From contig CP068257.2 in the NCBI GenBank assembly GCA_009914755.4, forward strand, positions 28,928,001 to 28,992,000: 64,000 bases of DNA, in the 5' to 3' direction. A program made the translations under genes and the position numbers. Positions 1-64,000 of this stretch are shown here, one piece after another. A model generated the notes under the pieces. The model saw only the letters and a list, made by a program, of their open reading frames with translations. It did not search any database and had not been told where the DNA came from. How positions within the stretch are numbered: the first letter of the stretch is position 1; every line of letters begins with the position of its first letter. The stretch is from the human T2T-CHM13v2.0 reference genome, Homo sapiens.

Positions 1-323
1 CTATCATAGGATCATATAATTATAGAATTAAAGAGACTTGAGTCATCATTTATTTCAGTGTTCTTGTTACTGATGAGAAAAATGGATTCAGAGAGACAAG
101 CAGAGTTACGCAACAGTGAAACTTAGTGGCAGATTAGGACTAAAACCTAAGTACTTTGATTATTGGCCTTAGTTCAGCAGATGCATTTGAAATCAAAGAT
201 TGCAGGTTAGGGTATATCTTCTCCCACAATGCCCAGCTGCCTTATATTTTTGTTTCATATCATCAATATAAATAAAAGCAAATGACATGAAACCAGTAAG
301 CATATATGCTCAGCTACTCCTGC

Positions 324-394
<71 letters not shown>

Positions 395-412
395 ATGTAT
401 ATATACACTTTA
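324..412. repeat. (TA)n / (TATATATACA)n simple repeat
   Basis: Direct reading shows uninterrupted TA dinucleotide runs with periodic ACA interruptions. Confidence 0.85.
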
Positions 413-424
413 AGTACTGAGGTA

Positions 425-830
425 AATGTGCAAAACGCGCAGGTTTGTTACATAGGTATACATGTGCCATGGTGGTTTGCTGCACCCATCGACCCATCGT
501 CTATGTTAGGTATTTCTCCTAATGCTGTCCCTCCCCTAGTCCCCCACCCCCTGACAGGCCCTGGTGTGTGATGTTCCCCTCCCTGTGTCCATGTGTTCTC
601 ATTGATTAACTCCCACTTATGAGTGAGAACATGTGGTGTTTGCTTTTCTGTTCTTGTGTTAGTTTGCTGAGAATGGTGGTTTCCAGCTTCATCCATGTCC
701 CTGCAAAGGACATGAACTCATCCTTTTTTATGGCTGCAGAGTATTCCATGGTATATATGTGCCACATTTTCTTTATCCAGGAACCTCAAAGAATACAGGT
801 TATTTTTGAACTTCATTTATACTGATTAAA
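425..830 (-). mobile_element. L1 (LINE-1) 3' end fragment, antisense
   Basis: Contains 'cctgtgtccatgtgttctcattgattaactcccacttatgagtgagaacatgtggtgtttg' and 'tttccagcttcatccatgtccctgcaaaggacatgaactcatc'. These are the reverse complement of the canonical L1 ORF2 3' end / 3'UTR. Confidence 0.75.
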
Positions 831-2143
831 CTTATTTCCTTTACCAGTTTATTAAAAGTGCTACATAACTAGGTACTTAACATATTTCCATCCTGAGGGA
901 ACTTTGCAAACTACAAGTTGAAGGGAATTATTAATGGTAAAGAATTGCTGTATTTGAATTTGCTTCAGTTAAGAAAATGTAGGTTCAATATAATTTTAGG
1001 TAATTTTTTAAAAAGACTATTATCTTTAGCACTTGTCACAATCCAGATAAAACCAGATATATTTGCTTGGTAGGGAAAATATTATTATCAGGAATAGAAG
1101 ATCCCAGAACCTCCAATCTAGGAATTATTTTCTAGGGTCCTCTGCTTTATTTGATTCCTAAAAGTGAAGCTAACACGTATGTGAACTTTGCCTGTCCACG
1201 AAGCATCAAGTCATCTGCCTCTTCTCATTCTCAGCTCACACGACCTCCCACTTGGCACTGATAGGACTAGACTGACCCCAGTCACCCTATGACTCACGCT
1301 GGTTTCTGTAGAGAAGAAACACTTTACCGTCTTTTATCTTTCTGAGATACTAGTGCATTCACATTTTAAGATTTTACCAAATATCAATATTAGGAACTTC
1401 TCTTATTCTTAAAACAATTCTTTATTTTTTTCTTTAATGAGCATGTATTTTACAAAATATATTCACATAAAAGTCAACATTATTATTCTGTGGTTGTGAA
1501 ACTACTGTGGAACAATCAAACCATCAAACGGAAACTTCATGAGGTAAGGAAAAAGACCCAATTCCCTCGTCATGTCTTTTAACTCAATAGACTGTGGACA
1601 TCAGACACTTTAATGAGGTCATGATACGTAGACTTTTCTTTCCTCATTATTGTACCCCCAATAATTGCAAAATGAGTGAAATAACCATCTAAAACCATCT
1701 AAAAGCTAGCACAGAGTATTTTCACTGGCAATCCAGAAAAAAACACATTTTTATGGATGATTCTTCCTGGAGAGTACACATGTAAATGATACATTAATTG
1801 GCAAAAAGCCAAATAAGATGATAGATTTTTTGTCTACACAATTTGTACTTTTATTTTAAAAGTAAACAAAGATAACAGATAATACTTACTGAGAGATTCA
1901 TATGGGCCAGGCAGCCCATATGAACACATATGACACCTTCCATATGTGTTATATTTAGTATAACGTATATTCAAGAGGTGTGTAGTAAAATTGTCTATCA
2001 AGGTGTTTGTTTAGTATACTAATATCTAAAATATACCTCTCCTTATGTTAATTAATTGCTCCTTGTATTCTCTTGACCAGTTTCCTAAATAGTTGCTAGT
2101 AATATTAAAGGTTCAAAAAAAGACACTGAAAAGTATTTATCTT

Positions 2144-2502
<359 letters not shown>

Positions 2503-5500
2503 CTAGAGATGATAAGATGTGTAAAAATTATGAACAATGCCACATTGTTATAGAAAAATACCTGACAAAATGGTCCAAGAGCTGCTTCATAGTTTCACAT
2601 TGTTTCTTTATTGCCATATACAATATCCAATAACATGTTTATTTTTGTGAATAAAATATGTTTCTATCCTTATCTAATCATTGCTGATGATTCAGGGTAC
2701 GGTAGGGAAGCTCTGTTTACCCAAGAAAGAATCAGAGTCTTTATAAAATGGAATTATTAAAGCCAAACACATTAAATTTCTATAAAGATTTTGTAAATAT
2801 CTAATATCTAATCTGCAGATAATTTTCTTGACACAATTCCAATTTTGATAATAATTGAAAAGGATAAAGACATGTCTTTTTATTACTAAATAGCTCTGTA
2901 AACATTTTGCTATAGGAAAATTAAATCATATTTTTATTCTTATATTGTGTAAGCTGATCGCTTCAGTTTAAGAGTCCTGTTAAATGTTTATATTCTTACT
3001 CTCACAGGTCTTACCATCACTGTGAAAATCATGCATATAATTTGCTAATGAATACTGAAATAAGGGCAAAAATTTCCACAATTGACACTGTTATTAATCA
3101 TTTATCTGTAGAGTATGTCGATACGTCTGGAAGGGAAACTAGATCTAGAGATGAAACAATGGATAGTAAATATCATTATAAAACTGATGGTATTGTCACA
3201 TACTTGCAGAACATAAGGAAATAAATTAATTATGCATTAGGGTAACAAAAGAGTGCAATTAGATAGATAGTTATAAGATAAACATTATAAGTTAAAGACT
3301 TTCATGCACTACTAAAAAAAGCCCTTCGTAAAATATAATTGAATAATAGCTTATTCCAATTTCAATAATGTCAAATAGAGCAATAGATTTAACAAGAAAT
3401 GTGCATGACATTGGTGCAGAAATTTTATGGAAGGATATAGATGACTTGAATGAATGAAGAATTATGACATTCATTTTATTGTATGAGAAGATAAAATACA
3501 GAAATGATACAATCCTTCCTATTTTAATTCAGAAATGTAATAGGATCCCAGTCAATATCACAGCATGATTTTTGGAAATTTACAAAAGTATCTTAATATT
3601 TATCTGATAAAAAGAAGATAATTTCCCACACAAAATATTAAAATATAGTTAAGCAGCATGGTGTAATTGTTAAAATTAGCAGCTTACTGAAATATAATAA
3701 AAATCCAATTTATTATTCTGTTTATATCCTTCATTTTTCTTAGAAATTTTATAAATATACAGAAGGAAATTAAATTTTTATATTTTGTTATATTCTTTTA
3801 TGTACAAGAAAAAATGTTAACTTTTGTTAAAATGTTGTTTCCTTATTGCTCCATCTGTTCTTTGAAAGTCTAGAAAAAATTAACTTAGAAAAGTTTATTG
3901 AGAATAGTTTTGTTGACTCAGAATTGCTTGTCTAATTAAGTTTATTCATTTCTTAGTGAAATATTTAAGACATTTTAATATGTTGGAGTAAAGTATGACT
4001 TTTCTTCAGATATTTTCAGTTTCTTAGCATGCAATCTGAATAATGTCCTACAATTTCAGGGGAAAAGTCTGTGGCCATTGTTATATCTTCTTGCTCATAT
4101 TTAATTTCATCACACACATATACACATTGCATCACAAGATTTATTTCTGTTTTCACAATTCCTCCCATCAACTGATCAATTTACCAATTCTGCCCTTATT
4201 CTATATATTAACACTTTAGTGTTTGCTTTAATTTTTATTATTTCATCTTTCTATGTACTTTATAGTTGCCTATTTGGCCTCATCCTAACTTGCAAGGTCC
4301 ACAAGCACATATCTCCAGTTTTGCTCTTTTAATTGTTACTGTAAAATGATTAACATATTTAAAGGCCTGCCCATGTTTTGCTTTATATGTTGAAATACAA
4401 CCTAGATTTTCATGTGCAGTGTTCTTATTTTCTTTATTTTATAAGTATTTTACTGTCTTAGGCTTTTTTCTTCTACTCATTACATAATTAAAATACATAT
4501 TTCGATATAATTTTTAGTAAACTAATCTCTAGTTTTATAGCATCGTGGGTTGGCAATGCAATGTTTGGTAAAGTATTGAAATTCTTCTGGATTGCAGACT
4601 ATGCTGTTTTTCTAAATATTGTACAAATTGTTGAAAAGACCTGTGATTAAGAACATTTCTGTTTTTCTACATCATCATTTGTCATTTTTATTTGACCTAT
4701 GTTTATTATTTTTATATAGTGTTTTCTTAAATTGATAGAAGTGTGATAAATTATTTAATATCTACTGTATTCCTCTTAAATTTGCTTATTTCTAATATTT
4801 GCTTTTCGATTATGTCAATCTATTTTTTGACTCACAGTTAATAATAGCTGTTGTAACCTTATTACTTGTAGCAGTCTTCTCAATGTATAATTAAAATTTG
4901 TACAATGTAATACTTTTAATTTATACTTTATTTCATAAGACTTTTGTTGCACTTGTTTTCAGCCTGCATTGCTTTTTATATCTTTCGCCAATTTTTTTTC
5001 TTGTTTTAACTATTTTTGTGTGTTTAAAGCAGATGACCACAATTGATATTTGGTGACCACAGTACAAATGGGTGAAAAATGTATTATTGGCTAGAGCTAA
5101 TACTAATTAGATAAATATTACATTCGGAGCAATAAAGTAATGATGCCTTAGGCAATGTCACAAAGTTCTGAAGCTTTTATGTTATTCAGTGAGTCAAATC
5201 ATTGCAAATTATGAATACTTGTCAGAAAAAATATATATCTATACAGCATTTTAAATATAATCTTGAGATCTGTATGAACACCAAAAATTCAAGGCACATA
5301 AAATTAAATGATGAAAATATTTAACAGCCTGCCCATATTTTGCTTTATATGTTGAAATCCAAACCTAAAAGCTAAGTTAGATGGCTTCATAGGCCAGGAA
5401 TCTTGATGCCTAGTGTGGGACATTGAAATTACTAGGATTGAGAAATTGAAGGATTTTTTTAACTAACTAGCAAAAACTAATAACCTTATTTTTCCAATTT

Positions 5501-6849
5501 TTCTTTACCCATAGATAAAAGGATGATAATCATTCTCATATATAGTTTAAGAGTCAACTCTTTGAGATACATTACTTCCGGAAAGAACTATGTAGATTAG
5601 CCATTTGAAAATCTAAGTCATTATTAGAAAGAAAATTGCTCTTATTGTTTGATGAGCTTAGGACTGGGATCTTAACTCTAGTAACAGCTCTAATTGGAAG
5701 TCTTGACTAGTTTCCTGGGCATACAGGACAAACAGTTCTTTTAACAGAGTCAAAATATTTGCTGATAAGGGGCCATCAAGGCTTTAGTGATGTTTTTGGC
5801 ATGTTGGAGTCACATTGAGGGACTCAAGTGTTTTTCAGGGCAAAGGTGACCTTAATAAAGCTGCAAATACTCCTGATAAACTTGGGATAATTAAATAAGT
5901 TGTCTTCTCCTGATGTCATTAAATATTCAGTTTACATAACTTCCTGTGTTCTGATTCTTTGCCAGGTACACAGCTTTCTGATTACTATGACATTCACCAC
6001 TCCTTACAGGAAAAGGGTAAGTTAATTATATTAAGTTTAAGCCCTTTGGCCACTCTGACAGTGATTTCTCAGGGTAAATTAATAAATTGGCCTCTGATTA
6101 TGATTTCATTTCTCATATAAAATAAAGATGACATGCTGATAAAATAGGCTTTGAGTATTTCCATTTCCCCGTGATAGTAATTTGTCTCTGTAAATTAATA
6201 AAATGATCTGATTATAATTTGGATTTCCATGTAGGTTAACTATAGGGATAATTCAAAAATCAAGCTAACGCAAATGTTATAGTTCCTGTAACAATGATTT
6301 CATGTTGTATATTAATGAATAGGCATTCTGTTTTATAGATGAGCCACTTTAACTTGTTAATGGCAGTCAGGCCCTGAGAGATGGAGTTGTTCTCAGTGTA
6401 CTGACTGAGCCATCTAACCAACCCTACAAGCTAAAGAGCTAGACTTTGGATAGGGATACATTTTTAAGCGTAACTAATGTTTTCCTAGGAGGCTCCTCCT
6501 AGAGATTTGACTTTTTCTTCTCTGGAGATTCTGGAAACGTCTCTCTGTTCCCCATGAGATAAGAATTAATTATGCAATGGAATTATTTTTGTCAACACAT
6601 ACCTGGGGCTAAATTCTGTATCAGTGGTATTCCAGAAAATATCCTTACCCAGCTCATTTCTTTAATGAATCTATTGAACAATGTTCTGGGCTATCCAAGA
6701 TACATAACCATGAAGATACAGGTGATCTGTTATTGCAGAGCCTTGTACATGCTTCACTGATGTGTCTCATTACCTGAGCTTCCATGCCAACCACAGACTG
6801 CTTCTGCTCTTGTTATTACTAGTTTCTCCTTTAAAATGTTGATATGGGA

Positions 6850-7610
6850 TGGGGGCAGGGAAGTGCTGGGTAGAGAAGGGTGGGGTCCCTGGCAAGAGCT
6901 GTGGTCCTGTGCCCGTGGACGTAAGTAAGAACGGGCACTCTTGTTTCCATGCCCAAATGTTGCATTTTTCAAGACCACTCTGGCCCATTATGACCCCCAC
7001 CCTGTGCCCATATAAACCTGAGACCTTAGCGGACACACACACAAGCAGCTGAACGTCAAGAGGAGTGGTGGAGAGCAGCAGAGAGCAGCCAGGCGATATG
7101 GCAGAGAAGGAAGGAAGACGTGCCTGAATGTCAAGAGGAGCTCGTCTAACAACAGCTGAACTGCCGGGAAAGATTATCTCCCCAACCCCTCCACCTTCCA
7201 GCTCCCCATCCATCTCACTGAGAGCCACCTCCATCACTCGATAAAACCTTGTACTCATCCTTCAAGCCTACGTGTGATGCAATTATTTCAAGATATGGGG
7301 CAAGAACTTAGGATACAGAAGGCTGTCACACTGCTCCTCTGCCCTTGTGATAAGGCAGAGGGTCCATTGAACTGATTAACACACAAGCCGCCTGCAGATG
7401 GCAAATCAGAAAGAGCTTTGTAACCCATGCCCATTTGGGCTTCTGGAGTTGCAGACACCCAGCCCTTGGCACTGCTATGGGGCCGGAGCCCAAAAGTTGT
7501 CACTCAGACTTCTGCACCTGTACCTCTGCATGCTCCCCCTTGGGGTTTGAGCAAGTCACACCCCTGTCACATGTCCTGTGAGGGGATTCAGGGAACTCTC
7601 CCATTTCAAT
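6850..7610 (+). mobile_element. Probable solitary retroviral LTR, family not identified
   Basis: The segment is organised like an LTR. It has a TATA-like 'cccatataaacctgag', a downstream 'cgataaaacc' polyA-like motif and a G/C-rich U3-like start. It is non-coding apart from a spurious 162-aa antisense ORF. I could not assign a family or exact boundaries by eye. Confidence 0.3.
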
Positions 7611-8374
7611 ATTTGTAGGTTAAATATCATATTTTACTCTGCAACTAGAAGTCTTTGTTTAATTTATGAAGCTTATTTATATCTGTCTTTGCCTCTTTTT
7701 AACCTCATAAACGAACCATCAGAACTACCTCGGTTTTTGCTTTACATATTTGAAAATTTTCCCTTGTTCTCTATTAATTAATTAGAAACATTTTATGCTG
7801 TAACCAGGACAATTACTCCCATGTTGGTATCCTGGTAGTCTAATTATGCTTAAGTAAATAATGAGATGGTTCACATTTAAACGGTGTCGTAAAATCAAAA
7901 TATAAACTGCATCAAAATCATTAGCGCAGTTGTTAATTTTGAGTTTTCTTTAAAAACAGGTTGGTTCAAAGTTCACAGTATTGGAGTATTACAAATGTAC
8001 TTATCATATTCTTAAAAGAGTTATATTCAGAGACTTTCATAAAATTCTACAGTTAATGTAACTGGCTGTTGAAGTACATGGCTTTCCAGTTAATGGCAAT
8101 ATCAGATTCCTCAATTTCTGGTACTCCTCTAGAAATTTAACTTCACATTTAGTGGGCTGAAATAGTTGTCTGAACTTAGAGAGAGAAACAAAATTTTACG
8201 GGATTCTTGAATGTGATGCTCCAACTTTTTTATGTAGAACATGTATTTTATGTTCTTTAAAATGTATCCTAAGATAAATTCAAAGTACCAGACTTAAATA
8301 TCTGTACTATAACATTTTTCTCCAACCACAATAGAATTTTACTTATTTGTCCTTATACCATTTGCCATTGTTGA

Positions 8375-8743
<369 letters not shown>

Positions 8744-8820
8744 TGCGATTTATTTTTGTAGTTACAGGGAGAATAATATCTGACTTCAAAGAGTTTGTAT
8801 TGTCACATCATGTTCTCTTT

Positions 8821-10262
8821 ACTGTATATATATATAAATTATATATAAATTATATAGAAATATATAAAGTATATATAAATTATATAGAAATATATAAAGT
8901 ATATATAAATTATATAGAAATATATAAAGTATATATAAATTATATAGAAATATATAAAGTATATATAAATTATATAGAAATATATAAAGTATATATAAAT
9001 TATATAGAAATATATAAAGTATATATAAATTATATAGAAATATATAAAGTATATATAAATTATATAGAAATATATAAAGTATATATAAATTATATAGAAA
9101 TATATAAAGTATATATAAATTATATAGAAATATATAAAGTATATATAAATTATATAGAAATATATAAATTATATAGAAATATATAAAGTATATATAAATT
9201 ATATAGAAATTATATATAAATATATAAAGTATATATAAATTATATAGAAATATATAAAGTATATATAAATTATATAGAAATATATAAAGTATATATAAAT
9301 TATATAGAAATATATAAAGTATATATAAATTATATAGAAATATATAAAGTATATATAAATTATATAGAAATATATAAAGTATATATAAATTATATAGAAA
9401 TATATAAAGTATATATAAATTATATAGAAATATATAAAGTATATATAAATTATATAGAAATATATAAATTATATAGAAATATATAAATTATATATAAATT
9501 ATATAGAAATATATAAATTATATATAAATTATATAGAAATATATAAATTATATATAAATTATATATAAATTATATATAAATATATAAAGTATATATAAAT
9601 TATATATAAATTATATATAAATATATAAAGTATATATAAATTATATAGAAATATATAAAGTATATATAAATTGTAGAGAAATATATAAAGTATATATAAA
9701 TTGTAGAGAAATATATAAAGTATATATAAATTATATAGAAATATATAAAGTATATATAAATTATATAGAAATATATAAAGTATATATAAATTATATAGAA
9801 ATATATAAAGTATATATAAATTATATAGAAATATATAAAGTATATATAAATTATATAGAAATATATAAAGTATATATAAATTATATAGAAATATATAAAG
9901 TATATATAAATTATATAGAAATATATAAAGTATATATAAATTATATAGAAATATATAAAGTATATAGAAATATATAAATTATATATAAATTATATAGAAA
10001 TATATAAATTATATATAAATTATATATAAATTATATATAAATATATAAAGTATATATAAATTATATAGAAATATATAAAGTATATATAAATTATATAGAA
10101 ATATATAAAGTATATATAAATTGTAGAGAAATATATAAAGTATATATAAATTATATAGAAATATATAAAGTATATATAAATTATATAGAAATATATAAAG
10201 TATATATAAATTATATAGAAATATATAAATTATATATATTATATACTGTATATATAATTTAT
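8821..10262. repeat. AT-rich minisatellite (VNTR), 30-bp unit, about 48 copies
   Basis: The unit 'tatatagaaatatataaagtatatataaat' repeats in exact register with the 60-column lines. Blocks of shorter 20-bp variants (tatataaattatatagaaat) occur near 9470-9600, and there are point variants (ttgtagagaaa) near 9660-9720 and 10110-10140. Confidence 0.95.
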
Positions 10263-12722
10263 ACAGCATATTAGGAATACTCATGGAATTATTTTTCCTC
10301 AGATCATAGGATTAAATGTTGAAATTCTGATGACATTTTGAAAATATATCAAAAGTTGGTCCTCTAATACAAAATACTATAAAATGAGCAAACCACAGTA
10401 GCTTTCGATTAAGTCATTCTCAAGTTTACTCATTCAGCATATATACATTGTGCATGTACTGAAAAGGGTCGTTTTAAGCTTTGGGGATACACTAATGAAA
10501 AAAAAAATGTCAAGAGAAAAAAGTCCCTTTCCTATGGACCATACGTTATTCCAGGTGAGAACAATAATATCAGATATTAAAGTACACGAAGAAAACAGCA
10601 AGCAGTGGGCTAGAAAGTGCAGCAAGGGAGTTAAAATTTTACAGAGTGGTCAGGGAAACCTCACAGAGAATGAAATTTTGAGACAACTGTCAGGAACACA
10701 GAGAAGAAAATTTTGAGACAACTGTCAGGAAAGATGAGAAAGCAAATTCTGTTGATATTTGAGAGAAGAGCTCTCCAGTTGGAAGGAAGAGCAAGCACTA
10801 AGACACTGATGGGAAGCATATGTCTGGCATATTCAGAATTAGCAGGGGGACAAAGGTGGTCAGAGGAATGGGCACTGGTAAGAGGTGAGGTCAAGGAAGT
10901 CCCATGGTGGAGGAGGGTGGCAGGAGGGGGTGGGGAAGAGTCTGCATAAATTGCCAGGCAAGTCTAGCTCTCCCTGTGGGTAGGCAACAATAGGTTTCAG
11001 CAACTGCCTATAAATAGACATGTGCTGACTGTTGAGAGATGAAGGTAATCTAGGAGCCATTGTGAACAACAACTAGGAAAGAGATCCAAGGAGATATGGG
11101 CGGAACTTTAAATGCATCTACTATGTGTAGTTTGAACAAAGACTCTTTGATGTTTGTAATGGTGTAATGGTGGAGGTGGCAAGAAGTGGTTGGATTCTTG
11201 GTGTATTTTGAAAGTACAGTCAATGTAACTTTTTGATGAGTTGGAAGTAGGCTTCAAGAGAAAGAGTCAAGAAAATCAAAAGTTTGGGGCCTGAATACCT
11301 AAAGATATGGAAATGTCATAAACTGATACGGCAAAAGGGTAAAAACAGCAAATTTTCATTAGAATAAAGATGAGAAGTTTAATTTTAGACATATTCAGCT
11401 TAAGATGACTCTAAGACATGTCGGATTTGTAGCGATAGATAGATACATGTCTCATTCTCAGGTGGGAGTCCTGGGCTGGAAAGGAGAAACACAATTCATA
11501 GGCACAGAGATATAGTTTTTTTTCATTAAGATGAAAGAGATCACTGAGATATGGGGGCTTTGTTTTATCAGTTAGATTTCTCAGACTAATAAACTCCCCA
11601 AAGGAAGAAAGTAAATGTTCCGTTTGATAAGATTAAGGAACAGTTGTTCTGATTGATTCCTGCCAACAATGAAAGTCCTGGTTATTGGTTTTCCTCGTGG
11701 ACTTGCTTTTATTCAGGCAGTTGGCGTGCTTACCTAGTATCGGCATCTGGCCTGGTAGACCACGGCCTTTTCTTTCTACTGTATCCCTTCGACTTTAAAG
11801 TAAGAAGAGCCTGATAGGTGCCCAGGATTTAATGAAGTTTTTAGGGTCTACTCACATTGAATGTCTTTAAGTTACAAGAACTCATTATGTTTTCTGTTTA
11901 CTTCCTGTCACTTCCTCCTGAGAAGCCTGTCACTTTTTCTCTTTCTTTTTACACTTGTACACACACGCACATGCATGTACGCGCACACACACACACACAG
12001 TACCCATCTTCTTCATCTAGCTTCTACTCACTTCTATTCACCTACTTTTACTTCTATGCTTCTACTCATCTACTTATCTGTCAGAAATCACTCCTTCCAC
12101 TTCACCGTCTCATAATCAATGATCACAGGATATGTTATATGATTGTGAGAATAACAAATCTCAACTTGTATTGCCTAGTGGATTAACAGTATCCTCCCAC
12201 ATAGACTGTGTATCCAAGAGAAGAGAGACCATATCCACCTCGTACATCTGTACATTTCTGGTGTCTGGATGATAACTTTACACTGCAAGCAAGCATTCCG
12301 TAAATACTTGTGTAATTAAACTAAATTGACTTGGAAGTACCAATAATATCATCAGTCACGCAAAAACAAATATAAAAACATGGAAGCAAAATTATTGCAA
12401 TAAGCAAATGTAAATAAAGTCAAATTCACCTTCATAAGATCATATAATATTACATTTAAAAAAAACATGAATTTTCTCAAAAGAATAATTTAAGTGGAAA
12501 TATATGGACTTATTAAAATAGTATAATTGCAGAAAAATAGATAAAAAATTTGAAATTTCTCTCGCTCAATCCAGAACCTGCAGCTAATATTCTAAAGTCA
12601 TTTAAAATGTGGCTATGAGCTAACTTTTGATAACATTGATGGGACGAAGAACAGTGGAAAGAGAGCTAGCACTTCACAGGAAGGTGAGTCCAATGGGCTA
12701 AGTGGCTCTCAGGGTTGATTCC

Positions 12723-12841
12723 TCAGTAGAATCCATAGTATCTGCCACCGCAAGAAGAGTAGCAGCAACTGTAACAGTATCACAATACCCACAGCCATGC
12801 CCATAGCCCAGGCCACCATCACAGTTACCACAGTAGCACGT
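12723..12841 (-). pseudogene. KRTAP20/22-like high-Gly-Tyr keratin-associated protein pseudogene
   Basis: The minus-strand leader 'cttctgataccACGtgctactgtggtaac' is homologous to the KRTAP22-2 leader 'cttctgacaccATGtgctactaccacaac', but the initiator is ACG. The first frame reads TCYCGNCDGGLGYGHGCGYCD. A +2 frameshift is then needed to read the KRTAP20-like C-terminus CYSCCYSSCGGRYYGFY*. There is no in-frame upstream ATG because a TAA intervenes. I see no convincing TATA box. Confidence 0.6.
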
Positions 12842-13183
12842 GGTATCAGAAGTGGAGGATTAACTCCAAGACAGAAATTTGTTTCCTTAGTTTGAACATT
12901 ATCTCAGTAGTGGGTACAGCATCTTGGCCTTCTAATGTTTTGTTTGAATAACCCATTGTTTCTGAATTCTTCTCTGTTTCTTTCCTTTAAACAGTTCAAC
13001 ATGTTGACATTGTGTCACCCTGACACCTTAATATTATTATTATGTTATGACTTTGTTTATATTCTTTTCTCACGTAAAAATCTATGAGCTACTTCAGGGC
13101 ACAGATTCTATCTTATCCATCCCTATACCCCATTGCCTACCAAAGCATCTGGCACATAATAGGCACTTAAATATTTGCTCAAT

Positions 13184-13484
13184 GGGCTGAGTGTGGTGGT
13201 TCACACCTGCAATCCCAGCACTTTGGGAGGCTGAGGCAGGTGGATGCTTGAGGCCAGGAGTTCTAGACCAGCCTGGCCAACATGGCAAAACCTACCAAAA
13301 ATACAAAAACTAGCCAGCCATGGTGGTACACACCTGTAGTCCCAGCTACTTAGGAGGCTGAGGCACACGAATCGCTTGAACCCATGAGGCAGAAGTTGCA
13401 GTGAGCTGAGATCACGCCACAGCACTCCAGCCTCGGCGCCAGATTCAGACTCTGTCTCAAAAAATAAAAATAAAAATAAATAAA
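13184..13484 (+). mobile_element. Alu, sense
   Basis: gggctgagtgtggtggttcacacctgcaatcccagcactttgggaggctgaggcagg ... cactccagcctcggcgccagattcagactctgtctcaaaaaataaaaataaaaataaa. Confidence 0.9.
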
Positions 13485-15900
13485 CACATATTTGCTGAAT
13501 GAATTAATGCATGGATGTGTGAATGAATAGATGAATTCTTACAAGAAACGTATTAATGGCTCAGAATGATTTTAAACAAAAGGAAATCTTTTATACTGGG
13601 TAACTAAATATTAACTAATCTCTGTAGTAAAATGTTGACAGTTAAATCATGTGCCCTCAATGAGATTACCTCCCTCCTTTAAAGTTTTGGTCATTTAGAT
13701 TTCAGTTTTTGAATTCATTAGTAGTTTTCACGGCATTACATGTATCCTGATAACCCCGTTTTAAGGAGACAGTTTGTAAATAACATCCAAGATTACAAGG
13801 TGATTTACAGCTTGGAGTACTTATTTGATTATAGGTAGAAGGAAGGCATATAAAGCTAAGTTTGGCAAACAGTTTTGTAGCATTAGGACCAAAATTGTTG
13901 TACAACCAGAAGATTCTCCTCTGCGCTTATATTTTAACAAGTATTGATTACTTGGCATGAATTCCACCTGTGTGACTTTATTTTTTCAGACATTTAAGCA
14001 TTGATCGAAGACCTGGATGGCCAACATCATTTATGAGATCTTGATATACACATAATTTATATTTAGGATTCCAGTAATGCTGACCATGTTTTGTCACTCA
14101 AAAGCATAATCGTTATTGTTGTGAATGTGTTACTGTCATTTTTTATCTGGAGAATAGAATGTTTAGTTAAGCCCATTACCTCATGCTCTTGGGCCTTAAT
14201 ACCAGGATAAAAGCAAGATACAGGTGCTTGGATAGCTGTGATTAAACAGCTTAGATAATTCAGTAAGTTTCAAACATATTTACATAAAAACAATTAGAAA
14301 AAGATAGTTTAAAAGCTTTCAGAAAAAATAAGATAATTTTCTTTAAAATTATCTTTAAAATAAATTTCTTTAAAAATAAAAACATTTCATAGTATTTTAA
14401 TGTGACTTGTAATTGGCACAAAAAGGAAATATCTTGCACCAAGATAAATTTAATTATTGTTAAATATGTGCTCAATAATTTTATTCTAGTCTGTTATTTA
14501 TTAATTTCTTAAAGAAACATACCTTTAGATACTAACATTTTGCTCAGAGCCCAGGTTCCTTTTCAATCTAATTAATTTATTTATGTCAACACATTTGACT
14601 AAGAGCAGTTCTTTCTTGCAAGTAACTTCTCCTCCAGAGATCCTAAGGCTTTGCTGGATTTTATTCATAGAGCTCTTTCAGCCTGCCATCTCCTTTAACA
14701 GCCCTCAATGACAAGACAGCTCATTCTGGCAAAATAGAAAAGGAGTGCTTTGATTTAAGAAGAAGGACATGTGAAACAACAGAGGCATGTTTTCACTATA
14801 TGTTTACAAATGTAATACAAAATCTATATAGTAGCTTCTTGTGCATCCCACTAAAGTGAAGTTCTACCATATTGGTTCATTAGTGATACAGCAAGTCCAA
14901 AGTCATCTATCCCTTGGCATGGAAGCGATGATAGCAAACTTGGCATGTGAGGTACAATGAATCTCCCTATTCCACTGGCTTTGAATTTATTAAAAATTTG
15001 TATTAATGTCCAGAACTATTGGGGAACTAACACTTGTTGAGTACAGTTTTATTTCTTATATCATTAAAACATCACACAATCCAAAGAGATAAATATATCC
15101 TCACTTTTACAAATTAAAAAACTGAGGCAAAAAGAAGTCGAGTAATTGGCTAAAAGTCATATGAAAAGTAAGGAGAACAGTGATGGTCCAAACTCAGACC
15201 TACCCAGCTATGTGACGGTAGCATCGCTTTATAAAAATTCATTTTTTATCTGTTCCTTTTAACTTAAAAAATGCCTACTACCATACATATCACTTGTCCT
15301 TTCCTTGGAAAAATCAAGGGTTAAAATATTTGATGTTTTCTCAGCACACCTCTTTAGAGCAGACATGAACACAATGTGCCTTGAAATTTACTCCACTCAC
15401 CATTTAGAAAGATGGAAATTGGAGTGATACCAGATTTTTTTTCTAACCTATCCTATAAAGACACACTAAAAATCACCTTCTAATAAGGGAATACCACACT
15501 GGGCATGAGTAAACAGGGATTACAACAAGCTGACCAGCTATAAACCATGAGACATACTGCATGGTTTTTCAGATCTTCTGCAAATAAGCTGAAGAACGAC
15601 AGTCAAAAGGATGTGAAGTACAAAACACGAATTATGGCTGCAGGGAAGCTCAACATGAGATGATGCAGCGAACATACAGTCTGACTGAAAAGGCCAAAAG
15701 CCAGGGTATGTAAGGAAAATAAAGCTACTGTTTTGGATAATAGCATTGGTTGTGCTGTGACTAAAATGACTAAATGAGATTGAAAATCTACCATGATTAA
15801 AATTAATTAATATAAATTATTGCAGTACCATGGAGGACCTGGTTCTTAACAATGCACACTCTGTGGAAGAAAGCATTCATTCATGTATTGGTATTTTTAG

Positions 15901-16229
<329 letters not shown>

Positions 16230-17098
16230 TATATATTTATAATTTGTAATTGATGTGTTAATTCATTATTTGGGAGTTAACAAACTCAGGAGCCAGAACA
16301 CTGTTAACAGGGACTCTGCTAAGTGCTGAGAATACAAACATATATCAGGCAAGAACAAAGGCTTCAATAATTCGTAATTATGATTTATACTTCCTGCTTT
16401 GTACATTTGTGCCTTTATGTACACAGTTTTCTCCACCTGAAATGACCTTCCATCTTGACTTCATCTGGCTACTTCATCATTGTCATAGAAAACCCCCCTT
16501 ATTTGTCTCTGCACCCTGAATGAGTCACCTTATCCTCTATCTCTTGTCCATATTTTATGTTTCCATAACACCCCTGTGGTCTTTCCTCTCACAGCGCTTA
16601 CCTGTAATGTAGACTCACCTGTCTACTAACTTACTAAACTATAAGCTCTTTCATGGTAGGGATTATGTCTTGTTTCTCTTTTTATAATAGATGCTCAGTT
16701 TACACCATGTGTGTAAATGAATGAATGAATAAATCTTATTGGGATAGATCTAAAATAAATGGTAAAAAAACAAAGTCTATGTCTTATAATTAAGTAAGGG
16801 AAGAGTTCTGTGGGCAATGAGTGAAGAGATCATCTGGGTCTGCCTGACATGACTAAGTAGGTTCTGTGGGAGGCAGGCAAAGAAACACTTCTCAGATAAT
16901 GCAGTGCTCCAGTGAAGACTTCACAGTTGACTCAGCTATAGCTCATCAGGCAGAATAGATTTTCTCATAGATGTTGTGAGTTATCCACAGATAAGAAGGA
17001 CTGAGAATGCATGCCATGGTCAGCAAATTTTTAGTAGAAAAAACAGGATAAAATGACTGTTGGTATATGAAGGAGAAGCAGAAAATGACACCAGACTC

Positions 17099-17533
17099 TG
17101 ATATGGTTTGGCTCTGTGTCCCCACCCAATTCTCATCTCAAGTTGTAATCCCCGCGAGTCCAGGAAGGAACTTGGTGGGAAGTAGGTAGATATGGGGGCG
17201 GTATCCCCCATGCTGTTTTCATGAGAGTGAGGGAGTTCTCATGAGATCTAATGGTTTAAAAGTGGCAGTTTCCCCTGTGCTCTCTCTTTCCTGCTGCCAT
17301 GTAAGATGTGCCTTGCTTTCCCTTCACCTTCTGCCATGATTATAAGTTTCCTGAGGCCTCGTCAGCCATGCAGAACTGTGAGTTATATGGTTTCTGTGTT
17401 ATATAGTTTCTATATAGTTATATAGAACGGTGAGGATATAGTTTCTTCTGAGACTAAGAAGCCAGCTCTTACCTTTACAGATTACCCAATCTTGGGCAGT
17501 TCTTTATAGCAGTGTGAAAACAGACTAATACAA
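17099..17533 (+). mobile_element. THE1/MST-type MaLR LTR
   Basis: It starts 'tgatatggtttggctctgtgtccccacccaattctcatctcaagttgtaatccc', the canonical THE1 5' end. It ends '...agcagtgtgaaaacagactaataca', the canonical 3' end. The 3' third (17395-17462) is diverged or interrupted. Confidence 0.75.
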
Positions 17534-20500
17534 ACACTAACCCAGACTGGATCATGAAGGAGTCTTATGCCCTGCTTATAAGGTCAGATTTTGTGCATTA
17601 ATTGATGGAGCCAAAGAGCAAGGACAGACCTCCCGCTGACAGCAGGAAAACAGTCTTTCAGGTAGACTAGTAAGAAGCACCAAAAATGCAAGAGAACCAA
17701 AGTAAGAAAAGCATATAACAGAAGCCAAGGAATGAAGTGGCCGTTAGTGCCAAATGACACTAGGAGGGCAAACATGAGATATCAAAAAGACTGAGTAATT
17801 AGTGGGCCATTGGTGACCTAAATGAGAACAATCCTTGGGTTACAGTGAGAGGAAGAGACAAGTTAGAGTGTATTGAAGACTGAATGAGAAGCATCAGAGA
17901 AAACTATATCAAACCTTAGATTTAAAGAAGGTTAGAGAAAGCTAGCCAGGAGTGATCTGGTGTTGAGACAGGCTTTTTTAATATCAAAAGACTTGAGCAT
18001 GTTTATAGACTGACTGTAAGGCGTCAGTGGAAAAAAAAAGAAGCTAAAATATAGTAGACAGAGAGGAAAATTTATCAAGCAAGGCGTTGAAGGAGATGGC
18101 ATTTAAAGCAAAAGTGGAAGAATGATTTTTCTGAAGAGGAGAGAGGATATAGTTTCTTCTGAGACTAAGATAAAAGGCTAAAAGACAGGTGCAAATGTAG
18201 ATAAGTGTGTGGGAAGGGAGTTGATAGAGTTTTCCCGTGATAGATTCTCCTTTCTCCATGAAAAAGAGGCAATTGTTACAAGCAGAAGGAGGAGCAGAAG
18301 GCAGAAGTAAGCTTTGAACAAGGGGCTTTAGAGATAATAGTGAAGGGGTGGAGTAGCTGCACTGAAAGCAAGAAAGAAAGAGTCCTGAAAACAAGTGAAA
18401 GGATTCCCAAATAGCACCAAGGACTCAGTCAAAACAAGAATCCTGTAAATGCATGGTGGCAACATTCCATGAGGTTCTGGGATTTCCTCCAATAGCAGCG
18501 AGGAGCCTGAGTTTGGAGGAGAGAAGCCTTGGATTAATGCACAGATGAAGGTTTGCAGCGTAGGGGAATAGGAAGAGGAGATAATTTGCTGAAAGAAGTG
18601 TGATTGATGAGATAAATAGGATAGATCAAGGGCCATATAGTTTGTGGTTTAAACTGGATATGAGTGGTGCACTATTAAAAATAATGTCAGGACAGTAGAT
18701 ATAAACCAAAGGACACATAGGAAATTAAGTGAAGAACATGACAGATTAAAAGAGGTGTCGGATAAGGAACAATCAATCTATATTATTTCAATAAAATGGC
18801 ATGGCTATAATAGAGGTGTGAAGAACTGGGACAATTGAGATTTACTGACTTGGGTTTCATTTTTAGAAAAAGAGAACCGTCTGATATTAAGTGTGGCTCA
18901 GGGAATGACTTGCTAAAGTAGAACAGAGGTGATGAGATTGAGGAATTTTGAGGCCAGAGTGCTTAAATTGGTTGTCTACCTGATAATTTGATGAACTAAA
19001 TGTAAGAATAGAATTTGGAGCCCGGTGCGATAGTCTTTGAAGTATGTAAGTTAGAGACTGTGATGGTGGTATAGTAGATGGCAGTTACTGGAAACCGTGA
19101 TAAGGTGCTGGATCAAATAAAGTAAATATATAAGGTACCTAAAAGAAAAGCCTGATAGTGCCCAATGAGCAGGAAGTCGTCTTTGTTATCTGCCAGGAAA
19201 CCCAAGCCTGTATGCCAGCTTTATCCATCTGCTAAGCACAGAGAAAACAAAGGCAGCCAGCCAAAGAAGATTGTCCTAGCCCTTGCTGTTCCTTCTTCCC
19301 TGCTTTTTGACTCAGCATAGGGTACAGAAAGCAGCTAGTTTGTGGTTAAAGAGGTAAACATTAAAAGTAGAGAACAAAATGATCATGCTCCATTCCGCTC
19401 TCCTACCACAGGTTGCTAACTCTGTGTCATCTGGACCATTGTTTTTTACACTTGTGCTTTGGTTTTCTTATTTATAAAATGACAGTAATATTTGGATTTA
19501 CTTAATGAGGTTATGGAAAATATAAAATGAGTTTATAGACATCAAGCACTTAGATGAGAGATTTGCATGTAATAGTAAGTGCCATGTGGCAGGTACTACC
19601 ATTTATCATCATCATCATCACCATCATTTGTCATCACACATTGAGTGTTGGGTCTGCAAGCCTTTCCCTCTCGCTAGCCTAGAGTTTGCATGTGCTACTC
19701 ACATAGGGAGTTGTGTTTGAATGGGTTGTGAATACCCAAAGTCAATCTAGAAAGGGCTAGAAGAGAAGGCAGCAGCAGGAGAATAGATTAGATGGGAAAA
19801 AGCAGAGAACAGACCAAGGAGCATTTGAGGCCCAGATGCCTGGAGGATCTGCTATTTAAGTGAACAGTAAGAAGTCACTGTGTAGACAGATTGCTACCCA
19901 CATCTCAAGTGTATTTGATCAAACTTTCACCAGACCAGCATCTACAGCTGCACATGAATGTGCAAGTGTAGTAAATTGTATCATTATTCCCAAGTATTCT
20001 TTCTTGTTTGCTCTGTAAAAAAAGTATACATTCAGAACTCCACTGAAGCTGGGTTTATTATGTGACCTGTTTGCTCAAGGAATACAAGGAGATGTAATTG
20101 ACATCACATCTGAACACACCCTTTCGGAGATACAACTAGTTTTGCCAGCAATCTTGCCTTTCTCTGTTGCCACAAAATGTCCTCAAGCAAGGCTGTTCCT
20201 TCTGCCTGGGTCCCAGGAAGGGAAAACAGGAAAAGAAGACACACAGCAGTTGACCCAAACATGTAACATGAGTGAAAAACAATGACTTGTTTTTGTAGTT
20301 AGCTGTGAGGCTGAAATTGTCACCTGAGCAAAGCTTACTATGCAGAAATTGTTACAAAAGGTAGAATGTTAATATATTTAAAAACAGATATCTGTAATTG
20401 CTTTTAGATTAATGTGGTGGGCAGGGGAGAAAGCTCTAAGTGGAAGGTGGAAAAATGTTGACCCATTTTACACAGTGCAAAATATTTGGTAGAATTTTGG

Positions 20501-20739
20501 TTTGTAATAATTTTGAAAGACGGAAATGAACTTCTGGCTTCAGATGAAGAGATCATGAAGCAGAATGCATTACTGTGCCTTTTTTTGTTATTTTTCCATT
20601 TAGTCAGCTTTTTGCAGTGTTATCAGAGGTTAATATGCTATAACTAACTTTCTATAAATAAATCATGAATTATTAGGTATTAAATTGTTAAAAACTTTAT
20701 GTAATTAACTTCATTTTTATGTCAACAAATGAAATTCCT

Positions 20740-20933
20740 TGGTTTTTGTTTTGTTTTGTTATTTTGTTGTTGTTTTGTTTTGTTTTGAGACAGAGTCTCA
20801 CTCTGTTGCCCAGGCTGGAGTGCAGGGGCATGCGATCTCAGCTCACTGCAATGTCTGCCTTCTGAGCTCAAGCAATTCTCTTGCCTCAGCCTCCCGAGTA
20901 ACTGAGATTACAGGCACGCACTACCATGCCCAG
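20740..20933 (-). mobile_element. Truncated Alu, antisense, about 160 bp plus (TTTTG)n tail
   Basis: gagacagagtctcactctgttgcccaggctggagtgcaggggcatgcgatctcagctcactgcaatgtctgcc ... cctcccgagtaactgagattacaggcacgcactaccatgcccag. Confidence 0.8.
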
Positions 20934-22689
20934 TTATAAAATTCCTTGTTTTATCCACTATTATTTCTTGTGATGTTATCTCTGGAGGAAAAGGTGAATA
21001 AATAGAAGATATATTTTACATCTATAAAAAATTTTATTGAACTTTAAAATCCCAAGAAAAAAGATTGTAAGAAAAAGAAGTAAATAAGTACAAACCAACA
21101 TTCATTTTGCTCATTTCAGCTTATATATAGTTAAAAAACTGTTAGTATCAATAAGAAGAATCTCATTTTAATGCGTAATATCATGGTTCTTTTATTTTCT
21201 GGTACGTAATGTGTTGTCATTTAAATTCAAATAAAATTTAAGGCTGATGTGTGAGTTTAATAAATACAATTTATGATTAGTAAAATGTGGATATTTATTT
21301 TAGGAAAAAATAGAAAATATTAGATTGGCACAAAAATTATTGCATTTTATGTCATTACTTTTAATAGCAAAAACCTCAAGAACTTTCGCACCAATCTAAT
21401 AAATGAAAAGGAAGTAAAACTTTTACATTTCCATTGCCCTACAATAATCAATACCAATATTTTCATGTATATTCTTCCTATATTTTTCCATTTCTATTTT
21501 AACATTTTGAAATTATTCTGCATACACATTTTTAGGCTGGGTTTTTTCTTTGGTATTAATATTTTCTAATGGCATCAACATTTTCTAAAAGATCATTTTG
21601 TTGACTGTATAAGATTCCCAAAATATTTTATGATTTAATGATTTTTGAATCAATCCCATATTGTGGAATATCATTATATTTCAAACAACAAGGAAATTGA
21701 CCCTTTGGGGACAGTACCTACCGTCATCACATTGAGCCATGTTTTTTGCTTCCTTTAAACAGACGAACATCTGTGACAATTTTCTAGTATTAATTAGCAG
21801 GCTGCTCCAAGATGGGCATTTTCTTCTCCCAGAAGATAGAAAACTTTGAGGGAGAAGACAATGAAACACCTGCAGATTATATATATTTTTTCTGTTAAAG
21901 AATTTTAACGATGCTTTTTAGAATACCACATGAAATAAGAGAGTTGAAATTGGATGTCAACAAGGGCACACCACATCTGTTGTAAGAGAAGGTAATGAGG
22001 AGAGCCTGACAAAGGCCCCTATTCAGAACATGAACTCACTTAACTTTCAGAGTCTCACTCAGCTGCACAGTGTGAAAATCTTTCTGCTGACAACCCTAAC
22101 CAATGAAGGATAAATGCTGTTCCTATGCTAGACACATTTGAAAAAGCCAGTCTTCATGCAGAGTTATTGAAGTAAAGAGAGAACAGGCTCAATATTGGTA
22201 AGAAATAATGTATCAATAAAGGACAAAAAAATACTTTTTTGACATTTACCCTCTTGCTCTAAGAATTACATCTTATTACCATTTAAGGAATCAATCATAT
22301 GAATTATGTCTCAATAAATGTTAAATATTACATTTGTTTTATGAAAATTGTGTGATTTTACATAGTATTATTCAACCTGCTTTTTGACTTAAAATAGAAT
22401 GTAATTTTCAAAATAATGATAATAGAATTCTATCTCATTATTTTTTAAAAAGTATATAGAAGAAAAACCGTAACTTACAGCCACATCAGAATAACTAGTC
22501 TTGGACTTGCCTTCCCACTACATTAAGCTAGACAAAATATGTGAAATAATTATTCTCAAAAATTGTACCTCAGATAGTTTAGGACAACAGTGCCCTAAAA
22601 AGGGAAACAAGCTATTTGAGTCCTAAAATCACCAAGCTTTCTACCCATAATTCTCTCAGGCCTACTCCCTTAGTTCATTTTGTGCTCCT

Positions 22690-23045
22690 CTAACAGAATA
22701 CCTGAAATTGGAGCATTTACAAAGAACAGAGATTCATTTTTCACAGTTCTGGAGGGCAGAAAGTCCAAGGTTGAGTGTCCCAGAGCTGGCAAGGAAGATC
22801 TTGCTGTACCATCCCATGGCAGAAGGCAGAAGGGCGAGAGGGCATGTGAGAGTGAAGAAGGGCACCAAACTCATCCTTTTATCTGGAGTCCACTCCCACA
22901 CTAACAGCATTCATTCACCAATGAGCCCCCATGACCTAACAAACTCTTAAAGGTCCCACCTCGCAATAATGTTGCATTGATGATTCAGTTTCTAATATAT
23001 GGACTTAAGGGGACACATTCAAATCACGGCACCTACATTTCAGGG
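22690..23045. mobile_element. Ancient interspersed repeat, unclassified
   Basis: 'cacagttctggagggcagaaagtccaaggttgagtgtcccagagctggcaag ... ccactcccacactaacagcattcattcaccaatgagcccc' matches a high-copy primate repeat family. I could not confidently name it. Confidence 0.35.
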
Positions 23046-24641
23046 AGGGAAAACCCAGTGACAGCACAATGATCTTACTGTGTTGAGGACAAAGATGTCA
23101 AAGTCTAAAGAGTGTCTGTACATTTAAAGTAAGAACAGAAAAAAGGACTACACAAAGAAAGAAATCTAGTTATTTACAGAGTGGTCCTCACGAGCAAGCT
23201 TTGTTGAACACTAAGACACAAAGTGAATAGCGAAACTCCCTGAGAAGGAGAAAAGAACAGCTGAGCATGTGCAAGCCAAATAATCTCCAGAACTCATGGA
23301 GGACTGGGAGATACATTTGAGTTCTTCGAATCGGAGTGGAGAGACTTTATTGAAAAGCAGACCCCCAAAAAAGGGCACCTCACTAGTTAGGTCAACTGGC
23401 ATTGCAGTGAAGGTTACATTGGATGCACCAAGTTGTGAAACTATCAAAGAATACAAAAGTAACTACCAGCAAAACCGACATCCACACTAAAGAAAGACAA
23501 CAAAATCTACGTTCTAAACAACATGTCACTAACGTTGGCATGTATTAAATATTATTAGGCAAGCAAAGAAACAGAAAAGAGTTGTGAATGTTTGGAAACA
23601 AAATAAGTCAGTAAAACAAAACCAGAAATAACAGAGATGATAGAATGAGTATATTGAGACCTTAAAAGAAGTGTCATAAATATGCTGAAGGATGTAAAGG
23701 AATTCATGAAAATGAGAAGATAAGTGAAAGATAAAAAAATTTTAAATCTACATCTCAAAAATACATGTCATACTGACGTAAAAATTCAAAGGATGATATT
23801 AAAATCGTATTTAACACTGCAGAAGGAAAGATCAGTGAATTTGAAAATTGAGCAATAGAGATTACCAAAACTTACATACAGAGAGAAAAAATGAACTTAA
23901 CAAAAATAACGATCAGATCCTCAGTTATCTGTGGAACAATATTGACTAGTGGACTATGTATTTATACATTGTATAAACATGTACAGGACAGAGAAACAGG
24001 ACAATTTACATATGTACATATATGTTTATTTATGTATAGTTGAGAATGAGGAAGAGAGATTGATTGTACGAACTGTCTCTCATACAGCTGTGGAGGCTCG
24101 GAAGTCCCATCGCCTGCCATCTGTAAGCTGGACAGTCAGAAAAATCCAGTGGCAAGATTTAGTCCAAGTCTAAACGTTTGAGAACTGGGGTGAGAGGGCG
24201 CGGTGTAAGTCTATGTCTGAGTCCAAAACTCTGAGAACCAGGAGCACTCATGTCCAAGCACAGAAGATAGATGTCTCAGCTTAATCGGAGAGTGAATGTG
24301 CCTTTCTTTTGCTATTTTATTCTATTTAGTCCCTGAACAGACTGATTTATGTCCACCTGCGTTGAGACATAGATCCATTGAGAGGGATCTTCTTTACTCA
24401 GTCTACTGATTCAAATGCTAATCTCTTCTGGAAAACCTTCATCAACACACCCAAAATAACATTTTACCAGTAATCTGAGTATCCCTTAACCCAATCAACT
24501 TGACACACAAAATGAAACATTGTGTACATTTAGAAGAGGGGGGATCAGAAAAAGTACTTGAAAAATAAATGGCTGAAATATTTCCCAAAAAACACCTATA
24601 ATTCTGAAGAGCAAAGAAGCTGCACAGGAACCAAGTAACAA

Positions 24642-24672
24642 GAACACACACACACAACACACACACACACGG
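24642..24672. repeat. (CA)n microsatellite
   Basis: acacacacacacaacacacacacacacgg. Confidence 0.8.
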
Positions 24673-26072
24673 AGATTATCATAATCAATATACAGGTAAA
24701 ATGAAAACATTTTATAAAATGTCTAATTTCTTGAATAATCAACCTTAATCAAAAAGAATAATCATAATTTATGGGGTTTATGACATATAAAGGTAAAATT
24801 TATAACAACGATAGCAAAGGGTGATGGCAAGTAAGCATACTGCTACAAGGTTAATATATCAAGCATGAAATGGCACAGTGTGTTAATTAAGATGCATACC
24901 ATAGTTCTTAAAGCAGACATTACTGTAATAAATTTAGGCATATCTAATAAATAGTGGCAAAAACAAAATGCTAAAATATCAATTAATCCAAATAAAAACA
25001 GGAAAAAGAAGAAAAAGGAAAAAACAGATGAACCATAAACTGAGAAAATAATCTATACTTATTTGTTGGCTCATCTGTTCTTTCCCTTTTCCCCCTTATT
25101 TAAAGCTTGTATAACCAAATAATCAGAAGAAAACCAATTCAATAGAAAAGGGCAAAAGATTTAAACAAGTGTTTCACAAAAGATGATATGTGGATGGCAA
25201 ATGTGCATATGAAATGATGCACAACATTTTGAGTCTTCGAATTAAAGCCAAAATGAAATAACACTAAACACTTTATGAAATGACTGAAATGCAAAAGAAT
25301 GACAATACCAAGTGATGGTGAGAATGTGGAGGAATTAGAATGCTCATGCATTGATTAAGGAATGCAAATTGTACATCCTCTGAACAAAAGTTTAGCAAAT
25401 AAAGTCAAGCATGCTTTTACCATATGACCCACGCCCCCAAAAAGCATATGTCCATCATATTCATATTAACTTCAACCTTTAAAAAAAGTCAGAAACAGGT
25501 AAATGGATAAATAAATTATTTAATTCATTCAATGGGATGCTTCTCAATCATAATAACAAAAGGAGTACAGACACACACCAAAATAAGAATAAATCATAGA
25601 AGTACTCTGCATTATATCATCGTTATGTCCTTTTAGAAACGACCAAAGTAATGTATCGTGGTACAAATCATATCAGTGGCTACTTGGGGACTGGTTTAGG
25701 GTAAGGATTTACTTCTAAGATGTATCAGAGAAAGTTTGGGATTATGGAAAATTTTGATATCTTCATTGTGGTGGTGGTGACAGTTATACAGTTATATATT
25801 TGTCTATGTTCAGAAAAATCTGATCTTAGAGTGCATTTTATTTTATATAAACCATATTCCAATAAAGTTTATTTTCAAATTTCTGGTATTTTCCTAAATG
25901 AATAAGCCATACATATACATTTATAGACATATATACAGTGTATAATGTGTCTATATAATGTGTTATGTATGTATATTATATATATATGTGTTCATATATA
26001 ATATTTATTCTTTTGTTAATGCTCCTCTGGAAGGTCTTCCTAAAATGTTTCTTTAAAATAGGTACAATTGCC

Positions 26073-26230
26073 AGGCATGGTGGCTTGTGCCTGTAATCAC
26101 AGCTACTCAGGAGTCAGAGGCAGGAGGATCTCCAGAGACTAAAAGTTAGATGTTGTGGTGAGTTATGATTGCATCACAGCATTCAGCCTGGGCAACAGCG
26201 TGAGAACCTGTTTCAAAATAAATAAATAAC
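26073..26230 (+). mobile_element. Alu right-arm / free monomer fragment
   Basis: ccaggcatggtggcttgtgcctgtaatcacagctactcaggagtcagaggcaggaggatc ... cagcctgggcaacagcgtgagaacctgtttcaaaataaataaataa. Confidence 0.7.
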
Positions 26231-26514
26231 TAAATAATAAATAAAATAGCTAAAATTATTGAAAATTGGCACCACATGTTTATAAAATTCTATATCCTAA
26301 AAATACAATAAAACACTCATTTTCCTCTATCTGTGCTTTTATATATTATCAGTTATTTTAATTGTTAACCAGTCAGTAGAAAAAATTTTGTACTGTGATT
26401 CAATATCAGTATATTTCATTACTAGATAGAGTAAAAACCTTTGTATGTAATTGTTGGTTGTTCACATCTTTTCCTTTTGTAAATTGCATATATTATAGAG
26501 ATTATCTTTTTTTA

Positions 26515-26700
26515 ACTTTTATGCTCGGGGGTACAAATGCAGGTTTGCTGCATAGGTAGATTTGTGTCATGAGGATTTGTAGTACAGTTATTTTATCACC
26601 CAGATATTAAGCCTAGTACCCATTAGTTATTCTTCCTGGTCCTCTTTCTTCTCCCACCTTCTACCCTCCAAAAGGTCCCAGTGTGTGTTGTTCCCTTTTT
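26515..26700 (-). mobile_element. L1 3'-end fragment, antisense
   Basis: gggggtacaaatgcaggtttgctgcataggtagatttgtgtcatgaggatttgtagtacagttattttatcacccagatattaagcctagtacccattag ... aaaaggtcccagtgtgtgttgttccc. Confidence 0.7.
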
Positions 26701-27998
26701 TAAAATAGCTGATACATAATAATTAACTTTTTACAATCCAGGATTTTATTTTAGTCTTGTGTAACTGACTTTTGCAATGGAGGAAAGAGTTAATATTTTT
26801 ATAAAATAAAGTCAATCAATAACTTAGAGTGATTGGATTTTACATTTTCAGTAGGCAGGTCACTCCTAGAATTTTAGCAATGTTAATATTTATTTTCTTA
26901 TGTTTAGATATTTATTACCCCTGAAAATCATGGTTGTTACTGGAAGAAAAAAATATTTTTTCACACACACACACAAAAATACATAAACACAAACACTTTC
27001 TCAAAATGCTGGACAGTTCTTACATTATGTACCAAAATGTCCATCTTTTTTCCCCCTGGAATTTCTGTATTAATTAATTTTCTGTCCTATGATAGTGCCG
27101 TAGTTTTAAATCTCTCATCTCATTTCACTGTTTCAGTTTTTAATTCATTCCTAATATGTATATAGTAAAGTGCACTAATCCTACATATACAACTTAATGG
27201 ATTTTTATATATGTATACACTCATATAACCATTAGCTAGATCAAAATACAAAACATTTCCTCCACCCAGAAGATTCCACTGTGCCCTTTCTTATCCAATA
27301 CTCTCCTGCCCAGAGGTACCACTATTCTCACTTTTATTACTGATTAGTTTGTTCTTTTTTTGAACTTCCCATAACTAAATAAATAACAACATATGATGAG
27401 TATATTTTGTACCGATATGCATGTTGTTTCATTTTTGATACATAATTTTTTATTGATTTTTAAATCTGGTGTTCCAAACTGCCATAATGAAAGCATTGAT
27501 ACCCATTTGCACAATAAGTTAATAATTATGAAATACTATACAAAATATAGCAACCTCCGTCATTCTAGAGCACTAACTTGTATTGAGAATCAGAACTGTG
27601 TACAGGACTAAACACAAATTTTCAATCCTGCACAATCTCACCAAGAATCTTTCAGCTTTACCTTTCTAAAAGTTGATTTAATTTGGCATGACTGCAATAG
27701 AAATTAAAATGTTTAACCTTTAAATTTGTTAATCCATTAAATGGGATAATTTATGCAAATAATGAGCAGAGCCCCAACCTATATCTTAGTAAAAATGGAA
27801 TCACTTCCCTCTTATTTTCATTTTTCACCAGAGGAATGATCACCAACTTCTCTGCCCAGTCACTGGTTGGGCAAGTTGGGTTGGAACTGCTAATGGATTG
27901 ACTTTTTCACTCCAGGGAGGAAGGAATAGACAGCAATACAGTATTTTCACTTCCGTTTGCTTTCAGAAAGCCTGCACTTGGGGGCTGGGAGATACTTC

Positions 27999-28334
27999 AC
28001 TAGTCTCATATTGATCTATAAAGTGTGATCCCTACGTTGATCGTTGGTAGTTCTGCTACATTTAAGAGTAGCAAATGAATTAATATGTACTATTATCTGT
28101 TTATATTTTATTCTGATTGCTTTATCATAATTAATGACTAATCATTAATAATATTTAATAAGTGGATGGAATAAACATGATAAATTATCACAGGGAGTTT
28201 CATAGAAAGTCAGCTCTCATAATTAAGACCTATCACCAGAATGCATTTGGGCCAGAAATGTGGTTTGCAAGATGTTATTCTATCCAAGTCACCACTTTAA
28301 AAAATAGTAACAGGAATTCTGCTAGAAGATGATC
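27999..28334 (+). repeat. Left arm of a 336-bp inverted repeat flanking KRTAP22-2
   Basis: The reverse complement of 27999-28334 aligns end to end with 30128-30463 at roughly 94% identity, judged by eye. For example, 28270-28334 read in reverse complement gives 'tcatcttctagcagaattcctgttactattttttaaagtggtgacttggatagaataacatc', which is identical to 30128-30189. Flanking sequence beyond both arms does not match. Confidence 0.9.
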
Positions 28335-39423: not shown

Positions 39424-39695
39424 CCCAGGCTTTGGGAGGCCGAGGCGGGCGGATCTTGAGGTCAGGAGATCAAGACCATCCTGGCCAACATGGTGAAACC
39501 CCATCTCTACTAAAAATACAAAAATTAGCTGGGCGTGGTGGCACGCACCAGCTATTCATAAGGCTGAGGCAGAGAATCCAGGAGAATCACTTGAAACCAG
39601 GAGGTGGAGGTTGCAGTGAGATTGTGCCACTGCACTCCAGCCAGGCAACAGAGCTAGTCTCTGTCTCACAACAACAACAACAACAACAACAAAAA
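39424..39695 (+). mobile_element. Alu, sense, slightly 5'-truncated, with (CAA)n tail
   Basis: ccaggctttgggaggccgaggcgggcggatcttgaggtcaggagatcaagaccatcctggccaacatggtgaaacccc ... cactccagccaggcaacagagctagtctctgtctcacaacaacaacaacaacaac. Confidence 0.9.
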
Positions 39696-40060
39696 GTGGA
39701 AGCCATGTGGGTTACTCTTGGTTGCTGGTAATGTAGTTTAAATTTGACATCTGAAATAAATGAGTCATCAAAATAGGAGATGGATCTCTTATTAAAGGTA
39801 CATTATTTCATTATATTCAACATTCCTGAGAAACAGCAAAGTTGTCTTGGATGTATTGGTTACAAGGAATATTTTAGATGGTTTCAATGCTAATTAGTGT
39901 GGAATGTGAATCTAACAGTGCCTGTGATTTGTCCCACATACCATTCATGTGGCATTTAAGGCCCTTATTATAAGCTTAAAACTTTAAACTTAAAACTCTA
40001 TAAACTTAAAACTCTAGAATCTGATCCTGCTATACAACTGAGCCTACCTTTCTTGAAACC

Positions 40061-40207
40061 ATGAGCTTTGATAACAACTACCATGGTGGCCAGGGCTATG
40101 CCAAAGGAGGCCTGGGCTGCAGCTATGGCTGTGGTCATAGCGGCTATGGCTATGCCTGCTACTGCCCATGGTGTTATGAAAGATCTTGGTTTTCTGGCTG
40201 CTTCTGA
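40061..40207 (+). CDS. KRTAP22-1: High-glycine-tyrosine keratin-associated protein 22-1 (48 aa, single exon)
   Basis: The manual translation from 'atgagctttgataacaactaccatggtggc...' is MSFDNNYHGGQGYAKGGLGCSYGCGHSGYGYACYCPWCYERSWFSGCF*. This matches my recollection of human KRTAP22-1. It is absent from the track because it is under 60 aa. Track ORF 40068..40304 is the +1 frame of the same DNA. Possible TATA-like elements are 'ttattataag' at 39965-39974 and 'tataaac' at 39999-40005. Confidence 0.85.
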   Translation: MSFDNNYHGGQGYAKGGLGCSYGCGHSGYGYACYCPWCYERSWFSGCF

Positions 40208-42412
40208 GAAATTAGAGATTGCTGATCTGTTTAGGCCATTCTCTTATGAGCTATGTTTTCTTCCCGTGTTTTTTTCTGTTCAAAGAGTGACAACTAAAAT
40301 TTAGCTCACATTGCCAAGTCAGAATTTATTTGATCAATTAGCTGGAATTTCCAACAATTTAATCAAACGAAAAAAGAACCTTTGATGTTGTGTTACTAGT
40401 ATATGATTAAGTACAAATAATGTTAAGCATTTTCATTTGGGAAAAAGTCTAAATTTATTTTTCTTCAAAGGTAATTTATTTTGCAAACCTACAGCATTTT
40501 CCTACCTATATTTATTTATCTAGAGTACCTATATTATTTGTGATTGTGTGTGTGTGTTCAGGAGCACATATGTAAGGTTGCTGACCCATTGGAAACTTAC
40601 AGTTGATGATGTGGATGTGTTAGGTCTGACCAATAGTACTTTGATAAAATGTATTCTCATGGGCAGAGCCAAGTGGTACTATAATTTACTTTGATCTATC
40701 AAAGCCTCATCTTCAGTGTATCCAATGTTTGACTAAAATCATTGGCAAAAATAGTACCTCCCTTCTCATCACTTTATTCTGTTGCACATACATTACATTT
40801 CTTGATACTTAGTTGCATTTTTGGCTCTAGATAGCTGTAACTTTTTCTCTAAATCCTATATTATGGCTGTTTCTTTTAACTCTGAAAAAATATACTCTTG
40901 AACTCATCCTATGCCTGGTGGCTGCATAGACAGCACTTCCAAGTGTCAGTCCCATGTGGCCACAGAGAGTCCATCAAATTTAAGTATGTTTCTGTGAACC
41001 TTTTATCAAGGTCAATATCTGCTACCTCAGGTAATACTTTCTTCTTGAAGACACAAGTCTGACCCAAAATACAAGCTGAAAAATATAGACTTCAGTTTGC
41101 CAGCCGTGCTCAAGTTAAGCAAAGCTGTTCTTTATTCACTCTACTTATTATTTATCAGTCGACATTGATAAAAATATAAAGCAAAAATATCTTCTAATCT
41201 GTTAGTGACTAATGTTAACATTTGGAGTTTCTACAACTAATAAAATATTCATACAAAATTACTTTGTTAATGGCTATTATAGTATGAAGTTGGCTAAACT
41301 CTTAACTAGCTTCCAAATACATGATTTTTTAAAACATCTAGATGAAACAATAATAAAGAATTTTTTAAAATTCTTCATCAATTAAAGACAGACAACATAT
41401 AGAGCCGTATCACTCTGACATCTCCAAGTATTGACAGGCAGTGAAACTGAAGGGAGACTGAAGAAAGCATCTTTGTCACAGCCTTGGCTTTTGTCCTGCC
41501 ATAGTGGGCAGGAATCTTAGGAGTCAGATTCCCAGAATGTCCTATTTTAGCATGGTCAAAAAAGCCAGAGTAAGAACTCTGTAAAACCTGACTTTGGACT
41601 CAATAACCCATCATACTCAGAAAACTGCTCATCAAATATCAGGCCCTCATCAGACTTAGTATATACTTTAGAAAAATTAAAATATTTGGTAATTATCCTA
41701 AGGCCACACAGCAAATAAAGACACATTTATTCAAGAAAATCTACTAAATATAGGGTTAGTGAGAGACTTCATTCACTTGTTCACAATCAGCTCTTTTCGT
41801 ACTTCCTCCTCCAGCTCACCATGACAGACCCACCGCTCTGGGTAGTGAGACCAATTTATAGTGCTTCTTCTATCCCCATCTGAAGGGCTACAGTATCTCT
41901 CCTCTGTGTGCAGGTGATTAGCATATCTCATGTCCAGTTCTGTGTGGCAGTGGCTAAAGTCCAAGTGAATCTGACCAAGAGGTATGTGTCTCCATTCCTC
42001 TACCTTTTTCCCACTTGTAGTGCCAGGGATCTACCAAAGGCATGACAGGCCAGTTATCTTAAGCTTCTATCACTCTCTCCACCACCCTGATCATTCATAA
42101 GAGAGATTTTTCGTGACAGATATTGCAAGCTTAAAAAACTAGAAGCTACTGCCCAAACCCAGAGAGTGCTAGTAATGATGTTATGTCTCTATGAGAAAAT
42201 AAGCAAGTAGTTGTTCCTATTCCCAGTTCTGGAGTAGTTGCTTCAATATTTTGCACAGACAAAAGGCAAGCCATAAGAACATAGAGATCTGAATCTTTTC
42301 TCAAGTGAACTAGTTGATTTAGAAGAGTGTGTAGAAGATTTAACTTAAGTTTAGACTTTGAAACAATGGCGATTTTGGTGATAAGTAATTAAGAGAAAAC
42401 TGGTTTCACCAT

Positions 42413-42775
42413 GTGATATGGTTTGGCTGTGTTCCCACCCAAATATTACCTTGAATTGTAGCTCTCATAATTTCCATGTGTTTTGGGAGGGACCCATAGG
42501 GAGATAATTGAATCATGCGGGTGTTTTCCCCTATACTGTTCTCGTGGTAGTGAATAAGTCTCACAGGATCTGATGATTTTATAAGAGGTTTTCCTTTTCA
42601 CTTAGCTTTCATTCTCTCTTGCCTGCTGCCATGTAAGACGTGCCTTTTGCCTCCTGCCATGATTGTGAGGTCTCCCCAGCCATGTGAAACTGTGAGTTCA
42701 TTAAACCTCTTTTTCTTTATAAATTACCCAGTCTCGGGTATGTCTTTATCAGCAGTGTGAGAACGGACTAATATA
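42413..42775 (+). mobile_element. THE1/MST-type MaLR LTR
   Basis: 'tgatatggtttggctgtgttcccacccaaatattaccttgaattgtagctctcataatttccatgtgttttgggagggacccatagggagataattgaatcatg ... gttcattaaacctctttttctttataaattacccagtctcgggtatgtctttatcagcagtgtgagaacggactaatata'. Confidence 0.85.
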
Positions 42776-43799
42776 CCCTGAAAGCAACCAACTAAACCAT
42801 AGGCCAGCAAGTGTATCAGAGAGAACCAGAAAAGATAGCCAGGAGAAGCCCTTCTGGGTTCAGAGCAGATTTCAGACTGGCCTCAAAAACTTTGACAAAG
42901 AATTCAAATTTATTCATTTTTTCCAGCTTTATTGAGGTGTCATTGACAAATAAAAATGTATGTATTTAATATATACAATGTGATTTTATACACACACACA
43001 TATATATTAAAATAATTACCACAAACAACCTAATTAATATATCCATAACCTTACATGATTACCTTTTCCACCCCTGTGGTGAGTACCCTTAATATATACT
43101 CTGTTAGTAAACTGATAAGACACAGAGTAGTATGGTAGTTGCCAGGAATGGAAGTTGGGGGAATGGAAAATGTTATTCAAAGAGTATGAACCTTCAGTTA
43201 TAAGATGAATAAGTTCAAAATATCTAATATACAGCATAGCTACTATAAACAATAACTGTATTTTATACTAAAATTGTGTTATGAGTCTAAATTTAATTGA
43301 ATCAGATTGTGAAGCAATTTACATCCAAGAGCATTGTCAAAAATAATGACACAATCCCCTAAAAATTATTGTGCCTAACAGCTGAGTGTAATACCAACAA
43401 AGTCCAACTGCTTATCAGAGAGTGGAAGGAAAGAGAAAATCTAAGAGGGTTCAGACAAAACCTCAGAAATACAGTACACATGCTGTAGCTGTGCCTTTTA
43501 AGGAATAACATCAAAAGTTTCATGCTGAACTCAATAACATAGCCCAGCCTAGTCTCTAAGCAAATAAGGAAACAATAAGCTCTGGAGCAGGGGGGAGAGA
43601 ATATCTACAGTTTATAGAATATAAAATCTAAAATGTGCAGTTGAGAGAGAAAGAGAGAGAAGATGCAAGAAACAGGAAGATGTGACCCATATGCCAGTGA
43701 AAAATCAAGCAACAGAAACTGTCTCTGAGAGCATCCGGATGTTAGACATACCAGACAAATATTTTAGCCATTTATATATGTTCAAAGTACAAAAGGAAA

Positions 43800-50729
<6,930 letters not shown>

Positions 50730-52342
50730 AAAGTTTTTTAAAAAAGGACTTTAAGGGACAGTTTTTAAATAAAGAAGAAAAATAAAAATTAACAACAGAA
50801 AAGCCCAAACCCAGATGATTTCTCAGGAGACTTCTACCAAATATTTAAAGACAAAGCAATCCCAATATTGTACAAATTGTCAAAGAGCACTTAAAATGAA
50901 GGACAACTTCCTAATTCCTATTATGAAGGGTGTATAGTCATCCCCACTTATCCCAAAGGATAAGTTCCAAGATGCCCAGTGAATACTTGAAACCAAGATA
51001 GTAACAAAGCCTATATGTAGTATGTTTTTTCTGTATACATACATACCTGTGATAAAGTTTAATTTACAAAATAGTCACAGTAAGAGATTAACAACAATAT
51101 CTAATAATAGAAGGAACGTATAACAATTACTGTAAAAACAAGTTATGTAAATACAGTCTTTCTCTTTCCCCACCCATCTCTCTCTCTCTCTCTGAAAATA
51201 GTTTAATATTTTCTCACAGTGGCTGATCTTGGGTAACTGAAACTACAGAAACTGAAATTATGGTTAAGGGAAAACTACTGTATGCACTGAATTTGCAGTG
51301 AGAAGAATCAACATGCCCAGTGATTGCTGCCTCCACATGTCCGTACTCTTGTGTAAGCCCCTCTCTGTGAGTGAGGGTGAGACCTGTTGCTTTTAGCCAA
51401 TAGAATATGGTGTATGTTTATGATTATGTGTGCTTATGTGATTATGTTACATAAGACTGTAGTACCCATCTTGCTGGAGTCTCTTGCCCTCCCTTGCTGG
51501 TTTTGAAAAACAAGCAATTATGTTTCAAAACCCCTTTGACAAGGAACTGTGAGCATCCTTTTGGAGGTGAGGGTTGCCTCCAAAAGATAGCTAGCAAGGC
51601 ACTGCAACAAATGGCCAACAAGAAAATGAAAATGAGCCCTTTAGTCCTACAACTGCAAGGAACTGAATTCTGCTAACAAAGGCATGACCTTGGAAATGGA
51701 TCCTTCCCCAGATAAGCCCTGGGTACAATCAGCCCCATTTAAGATCTTGAATTGCAGCCTTGTGAGACTTTGAAGCTTCTCGGTTTATACCTGAAATAGT
51801 GTTTTTATTTAATTATTATGGCCCACTATGCAGGTCAAATAGCTTTATAACCTATTACTAGCTTAGAGTATACTAGATTATAAAACTATTCCTTTGGTTA
51901 TGTCTCATTAAAAAATAGTTTCTTTAAAATGGAAGATTCAAAATGAAGGATATAGTAACAAGCATTCATTTATTTTAGGAGATATGCACAAGAAGGCTTC
52001 GGAAAATTAAATTTTTTCTTTGTTATGTGACAGACAGCAGGCAATGCATAACCCAACATATAAATGATAGGTACTTAATTTAGTATTGAGAATTACTCAG
52101 CACAACATAAATTCTTCCCCTACAAGCAAAGGAGGAAACTGAAATTTATTAAAAAGCTTACTTTTCTAAAACAATTGAGCTTTGAATTGGCAAAGAAACC
52201 TCTCTAGAAATTGTAAGAAAAATATCTCCCAAAGAATTTAATTGTTAGCTTTCATGCAAACTGAAACAAAAACTATTGGTAAGAAATTTTAAATATTAAA
52301 TGATTGACATAAACACCAGGTTTCTCTTCTGGATTAAATGTG

Positions 52343-52348
52343 TTTATT
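52343..52348 (-). promoter_or_regulatory. KRTAP6-1: Polyadenylation signal (AATAAA on minus strand) of KRTAP6-1
   Basis: The + strand 'gtgtttattagg' is the reverse complement of 'cctaataaacac', the same context as the KRTAP6-3 polyA signal. It lies about 280 nt downstream of the stop. Confidence 0.55.
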
Positions 52349-52628
52349 AGGTGAACAGAGAAAAAAGCTCCATCATAAAAGTCATCAAGGCAGATGATGT
52401 GACACCATCATTCTGATGAAAGGAGAACTGACAGGTGAATTTTACCTTATCCCGTTTCATGATGGAAATTCAAGATATTTGTAGGTTAGATGGTAGCTCA
52501 ACAACAGACCATATTAGACTTCCATTGCAGGATATCATCACTCAAGGGAAAATCTCAGAACATGTGGGCTTCAGAATTAGTGAATCTCAGTATCACAGGA
52601 TAGAGGGTGAGAGTCTCCCATGGCATCC

Positions 52629-52844
52629 TCAATAATAGTAGCCAGAGCCAGAGCCGCATCCATAGCCATAGCCACAGAGGGAGCGGGAGCCATAGCCATA
52701 GCCACAGCCCAGTCTGCGGAAGCCACAGCCACAGCAGGAGCCATAGCCACAGCCCAGGCCTCCATAGCCATAGCCCAGGCCTCCATAGCCACAGAACCCA
52801 TAGCCAGGGGTGCCATAGTAGTTTCCGTAGTAGCTGCCACACAT
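52629..52844 (-). CDS. KRTAP6-1: High-glycine-tyrosine keratin-associated protein 6-1 (71 aa, single exon)
   Basis: The track ORF translates exactly to [71 protein letters not shown]. Its leader 'caaccaacaccATGtgtggcagctactac' and TATA module are paralogous to KRTAP6-2 and KRTAP6-3. Overlapping ORFs in other frames are low-complexity artefacts. Confidence 0.9.
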
Positions 52845-52922
52845 GGTGTTGGTTGTGGAGGTTGTCCTTGGGTAGGAGGAAGTGTAGGTGACTTCAGTAT
52901 GAACACTTCCCCTGCAGAGGGC

Positions 52923-52930
52923 CTTTTATA
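52923..52930 (-). promoter_or_regulatory. KRTAP6-1: TATA box (TATAAAAG on minus strand) of KRTAP6-1
   Basis: The + strand reads 'gccttttatatgcctcagtg', which is the reverse complement of 'cactgaggcatataaaaggc'. It lies about 80 bp upstream of the ATG. Confidence 0.7.
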
Positions 52931-55315
52931 TGCCTCAGTGTGGGTGGGAACCATACACAAGTCATGCCATTGGCTAATTTGAAGGACCAGCATGAGTAAT
53001 TTGTTGACTCTTGGTTTTCAATCGTGGCCTTGTGGCATTTAGAACATTTTCTATTGTTCAGCCACATCTGAAACATTTGTGCATCTTTAATGAGCATCAA
53101 CTGTCTGATCTTTAAAACTCTACTCACACCAGACATTCAAATTACCATTTTCCAACCAGCCTTTATGGCAAGAAATAGCATTTTAGTAAACAAACTGACC
53201 TGTTCTAAACAACCAATAATTTTACCTTATTTTTGCTGACATTCAACAGGTCATGGTAATCTCCCTTGAGCTTGAGTTTCTCCATCTCTTTCCTGCTGCT
53301 CCAAACCCATTGTTTTCCTTTAGGAATTCTTCTCATTTTCACATGAGAGATGGTTTTCTTTTAAAAGCCAGAAAGTGTCACTCAGCTTCCAGAGACTGTT
53401 GACACAAAGCCAATAGTTTGAAATTCTAAAATACCAGGCATGAGAAAACTATACTTTTCTTTCTCACATCAATATTTCCTTTTGTGACTGTTTTAAAACA
53501 ATAGTTCTTTCCCATAGTTTCAAATTCGTAATCAATGAGGTTTCATTTTATTTATAAAATTGTATTTTTATAAAAATTTTCCTGAAATTTCAAGGCATTT
53601 GTTATATTTGTGTTCTGGCTCAAAAGTAAGTATAGGTATTTTCATATTTAAAACAATAATACTGGCAGAAGTATCTTTTCATGCAACCTACTATATTTCC
53701 ACCATCAAACAAGAAGTCTTTGGCAAAATATGAGACTATGAGGAACATGTTACTATAGCCTAATCTTTTTTCAAAGCAGTGAAGATCAGAGCTAAATTGA
53801 ATGATTAAGTCAAGTAGCCCTCTGGACTTATATTCTTAGTAAGATGACTTTATAAGAGTGAGTTGAATATAGTAAATAAGAGTAAAATATCTGTAATGTG
53901 CTTTCTAGGCTCAAATTTTACCTCTACTATCCATAGCTGTCTGACCACTGTTAACTACATGCTTCAGCTGCCCTATCTGCAAATGGGATTGTAATAATGA
54001 TACCTACCCCACAAGGAAATTTAGAAAATCAAATCTTTTGATACATACCAGACACTTTGAATAGTGTTTGGTTCATAGTAGGAACCAGAATACTAGAATA
54101 AATTTTGCTGTCTTTACTTATTTCATCCCATCCCTGTTTTTCTGGATAGAAGCTTCAGTAGAGAGTTGATCAATTGAATAAGAGAACTCAGGCATGCTTA
54201 AGTTCTCATTTAGGGGCATTATGTCCTTGAAGCTGAAGGGAAGAGAAACTCTGCATTGAGGATGTACATCTAACAACAGAGAAAGTCACATCCTGGTTTT
54301 ACTGAGAAGGGGAAAGTCCTACCAAGTTCCCCAACACACATAGCACAAGCAGGGGGAGATACAATGATTGGTTCTCACCCAGGTGGATCTGAGTGGAGAC
54401 TCATTGATTTCCTTACTACAACCAAAGACTGTTCTGGCTGTAGAGACCCAAGGATGTAACACTTCATGCTAGGTAATGGATTGAACAGAGTTTTATTTTT
54501 GTGGCAGTGGAAAATGGCAATATGTGTTATGCCATCCAAAGGTGTCAGTGCAGAACAGGTATGGTCCTCCTCAAAACCAACAGCATATCACTGCACATCG
54601 AAGCACACCTCAGGCAGAGAATGAGGAGTGGTAATGTCTTTATTGTAATTGTATTTTAATACTGACAACCAGAAAGTGATTGAATTTTGTTGAGTTTACC
54701 TGAAAGGGACAAGAATAAATGTTTTGCCATTTAGTGGAAATAATGAATCAAGATAGAATTTGGTATAACAGTAAAATAAAGTGCATTTGTACGTTTGTAA
54801 AGTTGTATCCTGTAAAAATGTTACCTGACTTATGTATTTAAAGTGAAATAAACTGTTCTATCTCTGAAGAAATATTGGGCAATATTACAGATCTCATACT
54901 CGAAAGACTTGCCCCTTAGGCACATCTGTCTCCCCAAAGCCATGCAGACAGACTTCTTCAACTGCAACTGGTAGATGAATGTAAAGGAATTAACAAGCCA
55001 AAACCAATTTGAATCAGATGAGATTTGCATAGTTTCTGTTATTTCATAGAATCTCATCATGAAATTTTAGTATGTGCTCTCAGGAAAAAAGGATGTTAAA
55101 ACCAGGTTAAAAAAAATCTGTCATTCAAATCACATTCTTTGATTGTGAAAATCTTGACACAACACTAGAGGAATCCTAGCTATGAAGGCTTCACTATGCC
55201 TAATGAAATAAGAGATTTATGAGAGTGTTGCCTTGGCGGTGTTAGCGGTCAACCCAAAATAATTCATAATAAGAGCAACATTGCCTGTGATTTGCCACAC
55301 CTACTACTGAGGAAG

Positions 55316-55323
55316 TATAAAAG
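55316..55323 (+). promoter_or_regulatory. KRTAP20-1: TATA box (TATAAAAG) of KRTAP20-1
   Basis: 'gaggaagtataaaagacctgtgaag' lies 79 bp upstream of the ATG. Confidence 0.65.
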
Positions 55324-55394
55324 ACCTGTGAAGATGGAGATGTTCAAATTCAAGAACATCCTCTTCTACACCTGAACCATCCATTTCTGACACC

Positions 55395-55565
55395 ATGATT
55401 TACTACAGCAACTATTATGGTGGCTATGGGTATGGTGGGCTTGGCTGTGGCTATGGCTGTGGTTATCGTGGCTATGGATGTGGTTATGGTGGCTATGGAG
55501 GCTATGGAAATGGCTACTACTGCCCATCTTGCTATGGAAGATATTGGTCATATGGTTTCTACTGA
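55395..55565 (+). CDS. KRTAP20-1: High-glycine-tyrosine keratin-associated protein 20-1 (56 aa, single exon)
   Basis: Manual translation gives [56 protein letters not shown]. It is not in the track because it is under 60 aa. Track ORFs 55478..55726 (+) and 55366..55569 (-) are out-of-frame or antisense reads of the same repeat-rich DNA. The leader is 'ccatttctgacaccATG'. Confidence 0.85.
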
Positions 55566-55773
55566 ACAATTCTAGAGCTCACCAGATTTGTCTGCTTGTG
55601 AAACCTGGATTCTCATGCTGCTCTTGTTCATCTGATCCTGTGTCTTCAAAACAGCAGAAACCTAAACTAGGCTATTATCAAAGAACTACAGATGCTGTCT
55701 TTCTCTGGTTCTGTTGTGCAAGATGATAAAGAATAGGTTTTAAAATGCAATTCTTTGATTCTTAAGTCCTTTA

Positions 55774-55779
55774 AATAAA
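55774..55779 (+). promoter_or_regulatory. KRTAP20-1: Candidate polyadenylation signal AATAAA of KRTAP20-1
   Basis: 'cctttaaataaatttagtctg' lies about 210 nt after the stop. Confidence 0.45.
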
Positions 55780-58700
55780 TTTAGTCTGTTTGCAAATATA
55801 GTGTGTTTTCATGTTTATTATTTTCATTGTCAACTTTGCATGTGGATGATGGTAAGATGGAAACCTGTGGATAATTACTATCCCAAGGGGTTGACACTAC
55901 ATCTTATTTCATTTTCCTATTTTTTGTCCTTCTGTATATTTCTCACACTATTTAAAACTGAGCTTCTGTAGGGACACAGTTGATTGCTTTCTCTTCAAAT
56001 AATTTCTACTTGTAGCTTGACAAGCTACACACCTAAGGCTGGTGGCTGCATGCTGCTGACTGTCCTTGTTTCTCCAGAGCACATAGAAACACATACACAT
56101 TTTAAGTTGTGGCTTCCATGAGTTTTCCAAGTTGTCTGCCTTCTGGTAGCTTCATCACTATGAAGCCTCTCAGTTGCCTGATGTTGTTGATATAGATCCT
56201 GTATACAGGAAGTGCTGTGCCATGTCTGGGAACCTGGATGTCTTTATAGGAAATCTCTTTATGATAGGCGATTTTGATAATGAAGTTCATTTCATATTTC
56301 ATTGCATTCATGCAACAGCTCCTAAAGTATTCTAGGCATGCTGCTATATTGGGAGAGAGCATCTTTTCATGAATATTCAAGATTATTTCTGTTGTAATAT
56401 TACTAAATTTTATCTAGTTGTATACTTTATAAAACTGGTATTTGTGTACTATTAGAATATTCTAATTGGGTTTTACATTTTTTCCAAACGGAAGAGTTTT
56501 AGTGAATTTTTACCACATGGTATGAAAATCAAACTTCTCAATTAATCTGTAAAAATAAACTATTGACATTAAGGAAACTATATTAGGGAAATTTAAAAAA
56601 CAAGTTATACAACTAGATAATGGGATTAAAAGTTTGTATCATGATTTAATGAATACAGCAAACAATATATCTTTTCCAGTAATTAGAATAAAATGAATCT
56701 AGAAACAGAACTCCAAATCTATGCATTGCCAGTTCTTAAAATTTTCTAAAATATCAAAACATACCTAAAATAATATATTTACTATTATACATATTGTATA
56801 TGTGTTATTGCTAATGATTATTAGCAATAACACATGTATAAAATTTATAAATAAATGGTTGAATTGAAATTGGGAATGCAGGTTCAAAATATTTACAGTA
56901 TGGTTTTCTCATCTCACAAGTTTGAAGATCTCTGCTCTCGACCAAATTTTCTCAAGGTGTGGTCTAGGGACGCATGTGGGAACCAAAGACCCTTTTGAGG
57001 TCTCGATAAGGGCAAAATTATTTTCATAATACATTTTTCATTTTTACTGCCATACATTCATGAATGAACGGTGGAATTTTCCAGATATATGCATGTTATC
57101 ACAACAGACTAAAAGCTAAATCAGATATGAGAAACTGTCTTCCATTAAGCGAGACATTAAAGAGATTGACCAAACATGTAAAACATTCCACTATTCCTAA
57201 GAAGTTTTTGCTCTAAAAAAATTATGTTTCTAAAAATATGAAATTATGACTGTTATTTTGAAATTGATTAACTCATATTTTAAAATCATCAATTTTAATT
57301 TTAAAAAGATGAATATCAGTAAATATAACACATAAAGAATGGCTTTTCAAGATCCTCAGTAAGTTCTTTTATGATCGAAGAGTTTTAAAATCATTACTCC
57401 AAACAAACTAATCCTATCCACCATTATTTCTTGGTGGTACGTTACTTGAGACAGAAGCATGCCTGAAATATTTTGGTTTAAATCCTCAAATATGGGAGTT
57501 ATTTAATTAGGAAATAACACTATGCTCTTTGACTCTCTGTGTGTTGGTTTTAAAAAGTATGGTTCAAATAATAGATACATATTCCAACAAGAATTTTAAA
57601 AGAAAAGTGACAAAGTCTTCAATATCTCAAATATAAGAACTCAAGTGACTAACCCTACTTAAAATTCACTTTCTAGGGGCAATTAATCTGTATAGCATAA
57701 ACGAGATTCTTTTAAAAGAGAATAATATAGCCCATGGCTTTTCTTTTCTTATATTTGCTGCCATCGTTCCCAGGGATATATTTAATTTTTAAGTGGAAAC
57801 ACTGTCTAAAATTTGGTTCCTAGCAGAATTTTCTCATTCCTTTTTCTATATTGTTGTATTAGATAGGAGTAGAATTTATTGCAAGTGATAGAAATAGTGT
57901 ACATTTTAAGAATGTATTTCTCTTTCACATAATCAAAGTCTGGATTTAAGTCATCTCTAGCTGGTTTCTAGTCCTCAGTGACCCAGACTCATTCTAAATC
58001 ATTGCTTCATCATTCATAAGATGTAACCTTCATCTTCATAGTCAAAGATGGTGGCATTTGTGTCCTAGGGAAGAGGACCAAGAAATATACAAAGAAGATG
58101 ATAGACTCCATGCAACTTGAATCTTAAGGAAGGATCCAGAAAGCCGTCATATTATACCTTAAATTTTATGCATTGTTCAGAACTTCATCACATGACTAGA
58201 GTGGGTTTCAAAGAAGCTTGGGAAATTTAGAGGATTTTTTTCCTAAGTTGATCATGCCCAGCATAAAAAAAGAACTATTATATTCAAAGAAGGGGAGAAT
58301 AGTGAAAACAAAGCAACTATTCATCTTTATTACCACTAGAGTCCATCAAGTTTGGCAAACAATATTGGTAACCAGCATAGTACTATAATGAACATCTCAG
58401 GTCAGTTATATCAAAACATCATAATAAAATTCTTTTTAATATATAAGCACCTTTTAAAATGTACATATATATTTATGTATGTCCACTTGCTTGTTACTGC
58501 AGATTAGTATGTGATCTTGTTTAGGCAATAAGAGATCCACTGTATGTTTTATTTTTTTTAAATAACAACATCTATTGGTTTTAAGTTTGTCAGAAAAAGC
58601 ACCAAATTATTAAATGTAAATATTTAAGCTAAAAGTTGGAACAGGAAGTCCTCTAGGTCAAGCTTAGCACTTAGATGTGTGTTTACTTAGATGTATGTAC

Positions 58701-59512
58701 TAAGTACTTATCTTAGTCCTCAGATGTGTGTCCTTACTTGTTTACAACAAATACTCCTTATTCCCCCAGGTGACTGCTATATGGATCCACTACCCTATTT
58801 CATATATTTATTTTCCACTGTCTCAAAAACGCTTTCCTGGAGAAGTCCAAAGAGAACATCAAAACAAATGTGAAAATACGGGAACCCGAGAGGTGAGATG
58901 TGGGAGATCTCACACCAATACTTCGATTTCTAAATAAATGTTTACAGTGATCTGACATAGAAGCAAAATCATGCTAACAAATAAATAAGACTCTCAAGAT
59001 AAAAAAAAACATATGTGACTTTATATTAGCATTTTATTGTAAATGTGGTCAGTTCACTGTTAATAATCAATATAAAATATTATTTGGGATGAAAAGTTAT
59101 TTACCCCAAGGAAAGAAATTGTGTAATTTACAAGATATTTTACTTCAGATAACTTTCCACTTGTATCACTTCCTCACTCAAATAAATATACTTCCAGTTT
59201 CTGTTTGCATATTTGACTCACCAGTAGAAATCATTAGAAGTAAAGAAAAAAATCTGGATCAGAGGGCTTGCATATTGTTAACATTTTAAGGAACCTGAGT
59301 CTAGACTTTAATAACAAACAAGAGTGAGAAGATCACCAAGACACAGGAAGCATCTTCTAATTAAGGGCATGTAACATTATTATTGAGTTTCAGACAAAAT
59401 GGTTACATTTTTATAAGGATATCTGTACTTACTGAAATAAATTTCGTCAAGTTTTATTATGCAGCTTTCTCTGAAATATGAAACCGAACGGCCTCATACA
59501 CTATTGAAGATG

Positions 59513-59520
59513 TATAAAAT
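59513..59520 (+). promoter_or_regulatory. KRTAP20-4: TATA box (TATAAAAT) of KRTAP20-4
   Basis: 'gaagatgtataaaatttcatttgc' lies 86 bp upstream of the ATG. Confidence 0.55.
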
Positions 59521-59598
59521 TTCATTTGCAGATGGTGACATTCAAACTGAGAAAAATAATTCCCTGATCCACAACTGAAACATCCACTTCTGAACACC

Positions 59599-59733
59599 AT
59601 GTCCTACTACAGCCATCTTTCTGGTGGCCTGGGCTGCGGCTTGGCTGTGGCTGTGACTATGGGAAGGACTGTGGCTGTGGCTGAGTATGGCAGGTGCAGA
59701 CATGGCTGCCACTCATCTTACTCTGCCAGGTAA
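59599..59733 (+). CDS. KRTAP20-4: Keratin-associated protein 20-4 (44 aa, single exon; atypical Ala/Val-rich HGT family member)
   Basis: Manual translation gives MSYYSHLSGGLGCGLAVAVTMGRTVAVAEYGRCRHGCHSSYSAR*. The leader 'cttctgaacaccATG' is the family leader. Its position after KRTAP20-1 matches the known cluster order. The protein composition diverges from canonical Gly-Tyr paralogs, so the name rests partly on map position and memory. Confidence 0.6.
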   Translation: MSYYSHLSGGLGCGLAVAVTMGRTVAVAEYGRCRHGCHSSYSAR

Positions 59734-59982
59734 TGACACCATGGATTCCACTGAGGAACACCTAGAGCAGTTCAGTCTACTGCACTCCTCCAGCTTGATT
59801 TCCTGATTCTGTTTCTATAATTTTTCACGTGAGTAATTATATTTGCTATACAAACTCTGATAGCTCATCCTGGTGAACTTGAAGAACACAAAGTTCAGAC
59901 CTGTCATGCTTCTGAATTCATGAAAAGAGCCAAAAATTTGTCAAAAATTATAGGTAAGTTTTATCTTTAATATTGTGCTACC

Positions 59983-59988
59983 AATAAA
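59983..59988 (+). promoter_or_regulatory. KRTAP20-4: Candidate polyadenylation signal AATAAA of KRTAP20-4
   Basis: 'gtgctaccaataaatttatttt' lies about 250 nt after the stop. Confidence 0.45.
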
Positions 59989-60552
59989 TTTATTTTATAT
60001 TTTCAATCAGTATCTTTCATATGAAAAAAATTTAAGTTCTATTTTAATTGATTGTTTTCTCATATTCAGGATGGTTCTACTTTATTCTACATTAATTTGT
60101 ATAGAACTGTGAGGAACTGCTTTTGGGCGCTGCCTTTCATGCTATTCTGAGATGACACTGTTTCAAAAAAGATAAGCATAAAATCATCAGTCCATTATAA
60201 TAACATGGGTATAAAAGCTACTTTCAAATGTACCTACAGGCAGCATTATTACCTATACATAAGGAAGCAAAATGTCATTTGACACAATAATAGTCCCATT
60301 TCCTGTTAACATATGCTAGGGCTATCTTTCTAAAACCCCACAGCTAGGTTGTCTCATTCAGATCTGTGCCTTCAGGTGGATAGAAATTGTCTTTTCTGCT
60401 TTCCACACTTCTTGCTGCTCCTCTCAGTTCTATAGCAAAAGAGGACAACACGTATCTCAGGTCCACCTTTCACTTGCATTGGGATATATTAACCTTGTTC
60501 ATCCAATTTCTAATTTAAAGAAAACAAAACTGCTTTTTTGAATTATTCTAGC

Positions 60553-60852
<300 letters not shown>

Positions 60853-61921
60853 TAATTATTCTAGTTTTCTTCTCCAAGCCAACCTAATAAGGAATAGGAA
60901 TCTCCAATTCATAAAACGTCAGTGAGGAGCAATGTTTCTCAACATCCTATGTATGATTCACACAATATTCTTAAATATCAATACACGTGATGCAAGCACT
61001 CCAGAGAGTTCAAAGAAAAGTATTCATTATTTTTAAAACTTTTAATGGCATGATGTGGGAAATGTATTTTTTCCCATATTTTAAGAAGCCCTATTTTACT
61101 ACATCAACAACTGATTTAAAATATCCTCCTCCAGTGTTTTATCTGATACAGTGGATTTTTCTCAAAGTCTCTTGCCTAACTGACACATTCTCAAGTGATG
61201 AATAATAAAAAAACACATTATTCCACACCCTATCATTGATAAAGGATCACAGCCCTGCAGCTAGAATAGTTGCCGCCTAATAAATATTTTGAATAAATAA
61301 ATGAATGACAATGAATCATGTTGAAAATTTCATGTCTTTCTAGAATTTCTTATTTTTTATAGCAGAATGTGGAAGTAGGAATGAACTATCACAAAAGTCT
61401 TGATATACAAGTAAAGTTATTTTGCCCAGAGTATTGGCTGTCTGTTTGTATGCTCTGTGTGGAGTACTCGGGATAGAGCATAGCTTTTGCATAAGAGGAA
61501 ATATGGACATTCCCAGTGTCTCACTCGTCTATATTATGACTGTGAATAGACTGAGAAACAAATTATATGCATCGCTGTTTGATCATTCTGTTAAACAGAT
61601 CAAAACCATTTCTTCAAAATGGAATACAATAACTGCTTAATACATGATGTATATATGCATTACTTCAGCCATATTTAGCTATGCTATCCTTCAAGCAATT
61701 CCATGTGAATATCATTGTGTAGCTATGTTTCAGTCAACTAGACACATCACTGTGTCTTCTCTATTCGTTTTTTTCAAATCCACCTCTTTTGCTTCTTACA
61801 TCTGCTATCCAGCCTGTCAGTGAGAAGTACTTCAAATGCTGTTCATCTTAAAGCCTAATCTGATTGATAGCTTCTTCTTGGAGAGAATCTAAGCTCTTTC
61901 ACTAGAGAGAGGTGTTCTGTG

Positions 61922-62220
61922 GGCTGGGAGCAGTGGCTGATGCCTGTAATCCCAGCACTTTGGGAGGCCGAGTCAGGCAGATCACCTGAGGTCAGGAGTT
62001 GGAGACCAGCCTGGCCAACATGGTGCAACCCCATCTCTACTAAAAATACAAAAGTTAGCTGGGCGTGGTGGTCCACGCCTGTAATCCCAGGTACTCCGGG
62101 AGGCTAAGGCAGGAGAATCACTTGAATCTGGGAGGCGGAGGTTGCAGTGAGCCGAGATCATGTCACTACACTCCAACCTGGGCAAGAGAGTGAGACCGTG
62201 TCTGAAAAAAAAGGAAAAAA
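61922..62220 (+). mobile_element. Alu, sense
   Basis: ggctgggagcagtggctgatgcctgtaatcccagcactttgggaggccgagtcaggcagatcacctgaggtcaggagttggagaccagcc ... cactacactccaacctgggcaagagagtgagaccgtgtctgaaaaaaaagg. Confidence 0.9.
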
Positions 62221-62827
62221 GAGAGAGGGGTTCGCTCTCTGCATTAGGCACCTGCTTCATCCAGTTGCCTTCTGAACAGAATTCGAAACTCACATATGTA
62301 ATTATGTGTTCCTCGTGTCCATTTTCAGTTGCTTTATTCAAATACCTCACTCCATGGTGTGTACAACACTGTGCCAGGTTCTCAATACCAGAGGAGGACT
62401 CCCACTTCCTGGAGGATAACAAAGCTCATCCCAATGCCAGCATTAGGAATAAAAGTCCAAACACTTTTGCCCACTGCATCTTGGTAACAGAGTTGCCAAG
62501 GGAAACACAACAGCATCAAGCACAGGATGGAGCAATGCTTTTACTCACATCAGAAGAGACAAGGTGAGATCAGCTCCAACAGCGTGTGCCCATCCCTCAT
62601 AGCTAGCGGGTCCCCAGGTTGCCACACAAGGCAATGAGACTATGCACACCCTTCTGGAGCCACAGTAAAAGGACCCCTCCCCATCACCCATGGAGTCTGA
62701 GATACTGAAAGCTAGGAGCACGTCTTGCCTAAGAGCCATTGACTTACAATCTTAGGCACACACTGAGCTTCAAACAGGTAATGCATCCCTACACAAGATG
62801 ATAAACCTGGCACTGATTATATAGGCC

Positions 62828-63135
62828 TTTTTTTTTTTTTTTTTTTGGACGGAGTCTCTCTCTCTTTCCCAGGCTGGAACGCAGTGGTGCAATCTCGGCT
62901 CACTTCAGACTCCACCTCCCAGGTTCAAGGGATTCCCCTGCCTCAGCCTCCTGAGTAGCTGGGATTGCAGGCATCTGCCATCACGCCAAGCTAATTTTTT
63001 TTTTTTTTTGTATTTTTGTAGAGACAGGGTTTCACCATGTTGGCCAGGCTGATCTTGAACTTCTGACCTCAGGTGATCCACCTGCCTCGGCCTCCCAAAG
63101 TGCGGGATTACAGGCATGAGACACCATGCTCAGCC
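62828..63135 (-). mobile_element. Alu, antisense, with poly-T tail and internal poly-T
   Basis: tttttttttttttttttttggacggagtctctctctctttcccaggctggaacgcagtggtgcaatctcggctcacttcagactcc ... gtgcgggattacaggcatgagacaccatgctcagcc. Confidence 0.9.
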
Positions 63136-63289
63136 CTGTAGGCTTTTTGTCTTTTGGCAAGGAAGTGTTCCAGGAACAAGACCCATTTTTATAGCGTTAA
63201 GTGGGAATCAAAAGACTGCATGCAAGCGACCAGCTTTCCCAACACACCAGAGCACGAGGACAGCTGTAGACACTAGGAACTGTATTAGG

Positions 63290-64000
63290 CCATTCTTGCA
63301 TTGCTGAAAAGAAATATCTAAGACTGCGTTACTTGTAAGAATAGGGGTTTCATCGTCTCATGGTTCTGCAGGCTGCACAAGAAGCACTGTGGCATCTGTT
63401 TCTGGGGGGTGCCTCAGGAAGCTTCCAATCATGGCAAAAGGTGAAGAGGGAGCAGGCATATCATGTGTCAAAAGCAGGAGCAAATGCAGAGCAGGGAGGT
63501 GCCAGATACTTTCAAATGACCAGCTCTCATGACCACTCACTATCATACTATCACAAAGACAGCACCAGGCCATAAGGAATCTGCCTCCGTGATCCAAACA
63601 CCTCTCACCAAGGCCCACCTCCAGCAATGGGTATTACAATTCAATATGAGATTTGGGTGGGACCACATAGCCAAACTATATCATTCCATCCCTGGCCTCC
63701 CCCAAATCTCATATCCTTCTCACATTGCAAAATATAATTATGTCTTCCCAACAGACCCTCTTAAGTCTTAACTCATTCCAGTATTCGCTCAAAACTCCAA
63801 AGTCTCATCTGAGACAAGGCAAATCCCTTGCACCTATGAACCTGTAAAATTGTTTTTTAAAAAGTTATCTGCTTCCAAGATGCAATGGGGGTATAGGCAT
63901 TGAGTAAACATTCCCATTTCAAAAGGGAGAAATTGGTCAAAATAAATGGGCTACAGGCCTCATGCAAGTATGAAACCCAACAGGGTAGTCATTAAATCTT
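63290..64000. mobile_element. Ancient high-copy interspersed repeat, unclassified
   Basis: 'ctcatggttctgcaggctgcacaagaagcactgtggcatctg ... aatcatggcaaaaggtgaagagggagcaggca ... gagatttgggtgggaccacatagccaaactatatca ... tctcatctgagacaaggcaaatcccttgcacctatgaacctgtaaaat' matches a very common primate repeat family that I cannot name with confidence. Confidence 0.4.

What the first reader, a model, noticed from the sequence alone, without database searches (positions are those of the whole stretch)
8821..10262. 1.44-kb AT-rich minisatellite: about 48 tandem copies of a 30-bp unit with higher-order variant blocks
The array is nearly perfect for the unit tatatagaaatatataaagtatatataaat. It also has internal sub-blocks of a 20-bp variant near 9470-9600 and units marked by 'ttgtagagaaa', which indicates ongoing expansion, contraction or unequal exchange. 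Long AT-rich minisatellites are typical of hypervariable VNTRs. They can form stable secondary structures associated with replication fork stalling and fragility. This array sits about 3.5 kb from a KRTAP pseudogene inside a cluster already prone to copy-number change. It also generates long spurious ORFs on both strands, 128 aa and 91 aa.
Basis: seen in the sequence. Interest (0 to 1): 0.5.

Follow-up and report, generated by a model that had tools for sequence, protein, structure and literature searches.

The report
AT-rich 30-bp minisatellite, KRTAP intergenic DNA
This is a real but ordinary 1.4-kb non-coding tandem repeat of a 30-bp, 94% A+T unit in the intergenic DNA of the human hair keratin-associated protein gene cluster; its internal pattern records past block duplications, and this copy is too short and too weakly self-pairing to count as a fragile site.

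Summary
TRF finds one array at 8830-10245: period 30, 47.5 copies, 93% matches. It holds 30 exact copies of the stated unit, is 93.7% A+T, and has no C on the + strand for 1,423 bp. Both ORFs (128 and 91 aa) exist and are only the repeat read in a stop-free frame.

Two details are wrong. There is no 20-bp variant: the variants are 19-bp units that lack an 11-bp subunit and 41-bp units that carry an extra one. The KRTAP pseudogene lies 2.4-2.6 kb from the array edge, not 3.5 kb.

The 45 interior units parse completely. One ordered variant block (19-mer, G-to-T units, 41-mer, canonical, TGTAGAG units) occurs three times, and the blocks are separated twice by exactly seven canonical units. That is the mark of slippage and unequal exchange.

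By the published fragility criteria the array is an AT-dinucleotide-rich flexibility island (64% AT/TA steps) and the least stable duplex in the window. It is shorter than the 3-5 kb linked to fragility, misses the hairpin-energy criterion, is not palindromic, and is unrelated in sequence to the FRA16B unit.

Copy-number polymorphism is the key claim and could not be tested: public short-read contigs stop at the array edge. Verdict: an ordinary AT-rich minisatellite of low interest.

The parts
8821..8850 (.). Degenerate left edge unit: ACTG + TATATATATATAAAT + TATATATAAAT. It contains one of the only two C in the array and the left copy of the 12-mer ACTGTATATATA (8821-8832).
8851..9150 (.). 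Run of 10 identical canonical 30-bp units (U = TATATAGAAA|TATATAAAG|TATATATAAAT, subunits a, b and c of 10, 9 and 11 bp).
9151..9240 (.). Variant block 1: a 19-bp unit lacking subunit c (9151-9169), one canonical unit, then a 41-bp unit with an extra 11-bp subunit (9200-9240).
9241..9450 (.). Run of 7 identical canonical units.
9451..9731 (.). Variant block 2: 19-bp unit, 3 units with G-to-T in subunit b (9470-9559), 2 units of 41 bp (9560-9641), 1 canonical unit, 2 units starting TGTAGAGAAA (9672-9731).
9732..9941 (.). Second run of exactly 7 identical canonical units.
9942..10151 (.). Variant block 3, in the same order as block 2: 19-bp unit, 2 G-to-T units, 1 unit of 41 bp, 2 canonical units, 1 TGTAGAGAAA unit (10122-10151).
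10152..10211 (.). Two canonical units.
10212..10262 (.). Degenerate right edge, with the right copy of ACTGTATATATA (10245-10256) holding the second C. Independent short-read contigs L004 and L005 begin at 10235 and 10238.
8800..9186 (+). Spurious 128-aa ORF. It starts at a TTG in the left flank, reads 10 units as (YINYIEIYKV)n and ends where the first 19-bp unit shifts the frame.
10009..10284 (-). Spurious 91-aa ORF that starts in the right flank and reads the repeat on the minus strand.
8394..8744 (-). Context, not part of the array: a minus-oriented Alu whose head lies 76 bp left of the array and whose middle linker is a pure T41 run (8583-8623). The array therefore did not grow from an Alu tail.
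12690..12840 (-). Context: a KRTAP pseudogene remnant with ACG in place of the start codon, a frameshift, and the C-terminus CYSSCGGRYYGFY*.

Best explanation
This is a non-coding AT-rich minisatellite in intergenic DNA of the human 21q22.1 high-glycine/tyrosine KRTAP cluster. The chromosome band is from memory of where these genes map. The array has no gene-like function.

It probably arose from a ~10-bp TATATA(N)AAA(N) motif that tripled into a 30-bp unit with subunits of 10, 9 and 11 bp. The array then grew and was kept uniform by replication slippage and unequal sister-chromatid or homologue exchange. Later changes were four point substitutions, gains and losses of the 11-bp subunit, and duplication of a 0.3-0.5-kb block.

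Physically it is the most easily unwound and most torsionally flexible stretch of the window, and its single strands can form slipped, imperfect TATATA hairpins. Those properties would make it mutable in copy number and mildly hard to replicate. At 1.4 kb it lies below the sizes at which such arrays become cytogenetic fragile sites.

Shown: the array's anatomy, composition, energetics and gene context. Inferred: the mechanism of growth, and present-day polymorphism.
For: - Array and unit.
- Complete parse into 45 units of 7 types with no residue: U10 | S19 U K41 | U7 | S19 T3 K41x2 U G2 | U7 | S19 T2 K41 U2 G | U2.
- The ordered variant block recurs three times, with two spacers of exactly 7 canonical units. 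Variant 24-mers recur at lags 420-491. Exact units are clustered, P = 0.005-0.01.
- Subunits a, b and c share 8-9 of 9-11 positions, and AAA runs are spaced on average 10.0 bp apart.
- The edges are degenerate and bracketed by ACTGTATATATA.
- Block (higher-order) mutations are reported at 29,964 human TR loci and attributed to unequal crossover.
- Physical properties: 63.9% AT/TA steps against 18.5% for the window; duplex stability -0.865 against -1.243 +/- 0.10 kcal/mol per step, the only region above -0.95; fold z = -6.7 against shuffles.
- Non-coding: no Pfam match, no homologue, no Rfam family.
- Locus identity: the 56-aa ORF is exactly human KRTAP20-1, and the others are KRTAP22-2 and KRTAP22-1. 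Contaminant contigs from human-associated metagenomes and a Logan run are 99.9-100% identical to the window.
Against: - No second allele or orthologue was obtained, so polymorphism and the timing of the expansions are inferred from one sequence.
- The twist-fluctuation and nearest-neighbour parameter tables were recalled from memory.
- No interspersed-repeat library was available, so derivation from a transposable element or a named satellite family is not formally excluded.
- A chromatin or replication role cannot be excluded by sequence analysis.
Confidence: 0.85

Rival explanations
1. The array is a functional chromatin element: a base-unpairing or matrix-attachment region (SATB1-type 'ATC context'), or a DNA-unwinding element or replication origin, that helps organise the KRTAP cluster.
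For: - One strand lacks G (the + strand lacks C) for 1,423 bp, and the next longest such run in the window is 62 bp. This meets the sequence definition of an ATC context.
- It is the least stable duplex in the window.
- It carries 156 same-strand TATAWAWR matches and 10.0-bp phasing of AAA runs.
Against: - All these properties follow automatically from repeating one C-free, AT-rich unit.
- Characterised SATB1 sites are 60-70% A+T with 'well-mixed' C, whereas this array is 94% A+T.
- The run-to-run identity indicates recent turnover rather than conservation of a functional element.
- There are no binding, matrix or origin data.
Confidence: 0.08
2. The array is a latent rare fragile site of the FRA16B/FRA10B kind. 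Expanded alleles of several kb exist in some people and break under distamycin A or BrdU.
For: - It is the same kind of sequence: a 30-bp unit, 94% A+T, 64% AT/TA steps and a flexibility peak.
- FRA10B and FRA16B show that different AT-rich motifs can expand independently.
- The reference allele here already has 47 copies, against 7-12 for normal FRA16B alleles.
Against: - The allele seen is 1.4 kb, below the >5 kb threshold.
- The unit is not related to the FRA16B 33-mer beyond composition (P = 0.1-0.28).
- Hairpin energy is weaker than for FRA16B, and the segment criterion is not met.
- The comprehensive fragile-site review does not mention any site on 21q.
Confidence: 0.05
3. The array is part of, or derived from, a transposable element or a named satellite family rather than an in-situ expansion.
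For: Many minisatellites sit inside mobile elements. An Alu lies 76 bp away. A 12-bp direct repeat brackets the array, which could be read as a target-site duplication.
Against: - The Alu faces away, with its head and not its A-tail next to the array.
- Neither end has a poly(A) or poly(T).
- Eight of the 12 bracketing bases are simply TA repeat.
- The right flank 10263-12500 and the left flank outside the Alu have no other copy in the window.
- The unit is absent from the rest of the window and from three public collections.
Confidence: 0.04
4. The long ORFs encode repeat proteins.
For: Open frames of 128 and 91 aa, and stop-free stretches of up to 222 codons.
Against: - The period of 30 is a multiple of 3, so any stop-free frame of the unit stays open.
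- The ORFs end exactly where 19-bp units shift the frame.
- The peptides are made of Y, I, N, K and L, as expected from AT-rich DNA.
- There is no Pfam match, no homologue, and no record of either product.
Confidence: 0.005

Closest known systems
FRA16B (33-bp) and FRA10B (~42-bp) AT-rich minisatellites, the distamycin A/BrdU-inducible rare fragile sites
   Same: A tandem array of a 30-40-bp unit with more than 90% A+T, rich in AT/TA steps, flexible, and able to form slipped hairpins. The arrays are built from several motif variants of different lengths.
   Different: - The locus is different, and the unit is not alignable to the FRA16B 33-mer beyond composition.
- The allele is 1.4 kb, against >5 kb or up to 2000 copies for fragile alleles.
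- Folding per nt is weaker, -0.13 against -0.16.
- The strands are asymmetric (A 807, T 544; no C), so the sequence is less self-complementary.
- No fragility is known on 21q.
AT-dinucleotide-rich sequences (AT-DRS) or flexibility islands of common fragile sites such as FRA16C and FRA16D
   Same: AT/TA content of 64% against 66%, and one continuous TwistFlex-type peak of about 1.5 kb. That is longer than the >250-400-bp AT-DRS reported to perturb replication.
   Different: It is shorter than the >=3-kb class associated with fragile bands. The criterion of 7 consecutive segments below -40 kcal/mol is not met. It does not lie in a known fragile band.
Euchromatic VNTRs with block (higher-order) mutations, as catalogued from long-read assemblies (TRCompDB)
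   Same: Multi-unit blocks duplicated within the array, which is attributed to unequal crossover.
   Different: Here the block structure is read from a single haplotype. Recurrence between haplotypes was not observed.
Palindromic AT-rich repeats (PATRRs) of 11q23, 22q11 and elsewhere
   Same: AT-rich and non-B-DNA prone.
   Different: It is not a palindrome. The best inverted arms are 70-75% complementary and arise only from the repeat's TATATA content.

Membership tests
Minisatellite / VNTR | Head-to-tail tandem array of a 10-100-bp unit | tested here: met
   TRF gives period 30 and 47.5 copies. There are 30 exact units, and the 45 interior units parse completely.
Minisatellite / VNTR | Copy number varies between individuals | not testable with these tools
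   The unit and flanks are absent from the metagenome, genome and viral collections. There are no protein-level relatives. Short-read contigs L004 and L005, plus 22 similar ones, stop at the array edge.
FRA16B/FRA10B-type AT-rich minisatellite fragile site | Unit of about 30-42 bp with about 90% or more A+T | tested here: met
   The unit is 30 bp and the array is 93.7% A+T.
FRA16B/FRA10B-type AT-rich minisatellite fragile site | Unit related in sequence to the FRA16B 33-mer | tested here: not met
   The best cyclic alignment scores 14-16 of 30, against 12.2-12.5 +/- 2.3 for shuffled units (P = 0.10-0.28).
FRA16B/FRA10B-type AT-rich minisatellite fragile site | Expanded allele of several kb (>5 kb for FRA10B; up to 2000 copies for FRA16B) | tested here: not met
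   This allele is 1.42 kb with 47.5 copies. Other alleles were not seen.
FRA16B/FRA10B-type AT-rich minisatellite fragile site | Cytogenetic gap or break induced by distamycin A or BrdU | not testable with these tools
   This needs an experiment. The review does not mention a fragile site on 21q.
AT-DRS / flexibility island | Very high AT/TA dinucleotide content (about 66% in the FRA16C AT-DRS, below 16% in the control locus) | tested here: met
   63.9% in the array against 18.5% in the window.
AT-DRS / flexibility island | Mean twist fluctuation above 13.7 degrees in 100-bp windows | tested here: met
   There is one continuous peak over 8784-10314, with mean 14.8 and minimum 13.98. The dinucleotide values were recalled from memory. 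The array stays 3.6 SD above the window mean when the AT value is lowered to 16.
AT-DRS / flexibility island | At least 7 consecutive 300-nt segments (150-nt shift) with folding energy below -40 kcal/mol | tested here: not met
   The eight segments give -39.6, -38.5, -39.3, -44.1, -41.9, -35.8, -42.7 and -41.7. This used ViennaRNA DNA parameters rather than Mfold, so it is borderline.
AT-DRS / flexibility island | Length of at least 3 kb (the class enriched in fragile bands) | tested here: not met
   The peak is about 1.5 kb.
PATRR (palindromic AT-rich repeat) | Near-perfect inverted repeat of a few hundred bp | tested here: not met
   The arms are 70-75% complementary in every register.
SATB1-type base-unpairing region / MAR | Clustered stretches with A, T and C but no G on one strand | tested here: met
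   The run is 1,423 bp, and the next longest in the window is 62 bp. This follows trivially from the unit.
SATB1-type base-unpairing region / MAR | Base unpairing under superhelical strain, SATB1 or matrix binding | not testable with these tools
   The only available proxy is the lowest duplex stability in the window.
Protein-coding gene | Homologues, a domain, or any record of the product | tested here: not met

The most novel reading that the evidence does not exclude
The array is an unrecognised expansion-prone locus of the FRA10B/FRA16B kind. Some human haplotypes would carry multi-kb expansions that create a distamycin A/BrdU-inducible rare fragile site at 21q22.1, on a chromosome arm for which the fragile-site review mentions none. 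The recurring pairing of an 11-bp loss with an 11-bp gain would mark the out-of-register exchange that drives such expansions.
Probability: 0.05. Interest if true: 0.5.

Novelty: new member of a known kind. Interest (0 to 1): 0.15.

Why it matters
It matters little as it stands. AT-rich minisatellites are a well-known class, and this one almost certainly already sits in genome-wide tandem-repeat catalogues, although no paper in the searchable library quotes its unit.

Its practical relevance is technical. Short-read assemblies break at it, and it produces spurious ORFs.

Its fully resolved unit map makes it a convenient locus for studying block duplication and subunit-register shifts in long-read population data. 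If multi-kb alleles exist, it would be a candidate rare fragile site next to the KRTAP genes.

Tried and rejected
1. I made exact scans for the 30-mer in metagenome, genome and viral contigs, and for both unique flanks in metagenome and genome contigs.

2. I looked up both repeat ORFs and the 50-aa left-junction ORF by exact protein. None is on record. The 109-aa ORF at 11857-12186 is not on record either.

3. A homology search with the 128-aa repeat ORF found no candidate.

4. Exact-protein look-up of neighbouring ORFs did find human contaminant contigs (L001-L005). All are under 2 kb and stop at the array or short of it, so they give no copy-number information.

5. The 418-aa and 507-aa members clustered with the KRTAP proteins turned out to be unrelated bacterial proteins, so they offered no way to walk along a long contig.

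6. The orthologous array in apes could not be reached. The nearest annotated gene, KRTAP22-2, is 19 kb away and the flank limit is 10 kb.

7. Literature searches for the unit sequence, and for KRTAP together with minisatellite, found nothing relevant. The supplementary list of long AT-DRS is not held.

8. A 60-bp or 90-bp true period was rejected.

9. I considered reading the 12-bp bracketing repeat as a target-site duplication and rejected it, because there is no poly(A) and most of the repeat is TA.

10. Rfam finds nothing in the window.

Full report
**1. The observation**

Reading 8500-10600 and running Tandem Repeats Finder on the whole window shows a single large array at 8830-10245. TRF gives period 30, 47.5 copies, 93% matches, 3% indels and score 1664. 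No other tandem array in the 64 kb comes near it; the next largest are (TA)41 at 324-405 and the coding repeats of the KRTAP genes.

- The 1,442 bp are 93.7% A+T, with A 807, T 544, G 89 and C 2.
- The higher TRF scores for periods 60 and 90 are only multiples of 30. Self-identity is 0.939 at lag 30, 0.895 at lag 60 and 0.873 at lag 90.

**2. Anatomy**

The 30-mer is itself three related subunits: a = TATATAGAAA (10 bp), b = TATATAAAG (9 bp) and c = TATATATAAAT (11 bp). They share 8-9 positions with one another. AAA runs are spaced 8 or 11 bp apart, on average 10.0 bp, and the Fourier peak is at 10.0 bp.

The interior, 8851-10211, parses without any residue into 45 units of seven types:

| Type | Count | Description |
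|---|---|---|
| U | 30 | canonical unit |
| T | 5 | G-to-T change in subunit b |
| G | 3 | TGTAGAGAAA in place of TATATAGAAA |
| S19 | 3 | 19-bp unit that lacks subunit c (two types: S19t x2, S19g x1) |
| K41 | 4 | 41-bp unit with an extra 11-bp subunit and a G-to-T change in subunit a (two types: K41 x3, K41g x1) |

The order of units is: U10 | S19 U K41 | U7 | S19 T3 K41x2 U G2 | U7 | S19 T2 K41 U2 G | U2.

- The same ordered variant block therefore occurs three times, and the two spacers between blocks are each exactly seven canonical units.
- Variant-bearing 24-mers recur at lags of 420-491 bp.
- Exact units are clustered into fewer and longer runs than chance gives (P = 0.011 and 0.005 by permutation).
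- In every block the 11-bp loss (S19) comes before the 11-bp gain (K41), so the register shifts by one subunit and is later restored.
- The two edges are degenerate. Each carries the 12-mer ACTGTATATATA (8821-8832 and 10245-10256), and these hold the only two C of the array.

There is no 20-bp variant at 9470-9600. That stretch holds 19-, 30- and 41-bp units.

**3. The ORFs**

The 128-aa ORF (8800-9186, +) and the 91-aa ORF (10009-10284, -) exist. Because 30 is a multiple of 3, any stop-free frame of the unit stays open until a 19- or 41-bp unit shifts the frame. The 128-aa ORF ends just after the first S19. Stop-free stretches reach 222 codons.

Neither ORF has a Pfam match or any record as a called gene. 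The 128-aa ORF has no relative among 5.8 billion proteins.

**4. Context**

Six Gly/Tyr/Cys-rich ORFs lie at 29174-29311 (-), 31383-31715 (+), 37629-37814 (-), 40061-40207 (+), 52629-52844 (-) and 55395-55565 (+). Two clear the Pfam KRTAP (PF11759) cut-off, three score just below it, and the ORF at 52629-52844 has no match.

- Exact look-up identifies the 56-aa protein as human KRTAP20-1 (NP_853646.1), the 45-aa protein as KRTAP22-2 (Homininae) and the 48-aa protein as KRTAP22-1.
- The locus is therefore the human high-glycine/tyrosine KRTAP cluster. Its chromosomal band, 21q22.1, is from memory.
- Contaminant contigs from human-associated metagenomes and a Logan run are 99.9-100% identical to the window.
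- The nearest intact KRTAP gene is 19 kb from the array.
- The only KRTAP-like remnant nearby is at about 12690-12840 (-). It has ACG in place of the start codon, a frameshift, and the C-terminus CYSSCGGRYYGFY*. It is 2.4-2.6 kb from the array edge, not 3.5 kb.
- An Alu in minus orientation (8394-8744) ends 76 bp left of the array with its head towards it, so the array did not grow from an Alu A-tail.
- The rest of both flanks has no other copy in the window.

**5. Physical properties, measured against published criteria**

The fragile-site literature gives operational criteria:
- FRA16B is a 33-bp unit with 7-12 copies in normal alleles and up to 2000 in fragile ones.
- FRA10B is a ~42-bp unit at 91% A+T, fragile above 5 kb.
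- AT-DRS have about 66% AT/TA steps and a TwistFlex value above 13.7 degrees. At least 7 consecutive 300-nt segments fold below -40 kcal/mol. Lengths of 3 kb or more are enriched in fragile bands.

Results for this array:
- AT/TA steps are 63.9%, against 18.5% for the window.
- There is one continuous flexibility peak over 8784-10314, with a mean of 14.8 degrees. The dinucleotide values were recalled from memory, and the result is robust to lowering the AT value.
- Duplex stability is -0.865 against -1.243 +/- 0.10 kcal/mol per step. It is the only region of the window above -0.95 (nearest-neighbour values from memory).
- Ten units as single-stranded DNA fold to -39.6 kcal/mol, z = -6.7 against dinucleotide shuffles, but the centroid is almost unpaired.
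- Per nucleotide the array gives -0.13, FRA16B -0.16 and (AT)150 -0.36 kcal/mol. The eight 300-nt segments range from -35.8 to -44.1 and rank 10th to 51st of 425 in the window. Only five are below -40, and no seven are consecutive.
- Inverted-repeat arms are 70-75% complementary in any register, so this is not a palindrome of the PATRR kind.
- The unit aligns to the FRA16B 33-mer no better than shuffled units do (P = 0.10-0.28).
- The comprehensive review does not mention any fragile site on 21q.

In short, the array belongs to the AT-dinucleotide-rich, flexible, easily unwound class. This allele falls short on length and on hairpin stability, and it is not related by descent to FRA16B.

**6. 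How it most likely works**

The best-supported explanation is a neutral minisatellite that arose in place and is kept uniform by slippage and unequal exchange. Four things point to this: the runs of 10, 7 and 7 identical units; the tandem clusters of each variant type; the thrice-repeated ordered block; and the degenerate edges. Block mutations of this kind are reported at 29,964 human TR loci and attributed to unequal crossover.

The anatomy is shown. The mechanism, and the claim that change is still going on, are inferred.

**7. What could not be done**

- The unit and both flanks are absent from the three scannable collections.
- The only public contigs of this locus that I could reach are short-read contigs. 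They start at 10235 and 10238, the right edge of the array. They confirm the right junction in independent samples but carry no length information.
- None of the 24 contigs read for the right-flank ORF spans to the left flank. That is weak evidence against a common allele lacking the array.
- Ape orthologues are out of reach, because the nearest annotated gene is 19 kb away.

**8. Rivals**

- A chromatin role (SATB1-type base-unpairing region, unwinding element): the array formally meets the 'ATC context' with a 1,423-bp run and is the stability minimum of the window. Both follow trivially from the unit, and characterised SATB1 sites are 60-70% A+T.
- A latent rare fragile site: possible only if much longer alleles exist.
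- Mobile-element origin: there is no poly(A), the Alu faces the wrong way, and there are no other copies, but no repeat library was available.
- Coding: rejected.

**9. Verdict**

The feature is real and accurately located, with two descriptive errors: the 20-bp variant and the distance to the pseudogene. It is an ordinary member of a known class, and its interest is low.

Noticed in passing
window 8583-8623 (within the Alu at 8394-8744, minus strand): A pure run of 41 T replaces the middle A-rich linker of an Alu, 200 bp left of the array. Long poly(dA:dT) tracts are themselves reported as break sites under hydroxyurea (mentioned) and are likely to vary in length. A second T-rich run (45 bp, 90%) lies at 36315-36359.
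   Followed up: partly
window 324-405 (flexibility peak 251-468): A (TA)41 microsatellite with 85% AT/TA steps. It has the highest flexibility value in the window (16.5) and per base is a stronger hairpin former than the minisatellite.
   Followed up: partly
window 12690-12840 (-) and 59593-59730 (+): Two KRTAP-like remnants. The first has ACG in place of ATG, a frameshift, and the C-terminus CYSSCGGRYYGFY*, so it is a pseudogene of the KRTAP20/21-like type. The second is weaker, with tblastn E-values of 0.001-0.1.
   Followed up: partly
window 40061-40207 (+): The KRTAP22-1 ORF has His at residue 25, where human NP_853651.1 has Leu. The His form is the exact sequence on record for Pan and Pongo, while the KRTAP20-1 ORF of the same window is exactly the human protein and differs from the chimpanzee one. 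This is probably a human polymorphism retaining the ancestral residue.
   Followed up: partly
window 31383-31715 (+), 37629-37814 (-), 52629-52844 (-): The three KRTAP6-like ORFs (103/110, 62 and 71 aa) are not present as exact sequences in the 15-billion-protein collection, unlike their neighbours. I do not know whether this reflects allelic differences or gaps in the collection. The ORF at 31383 is open from an ATG seven codons upstream of the MCGSYY start typical of the family.
   Followed up: no
window 8821-8832 and 10245-10256: The exact 12-mer ACTGTATATATA brackets the array and holds its only two C. This is most simply a trace of the first duplication that seeded the array. It is not a convincing target-site duplication.
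   Followed up: partly
window 9151-9240, 9451-9641, 9942-10061: In each of the three variant blocks a 19-bp unit (minus 11 bp) is followed downstream by a 41-bp unit (plus 11 bp). The repeat register is thus shifted by one subunit over a stretch and then restored, as would be expected from an out-of-register exchange or conversion patch that was later copied with the block.
   Followed up: partly
window 10662-10731: A 35-bp segment is duplicated in tandem (2.0 copies, 94% identical) 400 bp right of the array.
   Followed up: no
L004, L005 (window 10235-11733 and 10238-10943): Public short-read contigs of human contaminant DNA (a Logan run and a gut metagenome, plus 22 similar contigs) all begin within 3 bp of each other at the right edge of the array. 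This shows the array acts as an assembly breakpoint.
   Followed up: yes
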